DNA of 64,000 bases, taken from contig NZ_JBGCDQ010000028.1 in assembly GCF_045105575.1 (NCBI RefSeq), positions 1,744-65,743 of the forward strand, written 5' to 3'. Below are positions 1 through 64,000 of this stretch, one piece after another. Each line of letters opens with the position of its first letter. The stretch's first letter is position 1. Under the pieces are notes generated by a model. That model was not told where the DNA came from and ran no database searches. It was given only the letters and a program-made list of their open reading frames with translations. A program made the translations under genes and the position numbers. Origin of the DNA: Winogradskyella sp. (lineage in GTDB: Bacteria > Bacteroidota > Bacteroidia > Flavobacteriales > Flavobacteriaceae).

Positions 1-1
1 T

Positions 2-505
2 AAAGAAATTGAAGATGCTAAAATGCAAAGTCTCAATTTATATGATTTTGTAGAAAAAGCGACTTATAATATTATCGCTTTAGCACAGAATGCAGAAGCC
101 ACAATTTATAACGAAGTTGACGAAGACATTTGCATTAAAGGTGTGCCAGCTTATCTCGATAGTATTATTCTTAATTTTTTAACCAATGCTATTAAATATA
201 AGTCCGAAAAAAGAAAGCCTATTATAGAATTATCTTCTAAAATTGAAAACGATTATGTGGTCTTAAGCATTAGAGATAATGGTCTTGGGATTGATTTAGA
301 TAAGTTTGGTGAAGCACTTTTTCAGATGTATAAAACCTTTCATTATAACGAAGATGCCATTGGTATTGGCCTTTTTATCACTAAAAACCATATTGAATCT
401 TTAGGCGGAAAAATAGAAGTTTCGAGCGAAGTAGATGTCGGTACTGAGTTTTCTGTGTATTTTAAAAATGCTAGTCATCAACTAAATACTAGAGCAAAAA
501 AATGA
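2..505 (+). CDS. Sensor histidine kinase, C-terminal HATPase domain (5'-truncated by window edge)
   Basis: N box (ILNFLTNAIKY), G1 (DNGLGID), G2 (GIGLFIT). The frame is open from position 2, so the gene starts before the window. Confidence 0.9.
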   Translation, partial: KEIEDAKMQSLNLYDFVEKATYNIIALAQNAEATIYNEVDEDICIKGVPAYLDSIILNFLTNAIKYKSEKRKPIIELSSKIENDYVVLSIRDNGLGIDLDKFGEALFQMYKTFHYNEDAIGIGLFITKNHIESLGGKIEVSSEVDVGTEFSVYFKNASHQLNTRAKK

Positions 506-533
506 GCCTTTCAGTAATTGCGAAAGGCTCATT
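501..533. terminator. Bidirectional intrinsic terminator
   Basis: AATGAGCCTTTC-agtaattgc-GAAAGGCTCATT, a perfect 12-bp inverted repeat between convergent genes. Confidence 0.8.
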
Positions 534-559
534 GTTAGGTTTAATATTTGAAAGTGTTC

Positions 560-1096
560 TTATAACACATCAACTGTGGTTGTAACATCTAATTCTAATA
601 GAATATCAAAAGATACAGGTGTACCACTTACGGTTCCGTTTACAGAAGCTGTAATAGAGCTTTCATTGGCTAATGCACTGGCAATAGCATTTAAAGCAGC
701 AGCATCTTCAATAGTGTACACGGTATTGTTGTCATCAGATTCTTCAAGATTAACATCTGTTATTGAAATCGTTGTACTGCCAAAAGTAAATGTACCTTCG
801 GTTAAAGTTGCATTTGGTGCTCCTTCAAAGTTATCAATTTCATAGGTTAAATCATTGACTGTAACGCCTTGTATTAAATCAATACTAGATTGAATGTCAA
901 CATTAGAGGCTAAATCAATCGTTGAATTTTCTGAGAATTCTGCTGGCATGCCTTCAGAATCTTCGGTAACAGCAACACTGAAACTGGTAGAAAGATCTCC
1001 ATTGATATCAAATTCTGTTAATTCATCAAGATCTTCGCAGGCAAAGGCCGTAATCATTACTAATAATAAAAGGCTAATTTGTTTTGTAATTTTCAT
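560..1096 (-). CDS. Highly acidic lipoprotein, unknown function
   Basis: 178 aa ORF; signal peptide ending TAFA-C followed by acidic EDLDE. Confidence 0.75.
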   Translation of the reverse strand: MKITKQISLLLLVMITAFACEDLDELTEFDINGDLSTSFSVAVTEDSEGMPAEFSENSTIDLASNVDIQSSIDLIQGVTVNDLTYEIDNFEGAPNATLTEGTFTFGSTTISITDVNLEESDDNNTVYTIEDAAALNAIASALANESSITASVNGTVSGTPVSFDILLELDVTTTVDVL

Positions 1097-1191
1097 CGTT
1101 TTGGGTTTTTTAGTTTAACCTTTAGTTTGTTATAATTCAAAAGGTTAACAAGGTTAAGGGCGAAATATATTCATTTTAAATGAAAGCACAA

Positions 1192-1220
1192 AAAAAAGAG
1201 GCTATTTAAACCTCTTTTTT
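1192..1220 (-). terminator. Intrinsic terminator downstream of accD
   Basis: AAAAAAGAGG-ctatttaaa-CCTCTTTTTT inverted repeat. Confidence 0.7.
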
Positions 1221-1230
1221 ATATTTCAAT

Positions 1231-2088
1231 TTAAGCTCTTATCGGCTGATTCTTAATCAAATCGATATATAAATTCACCTTCGTCTTTAAATCTTTACGA
1301 TGTGTAATGAAATCTAAAAAGCCGTGTTCTAACAAAAATTCTGAAGTCTGAAACCCTTCTGGCAATTCCTTTCCTGTGGTGTCTCTCACAATCCTAGGAC
1401 CTGCAAAACCGATTAAAGCACCAGGTTCTGCAATATTAATATCTCCTAACATAGCAAAAGAAGCTGTTGTTCCGCCTGTTGTGGGATCTGTACATAAAGA
1501 AATATAAGGAATACCTGCATCTGCCAACTGTGCGAGTTTTACAGAAGTTTTAGCTAATTGCATTAAAGATAAAGCGGCTTCCATCATACGTGCACCACCA
1601 GATTTACTAATAATCATTAAAGGTGTTTTTTTCTTAAGCGCATAATCTGCTGCTCTAGCAATTTTTTCACCAACAACACTTCCCATAGAGCCACCAATAA
1701 AGCTAAAATCCATACAGGCTATAACTAAATCGTTTCCGTTAGATTTACCAACTGCGGTGCGCACTGCGTCCTTAAGATTGGTCTTTTTTTGTGCGGCTTT
1801 TAAGCGATCTGGGTATTTTTTGGTGTCTTCAAATTTAAGCGGATCTTTAGATGTTAAATTGGCATCTAATTCTTTGTATTTATTATCGTCAAATAAAATT
1901 TGAAAATATTCATTACTTCCTATTCTTACATGGTAGCCGTCTTCTGGACTCACATAAAAATTCTGCTCAAGTTCTTTAGTGTCTATAATCTTTCCTGTAG
2001 GAGATTTATACCAAAGTCCTTTAGGTGTGTCTTTTTTTTCTTCGGTTGAGGTATGAATACCTTTATCTTTTCTTTTAAACCAAGCCAT
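1231..2088 (-). CDS. accD: Acetyl-CoA carboxylase carboxyltransferase beta subunit
   Basis: [33 protein letters not shown] and [12 protein letters not shown] motifs. Confidence 0.97.
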
Positions 2089-2362
2089 ATTTAGGTTACG
2101 ATTTTAATCCTTTTACATCTCATTTAATAAGGGTTGGTTGATGTTAAGGACAGGTTTATGATTTTAGATCACTACAATCTTAAATCTATTTTTAGTGTGT
2201 TGTTTATTACTTACGTATTGCGTACAAACTTACTATTTTATTGAATATAACTCAAAAATAGAGAAAAGTATCTCAATATTCATGTTTTTAGACCCAAATA
2301 AAAACCCATTAAAACTCTGATAACAAGTTCTAATGGGTCAATACAATTTATTTAAAATAAAC

Positions 2363-3430
2363 TTATAAAGTGTCTACGTTATTGAGATCCTCAAAAGCTT
2401 TTTTCAATCTATCAACAAAAGCATCTTCACCTTTACGCAACCAAACACGTGGATCGTAATACTTTTTGTTAGGAATATCGTTACCATCAGGATTACCGAT
2501 TTGCGTTTGTAAGTAGTCTTTTTTGTCGAGTACATAATCTCTAACACCACTTAAAAAAGCATATTGCATGTCGGTATCAATATTCATTTTTATAACACCA
2601 TAGCTTATACCTTCTCTAATTTCTTCAACTGTAGAACCAGATCCACCATGAAAAACAAAATCGATATGATTATGCTCTACACCATACTTTTTAGTAATGT
2701 GTTCTTGCGAATTCTTTAAGATTTTCGGTGTCAATTTTACGTTTCCAGGTCTGTAAACACCATGCACGTTTCCGAAAGCAGCTGCAATGGTAAACTGATC
2801 GCTTACTTTACTTAATTCTTCATAAGCATAAGCTACTTCTTCAGGCTGTGTGTATAATTTAGAATCATCAACATCACTATTATCTACACCATCTTCTTCA
2901 CCACCTGTAATTCCTAATTCAATTTCTAAAGTCATACCCATTTTGCTCATACGCTCAAGATATGTTTTACAGATTGCTATGTTTTCTTCAAGAGGCTCTT
3001 CAGATAAATCAATCATATGAGAACTGTAAAGCGACTTTCCTGTTTCTTTAAAATGTTGCTCACTTGCGTCTAATAAACCGTCAATCCAAGGTAATAATTT
3101 TTTAGCGCAGTGGTCTGTATGCAAAATTACAGGTACTCCATAAGCTTCTGCCATTTGGTGAACGTGTTTTGCACCAGCAATAGAACCAGCAATGGCGGCT
3201 TTTTGGCCTTCGTTACTTAAACCTTTACCAGCATTAAATTGCGCTCCACCATTTGAAAACTGAATAATAACTGGAGCATTTAATGCTTTTGCAGTTTCTA
3301 AAACACCATTGATAGTGTTAGACCCAATAACGTTTACAGCAGGCAAGGCAAAGCCTTTTTCTTTAGCGTAATTAAAAATATTTTGAACTTCTTTTCCTGT
3401 AGCAACTCCAGGTTTAATATTATGACTCAT
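2363..3430 (-). CDS. fbaA: Fructose-bisphosphate aldolase class II
   Basis: HTDHCAKK, FGNVHGVY, FVFHGGSGS and KMNIDTD motifs. Confidence 0.97.
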   Translation of the reverse strand: MSHNIKPGVATGKEVQNIFNYAKEKGFALPAVNVIGSNTINGVLETAKALNAPVIIQFSNGGAQFNAGKGLSNEGQKAAIAGSIAGAKHVHQMAEAYGVPVILHTDHCAKKLLPWIDGLLDASEQHFKETGKSLYSSHMIDLSEEPLEENIAICKTYLERMSKMGMTLEIELGITGGEEDGVDNSDVDDSKLYTQPEEVAYAYEELSKVSDQFTIAAAFGNVHGVYRPGNVKLTPKILKNSQEHITKKYGVEHNHIDFVFHGGSGSTVEEIREGISYGVIKMNIDTDMQYAFLSGVRDYVLDKKDYLQTQIGNPDGNDIPNKKYYDPRVWLRKGEDAFVDRLKKAFEDLNNVDTL

Positions 3431-3458
3431 AATTTATTAGTATTGAAAATTTAAGTCT

Positions 3459-3466
3459 CAAAAATA
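3459..3466 (-). promoter_or_regulatory. Bacteroidota -7 promoter box for fbaA
   Basis: TATTTTTG on the minus strand matches TAnnTTTG, 28 nt before the ATG. Confidence 0.6.
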
Positions 3467-3634
3467 CGGAATTTTTGATTATTTATTGAGACTATACAGT
3501 TATATAATATCGAAAACGTTATCGTTTTTAGCCTGTTAGCACAATGGCGATTGGTTTCGATTTTGGCTCATTATTAAAATTATGCCGAAATGACAAAATA
3601 AGAGACGTTGCTGAAAAAAAGAATAGGACCGGTT

Positions 3635-6172
3635 TTAAAAAGGATAATTAATACCGATATTATATACGGCATTTCTGAAATTATAGTCTCTAAACCAACG
3701 ATTACTGATATCTTGCGATGGATCGTAGGTTTTAAAACCAACATCAAAACGAAGAACAAAAAAATCAAAATCATACCGAATTCCGAAACCAGAGCCTACT
3801 GCAATATCTTGTAAAGATCTAAAATCGTTTAGTGTGGCAGCTTCATCTTCAACATTATCTAATACATTCCAAATGTTACCAGCATCGACAAAAACAGCTC
3901 CTTGAAAGGCTCCAAATAAGCTAAAACGCTGTTCTGCACTTAAATGAAGTTTAAAGTTAGCTTCATTAAATTCGTTGGTAGTTTTAGAACTTCCTGGACC
4001 TAAGTTAAAGGCAGTCCATGCTCTGTTGTCATTTGGTCCTCCTGCGAAAAAACTTTCTGCAAACGGAATGTTATTAGAGTTACCATAAGGAATAGCAATA
4101 CCTGCGTAACTTCTAAACGCGAAGACATTCTTTTTACCAAGATCAATATATTTTATATAATCTATTTCGGTCTTTATATATTGCGAAAAGGCAACACCAA
4201 AAATTTCGTAATTATTATCATTTTTCTCTGATCCGATAAGACTAGAAACATTTGCAAGTAAATTACCAGCCAATTCTACACGCCATTTAAAAACTGAAAA
4301 GTCATTATCGAAAGTGCTTTTTCGTTTGTCTTTTTTATAATCGAAACTGGTAGAAAAAATAAGGTTATTTTCGGTGAGTCGTTCTCTACGTTCTTCGATA
4401 TTATTTACGGCTTGAAAATCGGCAGCACTCAAGGTTTCATTTCCTGTTAAAACATCATTAATAAATACATCTGCTGGTGCAAAACTATTTGGAATGCTGC
4501 CATCAAATAGAATTTCATCATCATCTATATAATTGATGTTTCGTGCAATGGTATTTAAACTGGCAAAAGAACTGGTATAGACACCAAAATAATTACTGGT
4601 ATTTAGATTTTTTACAAAGTTGACATTAAATAATTCTAAAGTATTTGTTACGGTTGAAGACGGAAACCAATTGTAACTATAGATACTAGAAATGGCCTGT
4701 TTATCGAGACCTATGTTTTGTTGACTTGTTGCCGATAAGTTGATGATGGTGCTTGGCGACATGTATTTAGGGATAATTTTATCCGTATTAAAAGGACTAA
4801 ACAGTCTTGGTATGGTTAAACGAATATTGGCACCAAATTCGTTAATATCAAAAAAACTTGTTTCATTAGCACTAGGATTTCTAGAAGCACCAATTGCTGC
4901 AACTCCAGAAATATCTAAGGTTTCGGCACCTCTAAAAATATTTCTAATTTTTAAACCAGAGCTAAATGAAAAGCCAATGGTTTGTATGTTACTGGTATTA
5001 ATTTCAGGATCAAAACTTAAACCGTATTTCTTTTTAGGTTCTAAAAAAATATTAGCCGTTAAGGTGCTGTCTGCCTCGTTTTCAACAAAATCTACGTTTG
5101 GGTATCTAAACATTTGCAAATCGTTGAGGTAACGCTGGGTTCGGCTTCTAGCTAAATCACTGTAAGTATCTCCTTGTGTTAAAAAAACAGCATCGGTTAA
5201 CGCCTTTGGTCTAAACCTTAATTTTTCTTTACTGTACAGATTAACGTTTTTATAGATGGTGGTATCAATAATCGGTTGGTTTCTGTTACTGTAATTATCA
5301 TCCGTAAAAATATTGACGTCTTTTATTTTATAAATTTTAAAAGGTGCTGTTGTGGTGGAGTCATCACCTCTAATCGTTCGGTTGGCTATAATTAAATCCG
5401 TATGTACTTTATGGTTGGTGTTAATTGTATCCATTTCAAAACGAATATAATCTTGTCCAAAGTGATAAAAACCTCTATTTCTGAGGTATTTGTTGATACG
5501 TTCGCGTTCATTTTCATAACGCTGTTCGTCGTATTGTTCGCCTTTTTTTAATAGAGTATTTTCACTAAATTGACTGTAGAGTGAATCAATGGCAGTACTG
5601 CTAATAAAAGGTTTTAAAGAATCTAAAACATAAGGTTTATTTTTTTTGACATGATACGTTACCTGCGCTTTTTTAGTACTATCTTTTTCAACATTAAATG
5701 TAATTTCATTGTTAAACCAGCCTTTACTGTAATAGTACTTTCTTAAATTATTCGCCGTTTTTATCGTTTTTTCACCATCGTAAATCACAGGAGCCTCTCC
5801 AGTACGTTTAAGCCATGCGTTAAAATCACGTCGCGATTCTATCAGCTTATTAAACTGTTTTTTAGATAGTAATTTGGTACGTCGTCTTACTTTAGAAGTA
5901 TCATTTAACACATCAGCATACAATATGGAATCTATATTTGGCCTCGCAAGGTTATAGATGTGAAGTTTTAGTGGAAAACTTAAAATTTTTCGCATTCCGG
6001 AATTGGTGCGTTGTAAAATGATGTTATTAATACGCTCATTTGTAATTTTGGTACTGTCTTCTAAAATGGTATTGCTCGTAATAAGGTGTTCATTGGTTTT
6101 TACACGTTTTACAACATTACAAGAACTTAACATCAAAGCACCAACAACTAGCAAGATGCAACGGTAGTGCAT
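3635..6172 (-). CDS. tamL: BamA/TamA-family outer-membrane lipoprotein (TamL-like)
   Basis: Lipobox LSS-C, POTRA-like N-half, Omp85 motifs FFAGGPNDNRAW and GFGIRYDF..FVLRFD, ends YPF. Start moved to the ATG at 6172 because it gives a proper signal peptide. Confidence 0.85.
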   Translation of the reverse strand: MHYRCILLVVGALMLSSCNVVKRVKTNEHLITSNTILEDSTKITNERINNIILQRTNSGMRKILSFPLKLHIYNLARPNIDSILYADVLNDTSKVRRRTKLLSKKQFNKLIESRRDFNAWLKRTGEAPVIYDGEKTIKTANNLRKYYYSKGWFNNEITFNVEKDSTKKAQVTYHVKKNKPYVLDSLKPFISSTAIDSLYSQFSENTLLKKGEQYDEQRYENERERINKYLRNRGFYHFGQDYIRFEMDTINTNHKVHTDLIIANRTIRGDDSTTTAPFKIYKIKDVNIFTDDNYSNRNQPIIDTTIYKNVNLYSKEKLRFRPKALTDAVFLTQGDTYSDLARSRTQRYLNDLQMFRYPNVDFVENEADSTLTANIFLEPKKKYGLSFDPEINTSNIQTIGFSFSSGLKIRNIFRGAETLDISGVAAIGASRNPSANETSFFDINEFGANIRLTIPRLFSPFNTDKIIPKYMSPSTIINLSATSQQNIGLDKQAISSIYSYNWFPSSTVTNTLELFNVNFVKNLNTSNYFGVYTSSFASLNTIARNINYIDDDEILFDGSIPNSFAPADVFINDVLTGNETLSAADFQAVNNIEERRERLTENNLIFSTSFDYKKDKRKSTFDNDFSVFKWRVELAGNLLANVSSLIGSEKNDNNYEIFGVAFSQYIKTEIDYIKYIDLGKKNVFAFRSYAGIAIPYGNSNNIPFAESFFAGGPNDNRAWTAFNLGPGSSKTTNEFNEANFKLHLSAEQRFSLFGAFQGAVFVDAGNIWNVLDNVEDEAATLNDFRSLQDIAVGSGFGIRYDFDFFVLRFDVGFKTYDPSQDISNRWFRDYNFRNAVYNIGINYPF

Positions 6173-6342
6173 TTTGAAGTTAATCAATGATGGTGATGTA
6201 AAATGTTGCGAACTCAAACGAGGGTTTTTATTTGTATGATGTGTTAGTGAAACAAAAATAATACCACTTCTAAATTAGAAACCTTATTTAAACAAAAAAG
6301 GTTTACTTTGTATTTAGGTCTAACAAATGTAAAGACATTTTA

Positions 6343-7077
6343 ATGTTATCAAAGAATCAAATAAAGTTAATTAAAAGTTTAGGTCAAAAAAAGAATAGAC
6401 AAGAAGAAGGTTTGTTTATTGTTGAAGGCATTAAAGGCATTACAGAATTTTTAAAGTCAGATTATAAATTGAATAATTTATGGACTACTAAATCTGTTTT
6501 TGAAGCGCCTAAGCACCTAATTAATGAAATTTCTGAGACCGAATTAAATAAAATATCGTCACTAAAAAATCCGAATACTGCTTTAGCTGTTTTTGAAATT
6601 CCAGAGCCAAAGTTAACGCAACAAAATGGCTTGGTTGTGGCTTTAGACGATGTAAGGGATCCAGGTAATTTAGGTACCATCATTAGATTGTGCGATTGGT
6701 ATAATATTAAAAATTTGGTGTGTAGTGTAAATACCGTTGATTGCTATAACTCTAAAGTGGTTCAAGCAACAATGGGTTCTTTAACACGCGTTAATGTGCA
6801 GTATTTAGATCTCATAACGTATATAGAAGCGTCTAAGACTGAAGTGTTCGGAACATTTTTGTCTGGAGAAAACATCTATACCACAGACTTGCCACAAGAA
6901 GGTATTATTGTATTAGGCAATGAAGCTAACGGTATTTCTGAAGCTATTGAAACCATGGTGACTAGAAAAATCACCATTCCACAATTTGGAACCTCAAAAG
7001 CTACAGAAAGCTTAAATGTAGCTAATGCCACTGCAATAGTGTTAAGTGAGTTTATGAGACGTACTATTGAAATGTAA
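6343..7077 (+). CDS. TrmH/SpoU family RNA 2'-O-methyltransferase
   Basis: DPGNLGTIIR, VLGNEANGIS and ESLNVANA SPOUT motifs. Confidence 0.93.
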   Translation: MLSKNQIKLIKSLGQKKNRQEEGLFIVEGIKGITEFLKSDYKLNNLWTTKSVFEAPKHLINEISETELNKISSLKNPNTALAVFEIPEPKLTQQNGLVVALDDVRDPGNLGTIIRLCDWYNIKNLVCSVNTVDCYNSKVVQATMGSLTRVNVQYLDLITYIEASKTEVFGTFLSGENIYTTDLPQEGIIVLGNEANGISEAIETMVTRKITIPQFGTSKATESLNVANATAIVLSEFMRRTIEM

Positions 7078-7780
7078 AATTGATAAAAACGCCTCGTGTT
7101 TGCATCTTAGCAACGTTGCCTGTCCAAGGGCTATTTGGATCCGCATCAGGAATAAGTTCATTATTCATGGCAAAAATGCCACGTATAGACGGTGTAAATT
7201 TAAAATAGAGTAGGTACAAATCAATACCAAAACCAAGTTCGTAGAAATAGGTCGTTCTCGTCATTCTAAATTCATTGGCACTATTATCATTAGGATTATC
7301 CGCGTTGCTCGATAAATTTAAAGCAGCAGAAAAACCTCCAACGATAAATGGCTTAAAATTATTAATTCGTTTTGTTGAAACTTTTAATAAAAGTGGCACA
7401 TGTACGTAAGTAGATTTTACCTCTCTTAAGAGGTCTGAGTTATTAAAATCGATACCGCTAAAATAACTTTCGTTGTATTGTAAATTTCTAGTGGTAAAGA
7501 AAACACCAGGTTCTAATCTTAAATTTAAGTAATCGTTAATACGAAGATCTCCGATGAGACCTAAATGGAATCCAGCGGTTGTTTCAACTAGAATGTCATC
7601 TAAGTTTTGATTATAATCAAAATTAAAATCATATTGGTTAAATCCAATAAAATAGCCCCAAGTCACTGGTTTTTTATCTATATTGTCTACAGCGTTCGTG
7701 ACCTTTTCTTTAGTGAAAAGTTGGGCGGAAACGTTTTGAAACGTTAACAAAAACCCGATAACATATACTAATTTCTTCAT
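7064..7780 (-). CDS. porT: PorT/SprT family outer-membrane beta-barrel (T9SS)
   Basis: Signal peptide, WGYFIGFN, LRLEPG, KFTPSIRG, C-terminal FTFQ; lies next to menG. Confidence 0.85.
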   Translation of the reverse strand: MKKLVYVIGFLLTFQNVSAQLFTKEKVTNAVDNIDKKPVTWGYFIGFNQYDFNFDYNQNLDDILVETTAGFHLGLIGDLRINDYLNLRLEPGVFFTTRNLQYNESYFSGIDFNNSDLLREVKSTYVHVPLLLKVSTKRINNFKPFIVGGFSAALNLSSNADNPNDNSANEFRMTRTTYFYELGFGIDLYLLYFKFTPSIRGIFAMNNELIPDADPNSPWTGNVAKMQTRGVFINFTFQ

Positions 7781-7781
7781 A

Positions 7782-8513
7782 CTATGCTTTAGATGCTGAG
7801 TAGATGGTTGCTACTCCCATGGTTTGTGGCAGATCTTTCACATTAATAAACCCAATTTTTCTTAAAATATTGTTCAATGCTTCACCATAAGGAAAAACAG
7901 AAGCCGATTCACTTAAATAACTGTAAGCCACTCTATCTTTAGAAAATAGTTTACCAATAATAGGCAAAACCACTTTTGTATGCACTTTGTAACCTGCTTT
8001 ATAAATTGGATTCGTTGGCACAGAGGTTTCTAAAATCACAAAAATACCATTCGGTTTTAAGACTCTTAGAATTTCAGCTAATCCCTTTTCTAAATGTTCA
8101 AAATTACGCACACCAAAAGCAACTGTAATGGCATCGAATGTATCATCTTCAAACGGTAAATCTTCAGAATCACCAATAACCATTGAAATGATACCATCTA
8201 ATTTTTTAGAACTGATTTTTTTACGACCAACCTCTAACATGCCATCACTAATATCTAAACCAATAATGTCTTTAGCACTTGTAGCGGTTAGGCTAATTGC
8301 TAAATCACCAGTTCCTGTGGCAATATCTAAAATGTTTTCAGGATTGGTTTTTGCAACCATTTCTACGACCTTATTTCTCCACTTTATATCAATACCAAAA
8401 GAAATGACACGATTTAATCCGTCGTATTCCTTAGAAATCGTATCGAACATCTGCGTCACCTGAACCTTTTTAGATTGGTCACTATCTTTATATGGGTTTA
8501 CTTTTTCAGCCAT
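7782..8513 (-). CDS. menG: Demethylmenaquinone methyltransferase (UbiE/MenG)
   Basis: [20 protein letters not shown] and AFGVRNF motifs. Confidence 0.95.
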
Positions 8514-8541
8514 AGAAATTTTTGGTAAATATACTAAGAAG

Positions 8542-8591
8542 TTAGCAAGTGTCTAAAGTTTATAAGTACTTAAAGTTTGGACACTTGCTAA
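8542..8591. repeat. Imperfect inverted repeat within degenerate AAGT..TAAAGTT repeats
   Basis: TTAGCAAGTGTCTAAA ... TTTGGACACTTGCTAA (15/16), enclosing the palindrome TAAGTACTTA. Confidence 0.6.
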
Positions 8592-8717
8592 GTGCTTAAA
8601 GTTATGAGTGTCTACTTGAACGTATTACATATAATGAACTTTGAACACGAAACTTCTAATACATCAAGCATTCTTCAACTTATAACTTCAAATTATAGGC
8701 ACTTATCAACTAATAAG

Positions 8718-8725
8718 TATATTTG
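8718..8725 (+). promoter_or_regulatory. -7 promoter box for trkAH
   Basis: TATATTTG matches TAnnTTTG. Confidence 0.55.
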
Positions 8726-8854
8726 CATGTTTATTTCGAACAGGATATAATGAAACGAGCCTATTTAAAATCTTATGATTTAAATAGAATGATGACAATT
8801 AAACAGTCCTGATAGTGATCGGAATGATCTTAAAAAAACAGTGAAAAAATACAC

Positions 8855-10204
8855 ATGAAAATAATTATTGCAGGTGCAGGTGAAGTCGGATTTCATTTAG
8901 CAAAGCTCTTGTCTTACGAGTCTCAAGAAATCACTTTAATTGATACAAAAAAGGATAGCTTAGGCTATGCAGGTGAGCACTTAGATATAAGAACTATAAA
9001 AGGCGATGCCACGTCTATAGCTGTGTTGAGAGATGCGCGTATTGATACGGCAGCACTGTTTATAGCAGTAACCTCCTCCGAAACTACAAATATTACGGCA
9101 TGTGTTTTGGCGAAACAATTAGGTGCCAAACGTACCATTGCACGTATTTCGAACACAGAATTTATTGAACACAAGGAAACGGTAGGATTTTCCAAATTCG
9201 GAATTGATGAATTAATCTCGCCAGAATCTTTAGCAGCATCAGAGATTGAATTACTATTAAATCAATACGGCTTTAACGAAACTTATGAGTTTGAGGAAGG
9301 TGCATTAACCATGTTGGGTTTACGTTTATCAAGAACCGCAACCTTTGTAGATAAAACTGTAAAACAAGCTGCAGAATTATTTTCAGAATTACACTTTATT
9401 CCCATTGCTATTCAAAGGTTAGGGACGCAATACACCATTATTCCGAGAGGTGATACCATTTTTAAAGAAGGTGATAAAGTTGTTTTTATGACTTCTAAAG
9501 GTGGTGACGATGAGCTTTTTGAGTTATCAGGAAAAGTAAAAGTAGATATTAAAGATGTGATGATTCTTGGTGGTAGCCAAATCGGTTATAAAACTGCAAA
9601 AGATCTTTGTGCTAGTAAGTTTAATGTAAAACTGGTTGAAAGTAAAAAAAGTGTTGCTGAAGATTTAGCTGAAGATTTACCAAATGCTCTAGTCATTTGT
9701 GGAGACGGTAGAAATGTAGAAATATTAGATGAAGAAAATATTTCAGATATGGACGCCTTTATTGCGGTTACCGGAAATTCTGAAACCAATATTATGTCTT
9801 GTCTTTTGGCAAAATCTAAGGGAGTTAAGAAAACTATTGCTCTAGTTGAAAATATGGATTATTATCAATTATCGCAATCCATTGGTATTGATACCTTGAT
9901 TAATAAAAAGCTATTAGCAGCGAATAACATTTTTAGATATATTAGAAAAGGGGAAGTGGTCGCCATGACCAAGTTAACCAACATGAATGCGGAACTTTTA
10001 GAATTCGTGGTAAAACCAAATTCTAAAATTACCAATAAGATGATTAAAGAATTGAAATTTCCACGTTCTGCTATTTTTGGTGGAGTCATTAGAGATGGAA
10101 AAGGTTTAATTCCGCTCGGAAGTTTTAAAATTGAAGCAGGAGATCGTGTGGTCGTCTGTTGTTTGCCGCGTTCTATTTCAGAAGTTGAAGCATTTTTCTC
10201 ATAA
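8855..10204 (+). CDS. trkA: Trk potassium uptake NAD-binding subunit
   Basis: Two RCK_N/RCK_C pairs (IIIAGAGEVG; MILGGSQIG). Confidence 0.95.
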   Translation: MKIIIAGAGEVGFHLAKLLSYESQEITLIDTKKDSLGYAGEHLDIRTIKGDATSIAVLRDARIDTAALFIAVTSSETTNITACVLAKQLGAKRTIARISNTEFIEHKETVGFSKFGIDELISPESLAASEIELLLNQYGFNETYEFEEGALTMLGLRLSRTATFVDKTVKQAAELFSELHFIPIAIQRLGTQYTIIPRGDTIFKEGDKVVFMTSKGGDDELFELSGKVKVDIKDVMILGGSQIGYKTAKDLCASKFNVKLVESKKSVAEDLAEDLPNALVICGDGRNVEILDEENISDMDAFIAVTGNSETNIMSCLLAKSKGVKKTIALVENMDYYQLSQSIGIDTLINKKLLAANNIFRYIRKGEVVAMTKLTNMNAELLEFVVKPNSKITNKMIKELKFPRSAIFGGVIRDGKGLIPLGSFKIEAGDRVVVCCLPRSISEVEAFFS

Positions 10205-10213
10205 GGTTATATT

Positions 10214-11716
10214 ATGTCTCGTATAAAGCTCAATTATAAAATCATCTTTCACTTTTTTGGACTATTACTCTTGTTCAATGGTGGCTTTATGCTCATTGCA
10301 ACTTTAGTCAGTCTTATTTATAAAGATGGAGTAACGCTTCAATTATTTTTAGCCGGAATTGCAACATTGCTCATAGGAATCTTAGCAATGTTTAGGACTA
10401 AGGACCATCGCAAAGAAATGAATAAACGCGAAGGGTATATTGTGGTTGCTTTTGGTTGGATTGTGATGTCACTTTCTGGTACGTTGCCTTATGTGGCAAC
10501 AGAAGCGATTCCGTCATTTACCGATGCTTTTTTTGAAACCATGTCTGGTTATACCACTACAGGAGCCAGTATTTTAAACGATATTGAAATTATACCTGAA
10601 GGAGTATTATTTTGGAGAAGTACCACCCATTGGATTGGTGGTATGGGAATCATTGTACTTGCCATAGCTATTTTACCATTGTTAGGGGTCGGTGGTATGC
10701 AATTATTTGCTGCTGAAGCTCCCGGACCAGGAGGAGATAAATTACATCCAAGAATCACAGACACAGCCAAACGATTATGGTTGATATATGTAGGGTATAC
10801 AGCTGCGGAAACCATTTTATTACAAGTCGCTGGAATGTCCTTTTTTGATGCGATTAACCACGCCTTAAGTACCGTATCTACAGGAGGATTTTCAACTAAA
10901 AATGCCAGTGTTGCACATTGGAATTCTAATCCTGCCATTCAATACATCATTATATTCTTTATGTTTTTAGCAGGTACTAACTTTGTGTTGAGTTACTATT
11001 TGTTTAAAGGGAAAGTTTCTAAAATTTTAAAGGATGAAGAATTTCGACTCTATTTTAAATTCATTGTCATATTTACAGCAATTGCGTCCGTTTTAATCTA
11101 CTTCAGAGCGGATATTTCGCAATCCACAATAGATCATCCTATGGTTTTGGGTGAAGGTGAAAGTGCCATAAGACATGCTTTGTTTCAGGTATTAGCCATA
11201 GTCACTACTACAGGTTTTGTGACTGCAGATTACACCCTTTGGACTCCCTTTTTAACGGTTTTCTTTTTCGGATTAATGTTTTTAGGTGGTTCTGCTGGTA
11301 GTACTTCGGGTGGAGTAAAAGTGGTACGTCAATTAATTTTAATTAAGAATAGTTTTATAGAATTTAAGCGTGCATTGCATCCTAACGCGATTTTGCCTGT
11401 GCGTTACAATGGAAAATCGGTTTCAAAAGATATTGTATTTAATGTTTTAGGCTTTTTTATTCTATATATGTTATCGTTTATTATTGGTGCTTTGGTGTTT
11501 TCTATGTTTCAGATGGATTTTACGTCTGCTATAGGACTTTCAGCGTCTAGTTTAGGAAATGTTGGACCAGCTTTAGGTGATTTTCGTCCTGTAAATAATT
11601 ACTCTGCATTACCACCTTTAGGAAAATGGTGGGCTTCTTTTTTAATGCTTATTGGACGATTAGAATTGTTTACGGTTCTGATATTGTTGACGCCTTTCTT
11701 TTGGAGGAATCGATAA
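10214..11716 (+). CDS. trkH: Trk potassium uptake membrane subunit
   Basis: Pore motifs SGYTTTG, STGGF, TTTGF, LGNVGP; GGSAGSTSGG; GRLE. Confidence 0.95.
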   Translation: MSRIKLNYKIIFHFFGLLLLFNGGFMLIATLVSLIYKDGVTLQLFLAGIATLLIGILAMFRTKDHRKEMNKREGYIVVAFGWIVMSLSGTLPYVATEAIPSFTDAFFETMSGYTTTGASILNDIEIIPEGVLFWRSTTHWIGGMGIIVLAIAILPLLGVGGMQLFAAEAPGPGGDKLHPRITDTAKRLWLIYVGYTAAETILLQVAGMSFFDAINHALSTVSTGGFSTKNASVAHWNSNPAIQYIIIFFMFLAGTNFVLSYYLFKGKVSKILKDEEFRLYFKFIVIFTAIASVLIYFRADISQSTIDHPMVLGEGESAIRHALFQVLAIVTTTGFVTADYTLWTPFLTVFFFGLMFLGGSAGSTSGGVKVVRQLILIKNSFIEFKRALHPNAILPVRYNGKSVSKDIVFNVLGFFILYMLSFIIGALVFSMFQMDFTSAIGLSASSLGNVGPALGDFRPVNNYSALPPLGKWWASFLMLIGRLELFTVLILLTPFFWRNR

Positions 11717-11823
11717 ATATTCAACTTTTTTTAAAGATTTTTTAAAATATAGCCAGCCTATATTCTCACTAATAGTTCCACGGTTTTTAATATCTCATTT
11801 TTGTAACGTGTTGAGGTACATGT

Positions 11824-11849
11824 TGTAACATTTGTTATGGTTCTGCGTC
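11824..11849 (+). promoter_or_regulatory. Putative ECF sigma promoter TGTAAC-N16-CGTC
   Basis: ECF-type -35/-10 architecture; the same motif and spacing occur at 58217-58242. Confidence 0.6.
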
Positions 11850-11881
11850 ATATTCATGTAACCAAACAAAATTTATCAACC

Positions 11882-12130
11882 ATGGAATTAACAGTAAACA
11901 CCTCTTTAGAAATTGTATCAGAATCCATTAAGGGAATTCATTTTACCAAGCAAGGCTTATTAAACTCTAATTATAAAGCACTTGTTAAGCAAAACTTTAG
12001 TAAGCCTACAAATACATCCGTATTTGGTATGAGACAACGCTTAAAAGCGTTTCAATTGAATAGAGTAGACCATACTGCAGCTATTTTAAAACTGTCTGTA
12101 TTTCTTATCGCTTTAGTCGCTTTATTCTAA
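11882..12130 (+). CDS. Small protein with C-terminal hydrophobic helix (82 aa)
   Basis: In frame with ORF 11837..12130; start moved to ATG 11882 because the upstream ATG lies within the promoter motif. Confidence 0.6.
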   Translation: MELTVNTSLEIVSESIKGIHFTKQGLLNSNYKALVKQNFSKPTNTSVFGMRQRLKAFQLNRVDHTAAILKLSVFLIALVALF

Positions 12131-12262
12131 AATAGCGCAAAATACTATTTACCTGATCTTTCAACTGGCACATGTATTTGTGCCTTTTATAACGTCTGTG
12201 GCATACTAAAATATGTTACGCATTATCTCGTATCCCTTGTTTTAAATTAAAATCTAGGAATT

Positions 12263-12544
12263 ATGCCATCGAACTCAATGAATGTTATTACTTACAACAG
12301 AGGCTTATTGCCGAAGCGCGATAAGTTTAAGAATCGACTAGGTGGTTATAATTCAGATAAAAAAACGGAATATAATTTACCTAAAGCGACAACTAAACAA
12401 TTAAAAAACATCCGTAAACGACTAAAAGAAGAACGAAAAGCTAGAATGTTTAAGCTAATCGTTTACACCGTTTTTGGATGCTTAGCTCTAATTTGCGTTT
12501 TAGTTTATTTGGCAAACGGAATTAGAGAAAGTTTATGGTTTTAA
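12263..12544 (+). CDS. Small basic membrane protein, paralog 1
   Basis: 93 aa; LGGY..PKAT..QLK.IR motif shared with the next gene; C-terminal TM helix. Confidence 0.7.
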   Translation: MPSNSMNVITYNRGLLPKRDKFKNRLGGYNSDKKTEYNLPKATTKQLKNIRKRLKEERKARMFKLIVYTVFGCLALICVLVYLANGIRESLWF

Positions 12545-12563
12545 TGATTAAAGATAAGAGTGT

Positions 12564-12845
12564 ATGCCATTAGGAGAAGCAATGATTAGTAGTTTAAAAA
12601 GTAATAAAAGTATAAGGCTTGATAAATCTAGAAGATTTAGAAAGACACTTGGTGGCTATGCTAAAAGTAAAAACACAACTTGCGATGTTCCGAAAGCGAC
12701 ACCAAGTCAATTGAAAGTCATTAGACAGAAATTAGAAAAGGAAAATCAACGACTTACCATAAAAACAATCTGTATATCAGCAGTTATAAGCATCAGTTTG
12801 GTTTTGATGTTTTTTTATAAAAGTAAATACCTCGCAGGTTTTTAA
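12564..12845 (+). CDS. Small basic membrane protein, paralog 2
   Basis: 93 aa; same motif as the previous gene; C-terminal TM helix. Confidence 0.7.
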   Translation: MPLGEAMISSLKSNKSIRLDKSRRFRKTLGGYAKSKNTTCDVPKATPSQLKVIRQKLEKENQRLTIKTICISAVISISLVLMFFYKSKYLAGF

Positions 12846-12857
12846 AACCTGTGAGGT
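12829..12857. repeat. REP-like palindrome
   Basis: ACCTCGCAGGTTTT-T-AAAACCTGTGAGGT; resembles the Flavobacteriaceae CAGGTTTTnAAAACCTG repeat type as I recall it. Confidence 0.7.
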
Positions 12858-12898
12858 CTAATAATTATTATAAAGATAAAAAAGGGATTGAGGGAATA

Positions 12899-14083
12899 CT
12901 AACTCAAAGCCCCTTTTATGCGCCTTACCGCTTCTTTTATATCATCTTGCGACGCTGCATAAGAAATACGAATACAATCCGGATTACCAAAAGCTTCACC
13001 TGTAACAGTAGCTACCAAAGCTTCTTCTAATAAAAATAGTGAGAAATCTGATGCATTATGTATCGTTTTACCCTTGATTGTTTTTCCGAAGTAAGCCGAC
13101 ACATTTGGAAATACGTAAAACGCACCTTCTGGTTCATTCGTTTTAAAACCTTCTATCTCGCTGAGGAGATTCAAAATAAGTTTGCGTCTTTCTTTAAATT
13201 CATCCACCATGTAGGTAATACTTGATGGATCTGCTTCTAAAGCAGTAATTACAGCACGTTGTGCAATACAATTAGCTCCACTAGTAATTTGCCCTTGCAT
13301 TTTATTACAAGCTCTAGCAATCCAATCTGGCGCGCCAATGTAACCAATTCTCCAGCCTGTCATGGCAAAAGCTTTAGAGACACCATTGACGGTTACTGTT
13401 CTATCGTACATATCTTCAAATTGCGCTATACTACAGTGGTCGCCTTTAAAGTTAATATGCTCGTAAATTTCATCTGAAATCACATAAATGTTGGGATGTT
13501 TTTGTAAAACATCAGCTAAAGCTCTCAATTCTTTTTCGCTGTAAACAGAACCACTTGGGTTACAAGGAGAACTGTACCAAATCATTTTCGTTTTTGGTGT
13601 AATGGCCCCTTCAAGTTGCGCTGCGGTCATTTTAAAATCGTTTTCTATAGAGGTTTCAACTTCCACAGGAACTCCGTCGCTTAACTTTACAATATCACTA
13701 TAACTCACCCAATACGGACAAGGTAAAATAACTTCATCACCTGCGTTAAGCATTACAGCAGCGATATTAGCTAAAGACTGTTTTGCGCCTGTAGACACAA
13801 CAATTTGTGGTAACGTGTAGTGGAGGTTATTGTCGCGTTTAAATTTCTGAATGATCGCTTGTTTCAATTCTACATAACCATCTACTGGAGTGTAGCTATT
13901 GTAATTTTGATTAATAGCTTCTATAGCAGCATCTTTAATGAAATCTGGAGTATTAAAGTCGGGTTCTCCCAAGCTTAATCCAATAATATCTTTTCCTTCT
14001 GCTCGTAATTCTCTCGCTTTTGCCGCCATGGCAAGTGTAGCTGATGTCGATAGATTATTAATTCTATCCGAAAGTTGGTTCAT
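12899..14083 (-). CDS. aspC: PLP-dependent aminotransferase class I/II (aspartate aminotransferase-like)
   Basis: SLGEPDF, SPCNPSGS, SDEIYE, and the PLP-lysine motif SKAFAMTGWRIG. Confidence 0.88.
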   Translation of the reverse strand: MNQLSDRINNLSTSATLAMAAKARELRAEGKDIIGLSLGEPDFNTPDFIKDAAIEAINQNYNSYTPVDGYVELKQAIIQKFKRDNNLHYTLPQIVVSTGAKQSLANIAAVMLNAGDEVILPCPYWVSYSDIVKLSDGVPVEVETSIENDFKMTAAQLEGAITPKTKMIWYSSPCNPSGSVYSEKELRALADVLQKHPNIYVISDEIYEHINFKGDHCSIAQFEDMYDRTVTVNGVSKAFAMTGWRIGYIGAPDWIARACNKMQGQITSGANCIAQRAVITALEADPSSITYMVDEFKERRKLILNLLSEIEGFKTNEPEGAFYVFPNVSAYFGKTIKGKTIHNASDFSLFLLEEALVATVTGEAFGNPDCIRISYAASQDDIKEAVRRIKGALS

Positions 14084-14118
14084 TGTAAATAGTTAGTTAT
14101 TGAAATCTCTGTATGTGA

Positions 14119-15213
14119 TTAAGCCATGCTTGGTTTTTTGCCAAGTTCCTTGAGTTGCTGGTAATGCTCACCAATAGCTGTCCACATGGTTTTGTATTCG
14201 TTGTAAGGTAAACTAAATTCATGCGCAGTTTCTCTTACTATTTTTGCGATGTGCTTGTAGTGCACATGACTAATATGAGAAAATAAATGGTGTTCAACCT
14301 GCCTGTTTAAGCCACCTGTGTAAAATTCTACAATCCAACTTTTTGGAGAAAAATTAGAGGTTGTAAATAATTGGTGAATGGCCCATGTATTTTTCATAGT
14401 ACCGTTTTCATCAGGTAGTGGCATATCCGTATTTGGCATAACGTGTGCTAATTGAAAAACGACACTTAAAATCATGCCTGCTGTATAATGCATAATAAAA
14501 AAGCCAAGTAAAACTTGCCACCACGCATAGCCCAAAACTAACGGTAATACGACCCAAATAGAATAGTACAATATTTTACCTATAATTAATTTCGTCCATT
14601 GTGTTACAGGATTTGGAAAATCTCCATAAGACAATTTTCTTTTAAGATATTGATAAGTTTGTTTAAAATCTGTTGTTATCGCCCAGTTTACAGTTAATAA
14701 ACCATAAAGTAAAAAAGCATAATACTTTTGGTATTGATGAATTTTTAACCATTTAGAGTGCTTGGAGAAGCGAATAATACGGCCAGCATCAATATCTTCA
14801 TCATGGCCTTGTATGTTTGTGTAGGTATGGTGTAATACATTGTGCTGCACTTTCCAATTGTAATCGTTGCCAGCCAAAATATGAATACTACTTCCCATCA
14901 GCTTATTTACCCATGATTTACTCGAAAAAGAACCATGGTTAGCATCGTGCATCACATTCATACCAACTCCTGCCATGCCAACACCAATCACCACCATAGA
15001 TATTACCCGCAACCAAGCTGGCAAATCAACAGTTAATAATAAGATTAATGGACCAAGTAGTAAGGTAAACATCACAATGGCTTTTATATAAAGCTTCCAG
15101 TTACCAGTTTTTTTAAGATTATTTTCTTTAAAATAGTTGTTAACACGTTTGTTAAGGGTTCTAAAGAATTTCGCAGAGTCTGTGCGTGAGAAAGATACGG
15201 TTTGTTCTGACAT
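14119..15213 (-). CDS. Membrane fatty acid desaturase
   Basis: His boxes HDANH, HNVLHH and QVEHH. Confidence 0.92.
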   Translation of the reverse strand: MSEQTVSFSRTDSAKFFRTLNKRVNNYFKENNLKKTGNWKLYIKAIVMFTLLLGPLILLLTVDLPAWLRVISMVVIGVGMAGVGMNVMHDANHGSFSSKSWVNKLMGSSIHILAGNDYNWKVQHNVLHHTYTNIQGHDEDIDAGRIIRFSKHSKWLKIHQYQKYYAFLLYGLLTVNWAITTDFKQTYQYLKRKLSYGDFPNPVTQWTKLIIGKILYYSIWVVLPLVLGYAWWQVLLGFFIMHYTAGMILSVVFQLAHVMPNTDMPLPDENGTMKNTWAIHQLFTTSNFSPKSWIVEFYTGGLNRQVEHHLFSHISHVHYKHIAKIVRETAHEFSLPYNEYKTMWTAIGEHYQQLKELGKKPSMA

Positions 15214-15268
15214 GTATGCTAATAGTTTATGTTATAACGTAAAGAATGAATAATTCTATATAACGAAG

Positions 15269-15276
15269 CAAAGATA
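15269..15276 (-). promoter_or_regulatory. -7 promoter box for the desaturase
   Basis: TATCTTTG on the minus strand. Confidence 0.55.
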
Positions 15277-15335
15277 GTTAATAATTAAAAAGCAACCATT
15301 TCGATGAACGTTAAATTATACAGATTAAAATTAAG

Positions 15336-15343
15336 TATTTTTG
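15336..15343 (+). promoter_or_regulatory. -7 promoter box for rsmG
   Basis: TATTTTTG; it overlaps the TTG used by the ORF track, which supports the ATG at 15359. Confidence 0.55.
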
Positions 15344-15358
15344 TTGAAATTATCAAAA

Positions 15359-15988
15359 ATGAACCTTATTCTTAAGTATTTTCCCAATTTAACAGAGCTG
15401 CAAATCCAACAATTTGAAGCTTTAGAAGCCTTGTATAAGGATTGGAATGGTAAGATAAATGTCATTTCTCGTAAAGACATCGATGAGCTCTATCTGAAGC
15501 ATGTTCTACATTCTTTAGGGATTGCTAAAGTTATCAACTTCACACCTGGAACGTCTATTTTAGATGTAGGCACAGGCGGTGGGTTTCCTGGTGTCCCTTT
15601 GGCTATTATGTTTCCAGAGTGTCAATTTCACTTGGTGGACAGTATAAATAAAAAGTTAAAAGTTATTAATGCGGTTTGTGAGGCTACAGAACTTAACAAT
15701 ATAAAAACAACACATAGCCGTGTAGAAGCTATAAACGGCACTTTCGATTTTATTGTGAGTCGCGCAGTCACTACTATGCCAGAGTTTACTTCTTGGGTAA
15801 AAGGGAAAACAGCAAAAACGCAGAAGAATGACCTGAAAAACGGTATTCTATATTTAAAAGGGGGTGATTTAACTGAAGAATTGAAACCTTATACATCCGT
15901 CAAGGCCTTTTTATTATCCGATTATTTTGAAGAACCATTTTTTGAGACTAAAAAAGTAATTCACTTACCTCTAAAATTTAAACCTTAA
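15359..15988 (+). CDS. rsmG: 16S rRNA m7G527 methyltransferase
   Basis: WN.KINVISR, HVLHSL, LDVGTGGGFPG and SRAV motifs. Confidence 0.95.
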   Translation: MNLILKYFPNLTELQIQQFEALEALYKDWNGKINVISRKDIDELYLKHVLHSLGIAKVINFTPGTSILDVGTGGGFPGVPLAIMFPECQFHLVDSINKKLKVINAVCEATELNNIKTTHSRVEAINGTFDFIVSRAVTTMPEFTSWVKGKTAKTQKNDLKNGILYLKGGDLTEELKPYTSVKAFLLSDYFEEPFFETKKVIHLPLKFKP

Positions 15989-16168
15989 TTAGTTTTATAT
16001 CTTTTTTTAGTGCTTTTCCGTATAACCAAAAACACTGAAAACAGGGTGATTTTTAGTTTTCATTTGTTTGAAATTTACATTCGGAAAAAGATGTGATTCT
16101 GATAGTATAACAACGCTTTAAAAAGCATCTTTTAATTTTAATAATTATAATTTAAAACAGTATTCATT

Positions 16169-18739
16169 ATGATTTTATCTGAAAAATATTCAAACAAAAA
16201 ATACGTTCTATTATTTGCGGCTTGTATTTTGTTTGTTCTAAATCTTCAAGGACAACAAGACACCATATATTATAATAGTGATTGGAAAGAAACTATAAAA
16301 GACAGTGCAGCGTTTTTTCGTCCACCAGTAAAACAGGAAGGTAATTTGTACCGAATTGAAGATTATTATGCTTCTGGTCAATTACAAATGACGGGCTTGT
16401 CTCATACTAACGATAAGCCTAATTGGGAAGGTCTTGTAAGTTGGTACTTGGAAGATGGCAAGTTATTGCAGCAAGGAGAATATAAAAACAATAGACTCGA
16501 TGGAAAGTTTTTGACGTTTCTAAACAAAAAGAAACTGATTGCTATTTATAAAGATGGCTTTTTTGTGGATGGTGCTCAAAATAGAAATCAAAGACGAAAT
16601 AACTACTATACCGAAATTAAAAACGACACGATTGTAGATATTATTTATGATAAGGATTTAGAAGGTATTCGGTATGAAAATTATAGAAAAGTAAGTGGAG
16701 GTCGCTTTTTATCAAAATATTATGGAGAAAACGGCGAGCTCATTGGTGAGTTAAAAACTTTAGATAATGGCTATACAAAAGGTGAAGAGGTTTTTTATTA
16801 TTACGAGCCTATGCGTGTAATGCAAATAAAGTACTATCCTTTTGAGCGTCTTTTAGGTGAAACAGTTTACTATTCAAATGGGCAATTAAGAACTAAATTT
16901 GAACTGGAACCCGAATTGAAAAAGACATTTTATACAAAGAATGGTGAGGAACTAGGAAGTGTAACTTATGTTATAAATAATGAGTATTTAAAGCCTGTAA
17001 ATGGCACCGAATATCTTTTTTCTTATAGTTACAAACCTGATGAGAGAAATTTAATTAGATCTGTAAAAACTTACCAAGATGGTCAATTACAAAAAGATGA
17101 GTTACGTCATAGTGATGGAAGCTTAAAGACTATAACGCATTACAGTGATAATAAAAAGGAACTTCAAATAAGTTATGATGAAAATGGACAAGAATTTGCA
17201 CGTATGGTCTATAAAGACTACTATCCATTTACAGGTACTGAAATTATAGGAGATAAAATGGCCATCTACAAAGAAGGCGAACTTGTAAAAGAAACGGCTT
17301 ATTATCCTAAGACAAAATTGGTATTCAGTGAGAAGACCCAAGAATCTGAAACGTATTTTGATAAAGAAGGCCAAATTTTAGGAACCTTAGAAATAGATTA
17401 TCAAAATAAATATGCCAAGCCTATAGCTGGTCAGCGCTTTTATGTTGGTTATGACTCAGATATTGCAAGCATAGATACTTATGAGAATGGTTATGTTAAA
17501 CAACGTACCGTATTTAGAGTGAAAAATATGAGCGAAACGGAAAATGTTGAGTTTAAGCGTACCGAATATTTTGAAGATAACAGTTATACGAGAGCGCGAG
17601 AGGTAACTTATTACAGCAATGGCTCTAAACAAAGTGATATTGAATATAAAGGTTACGATAAAAAGTCTGGTAAATTCTATAATGATAAAGAGGAACTTAT
17701 GGGTAGCTATGACTATCTTAAAAAAGAAGGAACGCTCTATGAATTCTTTAGTGAATCTAATATCATTCGTCTTATGCAACAGGAGATGAATGGAAATATG
17801 ACAAAACTCAAACGTTTCGATTATGGCACTTATCAGAGATATGGCGATGTAAATGCTATTTTAGTTGAAGAAATCGATATCGCGTGTTGTTCAAAATACT
17901 ATAAAAAAAATGGTGATGTTTTCGCAGAAGCTACTTATAAAGATGGAAAACCCTGGGAAGGAAGTGTTTATGATGGTATAACTAGAATGCTATTTACGAT
18001 TAAAGACGGAAAGCGAGAAGGTGTTTATAGAAAATTCGATTATAATCAAGAAACCATCCTAGAAGAAGGGCAATATGTCAACGATAAAAAAGAAGGTATT
18101 GTTAAAAAACATAAATATAACGGTGTATTAGAGTCTACCGAAACTTATAAAAATGATAAATTAAACGGAAAAACGGCATATTACGATAAGGAAGGAAAAC
18201 AAATAGCCACTTTAATCTATAAAGATAACCTGCCTTACGATGGTATTAAGACCATTTCAGCGGGTTACAACAAAAAGCCAACGCAAGAAACCTATAAGGA
18301 TGGTAACATTATAGAACGTGTAGCATATGATGATAATGGCAAACGCGTGTCTCAATACAAAGATGGTAAAGAAACACAAACTATAGCCTATCATAAAGAT
18401 TCGGATAAAAAACGATTAACCTATACGTTAGGTACCTACTATATTAATGGTGAAGTGATTCGTTATGACGAAAATGGAATAGAACAGCACAAAGCCTTAT
18501 TTAAAAATAATAAGTTAGAGTCTGGTATTGTCTATATTACAAGTCGCGATACTTATGACAAGCGTGTGTCTTACATCATTTTGAATAAGCAAAAAAATAA
18601 GATGTCTATAACGATGATGGGAGCTGAAGATAATGTGGTGTTCTTCGCAGAAGAAAATTTAGAACAAGGGTTTGCTGTAAAATACATAAATAAGTTAAAT
18701 GTTTATATGGACAACATCACGCCTGAATCGTTATATTAA
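16169..18739 (+). CDS. Exported MORN-variant repeat protein (YwqK-like)
   Basis: Signal peptide; recurring YY.NG.L / G...G repeats over 856 aa. Confidence 0.75.
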   Translation: MILSEKYSNKKYVLLFAACILFVLNLQGQQDTIYYNSDWKETIKDSAAFFRPPVKQEGNLYRIEDYYASGQLQMTGLSHTNDKPNWEGLVSWYLEDGKLLQQGEYKNNRLDGKFLTFLNKKKLIAIYKDGFFVDGAQNRNQRRNNYYTEIKNDTIVDIIYDKDLEGIRYENYRKVSGGRFLSKYYGENGELIGELKTLDNGYTKGEEVFYYYEPMRVMQIKYYPFERLLGETVYYSNGQLRTKFELEPELKKTFYTKNGEELGSVTYVINNEYLKPVNGTEYLFSYSYKPDERNLIRSVKTYQDGQLQKDELRHSDGSLKTITHYSDNKKELQISYDENGQEFARMVYKDYYPFTGTEIIGDKMAIYKEGELVKETAYYPKTKLVFSEKTQESETYFDKEGQILGTLEIDYQNKYAKPIAGQRFYVGYDSDIASIDTYENGYVKQRTVFRVKNMSETENVEFKRTEYFEDNSYTRAREVTYYSNGSKQSDIEYKGYDKKSGKFYNDKEELMGSYDYLKKEGTLYEFFSESNIIRLMQQEMNGNMTKLKRFDYGTYQRYGDVNAILVEEIDIACCSKYYKKNGDVFAEATYKDGKPWEGSVYDGITRMLFTIKDGKREGVYRKFDYNQETILEEGQYVNDKKEGIVKKHKYNGVLESTETYKNDKLNGKTAYYDKEGKQIATLIYKDNLPYDGIKTISAGYNKKPTQETYKDGNIIERVAYDDNGKRVSQYKDGKETQTIAYHKDSDKKRLTYTLGTYYINGEVIRYDENGIEQHKALFKNNKLESGIVYITSRDTYDKRVSYIILNKQKNKMSITMMGAEDNVVFFAEENLEQGFAVKYINKLNVYMDNITPESLY

Positions 18740-18763
18740 GTAAAGTCAATATCTACGAAATAA

Positions 18764-18796
18764 AAAACCGTCTCAATAAAATATTGAGACGGTTTT
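18764..18796. terminator. Bidirectional terminator
   Basis: AAAACCGTCTCAATA-aaa-TATTGAGACGGTTTT between convergent genes. Confidence 0.85.
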
Positions 18797-18822
18797 GTTA
18801 TAAATTAAATAGTCTTAATTCA

Positions 18823-20748
18823 CTACTCTTTAATAAATTTAATTGTGTTTCCGTTATTAAATTTAAAGAAATAAACACCATTAGTTAATGCCGTAATATC
18901 AATGTTTTGATTATTCGTAATAACTCCTTGGCTTACTTTAGATCCTAAAACATTGTAAATTGAATAAGTTTCAGATGTTTTTAATCCAGAAACTTGAATA
19001 AAATCTGAGGAAGGATTAGGATGCAATGTAACCGCATTTGATATCGATACATCTTCTAATGATAATGTTGTGTTCATGCTAATATTATCAATGAACAAAT
19101 TATTACCATAACCAGAAGTTGCTTTAAAGCGTATAACTACGTCATCCAAATCGTCATAAGCAGATAAGTCAATAGAATTACTAACCCATCCAGTAGCACC
19201 AGAAGGAAAGTATTGAGTCTGTGATGCAGTTAAAGTAGCTAATGTACTACCAGCTTCATTAAAAACACCTGTCCAAGTAACTCCACAATCTGTAGATACT
19301 AAGATTTCTAATCTGTCATTTTCATTGACATACTGACGGTAAGCGTGGTCAAAAGTAAGTGTAGAACTTGTACCTAAATCAGCTTTCTGAAAAATTAAAT
19401 TCATTTCACCACTTTGGATAGCCCAAAATTGAAATATGATACTACGGTTAGAAGCACCAAAACCACCAACAGCCCCTAAATTGTTTGCTGGTCCATCTAC
19501 TATGGTACACTGAAGTGGTGTAATGGAATCGTCTACATCAAAAATAGCCGTGTCAATATCGCGAGTAATAGCAGCACCTGCCGGAAAAAAAGCACTTTCA
19601 AAATCTTCCACAAATGGCGCTTCCATACTAGTGGTATTTAACTTTTGAATAGTAAGACTTGGTATTGTTACCTCTGCAGGACTTATCCAACTTTGACTAC
19701 CATTTACCGATACAATTTCAGTTGAAACTACATTTGACCCAGAACCTAGTGTTGCCAAAGGGAAAGTTATCGTTGTAGATTGTCCATTACTTAAACTTCC
19801 TGTAAATGTTTGTTGCACAGGTGCGTCATTATTGATTTGGTATTCAGCTACAACCTCTGTTACTGTAGAATTAGCGTCGTTATTTGTAAATGTAATACCT
19901 GGTGTGATGTCATAATCACAATAGCCACTACCTGCCGTAGATGTAGAAACTGCATTAACGGATAACGCCCCAGGAATTACATCTGAAGCCTGCGTTTTTG
20001 CTGCTTGGTGCATCACTCTTGTGGCATTGTTTTGGATATATATGGCAAAACTCACTTCTCTTTTATCTCTCACATACGAAGGTATATCTGTAAGGGTAAA
20101 GCTAAAACTAGTTGTAGTATTGGCAGGTATAGCGGCTAAGTTAGCACCTGTAGTAGCATTTTCAGCACCAGTATTAGCATCGTACATTTGACGCATTACA
20201 TATTCAAAACTTGTTTCTCCATTAGATCCTGGCGCACTTGGATAGACGACTTCTTTTTCAACCATAGTTACATAGATTTTATCTGCACTAGATATTGCTG
20301 TTCCTGTAACGTTTTCTACATCGATATTAACAGTAACTTCACTCGGATTTGCCCAAGATTGAGTTGCTGTGATGCTGTATGGTGTTGTTTGAGCAGCTGC
20401 AGCAGCAAGTGTTGCGCTGGTTACTACGGTATTAGGTGAATTTGTTGCACCACCATTTAAACTAGTGTCTGGTACACCTGTAATGCTATAATAAGCTCTT
20501 CGAGCTTCAGGACCAGCAGGAAACACAGCATTCATAGGGTCAACACCTGGCCAAGAGGTTTGGTGAGAAATACGTACATAGTTTGCTTCACCAAAAGTAT
20601 TAAGTGTGTTTTGTAATATTGGGTTTTGAGAAGCACATGGACCACAAGAGGCTTGAGTAAAGTGCTCAATCATTGGTGTTTTTTGAACCTGAGCTTGTAA
20701 GGAGGTAATTACTGCAAAGATTAAGAGGGTAAGTAATTTTTTCATCAT
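18823..20748 (-). CDS. T9SS cargo with N-terminal Omp28-like/thioredoxin CxxC domain
   Basis: Signal peptide; IEHFTQASCGPC; C-terminal type A CTD (LHPNPSSD ... LTNGVYF ... IKFIKE). Confidence 0.8.
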   Translation of the reverse strand: MMKKLLTLLIFAVITSLQAQVQKTPMIEHFTQASCGPCASQNPILQNTLNTFGEANYVRISHQTSWPGVDPMNAVFPAGPEARRAYYSITGVPDTSLNGGATNSPNTVVTSATLAAAAAQTTPYSITATQSWANPSEVTVNIDVENVTGTAISSADKIYVTMVEKEVVYPSAPGSNGETSFEYVMRQMYDANTGAENATTGANLAAIPANTTTSFSFTLTDIPSYVRDKREVSFAIYIQNNATRVMHQAAKTQASDVIPGALSVNAVSTSTAGSGYCDYDITPGITFTNNDANSTVTEVVAEYQINNDAPVQQTFTGSLSNGQSTTITFPLATLGSGSNVVSTEIVSVNGSQSWISPAEVTIPSLTIQKLNTTSMEAPFVEDFESAFFPAGAAITRDIDTAIFDVDDSITPLQCTIVDGPANNLGAVGGFGASNRSIIFQFWAIQSGEMNLIFQKADLGTSSTLTFDHAYRQYVNENDRLEILVSTDCGVTWTGVFNEAGSTLATLTASQTQYFPSGATGWVSNSIDLSAYDDLDDVVIRFKATSGYGNNLFIDNISMNTTLSLEDVSISNAVTLHPNPSSDFIQVSGLKTSETYSIYNVLGSKVSQGVITNNQNIDITALTNGVYFFKFNNGNTIKFIKE

Positions 20749-21070
20749 AAAAATGGATTTTACTAAAAAAAGATTAGTTTTTTATAGGATTAATTATGTG
20801 TTAAATATATAAAAAAAAACACAAAATATAACTATCGTAATTAATGGTGTTGTTAAATTGGATTCTATAAATTGAGTTGGAGGACTAATTTCAAGTAAAG
20901 TCAGCGTTATTGACCGTTTTACATGTTTCGGAATTTGATTTTTATGGCCGAAATGAGTCTGCAGTTAAATGGAGGAATAATAGAATTTGGATTGGCTTAA
21001 AGTATTTATTCTTTAAAATTTAAAAGAAGTAATTTTAAAACATCAGAATCCGTAAAATTTAGGACATAAA

Positions 21071-21101
21071 AAAGAGACTATCTAAATCAGACAGTCTCTT
21101 T
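21071..21101 (-). terminator. Intrinsic terminator
   Basis: AAAGAGACT ... AGTCTCTTT inverted repeat. Confidence 0.6.
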
Positions 21102-21124
21102 TCTTCATAAATAAAATGCAATGT

Positions 21125-21862
21125 TTATTTCTTTATAATTTTCTTTACCGTTTCTAAACCAAGCTCGTTTTTAAAACTAACAAAATAGATTTGAGACGTT
21201 AAATCCGAAATATTTACAACATGATTACCAGATATGAGGTTTATTTCCTTGATTTTCTTTCCTGTAATATCATAAAATATCGCAGAGATGTTTTCGTCAG
21301 CGGAAATATTAATTTCATTTTCAACTACAGTAGGAAATACTTCTAAATTTGAAATTTCAGCATCTTCTATACTTAGCGTTGGTTGATAATTGTAGGTCAT
21401 ACTAATCGGAGTTCCTATTTCATTGTCTGCAGTTCCTGTGTCGAAAGCTTGAAACCTAAATGTCCAGCTCATTGCTGTTTGTATACCAGCGGGATATAAA
21501 TTCCAGAAACTATTTCCAAATACGTTAGTAGTGCCAGGCGCTATCAGAACTGCTGAACTAGGATATCCTTCATCTAACACGATGCTGTTTAAGCATACTT
21601 CAGCAAAACAAAGTTGAAAACTTGAACCATCATTATTAACAAGCTCATCTACAAAAATTTTCACATAAATGTCATTCGCAGATGTGTTTGTCACTCCAAA
21701 TTTGAATGCACATGGCTCACTATAGTCACAACTTGCAGTAGAAAACGTATAACTCTGACCATCAGGAACTACCGAATTGTTTCTTTGATAAATAACGTCA
21801 AATTGTGCTTGGCAGAAAAAAGAACTTAAGATTAAGCCTATTAAAAGTAATTTTTTAGTCAT
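21125..21862 (-). CDS. Small T9SS type A cargo protein
   Basis: Signal peptide; CDYSEPC and CFAEVC Cys pairs; CTD (VFPTVV ... LTSQIYF ... KKIIKK). Confidence 0.8.
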   Translation of the reverse strand: MTKKLLLIGLILSSFFCQAQFDVIYQRNNSVVPDGQSYTFSTASCDYSEPCAFKFGVTNTSANDIYVKIFVDELVNNDGSSFQLCFAEVCLNSIVLDEGYPSSAVLIAPGTTNVFGNSFWNLYPAGIQTAMSWTFRFQAFDTGTADNEIGTPISMTYNYQPTLSIEDAEISNLEVFPTVVENEINISADENISAIFYDITGKKIKEINLISGNHVVNISDLTSQIYFVSFKNELGLETVKKIIKK

Positions 21863-21941
21863 AAGAATGAAAATATTAGATTGAGATTATAGCGTAAAAT
21901 AAATTTATATAAAAATACACATTTTTTTAAAAGAAAAAAAA

Positions 21942-23591
21942 TTAAAAAGCAACGGTTAGGTTAGCGCTTAGTCCCGTATTTTCAGGTACAAACCTACAAA
22001 CACCTCCAATACAAATTAAACCACCACGTTGTCTGCCGTAGTTAATCGCAAATCGCGTATTGCCTTTAGTGTAGCTTCCTCCAACACTGTAGTAATGAAT
22101 TTGGCCAACCCCTTCGTAATTCCAATTATCGGCTGCGTAAATGGCCAAGCTTGTAGAAAAGTTGTATTCTACAACAGCAGCAGCCCAATTTTTACGGTCG
22201 TCTTCACTCCATAAATGTTGTATCACAAAACGCGCAGCTTTACCGTCGTTAAATCGTTTTGTGGCTTCAATAACACCAATATTGGCAAGAATTGAGGTTT
22301 CACCTAAAGGACCACCTTCAACAATACCTTTGTCTATAAGTACATTTTGATAGGTGAATACCGTACTCCAATCTTTCGAAATACGTTTTTTAACTTCCAA
22401 ATTGGCATCTCTAAAAAGTTGGCGGCCTTGACCAATAAATTTAGCTTTATACCAACGGTTTTCAAGATTATATTCAGCATCCAATCCGCCCCAATAAGAA
22501 AAATTAGTGGCTAATTTTGTTCCGTATTTTCCACCAAGTAATGACCCTTTTTTAAAGGAATAAAACAAATCGAATTGGGTCCCAACTTCACCAGCACGCT
22601 GATCAAAAGATTCTATAACTAATCGTGGTTGTGGATTGTAAACATAAATGTTGGTTAACAAGTAATCTTGTTGTTTGGTAAGTCCTGGGACAAAATTTAT
22701 AACTTGTTGGTTAAACACATTGCCTTCTGCTAAACGGTCCGAGAAAAAACTATAATTTTCTAGTCGTCTAAAAGTAGCATTTATTCCTAGGCCTTTTTGA
22801 GCGTAGCCAGCGTTCACTTGCAGAGCTGTGCCATCGTACAGTTTGTTAGAAGCAATGACTCCTTCATTAGCAATAACGTCTGGGTCTTTTATAATAGCTT
22901 CTACACCAGCATAAAAATTAGCAACGACAACATCTAATCGACCTCCATAAGCTCCAACATTGCTTGGTATCGCTTCAACACCATTAGTGTCTTGGTTTCT
23001 ACCTACATAACTTAGACCCATTTGTATATCTACCGTTTCAATATCTAAGGCTCCACTTAAACTTAAATCTGCATCAATGGCTTGGATGACTCCTTCAGAT
23101 TCAATAAAGCCTACACGTTGTCTTCCAAAAACGCCTTTGATTGTTAAATCTTCTGTGGCATTAAATTTTACGTTTAACCCTTTTATCGCATTATTAAGTC
23201 CGAGTTGACGGTCTTCCCAAGATCGTAAAATTAATCCACTACCAAATTGTTCATAAAAATAACCACCTGTAACGTCTAAATTGTCATCTTTATAATTCAC
23301 ATAATACGTAGCAACTCCATTTTGGTTATCAAAAATAGGATCATAACCTAAAAGTGCAGATGGGAGATAAGATTCAAACTGCATTCCAGCGGTAAATTTA
23401 CCTAAGTTATAATTTAACAACAGATAGTTATTAGCTCTAAACTGATCTTCTGGTGCTAAAAAATTAATACCTTCATCGGTTTGGTACCATTGCGAGTTAG
23501 ATTCTAATCCTCCGTAAAAGTAGCCAGTTTCTTGAGCATTTATAACATATAGATTTAAGAATAGCGTAGCTAGAAGAACTGATTTTTTCAT
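21942..23591 (-). CDS. DUF6029-type outer-membrane beta-barrel protein
   Basis: Signal peptide, amphipathic strands, GYFYEQFGSGLILRSWEDRQLG, C-terminal RQRGGLICIGGVCRFVP and terminal Phe. Confidence 0.75.
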   Translation of the reverse strand: MKKSVLLATLFLNLYVINAQETGYFYGGLESNSQWYQTDEGINFLAPEDQFRANNYLLLNYNLGKFTAGMQFESYLPSALLGYDPIFDNQNGVATYYVNYKDDNLDVTGGYFYEQFGSGLILRSWEDRQLGLNNAIKGLNVKFNATEDLTIKGVFGRQRVGFIESEGVIQAIDADLSLSGALDIETVDIQMGLSYVGRNQDTNGVEAIPSNVGAYGGRLDVVVANFYAGVEAIIKDPDVIANEGVIASNKLYDGTALQVNAGYAQKGLGINATFRRLENYSFFSDRLAEGNVFNQQVINFVPGLTKQQDYLLTNIYVYNPQPRLVIESFDQRAGEVGTQFDLFYSFKKGSLLGGKYGTKLATNFSYWGGLDAEYNLENRWYKAKFIGQGRQLFRDANLEVKKRISKDWSTVFTYQNVLIDKGIVEGGPLGETSILANIGVIEATKRFNDGKAARFVIQHLWSEDDRKNWAAAVVEYNFSTSLAIYAADNWNYEGVGQIHYYSVGGSYTKGNTRFAINYGRQRGGLICIGGVCRFVPENTGLSANLTVAF

Positions 23592-23743
23592 GATACTGTG
23601 GTTGTTAGCGCAATGGGTTGAGGGTTGGTTTTTAAATTAGAAATCGATTGTTATCCGTTTTTCTATTAGTTTTTGTAAAACGCATAATTTGATAATTCTA
23701 AAATAGGTATAGGAAGTGAAATTTATTGATGTTTCTAAATCTT

Positions 23744-24229
23744 TTATTTAGATAATTCTTGTATCTTTTTGTATAATTCTAATTCAGCTCCAGGACTGTA
23801 ACCAGAATGTTCGTAAACAATTTTATTGTCTTTTACCAAAATAGTAAGTGGAATACTAGAAGCACTCAAAGCACGTTTTAAATCGCTGTTGGTATCTAAA
23901 AGTATCGTATAGTCCCAATCTTTGCCATTGACCATAGATTTTACACGCTTAACGGTTCTGCTATCATCTACAGAAATAGCCAATAATTTTACATCTGTTT
24001 CTTCTTGCCATTCATCGTATAGATCGTTAATTGCGTCTAGCTCTTTGAGGCAAGGTACGCACCATGTAGCCCAAAGTGATATAATGGTTACACCATCCTT
24101 GTTAGTCATATCTTCCAATTCCACACCTTTACCATCAATAGTCGTTAAATTGACATTAGGAAGGTCGTTTTGAGCAAAAGATGTTAGGCTAAATACGCCT
24201 AGGCACAAAATTAAAATGAGGTTTTTCAT
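23744..24229 (-). CDS. TlpA-like thiol-disulfide oxidoreductase
   Basis: Signal peptide; WATWCVPC; cis-Pro motif SIP. Confidence 0.9.
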   Translation of the reverse strand: MKNLILILCLGVFSLTSFAQNDLPNVNLTTIDGKGVELEDMTNKDGVTIISLWATWCVPCLKELDAINDLYDEWQEETDVKLLAISVDDSRTVKRVKSMVNGKDWDYTILLDTNSDLKRALSASSIPLTILVKDNKIVYEHSGYSPGAELELYKKIQELSK

Positions 24230-24324
24230 AATTAAATTTTAAAATTTGTTTCACAATATTAGTTAAATTATTTTCAAATGTATCGATGTTGTAAAAATTA
24301 ATTAAATTAGCAAAAAACAATACA

Positions 24325-25386
24325 ATGACTATGATTTCAAAAAACCTGCCAAAGCTATGCTTACTAGTTATTATTTTAGTAAATTTTGCTTGTAGCGAGA
24401 CAGAAGAGAATGTACCATTAACAACTCCTGCTTCCGAAATTGATACCGATAAGCTCGTAAGAAAAGCATCTCTAGTCAATCAAGAGATACCCTTTAGAGT
24501 TTTAAGTGAAGGCGGTGAGGATCTTACTGATATTACAACATTCTTTGTGAATGGTGCTGCTATTGATGGGGCTACGTTTTCTTCGGATACCATTGGCGAA
24601 TTTGAAGTATATGGCGTATATACACAAAATGGTATTGAAGTGACCACTAGTACAGCGTCGTTTCGTGTTATAATTCCGAAGCAAAAAATTGTAGTTGAAG
24701 ATTATACAGGAACCTGGTGTGGTTTTTGCCCAAGAGTTTCGGCAGCCTTATATTCTCTTAAGGATGAAACCGATTTTATTACGGTTGTAGCCATACATGA
24801 AACAGCGAACAGTTTTCCTGATCCTATGCATTTTGATCAAGTTCAATTATTAAAAGATGCCTTTGATGTCCAAGGTTTTCCTGCCGCTAGAATCAATAGA
24901 AATATCAATTGGCCAAATCCGCATCCAAATGGTGCTATTACCAGTATTGCTGGTTTAGATACCAATTTAGCTTTAGCTATTAATTCTGAATTAATAGGCA
25001 ATGAATTAAAAGTTCAGGTGAATGTGGTCTATGAAGAAGGTTCTGTAGAGGGTGATAAATTGGTAGTTTATTTGCTTGAAGATGGTATTCTTAGCGATCA
25101 AGTAAATTATTATAATCAAGATACCACAAGTCCTTATTTTAATACTGGAAATCCTATTCCAGATTTTGAACATAATGAAACGTTAAGAAATTCACTGTCT
25201 ACAGTGCTAGGCGACGCTATTCCGTCAACACCTGCTTTAACGGAGTATGTTGCGTCATTTACGATGACCGTGCCTTCAAATTATGTTATAGATAATCTTA
25301 ATATTGCAGCAATGGTCGTGGATGCTGATAATACAGCAAAAAATTCGCAACATGCAGCTGTTAATGAGGACAAACCTTATGAATAA
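24325..25386 (+). CDS. Omp28-related outer-membrane lipoprotein
   Basis: Lipobox NFA-C followed by acidic SETEE; EDYTGTWCGFCP; GFP..RINR; HNETLR. Confidence 0.85.
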   Translation: MTMISKNLPKLCLLVIILVNFACSETEENVPLTTPASEIDTDKLVRKASLVNQEIPFRVLSEGGEDLTDITTFFVNGAAIDGATFSSDTIGEFEVYGVYTQNGIEVTTSTASFRVIIPKQKIVVEDYTGTWCGFCPRVSAALYSLKDETDFITVVAIHETANSFPDPMHFDQVQLLKDAFDVQGFPAARINRNINWPNPHPNGAITSIAGLDTNLALAINSELIGNELKVQVNVVYEEGSVEGDKLVVYLLEDGILSDQVNYYNQDTTSPYFNTGNPIPDFEHNETLRNSLSTVLGDAIPSTPALTEYVASFTMTVPSNYVIDNLNIAAMVVDADNTAKNSQHAAVNEDKPYE

Positions 25387-25407
25387 CATATGCGAGTACT
25401 AAGAGAT

Positions 25408-25447
25408 AAAAAAACCTGAACATTTTAGAGATTGTTCAGGTTTTTTT
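25408..25447. terminator. Bidirectional terminator
   Basis: AAAAAAACCTGAACA ... TGTTCAGGTTTTTTT. Confidence 0.85.
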
Positions 25448-25483
25448 ATGCCTAATTTATTTATGCAGTAAGAACAGAAGTAT

Positions 25484-27157
25484 TTATTTATTCACAACAA
25501 ACTTCGTTGTAAACCTAGCATTATTTTCACCGTGTAAATTCAATATATAGAACCCACTGTCTAAATTTAAAGGGATTGTAGTTCTGTTACCTAAAGTTAT
25601 GCGAGATTTAAAAACCGTTTTTCCTGTTAAATCAATAATGCTAATATCAGTATTACTATTGCTGTTAGATAGCACGACCAACTCATCTCTTATTGGATTT
25701 TTTTCAAGTTGAAAAGCGAATCTGTTTTCATCTGAGAGGCTCAACGGCGGATTCAATATTTCATCTAAAGCAAAGTTGACATTGCCTTGAGTTAGCTGCA
25801 CATGAGGTTCGTTTTCTGTCGGTAAGTAGCTGTTTGCAAATGGTGACGTTGACAAATCGATAGTACTGTGCCAGTCAATCTCATCATTTGTAAATTCTAG
25901 AGCCAACGCACTTATGGAAGGGATAAAATTGAATTTATCAATAGTAAGTGCATTTACAAAATCAGCACCGACACCTCCTGCAGCACCAATACCATTGGTA
26001 AGTCCGCCTAAATCAAATAGGCCTCCAGAAGCGGCATCTATGCCATCTGAGTAAGCATATGCTTCACTTTGTGCTTCTGAACCATCGAGTTCCGCACCAA
26101 ATAATTGAATAGAAATACTACTCACGGTATTTGTAATTCCGGCAGCAGGAGTAAAGTTAACATCAATAATAATGTTAGACGTGAATATACCAACTGGTAC
26201 ACTGAGCGTTGTGCTTATTACAGAATAATCATTGGTTACTGTTGGTCCGGAATTTCCCATAGCAAAATAGGAATTGTTAACACCACTGCCATTAATTATT
26301 GCAACATTCCTCACGGTTTCAGGAAAGCCGGAGGCTGTAAACGAATTTATATTAGTGTTAAATATGGTTCTAAAGGGATGCGCAATTGGTAATGTTAAAG
26401 CTGGGTTATACGTAACTAAGTCTTCACCAGATAAATGTGCTTCTAAATGGTCTGTTAATAACTGTCTGGCTGCTGGTGATTTTAACAAGCCATTTATTAA
26501 CGGTTGTACCTCTGCAACAGGATTTGTGTCGTTAAAGGCTAAAAAGTTTAACTGATGCTGAAGACCTATAGGTACATTAGCTCCATGGTGCGGTGAATCA
26601 AATGATATGTAAAGGCGTGTATCTGCATCTAAAGAATTTCCTTCCATATAATTTAATGCATAGCGCGAAATGATACCACCCATACTCGGACCAATAATAA
26701 CATTTGGCTCTCCGTTGTTCCCAGCTTTATCTGTATTAATAAGATTGATTAACTCAACTAAAACCATAGCATTACGTTCCATAAAATCAGCTCCTCCATC
26801 TATTGTTTCATTATCGGCAGTTCTAAGATAAGTTGGGAAATTTAGAATCACCACATCAAAACCTTCAGCTCTTACCAAATCAGCTAAATTTTCGGTTCCC
26901 GACGTTCCTGTAAAGTCTAAAGAATTGTACAATGCAGTTATATCTCGTGTGTCTCCTGGGTCAAAACCATCGACAACGATAATAGGTTTATCTAAAATAT
27001 TATCACTGCTAAGAAAAATTTCATATTCACCCTCTCCTGAATGATTTTCGGATGCACCATATGCGCTTAAATCTGGCACAATAGACGAGGTAATGCTGTT
27101 TTGAGCATTAAGAAGAAGCGTTGTAGACAGTAAAATGAAAGTGTAATAGGTTTTCAT
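25484..27157 (-). CDS. T9SS-secreted alpha/beta hydrolase (lipase/esterase-like)
   Basis: VDGFDP, nucleophile elbow GPSMGG, DSPHHGA; C-terminal CTD (KNPIRDEL ... LDSGFY ... KFVVNK); start moved to MKTYY. Confidence 0.8.
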   Translation of the reverse strand: MKTYYTFILLSTTLLLNAQNSITSSIVPDLSAYGASENHSGEGEYEIFLSSDNILDKPIIVVDGFDPGDTRDITALYNSLDFTGTSGTENLADLVRAEGFDVVILNFPTYLRTADNETIDGGADFMERNAMVLVELINLINTDKAGNNGEPNVIIGPSMGGIISRYALNYMEGNSLDADTRLYISFDSPHHGANVPIGLQHQLNFLAFNDTNPVAEVQPLINGLLKSPAARQLLTDHLEAHLSGEDLVTYNPALTLPIAHPFRTIFNTNINSFTASGFPETVRNVAIINGSGVNNSYFAMGNSGPTVTNDYSVISTTLSVPVGIFTSNIIIDVNFTPAAGITNTVSSISIQLFGAELDGSEAQSEAYAYSDGIDAASGGLFDLGGLTNGIGAAGGVGADFVNALTIDKFNFIPSISALALEFTNDEIDWHSTIDLSTSPFANSYLPTENEPHVQLTQGNVNFALDEILNPPLSLSDENRFAFQLEKNPIRDELVVLSNSNSNTDISIIDLTGKTVFKSRITLGNRTTIPLNLDSGFYILNLHGENNARFTTKFVVNK

Positions 27158-27238
27158 GTTATTTTGGTTTTTGATGTCTAAAGATACAAAGTTTACGATG
27201 TTCTTCAATTTTAGTCATATGGCTGAACTTCAACAAAA

Positions 27239-27273
27239 AAAATCCTTAAAAGTAAATGACTCTTAAGGATTTT
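27239..27273 (-). terminator. Terminator downstream of pruA
   Basis: AAAATCCTTAAAAGT-aaatg-ACTCTTAAGGATTTT. Confidence 0.7.
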
Positions 27274-27296
27274 AGTTTTTAAACTAAGGCTAAAAC

Positions 27297-28922
27297 TTAT
27301 CCTAAAAAAGGATATCTGTAATCTGTAGGAGTTACAAAAGTCTCTTTAATTAGTCTTGGAGATACCCAACGTAACAAGTTTTGCGCACTACCAGCTTTGT
27401 CATTGGTTCCAGAACCTCTAGCTCCACCAAAAGGTTGTTGCCCTACAACAGCACCAGTTGGTTTGTCGTTAATATAGAAGTTTCCAGCACAATTTTGTAG
27501 TGCTTTTGTTGCTTCTTCAACAGCATATCTGTCTTTAGAAATAATAGCTCCAGTGAGGGCGTAATCACTTGTTTCATCAACCAATTTTAAAGTTTCTGAA
27601 AACGCATCGTCTTCATACACATAAATGGTCATTACTGGGCCAAACAGCTCAGTAGCCATTGTGGTGTATTTTGGGTTGGTTGTTACGATAACCGTAGGCT
27701 CAATAAAGTAACCTTTAGATTTATCATAGTTACCACCTGCAATAATTTCGGCATCACTATCGGCTTTTGCGCCATCAATATATGTGGCTAATTTATCAAA
27801 CGACCCTTCGTGTATTACTGCCGTAATAAAATTACTCATATCTTCAGGAGATCCCATTTTAAAAGATTTGATGTCTTCGATGAGATAATTTTTTACGTCT
27901 GTCCAGATGCCTTTAGGAATATAGGCTCTAGAAGCAGCGCTACATTTTTGACCTTGAAACTCAAAAGCACCACGAGCAATCGCTGTAGCAACTTGCTTTG
28001 CGTCGGCTGTTTTATGTGCGACGATAAAATCTTTCCCACCTGTTTCTCCTACAATTTTTGGATAGGTTTTGTAATTATGAATATTGTTACCTATTTGTTT
28101 CCATAATTCTTTAAAGATATGTGTTGAACCCGTAAAATGTAAACCAGAAAAATCAGGACTAGCTAAAACCGTATCTGTAATCATTTCAGGATCACCAAAA
28201 ACAACATTAATAACGCCAGCTGGTACACCTGCTTCTTCAAAGACATCCATAATTACTTTTGCAGAAAACACTTGGCTATCACTTGGCTTCCAAACTACTA
28301 CATTACCCATTAGAGCCATACAAGCTGGTAAATTTCCAGCAATAGCGGTAAAGTTAAAAGGAGTGACTGCATAGGTAAATCCTTCAAGAGGTCTGTATTC
28401 TACTCGGTTCCATGCATCACTTGTACTTTCTGGTTGTTCCATGTAAATGTCCGTCATAAACTGAACATTGAATCTTAAAAAATCGATAAACTCACATGAC
28501 GCATCAATTTCAGCTTGATGTATGGTTTTAGATTGTGCAATCATCGTGGCTGCATTAATCTTAGCTCTATACGGACCAGCTATTAATTCTGCAGCTTTTA
28601 AGAAAATACCTGCACGTTGTTCCCATGGCATTTGTGACCATGCTTTGCGTGCTTGTAATGAAGTAGAAATGGCATCTTCTACGTGTTTTTTTTCAGCAAG
28701 ATGATATTCACCAACAATATGCTGATGATCGTGTGGAGGAGACATACTTCTGGTATTTCCCGTTTTAACGTATTCACCATTTATGTATAAAGGGACTTCA
28801 ACCTTAGAGTTAAACATTGATTTGTAAGCTTCGGCAACAGCTTTGCGTTCTGCTGAACCAGGTGCGTAAGACATAACAGGTTCGTTAACTGCTACAGGTA
28901 CATTAAAGAATCCTTTTCCCAT
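27297..28922 (-). CDS. pruA: L-glutamate gamma-semialdehyde (P5C) dehydrogenase
   Basis: PFNFTAI, FTGST, ETGGKD, catalytic QGQKCSA, ELFGP, QPFGG. Confidence 0.95.
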   Translation of the reverse strand: MGKGFFNVPVAVNEPVMSYAPGSAERKAVAEAYKSMFNSKVEVPLYINGEYVKTGNTRSMSPPHDHQHIVGEYHLAEKKHVEDAISTSLQARKAWSQMPWEQRAGIFLKAAELIAGPYRAKINAATMIAQSKTIHQAEIDASCEFIDFLRFNVQFMTDIYMEQPESTSDAWNRVEYRPLEGFTYAVTPFNFTAIAGNLPACMALMGNVVVWKPSDSQVFSAKVIMDVFEEAGVPAGVINVVFGDPEMITDTVLASPDFSGLHFTGSTHIFKELWKQIGNNIHNYKTYPKIVGETGGKDFIVAHKTADAKQVATAIARGAFEFQGQKCSAASRAYIPKGIWTDVKNYLIEDIKSFKMGSPEDMSNFITAVIHEGSFDKLATYIDGAKADSDAEIIAGGNYDKSKGYFIEPTVIVTTNPKYTTMATELFGPVMTIYVYEDDAFSETLKLVDETSDYALTGAIISKDRYAVEEATKALQNCAGNFYINDKPTGAVVGQQPFGGARGSGTNDKAGSAQNLLRWVSPRLIKETFVTPTDYRYPFLG

Positions 28923-28958
28923 AATATATTTAATTTTTTAGTTTGAATTTTTAAAATG

Positions 28959-28966
28959 CAAAGGTA
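28959..28966 (-). promoter_or_regulatory. -7 promoter box for pruA
   Basis: TACCTTTG on the minus strand. Confidence 0.55.
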
Positions 28967-29123
28967 TGATATTTATAGCAAATTAGTTGATTGAAAGCTT
29001 GCAGTGTCTGAAACTTATCAATGGTATATTGACTTAAAGATTATTGCATTCTTACAACAGTTGTTTTTTTTACAAAACAATATTTAAGATGAATAGATGA
29101 AGTAAGCCTAGGATAAATACAAC

Positions 29124-29510
29124 TTAATTTAATGCAAAAGGAGCACTCAGTTTAAAAGAAGGAATATAAACTTTAAATTTATTGGCTTTTGTAAAGTTAA
29201 CCATATTGTAGTGGCCTTGCATCGCACCAAACGGCGAGGTTAAAAGACAACCTGAATTATACGTGTGAGATTCTCCTGGTTTTAAAACAGGTTTTTTACC
29301 AATAACACCTTCACCTTCAATGATTTCTTCATTATTTAAAGCGTCAAGGATTTTCCAATGTCTAGAATTTAACTGTACAGAATCCTTACTTTGGTTTTCA
29401 ATAGTTACTTTATAACCGAATGCAAAATGCACTTTATAATTTTTATAAAATGTGCCTTCAAAATTGGTTTCGACGGAGATTTTAATACCGCTTGTAACTT
29501 GTTGTACCAT
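29124..29510 (-). CDS. apaG: ApaG protein
   Basis: RHW.I, GEGVIGKKPVL, YNSGC.L and G.M.G.Y motifs. Confidence 0.93.
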   Translation of the reverse strand: MVQQVTSGIKISVETNFEGTFYKNYKVHFAFGYKVTIENQSKDSVQLNSRHWKILDALNNEEIIEGEGVIGKKPVLKPGESHTYNSGCLLTSPFGAMQGHYNMVNFTKANKFKVYIPSFKLSAPFALN

Positions 29511-29821
29511 TTAAATGAGATTTGTTATATGCTAAAATAGCATAATTTTTCAATCAAGTGCTATAATTCGGTTAAGTGGTTACAATTTTTAACAAAATAA
29601 TCAAATTTACAGGTTTCTAGTAGTTACATCAATCAAAAGAACCTGTTTTAGTTTGCTAGATATGTTTTGTAAACATAATGATTTTAAAAAGTTGTTGTGT
29701 ATAAGAAAACATACTAAAACGTCTTAGCGGATGAAATACGGCATTAAACGGTGAGATTGGAACCTAAAAGAAACTATGCTAATAGGTGATTAGTTTTTAG
29801 AATAATTAAAGTATTACAGGG

Positions 29822-31075
29822 TTAGTTAGAAATATTTACAGAGGTAGTTTCTCCAAAACCGATCAAACGATCATAACGCGCACCAAGATCTCTGTAATAA
29901 ACTAGGACTTTATAGTTGTTTTCGGTTTCCCAAAAGTTGCCACTAATAGCACCTTCGTCTAATTCGCCTGTTTCTTTATCTACCGCGACGTATTTGTAAT
30001 TGTAAAATCCTTGTTTTAATTCCAGAAGGCATTCGTATTTTTTACTTTCTGAATTATATAACATTTGTGTTAACGGTTCAATTGTAAAGGCATTAAAATT
30101 TCCATAGATATGAATGTCTTTGTCTTTGAGTTCTTCGTGCAATAGCGAAAAATGAACCATAACATAATCAGCCTCCACATCGACATCAGGACGATCTATA
30201 ACGGTCACCAAAAAGTTTCCATTAATATCAGGATTAAACGTATATGGTCTATTTTTTCGAGAAATATTAGTAAACAAATAATTATGATAAATATCTTTTA
30301 ATTCAATAAATTGTACACCAATATTTGCAGCTCTAACATCTTTGTTTTCAAAAAACAAATATTCATTGCCTCCCCAAAATGCAGATTCGGTATCGTATCT
30401 GTAAATCAATTCATTTCCTAAAGTATATTGTGGTTTTAAATCTGAAATTGCCGTGTTTAGGTTATTATTCTGAATTATCACGGTTTTTATCGTTTCTAAC
30501 GGATTGTTAAGATTCATTCCACTTGTAGAAATTACCAAATCTACAGATTGTTTTTCGGCAATGACTTTTACATCTCTAGAACGCTTCACACTTGCTCCAA
30601 CACTAGCTAGACTTTCATAAATCATAAACTTTCTACTAAACATCAATTCATCATAGTCATCATAAATAGAAATCATGTAATTTCCTGTTTTAAGAAGACC
30701 TCTAGTTTGCATGTTAGGTATTGTTAAATCATAGTGCGAATAGATTTCGTAAGTATTAAAAGAGTTTTCATAGGTCATGATCCTTTGATTGTCTAAGCCT
30801 TTAAGGTATTCCGCTTTTACTAGGGGAGATGGAGTCCAATCGAAATTAAAATGTTCAATAACGTAGTAAAAGTCTTCTTCATTACCGTTTAAAGCATCAA
30901 ATTCTAAAACCAATGGTTCACCAAGTTTTAGCACAGGTAATTGCCCTTGAGTTGTATTACTTTTAAAGGTGATGGTTTTTATAAATCCAGGCGGATTCAC
31001 TTCTGTAGCGACTTGTGAAAATAAAACGGTTGAAAATATAAAAGAGAATAAAAGACTTAAAATTGATTGTTTCAT
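29822..31075 (-). CDS. DUF5103 / T9SS plug-like protein
   Basis: Signal peptide from MKQS; LEFDALNG..E, FWGGNEY, LELKQGFYNY, GNFWETENNY..LVYYR. Confidence 0.75.
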   Translation of the reverse strand: MKQSILSLLFSFIFSTVLFSQVATEVNPPGFIKTITFKSNTTQGQLPVLKLGEPLVLEFDALNGNEEDFYYVIEHFNFDWTPSPLVKAEYLKGLDNQRIMTYENSFNTYEIYSHYDLTIPNMQTRGLLKTGNYMISIYDDYDELMFSRKFMIYESLASVGASVKRSRDVKVIAEKQSVDLVISTSGMNLNNPLETIKTVIIQNNNLNTAISDLKPQYTLGNELIYRYDTESAFWGGNEYLFFENKDVRAANIGVQFIELKDIYHNYLFTNISRKNRPYTFNPDINGNFLVTVIDRPDVDVEADYVMVHFSLLHEELKDKDIHIYGNFNAFTIEPLTQMLYNSESKKYECLLELKQGFYNYKYVAVDKETGELDEGAISGNFWETENNYKVLVYYRDLGARYDRLIGFGETTSVNISN

Positions 31076-31197
31076 TGTTGATTTTGTACGTGTCGTAAAG
31101 ATAACCAAAATCCGTGCCGTTTTCACATATGAATTATTTATAATCACTATAAATAAAAAAGATGTTTTATTATGAAAATTATTTACGCATTAATTCG

Positions 31198-31205
31198 TAA
31201 ATTTG
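31198..31205 (+). promoter_or_regulatory. -7 promoter box for the nqr operon
   Basis: TAAATTTG, 33 nt before the nqrA ATG. Confidence 0.6.
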
Positions 31206-31238
31206 CACGGATTTTTAGATAACTAATCTTTAAGAAAT

Positions 31239-32588
31239 ATGTCAAAAGACATTAGAATAAAAAAGGGTTTGGATATTAAGTTGGTCGGTGAAGCCGAGAA
31301 AGCTACAGAAAATGCTATTGTAAGTAATTTCTATTCCATAAGACCTGAAGATTTCCATAGTATTATTCCTAAATTAGTAGCAAAAGAAGGCACTCGCGTA
31401 AAAGCGGGAGAGACTTTGTTCTACAATAAGGATAACGAAGCTATGAAGTTTGTTTCACCAGTTTCAGGTGAAATTACTGAAGTAGAGCGTGGACCAAGAC
31501 GTCGAATAGATGGTATTAAAATTACAGCAGATAAAGAGCAATCTTATGTTGACCATGGCACGTTTGATTTGACGTCGGACGCAGAAAAAATTAAAGCACA
31601 TTTATTAGCTTCGGGTTGCTGGGCATTTATTAAGCAACGTCCTTACGACGTTGTTGCAAAGGCTGATAGAACTCCAAAGGCTATTTTTATATCTGGTTAT
31701 GCCAGCGCGCCATTGGCAGCAGACTTGGATTATACCTTAGCAGGTAAGGAGGCTGAATTGCAAGCTGCTGTAACGGCATTATCAAAATTGACTGATGGTG
31801 GTGTTCATATTTCAGTTGGTACTTCTAATTCGCCACTCGCAAATTTAGAACACACTACAACACATAAGGTGTCTGGACCGCATCCATCAGGTAATGTGGG
31901 TACGTTAATCAATAAAGTGAACCCTATCAATAAAGGCGAAGTGGTTTGGACGGTTAATGCACAGGATCTCGTGATTATGGGTGAATTATTATTAACAGGA
32001 AAGTTTAATGCTGAGCGTGTTGTTGCATTTGCAGGATCATCTGTTAAAAAACCGAGATACTTTAAGACTAAAATCGGTTCTGAAGTCTCAACTATGATTT
32101 ACGATAATGGTGTTGAGCAAAACGGAAACGATCGTATTATCTCTGGAAATGTATTGTCTGGAAAGCAAGTGGCTCCAGATGGTAATTTAGATTATTACAG
32201 CAATGTCATTACCGTCATACCAGAAGGTGACGATTATGAGTTTTTTGGATGGAATAAGCCTGTTTTTGATAAAGTTTCAACATCAAGAGCCTTGACATTT
32301 TCATGGTTGACACCTAAGAAAAAGTTTGCCTTAAATACAAATACAAACGGTGAACATCGTGCTTTTGTGCTTACAGGAAACTATGAACAAGTATTTCCAC
32401 TCGATATTTTTCCGCTTCAAATATTGAAAGCATGTATGTATCAAGATTTGGATGAAATGGAAGCCTTAGGAATGTATGAGGTGGCTCCAGAAGATTTTGC
32501 TTTAACAGAATTTGTATGTGTCTCTAAACAGCCACATCAAAAAATTATAAGAGAAGGTTTAGACTTAATGTTAAAAGAAATAGGATAA
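31239..32588 (+). CDS. nqrA: Na+-translocating NADH:quinone reductase subunit A
   Basis: IKKGLDIKL, FVSPVSG, GPHPSGNVG; first gene of a six-gene operon. Confidence 0.95.
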   Translation: MSKDIRIKKGLDIKLVGEAEKATENAIVSNFYSIRPEDFHSIIPKLVAKEGTRVKAGETLFYNKDNEAMKFVSPVSGEITEVERGPRRRIDGIKITADKEQSYVDHGTFDLTSDAEKIKAHLLASGCWAFIKQRPYDVVAKADRTPKAIFISGYASAPLAADLDYTLAGKEAELQAAVTALSKLTDGGVHISVGTSNSPLANLEHTTTHKVSGPHPSGNVGTLINKVNPINKGEVVWTVNAQDLVIMGELLLTGKFNAERVVAFAGSSVKKPRYFKTKIGSEVSTMIYDNGVEQNGNDRIISGNVLSGKQVAPDGNLDYYSNVITVIPEGDDYEFFGWNKPVFDKVSTSRALTFSWLTPKKKFALNTNTNGEHRAFVLTGNYEQVFPLDIFPLQILKACMYQDLDEMEALGMYEVAPEDFALTEFVCVSKQPHQKIIREGLDLMLKEIG

Positions 32589-33859
32589 TGGGTTTAAAAA
32601 GTAGTTTACACAATTTTAAGGAAAAAAACAAAGATAAAAAGTGGTTGCCAGGTTTTAATGCCCTTTTTACATTTTTGTACATGCCAAATGAGACCACGCA
32701 TAATGGAACTCATATAAAGGCAGCGGATGATTTAAAGCGTACTATGAATACGGTAATTATCGCTTTAGTCCCTTGTCTGCTTTTCGGAATATTTAATGCA
32801 GGTTATCAGCATTACTTAGCTCAAGGTTTAATAGAATCTGCTAACGGATTTTTAGGAGCGTCGTTTTGGACCTTAGATAACTTTATCATTGGCGCATGGA
32901 CGGTTTTACCGCTTGTCGCTGTGTCGTATGGAGTTGGTTTAGCAGTAGAATTTGTTTTCGCCATCATTAAAGGACACGAAGTAGAAGAAGGTTATTTAGT
33001 AACAGGGATGTTAGTACCATTAATTGTACCCGTTGATATTCCATTATGGATGTTGTCTGTAGCGGTTATTTTTGGTGTTGTTATCGGTAAAGAAGTTTTT
33101 GGTGGAACAGGAATGAATATTCTTAATCCAGCATTAACCATTCGTGCGTTCTTATTCTTTGCTTACCCGACTTGGATGTCTGGTGATAAAGTTTGGGTGC
33201 ATGGAGCTACTGAAATGGCAGGTACACCAGATGCTATTTCTGGAGAAACAATACTTGGCTATTATGCAAAAGCAGGTCAAGATTTAACTATTGCAGGAGC
33301 CAATGGTGCCTCTGATGTTGTTACTACATATGGCGCAAGAGTAGCAGATTTATATTCGCTATCAGATATGTTTTGGGGAATTATTCCAGGATCCGTTGGT
33401 GAAACCTCTAAATTTTTAATCATAATTGGCGCCTTGTTCTTGATATTTACCAAAATAGGAAGTTGGAGAATTATAGCGTCAACTTTAGTAGGTGCTTTAG
33501 CCATGGGATTAATTTTTAATGGTGTCGTGGAAGCCGGATGGATATCTGATTCAAGTAAATTCTACGGATTAATGAGTGTACCATTTTGGCAGCATTTAAT
33601 TATTGGTAGTATATTATTTGGTGCGGTTTACATGGCAACAGATCCAGTTACAGCATCGCAAACCAATAAAGGGAAATGGATTTATGGATTCTTAATCGGA
33701 TTTATTTCTATCATGATTCGTGTCTTTAATCCAGCCTATCCAGAAGGTGTATTCTTAGCAATATTATTGATGAACGTTTTCGCACCAACCATAGATCACT
33801 ATGTGATTCAAGGTAATGTGAAACGTAGAATGAAACGTTTAAAAGTTAAAACAGCATAA
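32588..33859 (+). CDS. nqrB: Na+-NQR subunit B
   Basis: GKEVFGGTG.N.LNPAL, FMN site DAISGET, FMATDP-like YMATDP, YPEG. Confidence 0.95.
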   Translation: MGLKSSLHNFKEKNKDKKWLPGFNALFTFLYMPNETTHNGTHIKAADDLKRTMNTVIIALVPCLLFGIFNAGYQHYLAQGLIESANGFLGASFWTLDNFIIGAWTVLPLVAVSYGVGLAVEFVFAIIKGHEVEEGYLVTGMLVPLIVPVDIPLWMLSVAVIFGVVIGKEVFGGTGMNILNPALTIRAFLFFAYPTWMSGDKVWVHGATEMAGTPDAISGETILGYYAKAGQDLTIAGANGASDVVTTYGARVADLYSLSDMFWGIIPGSVGETSKFLIIIGALFLIFTKIGSWRIIASTLVGALAMGLIFNGVVEAGWISDSSKFYGLMSVPFWQHLIIGSILFGAVYMATDPVTASQTNKGKWIYGFLIGFISIMIRVFNPAYPEGVFLAILLMNVFAPTIDHYVIQGNVKRRMKRLKVKTA

Positions 33860-33861
33860 TT

Positions 33862-34671
33862 ATGGCAATTAACACAGATAAAAACTCGTACACAATACTC
33901 TTTGCAGTAGCTATGGTATTGGTTGTAGGTTCTTTATTGGCATTTACAGCGTCTTCTTTGAAGCCTCAAATTAAAGAAAACGAGCGTATGGAGAAGCAAC
34001 AGAACATTCTGTATGCTTTAGGAATAAATGAAAACGAAGGTGCAGGTGATATTGCCTTTGTATCTACAAAAGAAGTTGCCGATAAGTTTTCTGCTAATGT
34101 TTCTGAACAATTAGTTCTAGAATCAAAGGATGGGGAAATTATTAGAAAAATGACGCGTCAAGAATTCATGGACTCTAAAGAAGAGGGTATGGGTATTGAG
34201 CCTTATTTAATTGATGTAAAAAAACAACAAACGAGAGCGAAAGAAGGCAAGTCAAGATTTTTACCATTATTTCTTGGTAAGCAAGACGATAAAACAGTTT
34301 ATATAGCACCAATAAGAGGTAAAGGACTTTGGGATGCCATTTGGGGTTTTGTAGCTTTAGATGAAAATATGGTGGTGAAAGGCACATTTTTTGATCATGC
34401 TGGTGAAACACCTGGTTTAGGTTCTAATATCAAACAACGTTATTTCATGGATGATTTTTACGGTGAACGTTTATTAACTGAAGCTGGTGTCTTTAAAGGT
34501 ATCAAAGTGGCTAAAGGAAATAATGATCCTAAGAATGAGCGAAAAGAAGATCATGCGGTTGATGCTTTAGCAGGCGCAACAATTACAGGTGATGGTATTT
34601 CTACAATGATTAAAAAAGATTTGAAATTATACATGCCATTTTTTCAGAATATAAACACAAACTTAAATTAG
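33862..34671 (+). CDS. nqrC: Na+-NQR subunit C
   Basis: GKGLW, HAGETPGLG, FMN site DALAGATIT. Confidence 0.95.
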   Translation: MAINTDKNSYTILFAVAMVLVVGSLLAFTASSLKPQIKENERMEKQQNILYALGINENEGAGDIAFVSTKEVADKFSANVSEQLVLESKDGEIIRKMTRQEFMDSKEEGMGIEPYLIDVKKQQTRAKEGKSRFLPLFLGKQDDKTVYIAPIRGKGLWDAIWGFVALDENMVVKGTFFDHAGETPGLGSNIKQRYFMDDFYGERLLTEAGVFKGIKVAKGNNDPKNERKEDHAVDALAGATITGDGISTMIKKDLKLYMPFFQNINTNLN

Positions 34672-34672
34672 T

Positions 34673-35317
34673 ATGGGACTTCTATCAAAAAAAGACGCTA
34701 AGTTAATTACAGACCCGTTAGCGGATAATAACCCAATAACCATTCAGGTTTTAGGTATCTGTTCGGCTTTAGCAATTACTGCAGATTTAAAAGCATCTCT
34801 AGTAATGAGTGTGGCTGTATTATTTGTAATGGGAGTTGGAAACGTCGTGGTGTCATTATTACGAAACTTAATACCATCAAAAATTAGAATTATTGTACAA
34901 TTGATTGTTGTAGCATCGCTTGTTATTGTGGTAGATCAAGTATTAAAGGCTTATGCGTTTGAATTAAGTAAAACACTTTCGGTATTTATCGGATTAATTA
35001 TAACCAACTGTATCATCATGGGACGTTTTGAAGCTTTCGCTTTAGCTAACGGTCCGTACAGATCATTTTTAGATGGTATTGGTAACGCCATGGGTTATGC
35101 TGTAATTTTGATTATTGTTGGTGTATTTAGAGAGTTATTAGGTGCTGGTACATTAATGGGAATTCCTGTTTTAGGTGATCCTATTGAAAAAACAGGATTA
35201 TTTTCTACAGGCTACGAAAACAATGGTTTTATGTTAATGCCACCAATGGCCTTAATTATTGTAGGTTTAATCATTTGGGTGCAACGTAGCAGAAATAAAG
35301 ATTTAATAGAGGATTAA
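34673..35317 (+). CDS. nqrD: Na+-NQR subunit D
   Basis: VLGICSALA, GLIITNCIIMGR. Confidence 0.95.
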   Translation: MGLLSKKDAKLITDPLADNNPITIQVLGICSALAITADLKASLVMSVAVLFVMGVGNVVVSLLRNLIPSKIRIIVQLIVVASLVIVVDQVLKAYAFELSKTLSVFIGLIITNCIIMGRFEAFALANGPYRSFLDGIGNAMGYAVILIIVGVFRELLGAGTLMGIPVLGDPIEKTGLFSTGYENNGFMLMPPMALIIVGLIIWVQRSRNKDLIED

Positions 35318-35377
35318 TTTCTGATATTGTTCTGATCGCGTTTTAGTAATTCTTTTCATAAAAACAAAAAATAATAA

Positions 35378-35400
35378 GATCCTGAAACAAGTTCAGGATG
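35378..35400. repeat. REP-like hairpin between nqrD and nqrE
   Basis: GATCCTGAA-ACAAG-TTCAGGATG; 7-bp perfect stem TCCTGAA/TTCAGGA. Confidence 0.55.
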
Positions 35401-35416
35401 AAAAAAAATAAAAACA

Positions 35417-36133
35417 ATGGAGCATTTAGAATTAGCATTCAAAGCCATCTTTATCGATAACATGGTATTTGCCGTTTTCTTAGGTATGTGTTCGTACTTA
35501 GCCGTATCTAAAAAGGTAGCCACAGCCGTTGGTCTCGGAGCAGCCGTAATTTTTGTACTGGCCATTACAGTACCTTTAAACTGGTTATTAGATCAGTATT
35601 TATTACAACCAGGCGCATTATCTTGGTTAGGTTCTGAGTATGCCGATTACGATTTAGGTTTCTTATCATTTATTATGTTCATTGCAACGATTGCAACCAT
35701 GGTACAATTGGTAGAAATTATAGTTGAGAAGTTTTCACCATCATTATACAATTCTTTAGGTATTTTTCTACCGTTAATTGCTGTGAACTGTGCCATCTTA
35801 GGTGGTTCATTATTTATGCAATCTCGTGAGATTGAAACTTTAGGTTTAGCTCTTAATTATGGTATATCTTCTGGTATTGGATGGTTTTTAGCAATTTTAG
35901 CCATAGCAGCTATTCGTGAAAAAATTAGATATAGTAATGTGCCTGCACCTTTAAGAGGTTTAGGAATTACATTTATTATTACTGGTTTAATGGGAATTGG
36001 ATTCTTAAGCTTTGGTGGCATGTTAACAGGTGGTGACGAAGAAGAGAAGCCTGCAACGGAACCAACAGTACAAATTGAACAAGTTGAAACTGAAAAAGAA
36101 GCTAAGAAATTAGCAGATAACACTAAAAAATAG
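35417..36133 (+). CDS. nqrE: Na+-NQR subunit E
   Basis: FLGMCSYLAVSKK, LPLIAVNCAILG; charged C-terminal tail. Confidence 0.95.
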   Translation: MEHLELAFKAIFIDNMVFAVFLGMCSYLAVSKKVATAVGLGAAVIFVLAITVPLNWLLDQYLLQPGALSWLGSEYADYDLGFLSFIMFIATIATMVQLVEIIVEKFSPSLYNSLGIFLPLIAVNCAILGGSLFMQSREIETLGLALNYGISSGIGWFLAILAIAAIREKIRYSNVPAPLRGLGITFIITGLMGIGFLSFGGMLTGGDEEEKPATEPTVQIEQVETEKEAKKLADNTKK

Positions 36134-36140
36134 CGTAAAT

Positions 36141-37454
36141 ATGATTTTAGCAGCTGGAACAACAGGAACAGTAATAGCAACAGTCGCAGCGTTTTTATTA
36201 ATAACGTTGGTGCTGGTAAGTTTGTTATTATTTGTAAAACAAAAATTATCGCCATCAGGACCTGTAAAGATTACCATTAACGGTGAACGTGAAATAGAAG
36301 TCGCTTCTGGTAGTACATTATTGGCTACATTAGGTGGTAATAAAATATTTTTACCTTCTGCTTGTGGTGGAGGTGGAACTTGCATACAATGTGAGTGTCA
36401 CGTTTTATCTGGTGGAGGCGAAGCTTTACCAACAGAGACTCCACACTTTTCAAGAAAAGAATTGGCTCATGGAGCACGTTTATCTTGTCAGGTAAAAGTG
36501 AAGCAGGATATGGAAATTACTATTCCTGAAGAAGTATTTGGAATTAAGAAATGGGAAGCCACTGTAGTTTCAAACTATAATGTTGCAACCTTTATTAAGG
36601 AATTTGTAGTAGAGATTCCTGAGGATATGAATTATAAAGCAGGTGGGTATATTCAAATTGAAATTCCTGAATGTGAAATAAAATATGCGGATATGGACGT
36701 GTCTGCGCATCCAACGGATCATCCTGGTGAACCAGATAAATTTAAAGCCGATTGGGATAAGTTCAGTCTTTGGCCTTTAATAATGAAGAATACTGAAACG
36801 ATTGAAAGAGCGTATTCAATGGCCTCATATCCTGCTGAAGGACGTGAGATTATGCTTAACGTGCGTATAGCTACGCCTCCGTTTGATCGCGCCAAAGGTG
36901 GCTGGATGGACGTCAATCCTGGTATTGCATCATCTTACATATTTAATCAAAAAGTAGGTGATAAAGTAACTATTTCTGGTCCTTATGGTGAATTCTTTAT
37001 TAACGAGTCTGAAAGTGAAATGTTATACGTCGGTGGTGGTGCTGGTATGGCGCCAATGCGTTCACATTTATACGAATTATTTAGAACCTTAAAGACGGGT
37101 CGTAAAGTAACTTATTGGTATGGAGGACGTTCTAAAGCTGAATTATTCTACATCCATTATTTTAGAGATTTAGAAAAAGATTTTCCAAACTTTAAGTTTT
37201 ATTTAGCGCTTTCTGAGCCATTAGAAAGTGACAACTGGAAAGTTAAAAAAGATATTAATGACGAAGAAGGAGATGGTTTTGTTGGGTTTATTCACAACTG
37301 TGTTATCGATAATTACTTAAGTCATCATGAAGCACCAGAGGATATAGAATTATACTTTTGCGGACCACCATTAATGAACCAAGCGGTTCAGAAAATGGGT
37401 GAGGATTTCGGAATTCCAGATGAGCATATTCGTTTTGATGATTTCGGTGGCTAA
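36141..37454 (+). CDS. nqrF: Na+-NQR subunit F
   Basis: 2Fe-2S CGGGGTCIQC ... C, RAYSMAS, GGGAGMAP, CGPP, FDDFGG. Confidence 0.96.
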   Translation: MILAAGTTGTVIATVAAFLLITLVLVSLLLFVKQKLSPSGPVKITINGEREIEVASGSTLLATLGGNKIFLPSACGGGGTCIQCECHVLSGGGEALPTETPHFSRKELAHGARLSCQVKVKQDMEITIPEEVFGIKKWEATVVSNYNVATFIKEFVVEIPEDMNYKAGGYIQIEIPECEIKYADMDVSAHPTDHPGEPDKFKADWDKFSLWPLIMKNTETIERAYSMASYPAEGREIMLNVRIATPPFDRAKGGWMDVNPGIASSYIFNQKVGDKVTISGPYGEFFINESESEMLYVGGGAGMAPMRSHLYELFRTLKTGRKVTYWYGGRSKAELFYIHYFRDLEKDFPNFKFYLALSEPLESDNWKVKKDINDEEGDGFVGFIHNCVIDNYLSHHEAPEDIELYFCGPPLMNQAVQKMGEDFGIPDEHIRFDDFGG

Positions 37455-37455
37455 C

Positions 37456-37477
37456 AGTTCTGCGAAAGCAGGAATCT
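37456..37477. repeat. Degenerate REP-like hairpin
   Basis: TTCTGC-GAAA-GCAGGAATCT, similar to the GTCATTCCTGCGAAAGCAGGAATC type as I recall it. Confidence 0.45.
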
Positions 37478-37500
37478 TTTAAAGAGAGTCGCTAAATATA

Positions 37501-37536
37501 GAAAAAGCCAATACTTTATAGAGTATTGGCTTTTTC
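37501..37536. terminator. nqr operon terminator (bidirectional)
   Basis: GAAAAAGCCAATACT-ttatag-AGTATTGGCTTTTTC, perfect 15-bp stem. Confidence 0.85.
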
Positions 37537-37556
37537 AATTTACATCAGGTATTTTA

Positions 37557-38003
37557 TTAAGCGAATTCTAAATCATTTTTACTGTTTTCAAACTCAAACA
37601 AAACTGAACAATCCATAACATTAGCAATCCCATCTATAGAACAGAGTTGTGAAACTACCTCACACAGGCCATTAAATAAGATGTTAGAATCAATAACATG
37701 CGGTCGATGCAAACGATGGCTAGACGTAAATTTATAACCACAGCCTTTTAAAAAAGCATGTTCAATTTTTAATAGTTCAATTGGTGTATAACCGTTAAAG
37801 CGTTTACCTAGATTTTGGTGAAGCAATCCTAAATAATTCAACGTTACAGAACCGTGTTGATCTGTAAGGTGTTTTCATGCATCTTGGTTATCTACAATAT
37901 TACCAACGGCACATTGCTTGCAGTCTTCAGGATTTAAGGTGTTGCTATGAAAGGCTGCGTAGAGCTTATCAATAGCACTATCGAAACGTGTGGAAGTCGT
38001 CAT
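37557..38003 (-). pseudogene. 148-codon Cys-rich hypothetical gene interrupted by one in-frame TGA at codon 43
   Basis: Manual translation: MTTSTRFDSAIDKLYAAFHSNTLNPEDCKQCAVGNIVDNQDA*KHLTDQHGSVTLNYLG..., continuing in frame into ORF 37557..37841; TGA at 37877-37875. Confidence 0.75.
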
Positions 38004-38085
38004 AATGAATCTGTTTTCTTTTTCAAGATAAAAGATACAAAAAAGGAATGAAAGTTTAAAAGATAATTTTAGAGTTAACTATTTT

Positions 38086-38475
38086 TTATTTCTTGTATTC
38101 CATAATCAAAAAGACAGCAGTTGTTTTTCCAATATTCAAAACCTCATGAGAGGTGACTTCATCTTTACTAAAACTATAACCTGTTGGCACATCAACCTCT
38201 CGTGTACCAGTGGTATCTGTAATTCTGAATTTACCTCCAGCCAGTGTATAACCAAAATGCGGATTGTGGTAATGTTTTTCGTGTCCAACGTTTGGGGCAA
38301 AAGTACATTTTAGAACACGCAGGTTTTCGTTGTCCTCAATAACTTCGCAAACGGCTTCTCCATTCCAACCTGCTTCTAAAGGATCTGGTAAAATGTGTTT
38401 ATTTTTACATGTAACCAATAAAAGTAATAGAACCAAATACAAATAAGTACAGTCTAGTTTTTGAGGGAGTTTCAT
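38086..38475 (-). CDS. Cupin-domain protein (probable lipoprotein)
   Basis: LLVT-C; cupin motifs HEKHYHNPH and HEVLNIG. Confidence 0.75.
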   Translation of the reverse strand: MKLPQKLDCTYLYLVLLLLLVTCKNKHILPDPLEAGWNGEAVCEVIEDNENLRVLKCTFAPNVGHEKHYHNPHFGYTLAGGKFRITDTTGTREVDVPTGYSFSKDEVTSHEVLNIGKTTAVFLIMEYKK

Positions 38476-38490
38476 TGAAAATTATTTGAT

Positions 38491-39927
38491 TTAGAAGATC
38501 AGTGGAATAAAAAATTGAAATAGAAGTATGAGCAATGCTACAGAAATTAGATTTAATATAATACCAATGCGAGCCATTTGATGCACTTTAACAAATCCAC
38601 TGGCAAAAACTATGGCATTAGGTGGAGTGGCCATTGGGAGCATAAAAGCACAGCTACTGGCCATAGTTACTGGTATTAGTAAATATAGAATAGGAATTTC
38701 GAGTCCAATCGCAATTCCTGCAACTACTGGAATTAATACCGCTGTTAGAGCCACATTACTCATCAGTTCTGTCATAAATAACATAAGTAGAATTAGTAGT
38801 GATGCTGTAAGTATTATACTAATCTTAGCGTTTGATATTCCGTTGGCAACTACATCTACAATACCAGAAGAAGACATGCCTTTAGCAAGTGCCAAACCGC
38901 CGCCAAATAAAATTAAGATTCCCCAAGCTAATTTTTGCGTGTCTTTCCATTCTAATATAAAATCTCCCTTCTTTAAATTATAAGGAATTGCAAATAATGC
39001 TATGGCTCCGAAAATACTAATCATTGTGTCTGATAAGCCTAAACTCGGAACTAAAGAATTTATGACTGTTCTAAAAATCCAAAGAGAAACTATAATGGTA
39101 AATGTATAAAGTACTTGCTTTTCTTTGCCAGACATGTTGCCGAGTTTATGTAATTCGTTGCTTATGACATCTTTTGAAGCCTTAAATGCAATACCTTTAT
39201 TTGGGAATAGTTTTATCAATACAAAATAAATTATGGCAATTAGAGTTGTTGAAAAAGGAAGACCTACTAACATCCATTTTAAAAAAGATATCTCAGTATT
39301 ATATTCATTTTCTAATAAACCAATAAGTACAGAATTAGGTGGAGTTCCAATCACTGTGGCAATACCTCCAGCGTTTGCAGCAAAGGCAATACCTAGCATT
39401 ACGCTTAATGCAAAATTTTGATCTTGTTTACTGAATCCATCCGTATCATTAATTAATAGATTGATAACTGATATGGCAATGGGCAACATTACAACTGTAC
39501 TTGCTGTATTGCTAATCCACATACTCATAAATCCTGTGGCAATCATAAATCCAAGAATAACTTTGTTTGGTGAAGTGCCTGTCCAGTTAATTATGGTTAA
39601 TGCAATCCGTTTATGAAGATTAACTTTTTCTAAGGCTAAAGCCAACACAAACCCACCGAAAAACAGAAATATAATAGGACTACCATAATTGGCGCCAACA
39701 TCGGCAATAGGCATTATTTTAAAAAGAGGAAATAATAGTAAAGGTAATAATGCAGTAACAGAAATGGATACCGCTTCAGTAATCCACCAAATAATCATCC
39801 ATAATGCGATAGCTATTACTGCATCTGCTTTTACTGATATCAGTTCAATTGGTAGTATTTTAAGTATAATAAATAGCGCAGGTGCTAATATTAAGCCGAT
39901 GCGTTTGGTTAGTGAATTATTTTTCAT
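38491..39927 (-). CDS. SLC13/DASS family anion:Na+ symporter
   Basis: WISNTAST, IGTPPN, WGILILFGGGLAL, ELMSN, FMLPMATPPN. Confidence 0.92.
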   Translation of the reverse strand: MKNNSLTKRIGLILAPALFIILKILPIELISVKADAVIAIALWMIIWWITEAVSISVTALLPLLLFPLFKIMPIADVGANYGSPIIFLFFGGFVLALALEKVNLHKRIALTIINWTGTSPNKVILGFMIATGFMSMWISNTASTVVMLPIAISVINLLINDTDGFSKQDQNFALSVMLGIAFAANAGGIATVIGTPPNSVLIGLLENEYNTEISFLKWMLVGLPFSTTLIAIIYFVLIKLFPNKGIAFKASKDVISNELHKLGNMSGKEKQVLYTFTIIVSLWIFRTVINSLVPSLGLSDTMISIFGAIALFAIPYNLKKGDFILEWKDTQKLAWGILILFGGGLALAKGMSSSGIVDVVANGISNAKISIILTASLLILLMLFMTELMSNVALTAVLIPVVAGIAIGLEIPILYLLIPVTMASSCAFMLPMATPPNAIVFASGFVKVHQMARIGIILNLISVALLILLFQFFIPLIF

Positions 39928-39983
39928 GTTAGGTAAAAATAGATATTAAATACGAACTTTAAATATTTGCCGTTTTAATACTT

Positions 39984-40850
39984 ATGAAGAAGGGACTACT
40001 GATCGTATTTTTATTATTAGCGTTAGGCTTATTAGCATTTCAATTGCAACCAGTTAAAAAAGCGGTTGACACTGTTACGGCCATAATTGAAACTCCAAAT
40101 TTAATTAATAAGGATAGTTTAACGATAGAATCTCGAGTTAACATTCCAGTAGGTTATAAAAGAGTTGATTATCCTAAAGGAAGTTTTGAAAATTATATTA
40201 GACGATATAAGCTTAAACCCTTTGGAAGTAAAATTATTAATTACGATGATTCTGAATATTTTTGGCAAGGAGGTCATATCGGTATTTTAGATATTCCTGT
40301 TCCAAAAAACGGCTTACAACAATGTGCAGATGCCTTAATTAGAATTAGGAGCGAATACCTTTGGGATACTAACAGAAAGGATGAAATAGGTTTTAAATTC
40401 ACCTCTGGACATTATTGCTCTTGGACTAAATATGCTGAAGGCTACCGACCTAAAATTAATGGTAATAAAGTGTCGTTTCATAAAACAGCTTTGGCAAATG
40501 GGTCTAAAGAAAATTTCTATAAATACCTGAATCTTATTTATATGTATTCAGGAACGTTATCACTTTATAATGAATTAGACGCGATTAAAGCCGAAGATTT
40601 AAAAATAGGCGATATGTTGATTAAAGGAGGTTCGCCAGGTCATATTGTAATGTTGGCGGATGAAGTTGTAAATGACAATGGTGAAAAACTGTTTTTATTG
40701 TTTCAGGGAAATACTCCAGCTCAAAGTGTGCATTTAGTGAAAAATCTCGAAGATTCAGATATTTCTCCTTGGTATCATTTAGAAGATGATGCTACAATTC
40801 CTGTTTCTAATTATACGTTTAGTAGTGCTAAGTTTGTGCGTTTTAAATAA
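39984..40850 (+). CDS. DUF4846-type exported protein
   Basis: N-terminal anchor; LQQCADALIRIRSEY, GGSPGHIV, QGNTPAQS. Confidence 0.75.
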   Translation: MKKGLLIVFLLLALGLLAFQLQPVKKAVDTVTAIIETPNLINKDSLTIESRVNIPVGYKRVDYPKGSFENYIRRYKLKPFGSKIINYDDSEYFWQGGHIGILDIPVPKNGLQQCADALIRIRSEYLWDTNRKDEIGFKFTSGHYCSWTKYAEGYRPKINGNKVSFHKTALANGSKENFYKYLNLIYMYSGTLSLYNELDAIKAEDLKIGDMLIKGGSPGHIVMLADEVVNDNGEKLFLLFQGNTPAQSVHLVKNLEDSDISPWYHLEDDATIPVSNYTFSSAKFVRFK

Positions 40851-40904
40851 GTTTCTCTTTGCTAAAAGACTAATTCAACAAAGAGAAACTTAATTGCTTA
40901 TCAT

Positions 40905-41618
40905 CTAATCGCTACCAAAAGTAATTGTAAGTTGTGCGGTACCTGATACATTCATTAAATCGTTTAAGAATATATCATAGTCTGGATGTGTAGTGTTTAT
41001 ACCGCCAGGTAATTCCCAAACTCTATAACCATTTGCTTCTTCATCAAAATAGGTAAAGGAAGGCTGAGATTCATTGGTCCAAGTAGATTCCTTGTTTTGA
41101 GAATATGAATAGCCAGCATAAACGATTTCATCAATTTGTAATTGATATAAGGTCGCATTTTCTTCAAATGGTATTAAAAAACCCATACGCCATTCCATTC
41201 TTGTACCATTACCCTCAGGATAACTGTCATGAAGCCAATAAACTGCATTTATTGTTTCAATAGTTACTTCTGGTTCCGTTACAAAAAAGAAACCAGCTTC
41301 AGATGTGCCGCCTCTACCATCATCTGCAATTATATATCCATCATAGCTCGTTTCAGGTTCTAATCCTGTAAAATTATAAGACAGGGTAGTGCCTCCTGTA
41401 GAAATAAGTTGGTCATTTAAATAAATAGAATACGTAATTGGGTCGTCATCAATATCTATAGCTTCTGTCCATTCAATATTAGCACCATCCATTCTGGTTT
41501 CGAGAATAGTGACTGAAAATGGTCCAGGTATAGTTTCATTTGGGTTATTACCATCATCTTCCGAAGAACAATTTACTAAGAAAAATGATAATACAAATAG
41601 ATAGGCATAATGTTTCAT
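40905..41618 (-). CDS. Fibronectin type III-like surface lipoprotein
   Basis: LVN-C followed by SSEDD; FN3 signature FTGLEPETSY. Confidence 0.75.
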   Translation of the reverse strand: MKHYAYLFVLSFFLVNCSSEDDGNNPNETIPGPFSVTILETRMDGANIEWTEAIDIDDDPITYSIYLNDQLISTGGTTLSYNFTGLEPETSYDGYIIADDGRGGTSEAGFFFVTEPEVTIETINAVYWLHDSYPEGNGTRMEWRMGFLIPFEENATLYQLQIDEIVYAGYSYSQNKESTWTNESQPSFTYFDEEANGYRVWELPGGINTTHPDYDIFLNDLMNVSGTAQLTITFGSD

Positions 41619-41646
41619 GTGTTTTGTTTTATTGGTTATTTAACAA

Positions 41647-41676
41647 TACATCGCGCAAAAACAATTATGTCATCAT
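41647..41676 (-). promoter_or_regulatory. Putative ECF promoter ATGATGACAT-N13-CGATGTA
   Basis: 28 nt upstream of ATG 41618; the same motif and spacing occur at 49022-49051. Confidence 0.6.
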
Positions 41677-41680
41677 GTTT

Positions 41681-44600
41681 TTAGGGTAAATTATATTTTT
41701 TACGTTTTTTTCTTAAGACTATAACGACTATAATTAATAGTACTAATGCAATTGCTAACCAGATCACCATATGAGAACTCGTTTTTAAGTGAATAGCATT
41801 AGTATCGCCAATAAGTACTAAACCTGCCCAATATTGAGGTGCTATGGTTCTGCCTTTAGCATTGGATATATAGTCCAATTTTGCTTTTTGTAAAGCTTCA
41901 TTTTTTGGTAATCCTTCTTTAAGATACCTGTAAAAATGTTCTATTATTTTGGCACTAGACTGCTCATCAATTTTCCATAAGCTTGTTAGTATGCTTTCAC
42001 TACCAGCATAATTAAAAGCATGTGCTAGAGAAATCATCCCTTCACCTGACTGATGCGTTGGTTTCCCAGTCTCGCAGGCTGTTAAAATGGCAAGATTTGA
42101 GGATAGATTCTGATTGTATATTTCGTAAGTATAAAGTGAATTGTCTTCATCTGAAACGTTTTTAGCAAATATAAGTCGCGATAATTCTGGTGATACATTA
42201 TTAGATTCTGCATGTGTGCCAATATGAATTATTTTATGCTCTTTGGCTCGTTCTGTAAATATTTGCTTAGATGCCTTTTCGTTTAAAAAAGAGGTTCCTT
42301 TAAATAATTTTGAATATTCCTTAGCTAAGTCCGCTGTAAATGGTTGTGGTAGTAGTTTTAAATATGTTCTATCGATGTTTATAGAATCTGTAATTGTAAC
42401 CATATAGTTTGCTTTCATTTCGCTATTAAACTCTGGGGCGAAGGCTATAAAATCGTTACTATAATCAATCGTTTTTTTGCTTTCATCGAGTAATAGCAAA
42501 CTATAATTATAAGAAATATTGTATTTAGCCAATAAGCTATTTTTGGCAAGGCCTTTGAATGTATTTATTTTGGTAGGTGTTAAGATTTCAAAACTTAAAT
42601 TGAACAATTCACCGTCTGGGAAAATAATGATATTTTTTGTTTTTATGTCACTTTCAAAATCTTGCCATAATGCTTTGTATAACTTATGATATAGCTCGCT
42701 CATTTTTGTAATATCATATTGATTTTTCCCAAGCGCATTGATGTTATTCTTTAAGTTTTTAGACTCTAGTTTAAATAATTTTTTTTCTTTTTTACCGGCA
42801 ATAAAAGCGTAAAGATTTTCTTCAATAAACAGATATCGAACTAATGTTGTGTTGTTAGGAATATTGTTTTGTAAATCAGTTAAAGGTTCTTCAATTGTAG
42901 CATAACGCATTTTGTAATATTTTGGATAACTCTGTTTTAAGGAATCTTTAAAAGACTTCCAAAGTTCTTGTGCATTAAAAAAGGTGTTAATATCATTTGA
43001 CTTGTTTAATGCTGCATACAAAGATGTTTTTAATTCTTTTTCTCTTTCAATAATGTTGCTAGGAATATCTGAAAAAGCGATGTTATTGCGTATGTTTAAA
43101 TGAGAACGAATACGATTATATATGCCAGACTCATGCATGGAAAGTATATCATTGAGATAGGTTTCATCGTTGGTTAATTCGTATAAATCTAAACAGAGTT
43201 GCTTTGCTATGTTGAATAAATCATTGTTGTCCTCGATAAGCGCAGAGATATCTTCTGATGCATTTACTACAGTTTTTCTTTGTTCTAAGATTTTTATTCC
43301 TTTTTTAATTTGCTTTAATAGGAATTGAAGAGAATCTACGTTTTTAGTTGTACTTAACTGGTATCTAGATTTTGCATTGATGTGCAAGGCTCTAGGTTTG
43401 TTCATTTCATTTTGAATAGAGTCTAAAGCATTATTCATTTTTAAATTAAATGACAGTGCTTCATTACTGTATTTTAGTGCTTCAGTATAGTTTTTTGATT
43501 TATAATGAACAAGCGCTAAGTTTTCTGTATGTTTAAATTTGCTTATTAAATTTTTAAAAGTAGCTTGTTTTGTATGATAATAACTTTCCTCAGCTAATTG
43601 TATCGCTTTTTCATTCATGCCATTTTGAGCATAAAATTGTGACATTTTTACAATAGCTTCTAAAAAATTAAAGGAGTAATTATTTTTATCTTTTTCCCTG
43701 TAAAGTGCTTCACTTTTCTTGTAGATTTTCTCTGCATTTTTAAAATCGTTTACGCTTTCGTAGATAGAAGCTCTTAATAGTAAGGCGTAATCTTGATAAT
43801 AAGGCGTATTTTCTATTGATTTTAACCCTAAATCTATATAGTAGCCAGCTTCCTCATAATTTTTGGCAACAAGATGTATGTGTCCTAAAATTAGGGCTGA
43901 TAAAATAACGTTTGGATCTTCGTTACTCATGGTTTTACGCTTTTGATCATAGGAGTAAGTAGCGACTTCAATAGCACTTTTGTTATCTCCAATACCTGAA
44001 TAAAAACCTGCTAGATTATCTATAGTTCCTAAACGAAATCGTGCAGCTCTTGTTTTTTTAGATTCATTTTCTGCAACGTTTACATAGCTTTGATAATCGG
44101 TGATTGCATTTTTCATGATGGTTATAGATTCTTCAATTTTTCCAGAATTAAATGAATTTAGACCTATGTTTTGTTTTACAATGGCTGCTCTGTAATATGC
44201 ATTCATTGGAGAATCTTCCATTTTTTGCAGAGCTTTAAGTGATTTGTTGTAGTAATAGTTTGAACTGTCTAGTTCTAACAAACTCGCTTTGATTCGTCCA
44301 ATAGAATTATAAGTAAGGTAAAATTGTTCAGCTTCAATATTTGGGTTGGCCTCAAGTATACTTTTTGATTTGTATAAATGTTTTTTAGCGAGTTCTAAAT
44401 CACTCAAATTAATTGCACAGGTTCCTAAATTGTATTCTATTTGTGCAATGTCCTTTTGAGCTAAAGGAAGTATTCTGTTTGCATAACTTAATGCTTCTTG
44501 GTTTAATTTATAATTTTTTTCAAATAATCTAGCTGTTGCATATAAATTTGCTAATTCTATCAAAGCATTTTTTGTTGTTTTTGGATGATTCGATTTTTTT

Positions 44601-44905
44601 ATAAACTCAACTAAATCTTCTGTTCTTTTAACGGCTTTATTTAGGTCATTGTTTGCTAGTTTTAAGCTACTAGTTATGGCTAAATATTTAACTAAAGAAT
44701 CGTATTGCTTTTCTGTTTTATAAGTTTTTATCTGCTTAGCTAGTATCAACTCAGCTTGTGTTATAGAGTCTTGATCAATGAGTGTATTAATCCTTTTGAA
44801 ATGAGAAGTTTGGTCATTCTGAGAATGAGCTCTATGTTGAGAGCTCAATAGAACAAAAAACAGCATAGTTATCCTAATACAATTATTAAATCGTTTCATA
44901 ATCAA
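41681..44905 (-). CDS. TPR + CHAT (caspase-like) protease with signal peptide and C-terminal TM anchor
   Basis: CHAT motifs IFPDGELFNLSFE, IHIGTHA (His), LTACETG (Cys), SLWKIDE, WAGLVLIG; TPR helices; C-terminal VIWLAIALVLLIIVVIVL-RKKRKK. Confidence 0.88.
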   Translation of the reverse strand: MIMKRFNNCIRITMLFFVLLSSQHRAHSQNDQTSHFKRINTLIDQDSITQAELILAKQIKTYKTEKQYDSLVKYLAITSSLKLANNDLNKAVKRTEDLVEFIKKSNHPKTTKNALIELANLYATARLFEKNYKLNQEALSYANRILPLAQKDIAQIEYNLGTCAINLSDLELAKKHLYKSKSILEANPNIEAEQFYLTYNSIGRIKASLLELDSSNYYYNKSLKALQKMEDSPMNAYYRAAIVKQNIGLNSFNSGKIEESITIMKNAITDYQSYVNVAENESKKTRAARFRLGTIDNLAGFYSGIGDNKSAIEVATYSYDQKRKTMSNEDPNVILSALILGHIHLVAKNYEEAGYYIDLGLKSIENTPYYQDYALLLRASIYESVNDFKNAEKIYKKSEALYREKDKNNYSFNFLEAIVKMSQFYAQNGMNEKAIQLAEESYYHTKQATFKNLISKFKHTENLALVHYKSKNYTEALKYSNEALSFNLKMNNALDSIQNEMNKPRALHINAKSRYQLSTTKNVDSLQFLLKQIKKGIKILEQRKTVVNASEDISALIEDNNDLFNIAKQLCLDLYELTNDETYLNDILSMHESGIYNRIRSHLNIRNNIAFSDIPSNIIEREKELKTSLYAALNKSNDINTFFNAQELWKSFKDSLKQSYPKYYKMRYATIEEPLTDLQNNIPNNTTLVRYLFIEENLYAFIAGKKEKKLFKLESKNLKNNINALGKNQYDITKMSELYHKLYKALWQDFESDIKTKNIIIFPDGELFNLSFEILTPTKINTFKGLAKNSLLAKYNISYNYSLLLLDESKKTIDYSNDFIAFAPEFNSEMKANYMVTITDSINIDRTYLKLLPQPFTADLAKEYSKLFKGTSFLNEKASKQIFTERAKEHKIIHIGTHAESNNVSPELSRLIFAKNVSDEDNSLYTYEIYNQNLSSNLAILTACETGKPTHQSGEGMISLAHAFNYAGSESILTSLWKIDEQSSAKIIEHFYRYLKEGLPKNEALQKAKLDYISNAKGRTIAPQYWAGLVLIGDTNAIHLKTSSHMVIWLAIALVLLIIVVIVLRKKRKKYNLP

Positions 44906-44921
44906 TTGGTTAGTGAGAAAG

Positions 44922-45662
44922 TTAATCGTTCAGTTTAGATAGGAGGACTTTACTGTTATCGATAGTTGAATTTTGTAAATTAGCTTTCGCTTTTTCTATA
45001 TTTCCTTCTTTTAAATACGCTAAACCTAAATAGTAATAGGCGTCATTAGCTAAAGGGAAATTAGAATTTTTAATAGACTTTTCTAAAAAGGAAATAGCAT
45101 CTCCTTCTTTCTTATTTGCAAGATAAGCGACACCAATAAAGTAATTTAATGTATCATTATTTGGTTTTGACTTTTGTAATGTTTCCCACTTAGAAATCGC
45201 CGTTTTGTAATCGCCTTGTTTGTAATTAACCATAGCTTCATAAAAGTCGTAGTTATTGTTGGTACTCATGGTTGTAGGTAAACCAGGATCTGGTGTAAAG
45301 TATTTTGCATACAGGCGCTCATTAGAGTTTCCGTTTAAAAACCAAAAACTACCTGCAGCAATCACTAAAGCTGCTGCAATTAAAAGGCGTTTCCAATTTA
45401 AAGAACGGACTTTAACGGTATCAGTAATTGGTTGTGTTCTGTGTTCTATTTCTAAATCATTATGAAAAACATTTAACTGCTCTTTTAGTGCTTGCGTTTC
45501 AATACCAGATAAAACAGTTTTAATGTCTTCTACTTTAATTTTAAAGTCAGCATCATTTTTTAGTTTAGCCTCAAACTCTAACAAATGTTTAGGCTCTAGT
45601 TTGCTATTGAGATAGGCCTCAATTTTTTCAAATTCGTCTTGTGATATATCACTTAAGTCCAT
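44922..45662 (-). CDS. Putative anti-sigma factor (N-terminal helical domain, TM helix, TPR C-terminus)
   Basis: IEAYLNSKL..LEFE..L N-terminus, TM LLIAAALVIAAGSFWF, TPR-like YYLGLAYLK.GN; directly after the sigma gene. Confidence 0.7.
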   Translation of the reverse strand: MDLSDISQDEFEKIEAYLNSKLEPKHLLEFEAKLKNDADFKIKVEDIKTVLSGIETQALKEQLNVFHNDLEIEHRTQPITDTVKVRSLNWKRLLIAAALVIAAGSFWFLNGNSNERLYAKYFTPDPGLPTTMSTNNNYDFYEAMVNYKQGDYKTAISKWETLQKSKPNNDTLNYFIGVAYLANKKEGDAISFLEKSIKNSNFPLANDAYYYLGLAYLKEGNIEKAKANLQNSTIDNSKVLLSKLND

Positions 45663-45667
45663 TGTTA

Positions 45668-46249
45668 TTAATCAGTTTTTAGGGCTATTTCTTTTAATTT
45701 TTGCATACATCGGTATTTTTTATTTCGTGTAGAAGCCGAATCTAATGCTAATTCTTTGGCAATTAAATTAATTGATTTCTTTTCAAAATAAAACTTACGC
45801 AGTAAGCTTTTGCATGCATCACCCAAATTTTTAAAGGCTTGCATTACGTCTTCTAATCGTTTGTCTTTTAAAATGTCATCATCCATTCCATTGTTTTCTT
45901 CATCTTTTATTTCAAAATGGCTTAATTGAGAAGCAACGATTGTTTTTTTATAGCCTTGAGACCTTAGAACATCCATCCATTTGTTTTTAGCAATAGTGTA
46001 GAGGTATCCGTTTATGGACGACTCACTTCTTGGTACAAATTTGTTTTGCTTAATGTTTTGCCAAACGGCTAAAAAGGCATCTTGATAGATGTCTTTTGCT
46101 TGGTCTTTAGAACCATTATTTTTTAAAACCAGTATTTCAATTTTTGGGTAATTAGAGGTGTACAGATTTTTTAATACTTGCGTATTATTGTTCTGTATAG
46201 CTTCTATAAAGCCTTGATTTTTAGTTAGGATAGAACTTTTCTCTTGCAT
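45668..46249 (-). CDS. ECF-type RNA polymerase sigma factor
   Basis: Region 2 AKDIYQDAFL ... YLYTIAKNKW; region 4 C..LL..FYFEK.S...IA..L ... KKYRC. Confidence 0.88.
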   Translation of the reverse strand: MQEKSSILTKNQGFIEAIQNNNTQVLKNLYTSNYPKIEILVLKNNGSKDQAKDIYQDAFLAVWQNIKQNKFVPRSESSINGYLYTIAKNKWMDVLRSQGYKKTIVASQLSHFEIKDEENNGMDDDILKDKRLEDVMQAFKNLGDACKSLLRKFYFEKKSINLIAKELALDSASTRNKKYRCMQKLKEIALKTD

Positions 46250-46332
46250 TGAGCACTAAATATAAGAGAAACGTATGATTTATCAAACGATGAGCGATTA
46301 ATTACATATTATAATTGCTGAAATTGAAATTT

Positions 46333-46952
46333 TTAAGTTTTTTTAATCATGTTTTTTCCAGCCCAACCTGTTCCAACAATAATAAAGAGCAATCCAGACC
46401 AACGCATTAAATTAAAACCAGATGATGGATTATTCATCTTAAATTCAAACACAGATTTTCCAAATGCGTCTTTATCAATTTTAATAGTATTGGCTTCCTC
46501 TGGAAAATTAATTATATGAGTTTGTTGTAGGTTATCGCCAAATTCTGGCGGACTACTTACAAGCATATATTTATGATCTGTAAGCGCTGTAACTTGCGCA
46601 TCCTTTTCATCTGTTTCTATAATCCATTTGCCACGTTTATCTATTTTGCAAACACCATAAGCGTTAAAACTTAAGTTAAAAGACCTATTCATATCATCTT
46701 TATCGAGTTTAAAATCATCTAAAATGAATGCTGCATACCACGTTCTTTATCGCGCTTTAATGTTGAAGGATTATTATCATAATTGGTGTTCCATTCGTTC
46801 CATTGTGCCGCATTCATAGTCATTGAAATATTGATTTTAGCATTGCCAATAGCATCTAAAGTCATTTCTATCTTCTGATTAGATTATTGTGAAAAAATCA
46901 TTAATCCATTTGCAAGAATCAAAACTGTTAATAATAGTTTTAATGTTTTCAT
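46333..46952 (-). pseudogene. Degraded exported/membrane protein gene (nonsense codon plus frameshift)
   Basis: MKTLKLLLTVLILANGLMIFSQ*SNQKIEMT...; TAA at 46886-46884; a frameshift between 46746 and 46719 joins ORF 46333..46692, which ends in a TM helix. Confidence 0.7.
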
Positions 46953-47110
46953 TTTAATTTGTTTTTAGGCTATCTAATACTGTTATAAACTTGATTTATA
47001 ATTCCTGAATTTTGACTAAATATAATCTGGTGCTCCTACTGTTACAAATCTTTACTATTCTTAAGCATTCATAGTCATAGAAGTTTATTTTCAAATTGCT
47101 AACTGGGTTA

Positions 47111-48214
47111 TTAGTTATTAATTGTTGTACTATTCCAGTCTCTATTGTTATAATTTGGATCCTTATTAGGGTCATAATTTGGGTCGTTACTAGAAATATA
47201 TTGACCATCATTATTCATCCAGTAATAATTGCTACCAGCATCGACTTTATAAGATTGTCCAGAATTGCTAGTTACTGTAGTTCTTTCGAGATGTGCATCC
47301 ATAAATTTCTGATGATTTCGGTCCACCGAAGCGCTATATTGTTTTCCGCGTTCAATAATAGCCTGTCCTTCAGCACGTAAATTCGCCATTCTCTGTTGAT
47401 GTAATTTGCCACTTTGTCGGGCAAAGTTTGCATCCTTCATATAAAAATAATGCAAATATTGTGGATTGTATTTTTTGTTAGCTTGGGCATAGATAAAATC
47501 CTTTTTTGTTTGCTCAAAGTGTTTGGTATCTACGTCTATACCTTGTAAATAAAATCCCCAAGCTACTTGTTGTTGGTTATCATAAGCCGCAGAATAGTGC
47601 ACTAGAATCAAAGAAGATGTTCCTGTATTACTCTTCCATTCTGAAGCAACAACATCAATTGTTTTACTTTGTTCATAGCCAGATTTAAATTTAAACTGTT
47701 CGTAATTTTTATCATAAGCAATCAACTCTGGTACTTTATACATTTTAACTAATTCTACACCATCTTGTTTAAAAGTTGGAGCAATCATTTCCTTAATGAC
47801 TTGCTCTGGTGTTTTTACAGGCAAAACTGCATTACCAGTTTGTGCAGCGGTTTGGTTTATAAACGGATCGCTTGAGTAAGTGTACATTGCACCTTGCTCG
47901 CCAAAAAACTTAAACCCATTATTACCAGTCATTTGTGTTTGAGCATTTGGGCTTTTTGGAGTCATTTTCCAATCTGATGGCACTGGCATCTGAAACATAT
48001 CCATATTAAGTTGGTCATCTCTAAAGGTTTTAAATTGAATAGATTTTGCGGGAATTGCAGATGTTCTGCTAGTTGTGTTTGCGTTAATTGCGCCTTTAAA
48101 TTCTGAAACATTATTATAAAATTGAACAGAATTATTTGCGTGTGGTTGATTTTGGCAAGATGTAAAAAAGATGCTAAAGATGAATATAACTGATAGTGTG
48201 AGTGAATATTTCAT
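47111..48214 (-). CDS. Lipoprotein of unknown function
   Basis: FTS-C lipobox; N/D/P/Y-rich C-terminus (SNDPNYDPNKDPNYNN). Confidence 0.75.
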   Translation of the reverse strand: MKYSLTLSVIFIFSIFFTSCQNQPHANNSVQFYNNVSEFKGAINANTTSRTSAIPAKSIQFKTFRDDQLNMDMFQMPVPSDWKMTPKSPNAQTQMTGNNGFKFFGEQGAMYTYSSDPFINQTAAQTGNAVLPVKTPEQVIKEMIAPTFKQDGVELVKMYKVPELIAYDKNYEQFKFKSGYEQSKTIDVVASEWKSNTGTSSLILVHYSAAYDNQQQVAWGFYLQGIDVDTKHFEQTKKDFIYAQANKKYNPQYLHYFYMKDANFARQSGKLHQQRMANLRAEGQAIIERGKQYSASVDRNHQKFMDAHLERTTVTSNSGQSYKVDAGSNYYWMNNDGQYISSNDPNYDPNKDPNYNNRDWNSTTINN

Positions 48215-48240
48215 AATATTAGAAGTTTGTTTTTAATAAA

Positions 48241-48990
48241 TTATTGTCTGTTTGGATCAAAAGGAAAATTGTCTTGGTTATCAGGAGTTCCATCTAAATC
48301 TGAATCTCTTACACTATTGTCAATAATTAAAAGTTGCCAATGAATTGGTAAAAAATCGTTCATAACTAAATTGTCATATTCTGCTGTAGGCCCAGACGCC
48401 ACAGAAACTGAAGCAAATGTTGAACCTAAAGAAGTATCAAAAAATGAATTAATAGCGACTAAAGCAGTGAAATTCCCAAAGCGTATTAAACGTGTACTTG
48501 TACTACTAATAAAATTGCCTAATGGTTGAGTTGTATTTTGCTCGCAATCCACAGTGAAGTTTCCTGTATGTCCGTAAAACGCAAATAATTGGTTGACTTC
48601 CGCTGCAACGATGTCTAATATATTTATTTGGTTAAATGCCGTGAGTCCAGGAACGTAACGCCAAACCACTTGGTTGTCATTTCTAAAAACATTAACTCCT
48701 AATCCTGTCTGAGCTTCAGATGCACTATAACCTTGAGGCATAATAAAACCTAATGCAGGATATTGACTGTGGATAAATTGTTGCCCAGGATTAGACAAGG
48801 TTGGTATGCTTGTTAATGGTAAAGGTAAACCGTGTGCATTATCCCAATAGGCAGCCGTGGGTCCAGAAATATTTAAACATAATTCTGAATTGAAATTTCT
48901 AAGATTATTAGGATCAGAGGTAGAATTTTTACTGCAAGAATTAAAACAAATAAACAGTAAACTAATTTTTAAAAGATGGCAAGGTTTCAT
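48241..48990 (-). CDS. Lipoprotein with a C-terminal thrombospondin type 3-like Ca2+-binding repeat
   Basis: FNS-C lipobox; DSDLDGTPDNQDNFPFDP. Confidence 0.75.
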   Translation of the reverse strand: MKPCHLLKISLLFICFNSCSKNSTSDPNNLRNFNSELCLNISGPTAAYWDNAHGLPLPLTSIPTLSNPGQQFIHSQYPALGFIMPQGYSASEAQTGLGVNVFRNDNQVVWRYVPGLTAFNQINILDIVAAEVNQLFAFYGHTGNFTVDCEQNTTQPLGNFISSTSTRLIRFGNFTALVAINSFFDTSLGSTFASVSVASGPTAEYDNLVMNDFLPIHWQLLIIDNSVRDSDLDGTPDNQDNFPFDPNRQ

Positions 48991-49021
48991 AAAAAAGGAA
49001 TGTTTAACGTGTTGTTATGTC

Positions 49022-49051
49022 TATATCGAAGTTTTTTTAAAATGTCATCAT
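49022..49051 (-). promoter_or_regulatory. Putative ECF promoter ATGATGACAT-N13-CGATATA
   Basis: 31 nt upstream of ATG 48990; matches 41647-41676. Confidence 0.6.
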
Positions 49052-49098
49052 TCATTTTTCTTTGAAGCAATTTTTATTACCATTTCTAAGCAAGTTTG

Positions 49099-49106
49099 TA
49101 TCTTTG
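49099..49106 (+). promoter_or_regulatory. -7 promoter box
   Basis: TATCTTTG, ending 4 nt before ATG 49111. Confidence 0.6.
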
Positions 49107-49110
49107 CAGT

Positions 49111-49488
49111 ATGAGTAAAAAACTAACACCTCAACAAATTCATAATCTTGCCATGAACCATGTTGGTAAGGATCTCGAAGCGCGAGGTTTTGAATTTATC
49201 GCCATTAATAGTAAGTTAAAACGACATCCGCAATTTGTGTGTATCGATAAAAACAGTCAATACTTTTTTGTGGTAGTAAGAGCTGTGATACTTCCTGAGA
49301 ATCCAAATAACTATGATATCGTTTGGATGGAAACCTTCAAAAAGCATGCTTACGATAAAGATGCGAAAGTATTGTACGCAGGAGTAGGAATAGGAAATCC
49401 TAAAGGTGAAGGCTTACCTATTCATTTAAACGAAGAGTACCTTATAGAATACAATGGCATCCAAGTCATTGAAATGAATTTAAATTGA
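49111..49488 (+). CDS. Hypothetical protein (125 aa)
   Basis: ORF from MSKKLT; first gene of a probable operon with apbE. Confidence 0.7.
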   Translation: MSKKLTPQQIHNLAMNHVGKDLEARGFEFIAINSKLKRHPQFVCIDKNSQYFFVVVRAVILPENPNNYDIVWMETFKKHAYDKDAKVLYAGVGIGNPKGEGLPIHLNEEYLIEYNGIQVIEMNLN

Positions 49489-49585
49489 TATTCGGAAAAA
49501 AACAATTTTTGCTTCGATAGTTTTAATCGCTTTATTTGTGAATGAAAATGTAGGCATGAGGAAAATTGAAGCTAATAAAAAATAT

Positions 49586-50563
49586 ATGAAACACATACTT
49601 TACTTATTATGCATTGTCTTACTAGTATCTTGCGAAAAAGAGCTAAAAATCATTAAAACATCGGGTCCTGTTTTTGGAACAGCCTACAATATTCAATTTG
49701 CTTCTACAGAAGAAACTAATTATCAGCAGCAATTTGATAGTCTTTTTAATGTGGTGAATAACTCTATGTCAACCTACATTCCAAATTCTATAATTTCAAG
49801 ATTAAATAGAGGTGAAGATGTGGCTGTGGATGCCCATTTTCTTCGTGTATTTAATAGTGCAAAAACCATTTATAGAAGTACACAAGGCGCTTTTGACCCA
49901 ACCATAGGTGCCGTTGTAAACGCTTGGGATTTTGGTCCAGAAGGTAAAATTACAAATATAGATAGCACAGCAATTGATAGTTTAATGAAATCTGTTGGTT
50001 TTAACAGAATGGGTTTACAGAAGAATAGGGTTATTAAAAGTAATCAGTCGTTTTTAGATTTCAATGCCATCGCTAAAGGTTATGGTGTCGATGCGATTGC
50101 CCAATTTTTAGAACAAAAAAATGTAACTGATTATTTAGTAGAAATTGGTGGTGAAATGCGTACCAAAGGCATAAATATTGAAAAAAAATCAGCTTGGACC
50201 GTTGGTATTTTTGATCCAAACTTTGAAGGACCTGACTCCTATTCCAAAGTAATCGATTTAAAAGATCAAAGCATGGCCACCTCTGGTACTTATAGAAAAT
50301 TTAAAATTGACGAGAATGGCAATCGTTACGCACACATTATAGATACCAAAACAGGTTATCCAACTAAAACAAACATTCTAAGTGTTTCCGTCATCGCAGA
50401 GGATTGTATGACTGCAGATGCTTATGCCACTGCATTTCAAGCCATGGGAATTAAAAAAGTATCGGAATTCGTAGAAAGACGACCAGAGTTAAAGGTGTAT
50501 TTCATTTATGAGGATGATGATAATACATTACAAACGTTGAGTTTGAATGGTTTTCCTGAATAA
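49586..50563 (+). CDS. apbE: FAD:protein FMN transferase
   Basis: Lipobox LVS-C; FNAIAKGYGVD, VEIGGE, ATSGTY, HIIDTKTG, ADAYATA. Confidence 0.93.
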   Translation: MKHILYLLCIVLLVSCEKELKIIKTSGPVFGTAYNIQFASTEETNYQQQFDSLFNVVNNSMSTYIPNSIISRLNRGEDVAVDAHFLRVFNSAKTIYRSTQGAFDPTIGAVVNAWDFGPEGKITNIDSTAIDSLMKSVGFNRMGLQKNRVIKSNQSFLDFNAIAKGYGVDAIAQFLEQKNVTDYLVEIGGEMRTKGINIEKKSAWTVGIFDPNFEGPDSYSKVIDLKDQSMATSGTYRKFKIDENGNRYAHIIDTKTGYPTKTNILSVSVIAEDCMTADAYATAFQAMGIKKVSEFVERRPELKVYFIYEDDDNTLQTLSLNGFPE

Positions 50564-50698
50564 AAAAGTAATTACGAATAGCAAAATTTTACAGAATAGC
50601 CCTAATATTGAGTATAGTGTCGATAAACTTTCGATGTTTCTTTTATTTTCAATAATTTTTAACGCTTACAAAAGTGTCAAAATATTAAAAGTTTACGC

Positions 50699-51985
50699 AT
50701 GAAACTAAAATTTGTAATCCTATGTTTTATTGTTAGTCTTCCTGTACTAATGTCAAGTCAAACTAACAGTGAAATTGCAGGTGTATATATAGAGCGTTCA
50801 GAAAAGCATTTCTACGATTTAGAAATTGACAAGGCCTTAGATATTTTTAATAAGGCTTTAAAGTATATGGATAGTGTACCTAATAGTCGTGTCGCCAAAT
50901 TAGGAACACTCCTTCACTTTGAGCATCAAAAATATTTTGAAGCACGCTCTTATGCTAGATCTTATTTTGAATTGGAAGAAGATAAATCATCCGAGGATTA
51001 CCAAACGATGTTGGCCACATTTGTTGATATACAAGAAGAAATTGAATCTTACATCGCGGAACAAAAGGCTTTAGAATTAAAACGTCAGGCTGAGGATAGA
51101 GCTGCTCAACGTTTAGATTCTTTAAATACATTATGGTTAGATAAGTCTAAGGCATTTGCTGTTGTTGCTGATAGTATTTATCAGTTTAACAAATACAATT
51201 TAGCGGTTTTTTCTAAGAATGGGCAGTTGGGTATCATAGATGATGTCGGTAATATTGTAGAACAACCACAAGCATATAAATATGTTATTACTTACGATGG
51301 CTACATACTTTTTTTAGATAAAGAAACGAATCCAACAAAAATTTTTGTCTACAATTGTGTCAATAGAAAAGGGAGATTACTTCCACAGGTGTCTATTTTA
51401 GATTCAAATGCAACAAATTATGGTAAAGTGATGTTACCTAGAGCAAATGGTCTAATAGTGACCTACCCAAATACTACAAGCAAAGCTTTTGTTTACAATA
51501 TAGAAGAAAAATTATTTTCAGATATTGAAGATCTAAAAGAATTTTTAAAAACATTGAAGAAAAACGACATTATCGAAAAATATAAAGATGAGCAAGTACG
51601 CATTAATAAAACTTGGCTTACATTAGGAAGTCATCTCGGAGCTCAAATTTATGAGCTTTATGATTTAGATTCGCAACGGTTTGGATACTTAAATACAGCA
51701 AACGGAAGGGTTTGGGATGTTAATACGTATAATTTTTTAGGCGGTTTTTATAATGGTAATTTTGAATTAATTGAGGATGGAAAACGTTTTTGGGCAGATG
51801 AAGAAGGTTTAAGACGCGAAACTAATGTAAACGAAAATGGGATTTATAATGGTGCTTCAAGATTTGTGAAAAACACGGATGGTACTTACGCTATAATTCA
51901 AAATAGAAATGGTAAAGATTTTTTGGTGCTTGGCGATGCGGCATTGTTAAATCAAAAACATTTTGTTGATGAAGCTACGAAATGA
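50699..51985 (+). CDS. Exported hypothetical protein (helical N-terminus, beta-rich C-terminus)
   Basis: 428 aa ORF with a signal peptide. Confidence 0.65.
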   Translation: MKLKFVILCFIVSLPVLMSSQTNSEIAGVYIERSEKHFYDLEIDKALDIFNKALKYMDSVPNSRVAKLGTLLHFEHQKYFEARSYARSYFELEEDKSSEDYQTMLATFVDIQEEIESYIAEQKALELKRQAEDRAAQRLDSLNTLWLDKSKAFAVVADSIYQFNKYNLAVFSKNGQLGIIDDVGNIVEQPQAYKYVITYDGYILFLDKETNPTKIFVYNCVNRKGRLLPQVSILDSNATNYGKVMLPRANGLIVTYPNTTSKAFVYNIEEKLFSDIEDLKEFLKTLKKNDIIEKYKDEQVRINKTWLTLGSHLGAQIYELYDLDSQRFGYLNTANGRVWDVNTYNFLGGFYNGNFELIEDGKRFWADEEGLRRETNVNENGIYNGASRFVKNTDGTYAIIQNRNGKDFLVLGDAALLNQKHFVDEATK

Positions 51986-52028
51986 TAGTTTTATGAAACT
52001 AGCAACCGCATTTAACTACAGTGTCTAA

Positions 52029-52397
52029 TTAAAGATTCTGTAAGAGTAATAATAACCAACCTACCACCAAAAGCAATCCTCCAAGTGGAGTAACAGGGCC
52101 TAAAAATCCCAACTTTCTACCCTTAGCGTCAGAGAGTACCAATCCGTAAATACTAAACGAAAATAGTATAATCCCAATAGTAAAACACCAATAAGTGGCA
52201 GTGCTAACGAAATCAGAGTTAAAGCCTAAAACGAGTAAAACAATAGCGTGATACATCTGATATTTTACACCAACTTCAAAACTATGTAGTTGGTCTTTAG
52301 ACAATATTTTCTTTAAAGCATGTGCGCCAAAAGCACCAAATATTACGGATAGCATTCCAAATAAAGCAGCAGTAATAATTATAATTTGTTGTGTCAT
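52029..52397 (-). CDS. DUF423 (YgdD/TMEM256-like) membrane protein
   Basis: GAFGAHAL, YQMYHA, LFSFSIY, GPVTPLGG. Confidence 0.88.
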   Translation of the reverse strand: MTQQIIIITAALFGMLSVIFGAFGAHALKKILSKDQLHSFEVGVKYQMYHAIVLLVLGFNSDFVSTATYWCFTIGIILFSFSIYGLVLSDAKGRKLGFLGPVTPLGGLLLVVGWLLLLLQNL

Positions 52398-52422
52398 TGG
52401 TTATGGGTGTTAAAAGCTATTT

Positions 52423-53208
52423 TTATTTATAGACTACAGGAATAATTTCCCCTTTAGCCAGTCTGTATTTATCAATAGCATCTTCTGAAAGTTGAGCCGT
52501 ATAATCTACTTCTTCAACCCTAAAACCAATAGAACGCAGCTTATCAAAATAATCACGACCATAAATACGAACATGATCGTATTGTCCGAAAATTTTAGCA
52601 CGTTCAGCTTTATCAGTGATTGAATCATCTTCAAACGTTTCAGCACGATTTAAATCTTGTGGAATTTGAAAAACACCATAACTACCAGGTTTCATAACTC
52701 TGTATAATTCTTGCATCGCTTTAGTGTCGTCAGGTATATGTTCTAAAACATGATTGCATAAAATCACATCATAGCTATTATCGTCAAAAGGAAGATCGCA
52801 AATATCTGCTTTAACATCTGCAATAGGCGAGAGCAGATCTGTCGTAGTATAATCGATATTTTTAAGTTTTCTAAAGCGTTTTAAAAAACATTGCTCTGGC
52901 GCAAAATGAAGTACCCGAAGTGCTGAACTTGATTCAGGATCTCTTGTAAAAAAATCAGTTTCGTTTTTAAGATATAGCCATAATAAGCGATGACGCTCAA
53001 GGCTTAATGTAGAGGGTGAAAGCACATTTGGTCGTTGTTTGCCGTAACCATAAGGTAAAAAGGTTTTAAACCGCTTGCCATCTATTGGGTCTGTATAGGT
53101 ATTTCCTTTTAAGACGAATGTTAAAATAGGACGTGCTAGGTAGCTTAGCCTTATGAGTAGAGGTCTTGGGATGGTGTTTAGGATTAATTTAAAGAGTTTT
53201 TTTGACAC
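52423..53208 (-). CDS. Class I SAM-dependent methyltransferase
   Basis: SLERHRLLWLYL, VLHFAPE, CNHVLEHI, FGQYDHVR; GTG start. Confidence 0.82.
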   Translation of the reverse strand: MSKKLFKLILNTIPRPLLIRLSYLARPILTFVLKGNTYTDPIDGKRFKTFLPYGYGKQRPNVLSPSTLSLERHRLLWLYLKNETDFFTRDPESSSALRVLHFAPEQCFLKRFRKLKNIDYTTTDLLSPIADVKADICDLPFDDNSYDVILCNHVLEHIPDDTKAMQELYRVMKPGSYGVFQIPQDLNRAETFEDDSITDKAERAKIFGQYDHVRIYGRDYFDKLRSIGFRVEEVDYTAQLSEDAIDKYRLAKGEIIPVVYK

Positions 53209-53233
53209 GAATTACACGAATTTTCACAAATCG
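53197..53233. repeat. Left inverted repeat of the GxxExxY cassette
   Basis: TTTTTTTGACACGAATTACACGAATTTTCACAAATCG. Confidence 0.9.
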
Positions 53234-53611
53234 CTAAAGAACGATTCTTTTATATTTTAAACTATCTTCTCCAAAGTTAATGAGAAGTCCTAATTTTAAT
53301 TTTGAAACGGCTAAATAATTTAATGTTTGTTTAAGATGTGCTGAAACTAAGCAATCAATCGCCTTAATTTCTAGTACAATTTTATCCTCAACAATAAAAT
53401 CTGCTTTGTATTTATGCGGTAAAATATTTCCTTTATAGCTAATAGCGAATTTTGTCTCTCTGGAATACTTTATATCGTTATCAATAAATTCAATTTCTAA
53501 GGCATCTGCGTATACAACTTCATTAAACCCTTTTCCTAATTGGTTATGTACTTCCATACATATTCCAATTATTTTATAAGCTTCCTCTTTATAAATTAAA
53601 TTTTGAGTCAT
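53234..53611 (-). CDS. GxxExxY protein (PD-(D/E)xK nuclease-like)
   Basis: GFNEVVY motif, YKADFIVEDKIVLEIKA, QTLNYL..SKLKLGLLINFG; start moved to MTQNL. Confidence 0.92.
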   Translation of the reverse strand: MTQNLIYKEEAYKIIGICMEVHNQLGKGFNEVVYADALEIEFIDNDIKYSRETKFAISYKGNILPHKYKADFIVEDKIVLEIKAIDCLVSAHLKQTLNYLAVSKLKLGLLINFGEDSLKYKRIVL

Positions 53612-53727
53612 TAATTCTTTCGATTTATTTGTTAAAGAAACGAACAAAATCATTAAATTTTTATCGAACTATTTGATTTAGATAGTTTTAAACTCCTTAT
53701 TCAAATCTAAGTAATTTTTCATCACTC

Positions 53728-53764
53728 CGATTAGTGAAAATTCGTGTAATTCGTGTCAAAAAAA
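53728..53764. repeat. Right inverted repeat of the GxxExxY cassette
   Basis: CGATTAGTGAAAATTCGTGTAATTCGTGTCAAAAAAA, the reverse complement of the left IR with one mismatch. Confidence 0.9.
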
Positions 53765-53766
53765 AA

Positions 53767-54585
53767 TTACAACACCAAAGGCTTCTGTCTATAAGCATCT
53801 TCCTCATCAGAAAGAATCCCAAGAGCCTCATGCACATACCCAAAAGTAGAAAGTATCTCAGGCTTCCCATCTACAATAGCAATATCATGCTCAAAATGTA
53901 CACTTGGTTTGCCGTCTTGGGTTACAATGGTCCAACCATCGCTTAGTTGTTTTACTTTATGTGTTCCTAAATTGATCATAGGTTCAATAGCAACCACCAT
54001 ACCTTCAATAAACTTTTTGCCGCGACCGCGTTTTCCGTAGTTGGGCATTTCAGGATCTTCATGCATTTTTCTGCCTAATCCATGACCAACCAATTCTCTC
54101 ACCACACCATAACCTTCGGCTTCACAAAATTGCTGAATCGCAAAACCAACGTCACCAACACGATTACCACGTTTTAATTCAGCAATACCAACATAAAGAG
54201 ATGCTTTGGTAATTCTAATTAATTTCTTAGTTTCTTCAGCAACGTTACCTATTTCAAAAGTATAGGCATGATCGCCATAAAAGCCATTCATAAAAGAGCC
54301 ACAATCTACAGAAACAATATCACCATCTTTTAATGGAATATCAGTAGGTAAACCATGGACAACAGCTTCGTTAACACTACATAATAAGGTAGACGGACAA
54401 TCGTAAAGTCCTTTAAAGCCAGGCAACGCACCATGATCTCTAATAAATTCTTCGGCAATGGCATCTAAATGATTGGTGGTAACACCTTCTTTTATTTCCT
54501 TAGCGAGCATGCCTAAAGTTTTGGATACAATAAGCGCACTTTGACGCATTAACTCAATTTCTTCTGCCGTTTTTACTATAATCAT
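53767..54585 (-). CDS. map: Methionine aminopeptidase type I
   Basis: SVNEAVVHG, SVDCG, GDHAYT, GHGLGRKMHEDP, AIEPM, HFEH. Confidence 0.96.
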   Translation of the reverse strand: MIIVKTAEEIELMRQSALIVSKTLGMLAKEIKEGVTTNHLDAIAEEFIRDHGALPGFKGLYDCPSTLLCSVNEAVVHGLPTDIPLKDGDIVSVDCGSFMNGFYGDHAYTFEIGNVAEETKKLIRITKASLYVGIAELKRGNRVGDVGFAIQQFCEAEGYGVVRELVGHGLGRKMHEDPEMPNYGKRGRGKKFIEGMVVAIEPMINLGTHKVKQLSDGWTIVTQDGKPSVHFEHDIAIVDGKPEILSTFGYVHEALGILSDEEDAYRQKPLVL

Positions 54586-54605
54586 GTCTTAAAATTGTTG
54601 AGCGT

Positions 54606-54613
54606 CAAAGATA
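54606..54613 (-). promoter_or_regulatory. -7 promoter box for map
   Basis: TATCTTTG on the minus strand. Confidence 0.55.
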
Positions 54614-54682
54614 GGTATAAATAATAATTTAATAATTCTTGAAAACATGATAAATAACAGTTTCTAAGCTAAGTATCTGTTA

Positions 54683-54690
54683 TAAATTTG
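54683..54690 (+). promoter_or_regulatory. -7 promoter box for the CoA-transferase gene
   Basis: TAAATTTG. Confidence 0.55.
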
Positions 54691-54711
54691 TAATCTAAAT
54701 GTGAATCAACC

Positions 54712-55977
54712 ATGTACAGAACCGTCACCGCAGAAGAAGCCTTAAAAGTTGTAAAATCTAATGATCGTATCTATATTCAAGCAGCTGCAGCTGCACCACA
54801 AACGCTTATAAAAGCATTGTCGGCAAGACATGAAGAATTACGAAATGTAGAAATATGTCAGCTCCATACCGAAGGTGAAGCTCCGTATGCTAATCCGGAT
54901 TTAAGAGATAGTTTTCATGTGAATTCCTTCTTTATTGGAAATAATGTAAGACATACCTTAAAAGCAGGAAACGGCTCTTACACACCTGTATTTTTGAGTG
55001 AAGTGCCAAGGCTATTTCAACAAGGTATCGTTAATTTAGATGTGGTGTTAATTCATGTTTCTGTGCCAGACAAGCATGGCTATTGCTCATTAGGAGTTTC
55101 TATTGAGGCAACTTTGGCGGCTATTGACAATGCGAAGATTGTAATTGCTCAGGTAAATCCACAAATGCCAAGAACGCATGGTGCAGGCATTATTCATAAT
55201 TCTGAAATCGATTACTTTGTAGAATCTGATGAAGCGCTCCCTACGCACCATATGGCAGAGCCTAATGCTATTGAAAATAAAATCGGTCGGTATGTCGCTG
55301 AATTAATTGAAGATCGCAGTACGTTGCAAATGGGGATTGGTTCTATTCCAAATGCTGTTTTAGCAAAATTGACCAATCATAAGGATTTGGGTTTGCATAC
55401 AGAAATGTTTTCAGATGGTGTTATTGATTTAATTTTAAGTGATGTGATTAATGGGAATTATAAAAAGATTAATCGCGGACGTGCACTCACTACTTTTCTA
55501 ATGGGATCTAAACGTTTGTATGATTATGTGGATGACAATCCTTTTGTGGAAATGCGTGCATCAAACTATACTAACAATGCCGCTTATATTAAGCAAAATC
55601 CAAAAATGGTAGCTATAAATTCTGCAATTGAAGTCGATTTAACTGGTCAGGTGTGTGCAGATTCAATAGGGTCTAGTATGTATTCTGGTGTTGGTGGACA
55701 AATGGACTTTATTAGAGGAGCCTCTCTAAGTCAAGGAGGTAAAGCGATCATAGCCTTACCATCTGTCACTAAAAAAGGAATCAGTAGAATTGTAGCTTCG
55801 TTAAAAACTGGCGCTGGAGTGGTAACCACAAGAGCTCATGTACATTATGTGGTTACTGAATATGGTGTGGCTAATTTATATGGAAAAACTATAAAGAATC
55901 GTGTGAAGGCTTTAGTAGATATTGCGCATCCTGATCACAGAGCAGAGCTTGAAAAATCGTATTTTAATAAGATCTAA
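54712..55977 (+). CDS. Acetyl-CoA hydrolase / 4-hydroxybutyrate CoA-transferase family
   Basis: LQMGIGSIPNA, HTEMFSD, INSAIEVDLTGQV, SGVGGQMDF.RGA, HPDHR. Confidence 0.92.
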   Translation: MYRTVTAEEALKVVKSNDRIYIQAAAAAPQTLIKALSARHEELRNVEICQLHTEGEAPYANPDLRDSFHVNSFFIGNNVRHTLKAGNGSYTPVFLSEVPRLFQQGIVNLDVVLIHVSVPDKHGYCSLGVSIEATLAAIDNAKIVIAQVNPQMPRTHGAGIIHNSEIDYFVESDEALPTHHMAEPNAIENKIGRYVAELIEDRSTLQMGIGSIPNAVLAKLTNHKDLGLHTEMFSDGVIDLILSDVINGNYKKINRGRALTTFLMGSKRLYDYVDDNPFVEMRASNYTNNAAYIKQNPKMVAINSAIEVDLTGQVCADSIGSSMYSGVGGQMDFIRGASLSQGGKAIIALPSVTKKGISRIVASLKTGAGVVTTRAHVHYVVTEYGVANLYGKTIKNRVKALVDIAHPDHRAELEKSYFNKI

Positions 55978-56372
55978 AACTGCCACCATTTTTTTGAAGG
56001 AGCTGTAATAGTTGGTTTTTCTTTGGTGATGATTTGGTAGACTTCTCCCCAACCTAAAATGCCTCCAATATTACGATCGTCTATAAAAATGTCGGCATGT
56101 ATTTTTCGACTGCGACTGTAGTCATATTTTTCTTCCGGAAAACTGGCATTAACAGCATAAAATTCGATACCATTTTCTTTACAAAAAGCAACTGCTTCGT
56201 CAAGTTTATTACCAGATCTATAAGTCCATAAGATTAAGCGATGACCGTCATCTTGAAGCCGTTTTAAGGTTTCGAATGCAAAAATACGTGTTTTTCCAAT
56301 TTTTGGATAGGCATCTTCTACAATGGTGCCATCAAAATCTACCGCTACTATTAATCTATTTTCAAAATTCAT
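55974..56372 (-). CDS. BT0820-type HAD phosphatase
   Basis: AVDFDGTIV, ILWTYR, RKIHADIFIDDRN. Confidence 0.85.
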   Translation of the reverse strand: MNFENRLIVAVDFDGTIVEDAYPKIGKTRIFAFETLKRLQDDGHRLILWTYRSGNKLDEAVAFCKENGIEFYAVNASFPEEKYDYSRSRKIHADIFIDDRNIGGILGWGEVYQIITKEKPTITAPSKKWWQF

Positions 56373-56509
56373 GATACTAATAAATTGGAACGCAAAGTTA
56401 CAATATTAAGTGCTTTATACCAATTTGAATATCCAATCTTGTATTGCGAAATTGAATTCCTTCTCGATGAATTAAAAACACAATAAATGGTCTCTGCGCT
56501 TAACATTAA

Positions 56510-58027
56510 TTAAACCAAACTTTCCTGTGTCATTACTTTTGGTTGAGGCACACCTATGAGTTTTAAAATGGTAGGAGCAATGTCTCCCAAAATACCATCC
56601 TTAATATGTTTAAGGTCTTTATCAATTAAAATAACAGGAACAGGATTTGTAGTATGAGCAGTATTTGGTGAACCGTCTGGGTTAATCATTGTTTCACAAT
56701 TACCATGGTCTGCAATTAAAATGGTAGTGTAGTCATTTTCTAAAGCTGTGGTAATGACCTTTTTTACGCAAGTATCAACAGCTTCGCATGCTTTTATAGC
56801 TGCTTCCATCACACCTGTATGGCCCACCATATCTCCATTGGCAAAATTGAGACATACAAAATCCACCTCACTTTTTTCCAGTTCTGGCACCAAGGCCTCT
56901 GTTAATTCAAAAGCACTCATTTCTGGTTTTAAATCGTAAGTGGCTACTTTTGGCGAGTTTTTTAAAATGCGCGTTTCGCCTTCAAAGGCTTGTTCTTGTC
57001 CGCCTGAAAAGAAAAAGGTAACATGTGGATACTTTTCTGTTTCGGCAATTCTAATTTGCTTTTTATGGTGTTTTTCTAAAACTTCGCCCAGAGTTTCCGA
57101 AAGGTTGTCTTTATTAAAAATAACATTCATGCCAGTAAAACTGTCGTCATAATTAGTCATCGTGACGTAATGCAGTTTCATTTTGTGCATGTTAAACTCG
57201 TGGAAATCTTTTTGAGTTAAGGCTTCCGTTAATTGGCGACCACGATCTGTTCTGAAATTGAAAAAGATAACAACGTCATCCTCTTTAATGGTAGCCACAG
57301 GTTCTTGGTTTTGATCTGAAATGATTAAAGGTTTTATAAATTCATCTGTAACATCATTTTCATAATTCGTCTGAATAGCGTTTAAAACATCTTGCGTTTT
57401 TTCGCCTTCTCCATTTACTAAAGCATCGTAAGCGAGTTTTACGCGTTCCCAGCGTTTATCTCTATCCATAGCATAATAACGACCTGTTACAGTGGCTAGT
57501 TTTGCTGAAGTGTTTTTTATGTGATCTTCTAATTCTGAAATAAAACCATAACCAGACTTTGGATCTACATCTCTACCGTCTGTAAAGGCATGGACAAATA
57601 CATTTTCTAGTCCGTAATCGTTAGTGGCATTTAACAGTCCGAAAAGATGGTTAATATGAGAATGTACACCACCATCGCTCACTAAACCAAGTAAATGCAC
57701 ATTTTTATTGTTAGTTTTTGCGTATTCGAAAGCTGATTTTAAAACGACCTCCTCACGTAAAGTTTTATGTTTTACCGCTAAATTAATCTTTACCAAATCT
57801 TGGTATACAATGCGGCCAGCACCTAAATTCATATGGCCAACTTCGCTGTTTCCCATTTGTCCTTCTGGTAAGCCAACATGAAGCCCATCAGTTCTTAAAC
57901 TAGCATTGGGATACGTGGTGTAAAGTGCATCTATAAATGGAGTTTGTGCATTATCTATTGCAGATACTTTAGGGTCGGGCGATTTTCCCCAACCATCTAA
58001 AATCATCAAAATTACCTTCTTATTCAT
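56510..58027 (-). CDS. gpmI: 2,3-bisphosphoglycerate-independent phosphoglycerate mutase
   Basis: ILDGWG, GQMGNSEVGH, GRYYAMDRD, AETEKYPHVTFF, DMVGHTG, ADHGN, HTTNPVP. Confidence 0.97.
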   Translation of the reverse strand: MNKKVILMILDGWGKSPDPKVSAIDNAQTPFIDALYTTYPNASLRTDGLHVGLPEGQMGNSEVGHMNLGAGRIVYQDLVKINLAVKHKTLREEVVLKSAFEYAKTNNKNVHLLGLVSDGGVHSHINHLFGLLNATNDYGLENVFVHAFTDGRDVDPKSGYGFISELEDHIKNTSAKLATVTGRYYAMDRDKRWERVKLAYDALVNGEGEKTQDVLNAIQTNYENDVTDEFIKPLIISDQNQEPVATIKEDDVVIFFNFRTDRGRQLTEALTQKDFHEFNMHKMKLHYVTMTNYDDSFTGMNVIFNKDNLSETLGEVLEKHHKKQIRIAETEKYPHVTFFFSGGQEQAFEGETRILKNSPKVATYDLKPEMSAFELTEALVPELEKSEVDFVCLNFANGDMVGHTGVMEAAIKACEAVDTCVKKVITTALENDYTTILIADHGNCETMINPDGSPNTAHTTNPVPVILIDKDLKHIKDGILGDIAPTILKLIGVPQPKVMTQESLV

Positions 58028-58047
58028 GTATTGCTATTTATTCTATT

Positions 58048-58055
58048 CAAATATA
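58048..58055 (-). promoter_or_regulatory. -7 promoter box for gpmI
   Basis: TATATTTG on the minus strand. Confidence 0.5.
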
Positions 58056-58216
58056 ACACTTACTCGTGTATTTCAAATTTGTCAACCGTAAAAATAATAA
58101 ATCGCGCATTTATTTTAAGAAGTAATAGGCTTGAGTTATCATATTGCATCTTAATTCAGTTGTTATTATTTCATTCATTTTCAAACTGTTAAAAGTATGT
58201 TATTTTATTTTTTAGA

Positions 58217-58242
58217 TGTAACAACTTCAAATTATGGTCGTC
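58217..58242 (+). promoter_or_regulatory. Putative ECF sigma promoter TGTAAC-N16-CGTC
   Basis: Same motif and spacing as 11824-11849. Confidence 0.6.
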
Positions 58243-58291
58243 TATTAAGTATAATCAAAAAACAAATCAATTAAATTTAAAATCTTTCATC

Positions 58292-58690
58292 ATGAAAAAA
58301 TCAACAGTAGCTTTGGCCTTAGCATTAGGCTTTTCAATTTTTAATTTAAATGCATCAAATGAGCTTCGGGTTTCAATGCAGAGCGCATCATCTTTACAAC
58401 AAACGATTGAAATCAGTCCATTATGTAAAGCAGTTGCCACTGGTAACACAGACGAAGTCAATAGATTGATTGGTAATGGAGCAGATGTCAATGCTAAATC
58501 TAATGGCATGATGCCTATTCATTATGCGGCAAAATACAATCGTGTAGAACTAATTAAGGTGTTAATTACTGCAGGTTCTGAGATTCACGAGTCTTGCGAT
58601 AAAGGCTATACAGCATTACGACATGCAGAAAAATCTCATGCCAAAGACGCAGCATTATTCTTAAAACGTTTTAAAAAGAAAACAGCCTAA
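58292..58690 (+). CDS. Exported ankyrin-repeat protein
   Basis: Signal peptide; SPLCKAV..G ... GADVNAKSNGMMPIHYAA ... GYTALRHA. Confidence 0.88.
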   Translation: MKKSTVALALALGFSIFNLNASNELRVSMQSASSLQQTIEISPLCKAVATGNTDEVNRLIGNGADVNAKSNGMMPIHYAAKYNRVELIKVLITAGSEIHESCDKGYTALRHAEKSHAKDAALFLKRFKKKTA

Positions 58691-58721
58691 CACATAGGCT
58701 ATTATTTGAGTTAGTTAGTTG

Positions 58722-58749
58722 AAAAAGCGTCTGTTTAAGACGCTTTTTT
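58722..58749. terminator. Bidirectional terminator
   Basis: AAAAAGCGTCT-gttta-AGACGCTTTTT; contains the stop codon of the convergent M48 gene. Confidence 0.8.
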
Positions 58750-59502
58750 GTATTTGTTAATAGCTTCTCGTATTTTTTCAATTCTATTTTCTGGATCTGG
58801 ATGTGTGCTTTGCATTTCTGGCACACGATTTGGCCCTGCAGCCGCTTTTAAAATTTTCATAACTCCAATCATTTCTTCAGGATTGTAGCCAGCATCCATC
58901 ATAATCATCACTCCGAGTTCGTCACTTTCCAATTCATCATCTCTTCCGTTTTTAAGAAGTGTACCATTACCAATTTGAGATGCTACTGCACCCATATCTA
59001 CGGCTCCGGCTCCCATAACAAAATACTTCCAAAAATCAGCTTGCGTAATACGTTCGTTAGAGTGTTTGCCCAATACATGTCCAATTTCATGACCTAAAAC
59101 TCCAGCAAGTTGGTCTTCATTTTCAAGTTGCGAAAATAAAGCTTGCGTAATATAAATTTGGCCACCAGGTAAGGCAAAAGCATTAATAGTATTATCGTCT
59201 GCTAGTAAATGAAACTCATATCTATAAGGGGTGTTTTTTGCTAAACTACTTTGCACTAATTTGTTTCCCACATTATCTACGAGCGCTTGGTAATCGCCTC
59301 TAGGATGCAGACCTCCATGTTGTTGCTCCATACCAGGAGCACTTTGCAAACCTATAGCAATCTCCTGATCTGGCGATAAGGATATGGCTTGCGTACGACC
59401 TGTATAAGGGTTGGTTTCTTTTTGGCTACACCGACGAATAAAGGCAAACGCGATAATAGCGACACCAATAAAAATACGGACTTTAAAATTTCCTCTTCTC
59501 AT
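58735..59502 (-). CDS. M48 family Zn metallopeptidase
   Basis: INAFALPGG, HEIGH, E.ESD, STHP; start moved to MRRGNF. Confidence 0.92.
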   Translation of the reverse strand: MRRGNFKVRIFIGVAIIAFAFIRRCSQKETNPYTGRTQAISLSPDQEIAIGLQSAPGMEQQHGGLHPRGDYQALVDNVGNKLVQSSLAKNTPYRYEFHLLADDNTINAFALPGGQIYITQALFSQLENEDQLAGVLGHEIGHVLGKHSNERITQADFWKYFVMGAGAVDMGAVASQIGNGTLLKNGRDDELESDELGVMIMMDAGYNPEEMIGVMKILKAAAGPNRVPEMQSTHPDPENRIEKIREAINKYKKAS

Positions 59503-59654
59503 AAATGATTGATTTAATAAGTTCAATGTACAAAAGTTTGACACAATAAGTATTTAAAACTCAACTGTTTTGCTAAAATAGATATGGTTTATAAGTTTTA
59601 GTAAAAATTTAAAACCGTATGAAATACGTACTTTTATACTATTAATATTACGAC

Positions 59655-60080
59655 ATGGACTATCAATTCAAAATTATACCAAACGAAAATTTAGATCAAA
59701 TTATTCCGCTTGTTTTTAAACTTAACGAAGGCAAGGTGGACGAAGCTATTCTGAAAGAACGTTTCAATGAAATGAAACAACAAAACTACACATGTGCTGG
59801 TGTCTTTCTAGATAACGATTTAATTGCGATTACGGGTTTGTGGTTTTCTACACGGCATTATATTGGAAAATCTGTGGAGCTAGATCATGTTTACATAAAA
59901 CCAGAACACAGAAATAAAGGCTTAGGCAAGGAATTTATGGCGTGGATACAAAATTATGTATCCCAAAAAGACTGTCAGTCTATGGAATTGAATACTTATG
60001 TTCAAAATTATCCGTCGCACAAGTTTTACTATAACCAAGGTTATGAAATTTTAGGGTATCACTTTTTGAAAAAGCTTTAA
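59655..60080 (+). CDS. GNAT family N-acetyltransferase
   Basis: YIKPEHRNKGLGK acetyl-CoA motif; KFYYNQGY. Confidence 0.88.
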   Translation: MDYQFKIIPNENLDQIIPLVFKLNEGKVDEAILKERFNEMKQQNYTCAGVFLDNDLIAITGLWFSTRHYIGKSVELDHVYIKPEHRNKGLGKEFMAWIQNYVSQKDCQSMELNTYVQNYPSHKFYYNQGYEILGYHFLKKL

Positions 60081-60093
60081 TAATTGCTTGATT

Positions 60094-60615
60094 TTAAAAC
60101 ACTTTCCGAGATAGTGGCATCGTTATAATATCAAACTTTTCATCAAATTCAGGACTTCTTAAAATGGTTTTTAAGTCATTTTTATGACGTCTATTTTTAA
60201 TAAGAATTTCAAATTTATGGGTGTCGCCAGATGTTTCTGTAATTTCTAAATAATTTTTGTTTCCATAGATGGAATGGGTAGCCCAACTTCCATAATCGAG
60301 ATAGTTGAGTCCAATATGCTCAAGTTGCTCAAGAGCAATATGTTTATTCAAATCATTTTTTTCAACAGCTATGTGCGCTTTGGTGATTCTAAGCGTACCG
60401 ATTTTTTTTGGCTTAATAAACGATTGACCAAACAAAAAATAAATACCACTAATGTAAATGGCAAGTGCTACAAATTTTAAATAGATATTTTGATTTTCCT
60501 TATCATATAGAAAAATATAAAACGTAGAAATTAAATATAAAATGCCAAAAATAATTACAGTGATTTTATTGTAGGCTTTAGTTTTTACAATTTGAGTTTC
60601 AAAAGCGGTTTCCAT
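60094..60615 (-). CDS. Hypothetical membrane protein
   Basis: Two N-terminal TM helices, 173 aa. Confidence 0.65.
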   Translation of the reverse strand: METAFETQIVKTKAYNKITVIIFGILYLISTFYIFLYDKENQNIYLKFVALAIYISGIYFLFGQSFIKPKKIGTLRITKAHIAVEKNDLNKHIALEQLEHIGLNYLDYGSWATHSIYGNKNYLEITETSGDTHKFEILIKNRRHKNDLKTILRSPEFDEKFDIITMPLSRKVF

Positions 60616-60669
60616 ACTGTTTTTTATGTAATGATTGATGAAATTAGTGTCAGGTTTTTTTTCTAAGTA

Positions 60670-61377
60670 TTATGACAAAAAACCTAAATCCGATGCTGTG
60701 GCAATTTCATAAGGCGCTTTATTATATTCAAAAATACGCGCTTCTAAAGTGCCTTTTAAGGTGAGTTGGTTCCCCTTAACTTCAATCCAACTGCCTTCGC
60801 GCAAGCCAATAACTGGTGGTGTGTTGTAGGCATGGAATTCTTTTATTCGTGTTTCTCGTGTTTCGCCCATATGTTTGCTGCCTTCAATTGGATCTAAATA
60901 ATGTGGATTGATATTAAAAGGTACTAATCCTAAGGTTTTAAAACTTGGAGGATATACAATAGGCATATCATTTGTAGTGTGCATGGTTAATCCGCAAATA
61001 TTGCTACCAGCACTTGTGCCTAGATATGGAGTGCCGTTTTTTATAGCATTTTTAATGGGCAACAAAACAGAATTCTTATATAGCTGAGACACTAAAACAA
61101 AAGTGTTGCCACCTCCAACAAAAATCCCTTTTGCATTTGTTATAGCGGTCTCTGGACTTTCAAATTCGTGAATTCCTTTTACAGTTTTACCAATGTTTTT
61201 AAACGCTTTAACTGCTATGGTTGTATACTCATTATGAGAAATGCCTCTAGGTCTTGCATATGGAATAAATAGAATTTCTTCTGTAGATTTAAAATGTATT
61301 TTAAGTCTGTCTAAAAGGTATTCTAAATAACCACTTCCGTGAATGGTTGAGGTACTCGCTATAAGCATTGATTTCAA
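60670..61377 (-). CDS. pepE: Dipeptidase E (peptidase S51)
   Basis: FVGGGNTF, GTSAGSN, INPHY, ETRETRI.EF. Confidence 0.93.
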   Translation of the reverse strand: MKSMLIASTSTIHGSGYLEYLLDRLKIHFKSTEEILFIPYARPRGISHNEYTTIAVKAFKNIGKTVKGIHEFESPETAITNAKGIFVGGGNTFVLVSQLYKNSVLLPIKNAIKNGTPYLGTSAGSNICGLTMHTTNDMPIVYPPSFKTLGLVPFNINPHYLDPIEGSKHMGETRETRIKEFHAYNTPPVIGLREGSWIEVKGNQLTLKGTLEARIFEYNKAPYEIATASDLGFLS

Positions 61378-61516
61378 AATAGAAGTATTTTAGTATTAAA
61401 AATTAAAGAAAAATAAAGGTTTTGTTGAGGCTTCATTACTATTTAACAAACATTTATTAACAGATTACTATGAAAAGTTAAGAATAAAGTCGAAATTTAC
61501 TACAACCGCAATTATT

Positions 61517-62326
61517 ATGAAAAAAATAGTACTCATTTTATTTACATTTTTTGCCTTATCAGCCATTGGTCAAGACATTAAAAGAATACCTATTAATGGT
61601 AAAATTATTGTTTCAACAGAAGATAAGGAAGGAGTTACGGTATATAACTCGTCTTCCAATCAAGGAGCAGTTACAGACAAAGATGGTTACTTTAAACTTA
61701 GTGTGGCACTAAATGATGTTGTTCAGTTTGGTGCATTGCAGTTTCAAGATTTTACAGTAAGAATTTCAGAAAAAATTATTAACTCTAAACGTTTAACAGT
61801 AATTCTTGTTGAAGAAGTGAATAAATTAGATGAGGTGGTTATTTTACCGTTTGATCTTACAGGAAATTTTAATGCAGATTTAGAAAACGTAAGAACCTAT
61901 AACGTCAGTCTTGATGATGTGTATTTTGGATTGGACCATATTGAAGATTTTGAATTCTCTGCAGATTATAAAACTAGAGCCGATAATTTGGCGTTTAATG
62001 AAAATAATCCGAGTGTAGAAAATATGGTAAACCTAGTCAATGTGGCAGGTTTTTTACTCAAACAAGTGGTTGGTATTGATAAAACTTCTAAAAAAGATGA
62101 AAAGTTAAAACTCACTCCTTTTAAGAAGGCCATTGACGAATACAGTATTAATTACATACATACCAATTTTAATATTCCTTTAAACCAAATCGAAGCATTT
62201 ACCGATTTCGTTGAAAAAGCAGGAGTGGACGAAACCTTATTTGAAGACAACAAAGAGCTGCAACTTTTAGAACGCATTTCTGTTTTAAGTAAGTCGTTTT
62301 TAAAAGAGATAAGTGAAAAAGAGTAA
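61517..62326 (+). CDS. Exported protein with carboxypeptidase-regulatory-like domain, paralog 1
   Basis: Signal peptide; INGKIIV ... VTDKDGYFKL ... LVEEVNKLDEVVI. Confidence 0.7.
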   Translation: MKKIVLILFTFFALSAIGQDIKRIPINGKIIVSTEDKEGVTVYNSSSNQGAVTDKDGYFKLSVALNDVVQFGALQFQDFTVRISEKIINSKRLTVILVEEVNKLDEVVILPFDLTGNFNADLENVRTYNVSLDDVYFGLDHIEDFEFSADYKTRADNLAFNENNPSVENMVNLVNVAGFLLKQVVGIDKTSKKDEKLKLTPFKKAIDEYSINYIHTNFNIPLNQIEAFTDFVEKAGVDETLFEDNKELQLLERISVLSKSFLKEISEKE

Positions 62327-63107
62327 ACCGTTTTGTCTTTTTTTAATGGTTTTAACTTTGTTTTCTGTTGCCGCACAACAAAAAATACTGAAGGGACAGC
62401 TAATTGCCAATGATGATGTCGAAGGACTTCATATCCTCAATAAAACAGCAGTAAAATATACCATTTCAGATGAAAACGGAGGGTTTAATATGCCTGCGGA
62501 AGTTCTTGATAGGCTTTATGTTTCTGGTGTAAAATATCAGCCACAAGAAATTGTGATTACAGCAGACATGATGGCTAAAGGTGAATTAAGCATCAAACTT
62601 GTAGAAAATATAAATGTGCTTAATGAAGTGGTTGTCGGTAAAATTTTAACCGGAAGTTTAGAGTCTGATATTGAAAATTCTGATGCCAAGCCCGAAATTA
62701 ATTTCTACGATTTGGGAATTCCAGGAAACACAAATTTACCACTAACTCAAAGCGAACAGCGTCTACACGACGCGGACCATGGGCAGTTTGTTTACTATTA
62801 TGGAATCGGTCTCGCGATAAATGTGCATAAAATTTTAAACCGAGTTAACGGTGATACTAAAGAATACAAAGCACGTGTTAAAACCGAGTTTAACGAAAAA
62901 TGTGTAAACAGGTTGAAAGATAATTATGCAAATACTATTTTTGAAGCTATCGAAATTCCTAAAAAACACCAAGCAGAGTTTTTTCAGTTTTGCCTAGAAG
63001 ATGAAAATTTTAATGCCATATGCGCTGATGACAATGAGTTAAATGATGTCAGTTTTCTATTAGAAAAACTAAGTCGTTTTAAAAATCAATTAGATGAAGG
63101 GAAGTAA
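62313..63107 (+). CDS. Exported protein with carboxypeptidase-regulatory-like domain, paralog 2
   Basis: LKGQLIA ... ISDENGGF ... LVENINVLNEVVV. Confidence 0.7.
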   Translation: MKKSKPFCLFLMVLTLFSVAAQQKILKGQLIANDDVEGLHILNKTAVKYTISDENGGFNMPAEVLDRLYVSGVKYQPQEIVITADMMAKGELSIKLVENINVLNEVVVGKILTGSLESDIENSDAKPEINFYDLGIPGNTNLPLTQSEQRLHDADHGQFVYYYGIGLAINVHKILNRVNGDTKEYKARVKTEFNEKCVNRLKDNYANTIFEAIEIPKKHQAEFFQFCLEDENFNAICADDNELNDVSFLLEKLSRFKNQLDEGK

Positions 63108-63903
63108 AATACTCATATACGCGGTTGCCTTTCTTTTAAGCCTTTTTGCAGAAGCGCAAACTAAAGAAATCAAAGGACAACTTATCGCAGATGATGAGGT
63201 AGAGGGACTTCATATTTTAAATAAAACAAATATAAAATATACCATATCTAACGAAGGTGGTAGTTTTGTGATTCCTGCAAGCGTATCAGATACGTTGGTC
63301 ATTTCTGGTGTAAAGTATAAATTACAAGAGGTGATAATAAGTGCAGCCATGATGGAGGCGGAAAAAGTAAGGGTGACTCTTGTTGAAGACGTTAATGAGT
63401 TACGCGAAGTTGTGGTCGGCAAGATTTTAACAGGAAGTTTAGAGTCGGATTTAGAAAACTCTGATGCCGAACCTGAAATTAACTTTTACGACTTAGGTAT
63501 TCCTGGATATACCGGAAAACAACTCACACAGAACGAACGTAAGCTTTTTGACGCCGATTCTGGACCAAATGGTTTTATAGGTGGAGGTCCTTTTGGTGCT
63601 GGCGCTGGAGTCAATCTTCATAAACTTTTAAACAAGGTAACTGGCAGAACAAAAAAGTTGAAAGCTATTGTAGAACTCGATAATAGAGATGCTTGCATAC
63701 AACGTTTAAAAAATAATTACGAGTCGCTTATTTTTGAAAATGATACCTTAGCCGAAAATTTAAAAACCGAATATTATTTGTTTTGCCAAGAAGATGACGA
63801 TTTCTTAACCTTGTGCCAGCAGAACAACGATATTAAGCTGATAGAATTTTTACAAGCAAAGCTCCTAATTTATAGAGAAAATCTAAATTCAGTAAAAGAT
63901 TAA
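63094..63903 (+). CDS. Exported protein with carboxypeptidase-regulatory-like domain, paralog 3
   Basis: IKGQLIA ... ISNEGGSF ... LVEDVNELREVVV. Confidence 0.7.
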   Translation: MKGSKILIYAVAFLLSLFAEAQTKEIKGQLIADDEVEGLHILNKTNIKYTISNEGGSFVIPASVSDTLVISGVKYKLQEVIISAAMMEAEKVRVTLVEDVNELREVVVGKILTGSLESDLENSDAEPEINFYDLGIPGYTGKQLTQNERKLFDADSGPNGFIGGGPFGAGAGVNLHKLLNKVTGRTKKLKAIVELDNRDACIQRLKNNYESLIFENDTLAENLKTEYYLFCQEDDDFLTLCQQNNDIKLIEFLQAKLLIYRENLNSVKD

Positions 63904-64000
63904 TTTTCTGGAATACCTTTTGCTATTCCATTATGAATCCTAATACAAATCAATGACATTAAAATCCCTTTTATTCGCTTTTTTTCTTTTTCCTGTTTTA

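Follow-up and report, generated by a model that had tools for sequence, protein, structure and literature searches.

Comparative analysis of a bipartite DNA motif from a marine Winogradskyella supports the existence of an uncharacterised family of ECF sigma factors, which very probably reads a sharply defined promoter and is accompanied by a control module split into TPR and CHAT parts and by a probable feedback promoter within the sigma gene. The window, by which we mean the entire 64,000-nucleotide stretch of DNA studied here, was placed in Winogradskyella (Flavobacteriaceae) by a scan of named genomes. The genes of interest lie on its minus strand, where they follow each other in transcription order as a 249-aa lipoprotein, a 367-aa lipoprotein, a decayed gene, the sigma factor, a 246-aa membrane protein, a TPR-CHAT protein and an FN3-domain lipoprotein.

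A first-pass annotation of the sequence had described two copies of the motif, and an exact re-reading of the minus strand agrees with it in the two sites, their spacings and their identity at 16 of 17 specified positions. Site 1 (41647..41676, minus strand; ATGATGACAT-aattgtttttgcg-CGATGTA), an ECF-type promoter-like element, begins 4 nt past the CHAT stop codon and is located 28 nt 5' of the ATG at 41618 of the FN3 lipoprotein gene; W. damuponensis has an equivalent copy 3' of its CHAT gene. Site 2, of the same type (49022..49051, minus strand; ATGATGACAT-tttaaaaaaactt-CGATATA), is located 31 nt 5' of the ATG at 48990, which opens the 249-aa lipoprotein gene. The spacers, of 13 nt each, are unrelated, and hence the sites share nothing beyond the two boxes. 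No TAnnTTTG box, the Bacteroidetes sigma-A element, occurs within 150 nt upstream of either start codon, which bears out a further observation of the annotation. When the full motif was searched for in the window with up to two mismatches, 0.04 matches were expected and two were found. Exact matching of the core TGATGACA-N14-CGAT additionally recovered a third copy at 45856..45881 on the same strand, which had escaped the annotation; in its extended form (45853..45882, minus strand; GTGATGACAT-N13-CGATTAG) it lies entirely inside the sigma ORF.

The annotation had further proposed a genome scan and an inspection of orthologous modules, and both associate the motif with the module. Exact copies of the 12-nt core number four in the 3.36-Mb genome, and three of them fall within the 8-kb module, all on one strand. 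The fourth (contig C25:58628..58653, minus strand) runs antisense inside a 418-aa ORF, and a nearly identical sequence is present in two congeners that lack the sigma factor; on both counts we rejected it as a regulon site, and its recurrence in sigma-less congeners indicates a conserved coding sequence that matches by chance. With one mismatch allowed, the core has 14 matches in the genome against 3 for the control; nearly all lie within ORFs, and no further convincing regulon site was found in this assembly, which is 91% complete. Across the genus, nine sigma-bearing Winogradskyella genomes (sigma identity 70-100%) contain 44 matches against 3 for the reversed pattern used as control, and 16 sigma-less congeners contain 3 against 3. 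A survey of the family, with one genome for each of 201 genera, recovered the sigma factor in 33. The 32 sigma-bearing genera other than that of the window have 103 matches against 2 for the control; 20 sigma-less genera have 7 against 3, none with the T-rich extension of the motif. Sigma-bearing genomes thus average 3-5 copies and sigma-less relatives are at background. At least two matches are present in 35 of 41 sigma-bearing and in 1 of 36 sigma-less genomes (Fisher p = 2e-14, with kinship ignored). The orthologous modules of Winogradskyella and of about 30 other genera of Flavobacteriaceae carry the same motif, placed either before members of the same lipoprotein families or immediately 5' of the sigma gene. 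Partial matches are plentiful in AT-rich intergenic DNA, and sites 1 and 2 might on that account be alike by chance, or be remnants of a repeat or mobile element. The expected counts in the window, the rarity of the motif in the genome and its recurrence at orthologous positions in congeners and in dozens of genera refute such an origin, to which we assign a practically negligible probability.

We then considered the geometry of the motif in 80 loci of 6.5 kb each that had been fetched through sigma homology alone and hence independently of the motif. Strict motifs number 96 on the sigma strand of these loci, against a single one antisense. The two boxes are separated by N14 in 96 cases, by N13 in 2 and by N15 in 4, with none at the other spacings between N10 and N19, and the motif ends 18-45 nt before a start codon in nearly all cases. 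In a position matrix derived from the 49 non-intragenic sites, information is also present at positions that had not been selected for, namely a T-rich stretch at positions 9-12, G/A-T-A at positions 27-29 and T-A-a-A at positions 34-37. The last of these blocks falls 6-8 nt past the -10-like box, where the +1 is expected. The motif thus has the bipartite structure, fixed spacer, strand specificity and distance to genes of an ECF-type promoter. Most described ECF promoters have an AAC core in the -35 element and a gap to the -10 element that is usually 16-17 nt. In place of the AAC core and of the CGT core of the -10 element we find TGATGACA and CGAT, so that the CG of the -10 box is the sole part in common with the usual consensus; the -35 box reads GAC/ACA, with a gap of 15 nt from GAC to CGAT. 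On computational grounds the motif is real, specific, promoter-shaped and tied to the presence of the sigma factor.

This specificity, co-occurrence and geometry lend comparative support to the proposal of the annotation that the two blocks are the -35 and -10 elements of the local ECF sigma factor, and the motif is very probably the cognate promoter of the sigma encoded at 45668..46249. The consensus would be TGATGACA(TTTT)-N14-CGAT(G/A)TA, in which sigma region 4.2 would recognise TGATGACA as the -35 element and region 2.4 would recognise CGAT as the -10 element, with transcription starting 6-8 nt past the latter. From sequence comparison we infer both the binding of sigma to the motif and the positions of the starts, which are predicted near 41639-41641 for site 1 and near 49014-49016 for site 2. 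It is very unlikely that the motif is instead the operator of another DNA-binding regulator that travels with the module. Such a regulator would be compatible with the co-occurrence, which is with the whole module and not with sigma alone, and the link of sigma to the DNA is itself one of sequence comparison; but sigma is the only protein of the conserved core that matches a DNA-binding family, and there is no housekeeping TAnnTTTG box on which such a regulator could act. Two blocks around a rigid 14-nt spacer of free sequence, 96 sense copies against one antisense, the promoter-like distance to start codons and the A-rich block at the expected +1 likewise speak for a promoter. Promoter-like matches of the sigma-70 type were no commoner in the module than in shuffled sequence, and a terminator scan of the module detected no minus-strand terminator. 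A search of the published literature for TGATGACA in connection with a sigma factor, or for flavobacterial studies of transcription start sites, returned nothing relevant.

The predicted reader of this promoter is a 193-aa protein (45668..46249, minus strand) that matches the Pfam family Sigma70_r2 (E = 1.6e-10) and, over residues 27-187, the NCBIfam model TIGR02937 for ECF sigma-70 factors (63.4 bits against a cutoff of 42.9). As it contains the sigma2 and sigma4 domains only and matches the ECF model, it belongs to the ECF (group 4) sigma-70 factors. Its best conserved stretches across about 30 genera are regions 2.3/2.4 (GYLYTIAKNKW) and 4.2 (STRNKKYRC), and the conservation of these predicted DNA-reading regions fits a DNA target that has remained unchanged across the genera sharing the motif. 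Distant genera have the motif some 85-200 nt 5' of the sigma coding region or, alternatively, ahead of a lipoprotein gene that adjoins sigma on its 5' side; one or the other arrangement was found in 33 of 38 distant and in 23 of 42 close loci. A motif upstream of sigma is the classic signature of ECF autoregulation, as read from the sequence. In the window the nearest copy upstream of sigma is 2.8 kb away, and since there is no proximal ECF-type motif, positive autoregulation here would need read-through of about 2.8 kb across the decayed gene.

In place of the ECF-type motif, a sigma-A-like promoter (46257..46287, minus strand; TTTG-N19-TAtaTTTA) has its 3' end about 7 nt from the sigma start codon. 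This element, a near-match to TAnnTTTG, is kept in 5 of 9 Winogradskyella orthologues, and the position has no ECF-type motif. The sigma gene of this clade is probably transcribed from a directly adjoining promoter of the housekeeping type. The replacement of the ECF motif by a housekeeping-like element suggests a sigma factor that is produced constitutively, with inhibitors that are produced on demand. A 33-nt block, cAAtTTCAGCAAtTATAATATGTAATTAATCGC, at 46294..46326 (minus strand), 45-77 nt upstream of the sigma start codon and just 5' of the sigma-A-like promoter, is also kept in 5 of 9 Winogradskyella orthologues and looks like an operator. Elsewhere in the same genome, on contig C27 at about 36.2-40.1 kb, a second ECF sigma (31% identical) adjoins a second CHAT protein (29% identical over the C-terminal 477 aa) in divergent orientation; thus, the pairing of sigma and CHAT recurs within one genome. 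In another of the genomes, G011, two tandem CHAT genes occur 3' of sigma.

The third copy of the motif is positioned in the linker between sigma2 and sigma4, where it codes for DDDILKDKRLE, about 185 nt upstream of the ATG at 45662 of the next gene. It is present in all nine Winogradskyella orthologues first examined, and within the 80-locus set it was found in 39 of the 42 loci whose sigma is 58% identical or more, as against 3 of the 38 more divergent ones. Across 42 distinct genes the four codons that make up the boxes are nearly invariant (GAT 42/42, GAC 41/42, CGA 42/42 and TTA 42/42). Their entropy does not exceed 0.16 bit, whereas the 74 other columns with conserved residues have a median of 0.98 bit and only one of these is under 0.2 bit (Mann-Whitney p = 1e-5, with kinship ignored); an earlier codon test on nine sequences had given a Fisher p of 4e-5. 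Two of the fixed codons are minor ones, GAC (21% usage) and CGA (13%), and other Asp, Arg and Leu codons of these genes vary freely. Such codon fixation implies selection on the DNA of the internal copy beyond that on the protein.

The internal copy is therefore likely, in our estimate, to be a working promoter, with a start predicted near 45845-45847, and it probably drives the anti-sigma-like and CHAT genes. The window thus has a site of the sigma type within the sigma ORF and upstream of a candidate anti-sigma gene, as seen in the P3 promoter of rseA. From such a promoter the TM-TPR and TPR-CHAT proteins could be transcribed without re-making sigma, which would provide a negative-feedback arm. 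It may be a weak promoter, because CGATTAG departs from the consensus CGAT(G/A)TA. This departure of the extended -10 box would also suit an explanation in which the site is no promoter and a protein-level need for DDILKDKRL, together with an AT-rich codon preference, maintains it, and GAT, TTA and AAA are indeed preferred codons. We consider this unlikely: GAC and CGA, although minor codons, are fixed in 41-42 of 42 genes, both boxes are retained at the exact N14 spacing, and in orthologues without the internal motif the linker is hypervariable and the least conserved part of the protein. The last observation suggests that the DNA motif constrains the linker peptide and not the reverse.

The predicted start also falls, at motif positions 35-37, 1-3 nt before an in-frame ATG (45842..45844). 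An intragenic promoter might hence mainly yield an mRNA, leaderless or nearly so, for a sigma4-only fragment of 58 aa (Met136-Asp193) that modulates the system, with the anti-sigma/CHAT transcript being secondary, and the GTA-ATG codons are in fact invariant in nine Winogradskyella orthologues. But the methionine is also kept in orthologues that have no internal motif, and is therefore not specific to the motif-bearing clade, and the precedent of rseA P3 in E. coli accounts for the arrangement without a fragment. We know of no such sigma4-only fragment for ECF sigmas, and regard its production as the main role of the site as distinctly improbable. A sigma-dependent promoter for the two downstream genes is the most economical account of the site.

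The first of these genes (44922..45662, minus strand) follows the sigma gene after a gap of 5 nt and is co-conserved with it in nearly all genera. It encodes a 246-aa single-pass membrane protein in which three N-terminal helices (residues 8-73) are followed by a TM helix (90-109) and a predicted periplasmic TPR domain; the AlphaFold model has a pLDDT of 84.5. Searches of its N-terminus against Pfam at E <= 10 for an anti-sigma family, and of the protein for an anti-sigma fold by profile against solved structures and by Foldseek against the PDB, returned TPR matches or noise. Further, its N-terminal 90 residues contain no cysteine, and hence no zinc-binding motif. Its position, topology and co-conservation nevertheless make it the candidate anti-sigma factor. 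The second gene (41681..44905, minus strand) encodes a 1074-aa protein with a Pfam CHAT domain (E = 4e-41) and TPR matches. We read from its sequence an N-terminal signal peptide and a C-terminal TM helix, which would place it outside the cytoplasm. The His/Cys dyad of the CHAT domain is intact (HIGTHAE and TACETG), and both motifs are conserved in orthologues. A sequence search of the CHAT protein against solved structures gave no match, and hence homology to the DdvA protein of Myxococcus xanthus is not demonstrable beyond the Pfam domain. By analogy with the DdvS/DdvA system of that species, the membrane protein probably holds sigma inactive until it is itself removed by the periplasmic CHAT protease or by a signal that works through this protease; CHAT cleavage would release sigma.

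At the output end, site 1 would drive the FN3 lipoprotein gene, and site 2 the genes of the 249-aa and 367-aa lipoproteins, possibly with read-through into the sigma gene. The 249-aa lipoprotein (48241..48990, minus strand; lipobox ...FNSC|SKN) represents the most recurrent family of the regulon, 20 of 23 orthologues having the motif upstream at the corresponding position. It matches no Pfam family; its model is an alpha/beta sandwich (pLDDT 85, pTM 0.76), for which weak matches to proteins of the DcrB, PsbP, LpqN and SciW types (TM 0.25-0.45) give a hint only. Its C-terminus carries an invariant D-x-D-x-DG motif resembling those that bind calcium (DSDLDGTPD). The second recurrent family is typified by the 367-aa lipoprotein (47111..48214, minus strand; lipobox ...FTSC|QNQ), which also matches no Pfam family and has the motif upstream of 28 of 35 orthologues. 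The 237-aa FN3-domain lipoprotein (40905..41618, minus strand) has a lipobox, ...LVNC|SSEDDG, with an acidic tail as is usual in Bacteroidetes lipoproteins exposed at the surface; the motif precedes only 3 of 8 orthologues of this family, and relatives of it are found at two dispersed motif sites. Congeners have 24 dispersed sites, 17 of which are followed by an ORF that begins with a signal peptide or lipobox. For 53 dispersed sites of other genera, an ORF starts just downstream in 44 cases and encodes a signal-peptide protein in 36 of these (binomial p ~1e-12 against an assumed background of 30%). Annotated outputs include a lipocalin-like lipoprotein, a papain-family protease lipoprotein, an OMP beta-barrel, three T9SS cargo proteins and a YadA-head repeat protein. 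Many of the output lipoproteins continue after the cysteine with serine and acidic residues, and a Cys-Ser-acidic tail is a Bacteroidetes signal for surface export. The prevalence of signal peptides thus points to a regulon of cell-surface and secreted proteins. The annotation had predicted that the outputs are surface lipoproteins, and these do form the largest class, but OMP beta-barrels and T9SS cargo belong to the predicted regulon as well.

The module is flanked by a DUF4846 gene (39984..40850, plus strand) on one side and by a 130-aa ORF with ApbE (49096..50563, plus strand) on the other. The same flanks bracket the module in W. damuponensis, and the 130-aa ORF and ApbE adjoin sigma in three other genera. 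By these comparisons the chromosomal site is conserved, and from one species to another the accessory lipoprotein genes have been reshuffled, lost or moved elsewhere. The decayed gene (46333..46952, minus strand) belongs to a family whose members of about 205 aa are intact in relatives, with a signal peptide and a C-terminal TM helix. In the window the gene is interrupted by an in-frame stop codon that follows the signal peptide (MKTLKLLLTVLILANGLMIFSQ*) and by a frameshift, which leave a 119-aa ORF (46333..46692) as its 3' part; the damage may be genuine or may reflect an assembly error in a genome of 75 contigs. The motif precedes none of 18 orthologues of this family. At about 46990..47075 (minus strand) we additionally observed the last 25 or so codons of another gene (...VGAPDY..NQNSGIINQVYNSIR), whose body is missing; in relatives this gene is intact and located upstream of the 205-aa gene. 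The surviving tail therefore implies that a stretch between the 367-aa lipoprotein gene and the decayed gene has been deleted.

As a tentative synthesis, which we consider possible but less likely than not, the Flavobacteriaceae might possess a widespread split switch, in which a periplasmic TPR-CHAT protease tethered to the membrane cleaves a TM-TPR anti-sigma from a separate gene in trans and frees an ECF sigma. This sigma would read TGATGACA-N14-CGAT and re-tailor the surface proteome of lipoproteins, OMPs and T9SS cargo, possibly upon attack by phage or on the envelope, as in the case of DdvA. In Winogradskyella, Xanthomarina and Psychroserpens the feedback promoter would have moved into the sigma gene, yielding a dual-coding linker whose peptide is dictated by the promoter. 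The only sigma switch with a periplasmic CHAT protease studied to date is DdvS/DdvA, whose distribution is narrow; the split version is found in about one in six of the sampled genera of Flavobacteriaceae, cultured type strains included. Winogradskyella thalassocola DSM 15363 is one cultured carrier of both the module and the motifs. Owing to the sharply defined promoter, its output genes can be listed from sequence alone. The module opens the questions of which signal is sensed, of whether CHAT acts as a site-1 protease in trans and of why abundant marine polysaccharide degraders place surface lipoproteins and T9SS cargo under such control. The intragenic copy would, in addition, be an instance of overlapping codes, in which an embedded promoter freezes both codon choice and an otherwise free linker.

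The predicted promoter resembles canonical ECF promoters of the SigW or SigE type (GAAC-N16/17-CGT) in being bipartite, with a rigid spacer, a -10 element that begins with CG and a role in autoregulation. It differs from them in having TGATGACA instead of GGAAC as -35 element, CGAT instead of CGTC or CGTA as -10 element and a spacing that is one base shorter. Among the described ECF groups, ECF54 likewise has a CHAT-domain protein in its conserved neighbourhood, with regulation by proteolysis being predicted; as described, it has no anti-sigma, its listed model member is actinobacterial (Geodermatophilus), and its neighbours include a carboxypeptidase and a subtilase (Huang 2015 and Casas-Pastor 2021, summarised in PMC8999054). 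We set it beside the present family by description only: here a TM-TPR partner is nearly always present and there is no subtilase. The main text of the ECF reclassification paper does not mention CHAT/TPR partners in Bacteroidetes. A protease is also coupled to the release of an ECF-like sigma in Craspase of the type III-E CRISPR systems, with the TPR-CHAT protein Csx29, Csx30 and CASP-sigma (PMC10028731). Craspase is cytoplasmic, RNA-guided and linked to CRISPR (PMC10028731), whereas the CHAT protein described here is predicted to be exported and has no CRISPR nearby; the match of the sigma factor to the III-E sigma model is only weak, at 34.8 bits where the cutoff is 100.

The nearest characterised system is DdvS/DdvA of Myxococcus xanthus, of which the module resembles a split version. 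Both comprise an ECF sigma, a single-pass membrane partner, a periplasmic TPR-CHAT region with an intact His/Cys dyad and several sigma-dependent promoters around the locus, the export of the TPR-CHAT protein and the promoters being predictions in our case. DdvA is one polypeptide that unites a zinc-binding anti-sigma domain, a TM helix and TPR-CHAT, whereas here the functions are divided between two ORFs (44922..45662 and 41681..44905), with a CHAT region for which no sequence similarity to solved CHAT structures was detected. The CHAT domain of DdvA has been proposed to be the site-1 protease that acts ahead of RseP cleavage, which is still a hypothesis for DdvA itself, and fused homologues were reported by the authors of that study from Myxococcota and a single Comamonas species only. 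The regulons differ too, with CBASS and CRISPR defence genes in the case of DdvS/DdvA and predicted cell-surface proteins here.

For the intragenic promoter the closest parallel is the rpoE-rseABC locus of E. coli, in which the sigmaE-dependent P3 promoter of rseA is described as lying inside rpoE, with its start 228 nt before rseA (Rhodius 2006, as cited in PMC8595263). In both loci the own promoter of the sigma factor is situated within the sigma coding region, at 228 nt as against about 185 nt here, and yields, in our case by prediction, a transcript for negative regulators without sigma. What distinguishes the present locus is the dual-coding linker with its measurable synonymous constraint, and a transcript that would also encode the CHAT protease. 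Given the unrelated phylum, sigma group and motif, the likeness to rseA P3 would be convergent, and the placement of a feedback promoter within the sigma gene appears to have arisen here independently of that in rpoE.

Follow-up and report, generated by a model that had tools for sequence, protein, structure and literature searches.

A conserved Bacteroidota locus encoding an ECF sigma factor, a putative anti-sigma and a predicted periplasmic TPR-CHAT protease

Introduction

In classical regulated intramembrane proteolysis (RIP) of anti-sigma factors, RseA is processed with DegS and RseP, and RsiW with PrsW and RasP. In the type III-E Craspase, Cas7-11/TPR-CHAT (Csx29) cleaves Csx30, releasing the sigma factor RpoE. 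A further arrangement is that of DdvA from Myxococcus xanthus, which carries an anti-sigma domain, a TM helix and a periplasmic TPR-CHAT region in one chain (PMC11506125). Its CHAT part has been proposed to act as the site-1 protease, DdvA without TPR-CHAT is a substrate of RseP, and mutants of the catalytic dyad show no phenotype (PMC11506125). Outside Myxococcota, the same authors found a DdvA-like protein in one Comamonas only (PMC11506125). ECF54 sigma factors of Actinobacteria have carboxypeptidase, subtilase and CHAT neighbours and are described as lacking an anti-sigma (PMC8999054, PMC7826278). Here we describe a locus from Winogradskyella sp. that brings together an ECF sigma factor, a membrane protein and a CHAT protein. 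All positions refer to the window, the 64,000-nucleotide stretch of DNA that was analysed, unless stated otherwise.

Gene order and conservation of the locus

The core of the locus is formed by three ORFs, all co-oriented on the minus strand in the order ECF sigma factor, TM-TPR protein and CHAT protein, and separated by gaps of 5 and 16 nt, as the original prediction had it. The extent given there, 41681-46249, proved too small: the unit covers about 40905-49050 once the three ECF-type promoter copies are included along with the flanking lipoprotein genes. The CHAT ORF as listed opens with TTG, but translation probably begins at the ATG at 44899 (MKRF...), which would widen the second gap to 22 nt; one public gene call uses this ATG and gives 1072 aa, and another gives 1022 aa and lacks the signal peptide.

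Neighbourhood conservation, which had been suggested as a check on this grouping, was clear. Sigma, TM-TPR and CHAT genes keep their order and common orientation in 62 of 79 related loci, with TM-TPR/CHAT spacings mostly between -4 and +20 nt. The spacing between sigma and TM-TPR, 5 nt here, lies at about -11 to +13 nt in most of the 62 loci, the more negative values reflecting over-extended ORF starts. When the TM-TPR protein was taken as the starting point, a CHAT gene lay within 8 kb of 20 out of the 25 members of its family from other genomes of the order. The genome itself holds exactly three sigma, three TM-TPR and three CHAT genes of these subfamilies, always together, and the three trios differ in gene order (co-oriented, convergent and divergent). 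The trio is therefore a widespread Bacteroidota module. A chance adjacency of three unrelated genes is highly improbable, given that the trio is kept in numerous genera and across Bacteroidota families, occurs as three independent paralogous sets in one genome and shares a promoter motif.

Sigma factor and anti-sigma-like protein

The first gene (45668..46249, minus strand) encodes a 193-aa protein that is an ECF (group IV) sigma-70 factor by the superfamily model TIGR02937, which it matches over residues 27-187 with 63.4 bits (cut-off 42.9); Pfam places Sigma70_r2 in it at 1.6e-10. Of the sigma-70 regions it has sigma2 and sigma4 only. Its subfamily has three members in the genome, scoring 278, 151 and 127 bits, and the other 16 ECF-like ORFs reach at most 54 bits. 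Each of the three subfamily genes adjoins one TM-TPR and one CHAT gene. Against NF041236, the model for the CRISPR-associated III-E sigma factor, the protein reaches 34.8 bits, under the cut-off of 100. This score, together with the signal peptide and TM anchor of the protease, led us to reject membership in the III-E Craspase group.

The second gene (44922..45662, minus strand) encodes a 246-aa protein that we annotate as anti-sigma-like from its TPR matches, topology and neighbours. It appears to consist of a helical N-terminus (residues ~1-88), a single hydrophobic stretch at ~91-111 and a periplasmic TPR domain (~136-246), with Pfam matches to TPR_2 and TPR_16 in residues 131-231. This one hydrophobic stretch agrees with the topology first proposed for the protein, namely a cytoplasmic N-terminus, one TM and a periplasmic TPR. 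HMM comparison of the N-terminus with Pfam and PDB placed no anti-sigma family; Pfam zf-HC2 was found in 2 of 61 members of the TM-TPR family, at E 0.2 only, and Cys is absent from cytoplasmic residues 1-88, hence no CHCC zinc site. The N-terminal profile nevertheless matches P0152 at 3.4e-15, and P0152 is made up of six repeats with Pfam matches to zf-HC2 (1e-28) and RseA_N (1.5e-12). In its adjacency to the sigma gene, its one TM helix and its extracytoplasmic TPR domain, the TM-TPR protein agrees with class I anti-sigma factors. From its position, its architecture and this match of its N-terminal profile to a protein of zf-HC2/RseA_N repeats, it is most likely the anti-sigma of the neighbouring sigma factor. 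Just outside the membrane it carries a conserved juxtamembrane motif, YFxPDPGLPTTMS (residues 121-133). Sister subfamilies have counterparts of this motif, some of them at loci that lack a CHAT gene within 8 kb, so the motif may be a structural element and not a cleavage site.

The TPR-CHAT protein

The third gene (41681..44905, minus strand) encodes a 1074-aa protein which, by its PF12770 match, topology and AF2 model, is a predicted inner-membrane-anchored periplasmic TPR-CHAT caspase-like protease. The chain comprises an N-terminal signal peptide (residues 1-28, ...RAHS|QNDQ), a TPR array (~29-600), the CHAT domain (~680-1035) and a hydrophobic C-terminal TM helix (~1046-1064) followed by the basic tail LRKKRKKYNLP. 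PF12770 matches residues 738-1034 at 4.1e-41 over profile positions 3-289 of 289, and TPR_12 is matched as well. The catalytic motifs HIGTH (894-898) and TACETG (942-947) supply the dyad H898 and C944. Retention of this His and Cys had been noted before, and both residues turned out to be invariant in 60 of 60 aligned full-length relatives; the dyad is also kept in both CHAT paralogues of this genome. The membrane topology claimed at the outset, a signal peptide and a C-terminal TM with a basic tail, likewise holds for the family: the former is present in 62 and the latter in 58 of 65 relatives, those failing being truncated sequences or slightly below the hydropathy threshold. These features predict that the protein is exported, anchored at its C-terminus in the inner membrane and facing the periplasm.

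The AF2 model (pLDDT 86.6, pTM 0.80) includes a helix at 1045-1071, and its best Foldseek matches are separase, the Craspase TPR-CHAT and DdvA 8rot_A, with E values from 1e-12 to 1e-10 (1.3e-10 for 8rot_A). Taken with the full-length Pfam match and the invariant dyad, these fold matches lead us to predict that the protein is competent as a protease. Conservation is very uneven along the chain, with 12 of 532 columns conserved at 90% or more in the TPR array and 137 of 355 in the CHAT domain. The fast-evolving array suggests a sensor-like pattern, with diverse proteins as ligands.

These properties allow a pathway to be drawn. A periplasmic cue, probably a protein, would be read by the variable TPR array and would turn on the highly conserved CHAT domain, which would then act in trans as a site-1 protease, cutting the anti-sigma encoded next to it on its periplasmic side. 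An RseP homologue would subsequently cleave within the membrane and free the sigma factor; a site-2 protease homologue of RseP type is encoded at C31:29077-30348 (Peptidase_M50, PF02163 at 2.1e-52). The cleavage of the anti-sigma by CHAT is a tentative proposal, clearly short of even odds, drawn from topology, tight gene coupling and analogy with DdvA/DdvS. The whole sequence of events, from a TPR-read cue through CHAT and a separate anti-sigma to RseP, is slightly more doubtful than this one step.

CHAT might instead be the sensor part of a DdvA-like complex with the TM-TPR protein, without cutting it. Its substrate would then be a lipoprotein ligand, a foreign protein or CHAT itself, and an altered shape or lost shielding would expose the anti-sigma to another protease or to RseP. 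The two proteins, encoded by tightly coupled genes, are predicted to share a membrane and a compartment; RseP is sterically blocked in DdvA by the bulky TPR-CHAT region (PMC11506125), and the variable TPR array points to diverse protein ligands, all of which would suit such a complex. However, this scheme is more complicated than direct cleavage and no particular substrate is supported, while the invariant dyad shows that catalysis matters without telling on what it acts. We regard it as unlikely, and less probable than direct cleavage of the anti-sigma by CHAT.

Promoter motif and flanking genes

A bipartite ECF-type motif, TGATGACA-N14-CGAT, which resembles the AAC-N16-CGT architecture of ECF promoters, has four occurrences in the 3.36 Mb genome and none in shuffled sequence, and three of the four fall within this locus. 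With a PWM, only these three sites of the locus exceed the training range. The core GATGACA-N14-CGAT was found 116 times in 65 of the 79 related loci, against about 0.5 occurrences expected by chance, usually 28-32 nt from an ATG and before genes for exported proteins, sigma or TM-TPR. This excess indicates that the module has a local regulon, with the anti-sigma-like gene and CHAT among its targets. The three sites, P1, P2 and P3, precede adjacent genes, and the regulon of the sigma factor is predicted to be strictly local; that this sigma recognizes the motif is what we infer from these positions.

P1 (49025..49050, minus strand; TGATGACATTTTAAAAAAACTTCGAT) has the top PWM score in the genome, 33.6, and lies 34 nt upstream of the ATG of a 249-aa predicted lipoprotein (...CFNSC...; 48241..48990, minus strand), a predicted regulon member for which Pfam gave no family; the same motif stands before homologous lipoprotein genes in related loci. 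Sixteen related module loci have a homologue of the 249-aa protein, placed upstream in the same orientation or directly past CHAT in the convergent one, and 15 motif copies stand before genes of this family. In an operon with it behind P1 is the gene for a 367-aa predicted lipoprotein (...FFTSC...; 47111..48214, minus strand), also without a Pfam family, whose AF2 model combines a PsbP/Mog1-like sandwich with a long helix and a small beta domain. About half of the module loci carry this family, in most cases immediately upstream in the same orientation, and 21 motif copies precede its genes. Between the operon and the sigma gene lies a disrupted gene for an exported protein of about 205 aa (46333..46952, minus strand), with an in-frame stop and a frameshift; tblastn with intact 204-206-aa homologues from three related loci (L052, L054 and L044) recovers it as two pieces in different frames, with the stop after the signal peptide, and a 119-aa ORF (46692..46333) is its C-terminal remnant. 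P3 (41650..41675, minus strand; TGATGACATAATTGTTTTTGCGCGAT) lies just after the CHAT stop, 31 nt upstream of the ATG of a 237-aa predicted lipoprotein (40905..41618, minus strand), and about 10 related loci likewise have a motif 8-190 nt past the CHAT stop. This predicted regulon member has an fn3-like domain (fn3 at 6e-5, just short of the cut-off) and seems to be variable cargo, with a clear homologue only in L050 and a weak partial match in L075. PADLOC returned no hit for seven module proteins.

P2 (45856..45881, minus strand) lies within the sigma gene, in the codons of the sigma2-sigma4 linker (MDDDILKDKRL). It precedes the TM-TPR ATG by 193 nt, and 15 relatives have it in the same position, making 16 loci in all. 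Sixteen loci have such an internal copy, 16 have a copy at most 400 nt upstream of sigma, and none has both. Synonymous third positions among the fixed bases of P2 are 94-100% fixed, against about 45-50% at several conserved codons downstream, and the residues encoded at P2 are variable in loci that lack the motif. P2 is thus under constraint at the DNA level. Just upstream of the sigma ATG, a consensus scan found a housekeeping-type promoter-like element (46259..46286, minus strand), TTGATA-N16-TATATT within TTTG-N19-TATATTTAG, which is kept in the closest relatives, L074 and L048, and which may serve as a housekeeping promoter. With sigma behind this housekeeping-like promoter in this clade, sigma activity would therefore raise the anti-sigma and CHAT and not sigma itself, and the P2 circuit would give negative or homeostatic feedback. 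The P2 transcript could be near-leaderless, with a sigma4-only peptide from the invariant M136 as its first ORF, which could titrate the anti-sigma.

CHAT is itself a target of a module promoter, which is compatible with a role in output and equally with one in regulation. CHAT could be the output of the module. The sigma/anti-sigma pair would then sense the cue through the TPR of the anti-sigma and another site-1 protease, and the regulon would supply a periplasmic caspase-like protease along with lipoproteins, such as the PsbP-like 367-aa protein, which might be its substrates or adaptors or be processed or matured by it. Both lipoprotein families, that of the 367-aa and that of the 249-aa protein, accompany the module repeatedly, and CHAT follows a motif promoter either with the anti-sigma, at P2, or, in Aequorivita, after a motif and a 367-family gene. 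These Aequorivita orthologues stand directly after the lipoprotein gene and have no adjacent sigma or anti-sigma gene, which links CHAT to the lipoproteins no less than to the anti-sigma. In the Winogradskyella genome, too, CHAT forms a transcription unit of its own in paralogues B and C, which favours an output role. Yet CHAT is constant across loci where the lipoprotein cargo varies, its gene is usually translationally coupled to or overlaps that of TM-TPR, as is typical of stoichiometric partners, and the DdvA fusion physically joins an anti-sigma to TPR-CHAT (PMC11506125). On balance a pure output role for CHAT is slightly less probable than cleavage of the anti-sigma, but a serious rival to it, and more plausible than the non-cutting complex described above.

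Comparison with known systems

The best explanation of the locus, to which we would assign a probability of roughly 0.4, is a self-contained Bacteroidota ECF signalling module made up of a sigma factor, a putative anti-sigma and an exported TPR-CHAT protease that would cut this anti-sigma. What stands of the proteolytic cascade that the original prediction proposed is one conserved functional unit, a predicted periplasm-facing protease with its dyad, and a single-pass anti-sigma architecture in the middle protein. If the trans-acting pathway were true, CHAT would give the first demonstration that a stand-alone clan-CD protease can gate an ECF sigma factor, and with it the proof of principle for DdvA.

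Three described systems share parts of this scheme. In classical RIP, too, a single-pass anti-sigma is cut at its outer side by a site-1 protease and then by an M50 site-2 protease; there the site-1 enzyme is a serine protease or metalloprotease encoded elsewhere, whereas the candidate here is an operon-encoded CHAT protein of clan CD. ECF54 likewise combines an ECF sigma factor with a nearby CHAT protein and proposed proteolytic control, but it is actinobacterial and is described as having no anti-sigma, whereas the present module belongs to Bacteroidota and has an anti-sigma-like partner. Craspase has a TPR-CHAT protein beside an ECF-like sigma that proteolysis would free, and the best structural matches include its TPR-CHAT chains. 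It is, however, cytoplasmic, RNA-guided and CRISPR-linked, whereas the protein here is predicted to be exported and membrane-anchored, and the module contains no CRISPR/Cas gene. The earlier framing of the locus as a non-CRISPR analogue of Craspase-Csx30-RpoE should accordingly be replaced, the nearest known system being DdvA/DdvS of Myxococcus xanthus.

With DdvA/DdvS the module shares an ECF sigma factor, a single-pass anti-sigma (putative here) and a periplasmic TPR-CHAT part with a His-Cys dyad, and the logic proposed for both is a site-1 cut by CHAT followed by RseP. The differences are nonetheless substantial. DdvA is one polypeptide, whereas all 62 loci have two separate genes and no fused ORF was seen among them; an ASD-like region, TM and short TPR are on one gene, and a signal peptide, TPR, CHAT and a C-terminal TM of its own on the other. 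The anti-sigma domain of DdvA is of the CHCC zinc-binding type, in contrast to the Cys-free residues 1-88 here, and the Pfam CHAT match is full length here, whereas DdvA lacks three helices. DdvA controls a CBASS/CRISPR defence island, whereas the predicted regulon here is a handful of adjacent lipoprotein genes, and the phylum is Bacteroidota rather than Myxococcota or the one Comamonas. The split form, with the putative anti-sigma and the periplasmic CHAT on separate genes, is not described in the literature searched, and the module resembles DdvA in its proposed working without belonging to the DdvA family.

A conserved ECF sigma, TM-TPR and CHAT gene trio

The original prediction described three tightly packed, co-oriented genes, and this arrangement was confirmed on the minus strand. 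An ECF sigma factor gene (46249..45668, 193 aa) is followed after a 5-nt gap by a gene for a TM-TPR protein (45662..44922, 246 aa) and, after a gap of 16 nt, by the open reading frame of a TPR-CHAT protein (44905..41681, 1074 aa as ORF). Assignment of the first gene to the ECF sigma factors was borne out by matches to Sigma70_r2 (1.6e-10) and TIGR02937 (63.4 bits versus a cut-off of 42.9). Two cysteines in region 4 of this sigma factor (45668-46249, minus strand), C146 and C181, are near-invariant across the subfamily and are also present in both paralogues from the same genome.

A scan of species-representative genomes showed that the CHAT protein has at least 498 relatives. Analysis of 79 loci, the best of these relatives, covered mostly Flavobacteriaceae, with some Chitinophagaceae, Cyclobacteriaceae and Lentimicrobium. 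The expected conservation of the neighborhood was found, as sigma, TM-TPR and CHAT genes are adjacent in this order and co-oriented in 62 of the 79 related loci. TM-TPR-to-CHAT gaps in these ordered loci are mostly -4 to +20 nt, where ORFs were started at the first start codon in frame and some are hence over-extended. Of 151 genomes sampled from the order, 22 encode TM-TPR homologues, and a CHAT gene lies no more than 8 kb away for 20 of the 25 homologues outside the genome studied here. Marine and soil Bacteroidota commonly carry the module. The nearest relative, at 76% identity, comes from a Winogradskyella MAG, which would place the window in a Flavobacteriaceae genome close to that genus.

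The genome itself (3.36 Mb, 75 contigs) carries three CHAT genes, each adjoining an ECF sigma gene and a TM-TPR gene, with the sets co-oriented in the window, convergent on contig C75 and divergent on contig C27. Profile searches of all ORFs assigned exactly three to the sigma subfamily (278, 151 and 127 bits, versus at most 54 for the remaining 16 ECF-like ORFs) and likewise recovered three TM-TPR proteins and three TPR-CHAT proteins. The divergent set (paralogue C, locus L005, C27:30000-46000) includes a secreted Endonuclease_NS protein (4e-52) encoded 3' of the sigma and TM-TPR genes. Its CHAT gene is followed by four genes, encoding a C39-VKOR-thioredoxin protein, a C39 ABC exporter, a HlyD protein and a 105-aa peptide whose GG-type leader (…QIFGG) precedes a Gly/Cys-rich body.

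The CHAT protease is predicted to face the periplasm

The CHAT domain matched PF12770 over its full length (4e-41, residues 738-1034) and lies behind a long TPR region. The catalytic HIGTH and TACETG motifs that had been claimed are present, and H898 and C944 are invariant in all 60 aligned full-length relatives. Both features on which the proposed topology was based could also be identified: an N-terminal signal peptide (…RAHS, followed by QNDQ), kept in 62 of 65 relatives and usually with Gln at +1 of the cleavage site, and a C-terminal hydrophobic helix with a basic tail (LRKKRKKYNLP), kept in 58 of 65. By these computational measures the trio is conserved, and its protease is predicted to be periplasmic and catalytically intact, the dyad being retained.

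The gene is likely to start at the ATG at 44899. Public gene calls give either 1072 or 1022 aa, and the latter is about 50 residues shorter and lacks the conserved signal peptide, so that automated topology and localization would wrongly put the protease in the cytoplasm. The TPR array evolves rapidly (12 of 532 columns at least 90% conserved), and conservation of the CHAT domain is very high (137 of 355 columns). The alignment of relatives yielded a confident AF2 model (pLDDT 86.6, pTM 0.80), and its best PDB fold matches were separase, the Craspase TPR-CHAT protein (Csx29) and DdvA (8rot_A, E 1.3e-10). These likenesses were visible only by fold search, since PDB searches with the sequence and with its profile returned TPR proteins only.

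The TM-TPR protein resembles a single-pass anti-sigma factor

As predicted, the middle gene encodes a protein with one hydrophobic helix (residues ~91-111) and TPR matches behind it (residues 131-231); its position, size and topology match those of a single-pass anti-sigma factor. Direct evidence from known families was sparse. Among 61 TM-TPR N-termini, Pfam reported zf-HC2 in only two, weakly (E 0.2); a PDB profile search with the N-terminus found nothing relevant, the whole-protein profile matched only generic TPR entries in the PDB, and there was no zf-HC2 match above cut-off anywhere in the genome itself and thus no comparator. When 1.84 billion representatives were searched with a profile of the first 90 residues, 4493 proteins were recovered, and nearly all of the best 150 shared the ~245-aa architecture. 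The same profile matched, with an E-value of 3.4e-15, a 660-aa protein of six repeats for which Pfam reports zf-HC2 (1e-28) and RseA_N (1.5e-12). This match lends moderate support to a putative anti-sigma domain, which would lack a zinc site because residues 1-88 contain no Cys. A cytoplasmic histidine of this protein, His67 (45462-45464, minus strand), is near-invariant.

The most conserved stretch is a periplasmic juxtamembrane motif, (L/I)(Y/F)xx(Y/F)FxPDPGLPT(T/V)M(S/G). We considered its invariant DPGLPTTM(S/G) as evidence of a cleavage site, with a P1 Met as in some craspases, and rejected this, as sister subfamilies carry an analogous motif even where no CHAT gene lies within 8 kb. For this reason the motif is treated only as a candidate cleavage or docking site. 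In one sister subfamily, found among TM-TPR homologues of other genomes (L088-L116), which resembles the set with a convergent CHAT gene (paralogue B), YF(E/K)(P/A)Y(P/T)N(V/I)xxPxxR(S/G) replaces PDPGLPTTMS. In a metagenomic protein of 413 aa (P0126), a shortened sigma factor of the window's subfamily is fused in frame to a TM-TPR protein with a degenerate juxtamembrane motif; this may reflect a decaying locus or a gene-call artefact.

A putative promoter motif marks a predicted local regulon

A search limited to the 300 nt 5' of sigma genes found no universal motif, and in the closest relatives this region contained only a housekeeping-like TTG/TAnnTTT element. An ECF-type motif came to light only after the upstream regions of flanking genes had been read: TGATGACA-N14-CGAT is found 5' of the genes for a 249-aa lipoprotein and an fn3 lipoprotein. 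The strict pattern has four copies in the whole genome, versus none in shuffles. This locus contains three of them, each on the coding (minus) strand: P1, 5' of the 249-aa lipoprotein gene (49025-49050), P2, inside the sigma gene (45856-45881), and P3, 5' of the fn3 lipoprotein gene (41650-41675). Only these three scored above the training range of a weight matrix constructed from related loci.

Of the 79 loci scanned (related loci and the window's own), 65 contain the core, GATGACA-N14-CGAT, with 116 copies in total versus ~0.5 expected from composition; further conserved positions extend the core to TGATGACATTTT…CGAT(G)T. For 106 of the 116 copies, an ORF that starts with ATG and spans 60 aa or more begins within 300 nt, usually at a spacing of 28-32 nt. 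The genes that follow encode the 367-aa lipoprotein family (21), TM-TPR proteins (17), the 249-aa lipoprotein family (15), sigma factors (14) and assorted exported proteins. Classical ECF promoters of the SigW and SigX type have the form AAC-N16-CGT, which the layout of the motif (…GAC, 15 nt, CGAT) resembles. Both the promoter motif and the predicted local regulon of the module are new here, and the regulon takes in the anti-sigma-like gene and the CHAT gene.

P2 lies in codons of the sigma2-sigma4 linker (MDDDILKDKRL), 193 nt 5' of the TM-TPR start, and is found at the same place in 16 loci (the window and 15 relatives). In another 16 loci the motif is instead located within 400 nt upstream of the sigma gene, and no locus has both positions. 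Synonymous third positions at the fixed bases of P2 are 94-100% fixed, versus ~45-50% in several conserved downstream codons; two successive Asp codons, for example, read GAT and GAC in this order, and Arg is encoded by CGA. The residues encoded by this stretch are variable in loci without the internal motif. This is selection acting on the DNA sequence, and P2 is therefore a real element. As a consequence, the module promoter in this clade would drive the anti-sigma-like gene and the CHAT gene and not the sigma gene, which is preceded by a housekeeping-like element. A search of the coding strand found no terminator-like site, so transcripts from P1 could read through.

In all 16 internal-promoter loci an invariant ATG, Met136 of the sigma factor, lies 11 nt after CGAT (window 45846-45881, minus strand); of the 46 loci that lack the internal promoter, only 19 encode this Met. 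A near-leaderless P2 transcript could therefore encode a 58-aa sigma4-only peptide ahead of the anti-sigma and CHAT genes, and this peptide might be a decoy for the anti-sigma factor, or the Met merely a clade effect.

Associated lipoproteins and neighboring genes

The 367-aa lipoprotein belongs to an uncharacterized family without a Pfam match, and its relatives are all annotated as hypothetical. Its AF2 model (pLDDT 86.4) combines a PsbP/Mog1-like sandwich with a helix of 58 residues and a small beta domain, and has weak PDB matches to PsbP and MTC28. Roughly half of the loci with the module also encode a member of this family. In four Aequorivita loci (L011, L020, L027 and L055; ~4685-5880), a gene of this family lies directly 5' of a CHAT gene that has no adjacent sigma or anti-sigma gene. 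The proteins of these four loci are the locus-encoded family members closest to the window's own, and in L011 the promoter motif is found 54 nt 5' of the gene. This arrangement ties the lipoprotein family to CHAT itself.

Just 5' of the sigma gene (46333-46952, minus strand) lies a broken copy of a ~205-aa exported family with a signal peptide and a C-terminal TM. It is interrupted by a stop right behind the signal peptide and by a frameshift near 46720, leaving a 119-aa ORF; several related loci encode an intact member at this position. PADLOC assigned the module proteins to no known defence family, and cluster look-ups gave no names, as the clusters contain the window's own proteins only.

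Proposed mechanism and comparison with known systems

Bacteria use the regulated proteolysis of anti-sigma factors as a central principle of signalling. On the basis of tight gene coupling and the DdvA precedent, we infer that the sigma factor would be held by the TM-TPR N-terminus and that a periplasmic cue would act via the variable TPR array. CHAT would then cut the anti-sigma factor in trans, and RseP, a homologue of which is present in the genome, would complete sigma release. For the site-1 step itself, cleavage of the anti-sigma factor by CHAT, we estimate a probability of roughly 0.35. The main alternative, in our view only slightly less probable, would have CHAT act on the co-regulated lipoproteins as an output or processing protease. 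In a second and less probable alternative, CHAT would be a sensor partner whose substrate is something other than the anti-sigma factor.

To our knowledge, DdvA of Myxococcus xanthus is the sole studied case of a CHAT (caspase-like) protease in anti-sigma proteolysis. It contains the same parts in one chain, and TPR-CHAT removal exposes the protein to RseP; its dyad mutants are without phenotype and its signal is unknown (PMC11506125). Work on DdvA has stalled for the latter reason and because protease and substrate share one chain. The split version places the enzyme and its presumed substrate on two genes, which would make catalytic mutants, cleavage assays and reconstitution straightforward, and the promoter motif offers a ready reporter and delimits a small predicted local regulon. 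Literature searches found no description of a split ECF/CHAT module in Bacteroidota. Actinobacterial ECF54 factors share the CHAT neighbor but are described as lacking an anti-sigma factor (PMC8999054, PMC7826278), and the module is not a type III-E Craspase circuit. Its working, on paper, is most like that of DdvA and its sigma factor DdvS, although the module lacks the defining features of that family: its parts are spread over separate polypeptides, a zinc site is absent and no defence island is under its control.

Follow-up and report, generated by a model that had tools for sequence, protein, structure and literature searches.

A GxxExxY gene enclosed by inverted arrays of phased units at the map/methyltransferase junction of Winogradskyella

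A first-pass annotation of a 64,000-nucleotide (nt) stretch of the genome of a marine Winogradskyella (the window; the genome that carries it is referred to as G000) singled out a unit of approximately 570 bp in which a GxxExxY gene is enclosed by terminal inverted repeats. Our analysis indicated that this unit is best explained as belonging to a widespread class of cassettes in which a gene for a minimal Cas4/RecB-like PD-(D/E)xK nuclease of the GxxExxY family lies between two inverted arrays of short phased units. As to their location, the data are best explained if these cassettes sit in operons, directly after the stop codon of one gene and ahead of the start codon of its downstream neighbour, and are oriented with transcription. 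We found no description of such cassettes in the searchable literature.

Structure of the cassette and its product

The unit occupies the entire interval between map and a SAM-methyltransferase gene, and all three genes lie on the minus strand (Table 1). This agrees with the first-pass annotation, according to which the unit fills the gap, the left repeat (IR-L) follows the TAG codon directly and the A-run of the right repeat (IR-R) adjoins the map stop codon. The annotation also placed the unit between two co-oriented genes; the orientation was confirmed, but IR-L is not purely intergenic because the only usable start of the methyltransferase gene is a GTG codon inside this arm. The ancestral ATG of the methyltransferase gene is missing at the window locus, as it is in genomes G013 and G059. 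An alternative upstream ATG of the GxxExxY open reading frame (ORF) exists at position 53653 (ORF 53234-53653); however, since the homologues start with MTQNLIYK, translation likely begins at the ATG at 53611 and yields a product of 125 amino acids. A search against Rfam at E values of up to 1 over positions 52000-55000 gave no match.

Table 1. Features of the cassette and its flanks (positions within the window)
Feature	Position	Strand	Remarks
map, type I methionine aminopeptidase, upstream flank	53767-54585	-	TIGR00500, E value 3.8e-85; stop codon 53767-53769 (TTA on the + strand)
T9 run in gene direction (A-run on the + strand)	53758-53766	-	between the map stop codon and the first unit of the 5' arm, directly adjoining
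5' arm (IR-R)	53728-53764	-	units 53748-53755, 53739-53746 and 53729-53736; spacing 9 and 10 nt
Spacer, 5' arm to start codon	53612-53727	-	length varies among orthologous cassettes (~27-50 nt in relatives)
GxxExxY/PDDEXK_3 gene, 125 aa + TAG	53234-53611	-	PF13366, 1.9e-37; TIGR04256, 1.1e-41
3' arm (IR-L)	53197-53233	-	+ strand units 53206-53213, 53215-53222 and 53225-53232; adjoins TAG (CTA 53234-53236)
GTG start of the downstream methyltransferase	53206-53208	-	contributed by the outermost unit of the 3' arm; from ORF table and junction alignment
Class I SAM-dependent methyltransferase, downstream flank	52423-53208	-	PF08241, 4.1e-15

A repeat search reproduced both of the 37-bp terminal inverted repeats that had been reported, with arms of 37 nt each that are complementary at 36/37 positions (97%) and lie 494 nt apart. 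The exact sequence ACACGAATTACACGAATT is present in each arm, and the two arms are its only matches in the whole window at up to 3 mismatches (0.11 expected by chance); two or more such matches were found in 0/100 shuffles. IR-L reads T7-GA-CACGAATT-A-CACGAATT-TT-CACAAATC-G on the + strand, and the 5' arm reads T7-GA-CACGAATT-A-CACGAATT-TT-CACTAATC-G in gene direction. The tandem repetition noticed at first reading is thus real, but each arm holds three phased CAC-N-R-AT units, not two. When the best ungapped inverted-repeat score between the two flanks was compared with that of 400 random ORFs of G000, the locus scored 34, while the controls had a median of 9 and a maximum of 17.

What is conserved in the arms is the unit motif and not arm-to-arm base pairing. 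In the 18/18 arms of nine type-A cassettes (cassette types are described below), the unit positions CAC..AAT(T) are invariant, and the T/A runs cap the arms likewise in orthologous cassettes and in gene-less copies. Arm complementarity within cassettes (24.1/32) equaled that between cassettes (24.1/32; permutation p = 0.58), and the arm mismatches fall at degenerate unit positions without compensation.

The product of the gene belongs to the GxxExxY family, as it scored 141.9 bits against TIGR04256 (cut-off of 35) and 128.6 bits against PF13366 (cut-off of 22). It contains the motif G28-x-x-E31-x-x-Y34 and the core D71...E81-x-K83, and G28, E31, Y34, D71, E81, and K83 are invariant among 13 diverse members from the genus. 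Both the profiles and the invariant residues therefore agree with the original description of the sole sizeable ORF as a GxxExxY protein with a D...ExK core. An AF2 model (pLDDT of 82.6) predicted a PD-(D/E)xK (restriction endonuclease-like) fold. The best Foldseek match in the PDB was Cas4 SSO0001 (4ic1; probability of 1.0, TM of 0.5), followed among the top matches by the R2 endonuclease domain and lambda/alkaline exonucleases, none of these matches having an E value below 0.001; a search of the PDB by sequence yielded no match. Searches of the cassette ORFs against Pfam and NCBIfam returned PF13366/TIGR04256 only and no DDE, HUH, serine, or tyrosine recombinase; of these, the first reading had noted the lack of the DDE, HUH, and tyrosine types. 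PADLOC gave no defence-system match. The gene is under purifying selection, with amino acid identity of 87 to 92% where third codon positions are only 49 to 70% identical. PF13366/TIGR04256 proteins form 13,206 clusters at 50% identity (E value of up to 0.001), and the literature searched held no description of their genomic context.

Insertion at the map/methyltransferase junction

Among 59 Winogradskyella genomes, 16 carry an intact empty junction in which the map stop codon and the methyltransferase start codon form TAATG or TAAnATG, the spacer varying by point changes only; the sequence of the G004 type is GTGCTTTAAAATGAAATCACTT. Empty map/methyltransferase alleles, proposed as a check when the unit was first noticed, thus exist in congeners, and the methyltransferase flank itself was found in 61/61 genomes of the genus. 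In 26/59 genomes, the junction is occupied by one of three cassette lineages, A1, A2, or B; with remnants included, type A is present in 10 genomes and type B in 16. A1 and A2 are approximately 60% identical, while B is approximately 35% identical and has a different unit. Pseudogenes and remnants are frequent at this junction (G010, G018, G019, G043, G053, G066, and G068). Each lineage is confined to one junction in the genus, gene-bearing cassettes are present in one copy per lineage per genome, and the two GxxExxY genes of G000 are of different subtypes. Type A occupies the same map/methyltransferase junction in nine other Flavobacteriaceae genera.

Sister genomes can differ in occupancy: G004 is empty and G021 carries A1 (support of 100), and G005 is empty and G042 carries A2 (support of 99). 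On the flank tree, which is a two-gene tree and not a species tree, type A requires 9 changes for 10 rows, of which at least 6 are forced by starred branches. Comparisons of empty and filled junctions revealed no direct repeat, in agreement with the earlier statement that a clear target duplication is missing; the runs of T and A belong to the arms and stand in inverted orientation. Collectively, these comparisons showed that gene and arms entered an ancestrally overlapping map/methyltransferase junction together, as one block.

The claim of a discrete inserted unit was borne out by the empty junctions, the differences between sisters, the three lineages, and also by conflicting cassette and flank trees. 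In the cassette tree, A2 and a Flagellimonas cassette split from A1 and the cassettes of eight other genera (support of 100/99), whereas the flank tree groups G065 and G075 with G000 (support of 100/99), and an AU test rejected monophyletic Winogradskyella cassettes (p = 0.016). The cassette phylogeny is therefore uncoupled from that of the immediate flanks. The distal flanks of G021 match those of its sister G004 at 93% and 86%, but over the initial 150 nt of the methyltransferase gene G021 is nearest to the cassette-bearing G013 and G066, and G042 shows similar flank mosaicism relative to its sister G005. These identity dips and neighbour switches beside the junction (G021/G004 and G042/G005) are to be read in the light of a methyltransferase 5' region that is variable generally.

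Within one type, cassette divergence is about that of the flanks, and gains and losses of the cassette are therefore old, with no sign of recent movement. No near-identical copies were found anywhere, a search of 50,697 phage records gave no match, and the 8 matching plasmid records were all non-mobilizable. In a test for recent horizontal transfer between genera, third-codon-position identity was saturated (0.41 to 0.58) for cassette and flanks alike.

Dispersed arrays and related cassettes

Type-A arrays dispersed away from the junction were found in 7/8 genomes with an intact type-A gene and in 9/53 others (Fisher p = 1.8e-4, a test that ignores phylogeny), with 0 to 23 arrays per genome and 0 to 5 in most carriers; the exceptions G008 and G041 hold 10 and 7 type-A arrays, respectively, without a type-A gene. 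Single type-A-like arrays sit just upstream of the start codons of other genes, and the dispersed arrays of G000 are all singlets, without hairpin doublets. As to a possible promoter role of the arrays, the Bacteroidota -7 motif fits only the CACAAATT variant. In G013 and G059, there are compact gene-less hairpins at sites where the sequence of G000, G021, and G010 is short, so that cargo-free, MITE-like pairs of arms, another of the suggested checks, do exist. Alignment of the G059 hairpin region with G000, G021, and G010 gave no readable insertion boundaries, as the whole intergenic region differs (approximately 238 versus 7 to 36 nt). Collectively, these data suggested an enrichment of gene-less hairpins and single arrays in genomes with the intact gene.

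Other GxxExxY genes are also flanked by inverted arrays of tandem 8- to 11-nt units, and the unit type differs between gene subtypes. When the flanks of all GxxExxY genes were examined, as had been proposed, 27/42 loci in the genus exceeded the 95th percentile of the 400 control genes in inverted-repeat score (Mann-Whitney p = 4e-20). Type-A-like homologues in Planctomycetota, Chloroflexota, Verrucomicrobiota, and Ignavibacteriota have CAC-N-AAT(T) arms; mismatched upstream/downstream pairs are unsuitable as a control for these cross-phylum loci because the loci share the unit. The sequences thus indicate that unit type goes with protein subfamily across phyla, a co-variation that common descent alone could explain. 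The cassette is co-directional at 7/7 independent sites with co-directional flanks (p = 0.008). We also considered an inverton, but the gene is co-directional with its upstream flank at all but one of the 42 loci.

The same packaging extends to an unrelated kind of gene. Four-helix-bundle genes of the rRNA intervening sequence (IVS) family lie between inverted arrays and between operon genes in the same genomes, and these cassettes are commoner (55/61 genomes), being present also in genomes without any GxxExxY gene. Because this packaging is shared by four-helix-bundle genes, whose products lack a nuclease fold, the inverted-array architecture does not need the GxxExxY nuclease. This weakens the idea that the nuclease accounts for the architecture.

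Proposed mechanism, alternatives, and implications

We tentatively favour, at close to even confidence, a persistent and site-faithful cassette whose nuclease would recognise the arm units, following a REPIN/RAYT-, Ssn-, and homing-like logic. The nuclease, probably multimeric, would read units that recur in either arm with a phasing of about one helical turn. Such reading would keep gene and arms together and may occasionally seed gene-less copies, as in REPIN/RAYT. Among relatives, recombination within the conserved flanks would carry the cassette to the equivalent junction. Cleavage may stimulate this step, as in intronless homing, and such homing-like recombination would explain both the one-lineage-per-site rule and the mosaicism of the flanks. 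In the transcript of the operon, the arms are predicted to close a long stem that may allow processing, so that the flanking genes would stay expressed.

Like the cassette, REPIN/RAYT (Bertels & Rainey 2011, PMC3116915) combines a single-copy enzyme gene between inverted copies of a dispersed short repeat with a long, largely vertical residence under purifying selection. The gene-less, hairpin-capable doublets that REPIN/RAYT has in extragenic space may be a further parallel (here doublets in G013 and G059 and singlets only in G000). However, RAYT is a Y1/HUH (IS200/IS605-like) transposase and not a PD-(D/E)xK nuclease of ~125 amino acids (PF13366), REP sequences are palindromic while the cassette arms consist of 2 to 4 phased 8- to 11-nt units, REPINs number hundreds compared with tens of repeat copies here, and the gene-bearing cassette itself shows presence/absence variation at a single operon junction. 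Like the cassette gene, free-standing homing endonuclease genes are small nuclease genes that lie between conserved genes, occupy one locus in different species and genera, and have coexisting alleles that range from empty and intact to degenerate and remnant; the mosaicism beside the insertion point may resemble co-conversion. Homing endonuclease genes have neither terminal inverted arrays nor gene-less dispersed derivatives.

We consider it unlikely that the unit acts at the level of RNA only. In such an element of the IVS type, the protein would be unrelated to the arms, which would form a double-stranded stem cut by RNase III; the cutting would free the mRNA of the small ORF and insulate the flanking cistrons, as in ORF-bearing IVSs of 23S rRNA. 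The terminal stem predicted to close the whole cassette (dG of -131 kcal/mol, z of -4.8), the co-orientation with the operon at 7/7 sites, and the like packaging of four-helix-bundle genes in the same genomes are consistent with this. There is also the precedent of the Coxiella IVS, a 428-nt element with an ORF and a 28-bp terminal stem that is excised by RNase III (PMC4990558). The 23S rRNA IVSs (Coxiella burnetii and Leptospira; PMC4990558) resemble the cassette in size (~0.4 to 0.6 kb), in enclosing a single small ORF within a long stem of complementary termini, and in a sporadic distribution that has long raised suspicion of mobility. The host transcript here is the mRNA of the map/methyltransferase operon and not rRNA, Rfam gave no match, and the ORF encodes a nuclease-fold protein and not S23p. 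Against an RNA-only element, we saw no sign of selection for pairing (p = 0.58 and uncompensated variation at unit positions), neither the phasing of tandem units nor the agreement of unit type with protein subfamily across phyla would be required of a plain stem, and other loci contain single arrays as well as hairpins without a gene.

Similarly improbable in our estimate is a partnership of nuclease and repeat with a cellular role, as in Ssn/NTS, in which the dispersed arrays would be the substrate of the nuclease, for instance, in single-stranded DNA or in DNA that enters the cell. Around the nuclease gene itself, the arms would then be autoregulatory or incidental, the unit would not be self-mobile, and its patchiness would reflect gene loss and allelic replacement through the conserved flanks. 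Ssn genes encode small GIY-YIG nucleases and have cognate repeats on both sides in 42% of homologues; these repeats are dispersed over the genome and cut as single-stranded DNA (Chenal et al. 2025, PMC11893778). In both systems, a very small gene for a nuclease has on either side a repeat that also occurs elsewhere in the genome, and repeat variants follow nuclease variants across phyla; the systems differ in fold (GIY-YIG cd10448 versus PD-(D/E)xK PF13366), in that NTS is a single hairpin-forming motif in hundreds of copies, and in that activity has been demonstrated for Ssn while the GxxExxY cassette is known here from sequence. Further support comes from the dispersed type-A arrays that track the intact gene, from strong purifying selection and long residence at one junction, and from mosaic flanks that fit plain homologous recombination. 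On the other hand, the arrays are few, pseudogenes and remnants at the junction are frequent, and PADLOC recognised no defence system. Three very different lineages at one junction, as well as gene and arms that move together across phyla, would also be unexpected for a simple host gene.

The selfish IS-like unit proposed in the first-pass annotation, in which the restriction-fold nuclease would serve as a transposase with many target sites, now appears very unlikely. In its favour, the terminal inverted repeats with multiple phased, putative binding sites resemble Mu or Tn7 ends, gene-less MITE-like derivatives occur at other loci, and over long distances the site that gene and arms occupy differs between phyla. 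The unit differs from insertion sequences and MITEs with multi-site ends, however, in having no known transposase family, no target duplication, and no multi-copy or multi-site behaviour. There is one gene-bearing copy per lineage per genome, at one junction per lineage in the genus and, for type A, at the same junction in nine other genera; near-identical copies are missing, divergence equals that of the host, and the phage records contain none and the plasmid records only 8. What stands of the proposal is the discrete inserted block; the selfish, IS-like part was largely refuted for recent time by a single-copy, site-faithful unit without target duplication and under purifying selection. Finally, we give almost no credence to regulatory or chance repeats on either side of an ordinary accessory gene, for although other genes, too, have single arrays of this type shortly before their start codons, this explanation is contradicted by the ACACGAATTACACGAATT shuffles, the score of the locus against the 400-ORF control, the recurrence of the design at other GxxExxY loci and across phyla, and the precise boundaries of empty and filled junctions.

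For annotation, it is relevant that cassette arms can provide start codons and N-terminal residues of neighbouring housekeeping genes. With its concrete substrates (three phased CAC-N-R-AT units, paired arms, and an empty junction) and naturally occurring alleles that are empty, intact, decayed, or replaced within one culturable genus, the locus offers a testable handle on the very common PF13366/TIGR04256 gene family. If the favoured reading is right and the nuclease reads the arms, it would represent the third enzyme fold coupled to its own flanking repeats, after HUH (RAYT) and GIY-YIG (Ssn), and the family could be a source of small sequence-specific nucleases. The packaging common to GxxExxY and four-helix-bundle genes bears on the origin of rRNA intervening sequences.

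A broader proposition, which we put forward as rather doubtful, is that GxxExxY proteins (~13,000 clusters at 50% identity) and their phased-unit inverted arms make up a class of minimal elements, pan-prokaryotic in distribution, that are faithful to their site and mobile or persistent. Taken as a whole, it would hold that a Cas4-like nuclease of ~125 amino acids is the only element-encoded factor, which reads the units, homes, and seeds gene-less hairpins, that each lineage keeps to one operon junction, and that four-helix-bundle cassettes are a parallel class with the same packaging logic. If true, it would link the puzzle of rRNA intervening sequences to cassettes at operon junctions.

The cassette and its junction

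The first-pass annotation had described a GxxExxY gene enclosed by inverted repeats in the gap between map and a methyltransferase gene, and our analysis confirmed this arrangement (see the table). The 18-mer ACACGAATTACACGAATT occurred at only two sites in the window, one in each arm, even when 3 mismatches were allowed (0.11 matches expected by chance; two or more in 0/100 shuffles). Read in gene direction, the 5′ side runs from the map stop TAA through T9, GA-CACGAATT-A-CACGAATT-TT-CACTAATC-G and a 116-nt spacer to the ORF, and on the 3′ side the TAG of the ORF is followed by the mirror image of the 5′ arm, terminating in GTGTC-A7. Each arm thus contains three phased units at spacings of 9 and 10 nt, so that the tandem repeat reported initially stands, with three units in place of two. 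As homologues begin with MTQNLIYK, the gene most likely spans 53234-53611 (125 aa).

The methyltransferase gene no longer has its ATG and can start solely at the GTG within the outermost arm unit. Its opening codons (GTG TCA AAA AAA) consist of the terminal bases of the cassette arm, likewise in genomes G013 and G059; in three other carriers (G042, G075 and G066) the gene starts with TTG or GTG at or beside the arm.

Features of the cassette locus (window positions) and of structures elsewhere in the same genome, G000 (contig:positions)
Feature	Position	Strand	Evidence or description
map	53767-54585	minus	TIGR00500, 3.8e-85
GxxExxY ORF	53234-53653	minus	PF13366, 1.9e-37; TIGR04256 "GxxExxY protein", 1.1e-41
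Class I SAM-methyltransferase	52423-53208	minus	ORF and profile match
Inverted arms	53197-53233 and 53728-53764		37 nt, 36/37 complementary; repeat search
GTG start of methyltransferase	53206-53208	minus	Outermost arm unit
Second GxxExxY cassette, other subtype (L002)	C52:9405-9960		Outside the window; arms of 8-nt-period units (GCCACGAATACACGAAT and mirror); same site shared with G013 and G059
Four-helix-bundle genes with heptamer arrays	C38:11555-12050, C67:13530-14110, C75:24200-24493, C32:32900-33370		
Structure of ~226 nt, repeated in tandem	C16:33100-33600		CACGGATT-type arrays alternating with CACAGAG-type arrays, all on one strand; no gene in between
Three direct copies of T-run, GACACGGATTTCACGGATTTTCACAGATT and short GC hairpin	C67:3790-4400		Two of three copies 12-15 nt upstream of a minus-strand ORF start

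We extracted the map–methyltransferase region from 59 Winogradskyella genomes. Empty alleles, proposed earlier as a check, were present in 16 of them: the map stop overlaps or almost touches the methyltransferase ATG, as TAATG in a basal clade and as TAAAATG, TAAGATG, TAACATG or TAGAATG in other genomes. The spacer varies by point changes only, and these junctions have the appearance of ancestral states, not of excision scars. Cassettes of type A were found in 10/59 genomes, either as A1 (G000, G013, G059, G021 and a pseudogene in G010; protein 79-100% identical to ours) or as A2 (G042, G065, G075, a pseudogene in G066 and a remnant in G019; about 60-64%). A further 16/59 carry type B, whose protein shares only about 35% identity with ours and whose arms are built from four C(A/T/G)C-R-R-AG units at 10-11-nt spacing; this count includes a pseudogene (G018), two half-deleted copies (G043 and G068) and a gene-less scar (G053). 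In every case, no more than a few bases separate the end of the cassette from the methyltransferase start codon. Other fillers occupy the remaining 17/59 junctions. Unrelated fillers at this junction in relatives (junction loci L033-L056 and L127-L161) include a 257-aa ORF (about 13 genomes) and a 244-aa ORF; a 107-aa cupin-like ORF overlapping the map stop and a roughly 60-aa membrane ORF were also seen. The junction is a general hotspot for small insertions.

Gain, loss and descent of the cassette

Mapped onto a tree built from both flanking genes, the 10 type-A rows required 9 changes, which is no improvement on shuffled labels; well-supported branches forced 6 or more of these changes. Type B was clustered. 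Sister genomes differ in state, G004 (empty) from G021 (A1) with support 100 and G005 (empty) from G042 (A2) with support 99. Within a type, the divergence of the cassettes follows that of the flanks: third-position identity was 0.70 for A1, compared with 0.61 and 0.56 for its flanks, and 0.62 for B, compared with 0.60 and 0.56 (Spearman 0.73). This agreement, together with a within-type amino-acid identity of 85-92%, indicates old cassettes under purifying selection rather than recent hoppers.

The proposal of an IS-like unit was not upheld, given the lack of a transposase and of a target duplication, the wrong copy number and the divergence that follows the flanks; what survives of the mobile-element reading is a discrete cassette that is gained and lost, with a design general for its family. 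Free-standing homing endonuclease genes show fidelity to one site and a cycle of empty, intact and degenerate alleles, and the cassette has both features in common with them.

The cassette may have been imported or exported by recombination together with short flanks. G021 is 93% identical to its sister G004 in distal map and 86% in distal methyltransferase, but in the first 150 nt of the methyltransferase gene this relationship is broken and its nearest relatives are the cassette-bearers G013 and G066. Near the junction of G042, the nearest neighbors likewise shift from members of its own basal clade to genomes of the main clade. Such a breakdown fits recombination of the cassette with its flanks, although the 5′ part of the methyltransferase gene is generally variable.

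A scan of representative genomes recovered type-A homologues at 50-91% identity, and the same junction holds a cassette in nine other Flavobacteriaceae genera or lineages (Hyunsoonleella, Polaribacter, Aquaticitalea, Mariniflexile, Tenacibaculum, Flagellimonas and three uncultured lineages). The cassette tree separated A2 plus Flagellimonas from A1 plus the eight others (100/99), whereas the flank tree grouped the A2 carriers G065 and G075 with A1 carriers (clade support 100/99); a single clade of Winogradskyella cassettes was rejected by the AU test (p=0.016). Thus, the descent of the cassette is decoupled from that of the adjacent flanks, although the landing site stays the same. Between genera, saturation of third positions prevents the timing from being read. 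Type-A-like homologues with CAC-N-AAT(T) arms also occupy other sites in Ca. Scalindua, Caldilineaceae, Opitutales, Ignavibacteria, Thermodesulfobacteriota and many Bacteroidota, which indicates that gene and arms travel together over long distances.

Arm units, pairing and dispersed copies

Other GxxExxY genes, which were to be searched for similar arms, possess them as well. By best flank-to-flank inverted-repeat score, 27/42 loci in the genus exceeded the 95th percentile of 400 control ORFs and 21/42 the 99th (Mann-Whitney p=4e-20); our cassette scored highest (34; control maximum, 17). The unit varies with gene subtype (CACGAATT, CACAGAG, CACAAAG, CGCAAAG/CGCAGAG, CGCAGATT and the 8-nt-period CACGAATA), and every subtype has its own junction. 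At 7/7 independent sites having co-directional flanks, the gene is co-directional with the operon (p=0.008).

The ends of the cassette RNA are predicted to pair in a long stem (dG −131 kcal/mol, z −4.8), as in the 428-nt Coxiella intervening sequence (IVS), which has a 28-bp terminal stem and an S23p ORF, is excised by RNase III, and has long been suspected, without an explanation, of being mobile (PMC4990558). An RNA-only element of this type, which the stem would favor, appears unlikely in view of the arm sequences. Across nine type-A cassettes, arm complementarity was 24.1/32 both within and between cassettes (permutation p=0.58), the CAC..AAT(T) positions were invariant in 18/18 arms, and mismatches fell at degenerate positions without compensation; type B displayed the same pattern by eye. 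Invariant unit positions without excess within-cassette pairing argue for selection on the unit motif. This conservation points to unit-wise recognition by a protein, with pairing as a probable consequence.

The pattern GACACNRATTNCACNRATT was present in 18/61 genomes (reversed-pattern control, 0-1). Outside the cassette's own arms, it was found in 7/8 genomes with an intact type-A gene vs 9/53 others (Fisher p=1.8e-4, kinship ignored; exceptions, G008 and G041). G000, G013 and G059 carry 14, 23 and 18 dispersed copies, respectively. Those of G000 are intergenic singlets, several of them 10-15 nt upstream of a start codon in the 3′-arm orientation. The search for cargo-free repeat pairs yielded compact gene-less hairpins in G013 and G059 (5′ arm, 6-70 nt loop, 3′ arm; loci L242-L247). 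Their sites are short in G000, G021 and G010, with boundaries too ragged for the target to be read. In G013, two gene-less hairpins flank a ~700 bp gene for a LysE-like membrane protein.

The nuclease and related systems

Residues G28, E31, Y34, D71, E81 and K83 were invariant in 13 diverse copies within the genus. The AlphaFold model (pLDDT 82.6) best matched Cas4 SSO0001 (4ic1; probability 1.0, TM 0.5), followed by the R2 endonuclease domain and lambda-type exonucleases, with no fold match having an E value below 0.001. A PDB sequence search returned no relative and PADLOC no match. The family comprises 13,206 clusters at 50% identity (E up to 0.001). It had no match among phage records and eight among plasmid records, all non-mobilizable replicons, mostly of several hundred kb to 1.6 Mb. 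About a dozen representatives of 250-290 aa contain two GxxExxY stretches each (tandem duplicated or fused). One study places the Pfam entry under "function unknown, multiple transfers" (PMC3424549), and the name GxxExxY occurred in three papers of the literature searched.

The main argument against the nuclease as the engine of this architecture is that four-helix-bundle genes (TIGR02436, the family of 23S rRNA intervening sequences and DGR Avd; PMC10053308) share the packaging, which is therefore not nuclease specific. They occur in 55/61 genomes, up to 16 copies each, at operon junctions between inverted arrays of short tandem units, mostly heptamers (e.g., TTAGAYT/ARTCTAA and TTGGTTG/CAACCAA); in G000, (GGAAGAT)x10 lies upstream of one such gene and (ACCACAA)x~24 downstream of another. 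Several genomes have many of these cassettes and zero GxxExxY genes. In other Winogradskyella genomes (loci L097, L098, L101, L106 and others), an RluD-like pseudouridine synthase gene lies downstream of one four-helix-bundle cassette. There, the ARTCTAA array itself encodes the N terminus of the synthase (MSKESKRSNKSN...), so arrays can turn into a neighbor's coding sequence.

REPINs are hairpin doublets tied to a single-copy, REP-flanked RAYT gene (PMC3116915), and Ssn proteins are small GIY-YIG nucleases whose genes are flanked by a dispersed repeat that they cut (PMC11893778). The cassette differs from both in enzyme family and from the 23S rRNA IVS in location; it works like a mixture of these systems and homing genes without belonging to any of them. 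A cellular role like that of Ssn, with no self-mobility, would sit well with the dispersed copies but seems as unlikely as the RNA-only reading. We found no description of the cassette in the literature searched. Repeat-flanked small nuclease genes and ORF-bearing IVSs are known already, and we rate the cassette as a variant of these.

Collectively, our results reveal a persistent, site-faithful element, and it is reasonable to infer that the nuclease has a role in reading or cutting the arm units. We tentatively favor, at somewhat less than even confidence, the combination of the two: a cassette persisting at its site with a putative nuclease that would recognize the arm units, by a logic resembling that of REPIN/RAYT, Ssn and homing systems.
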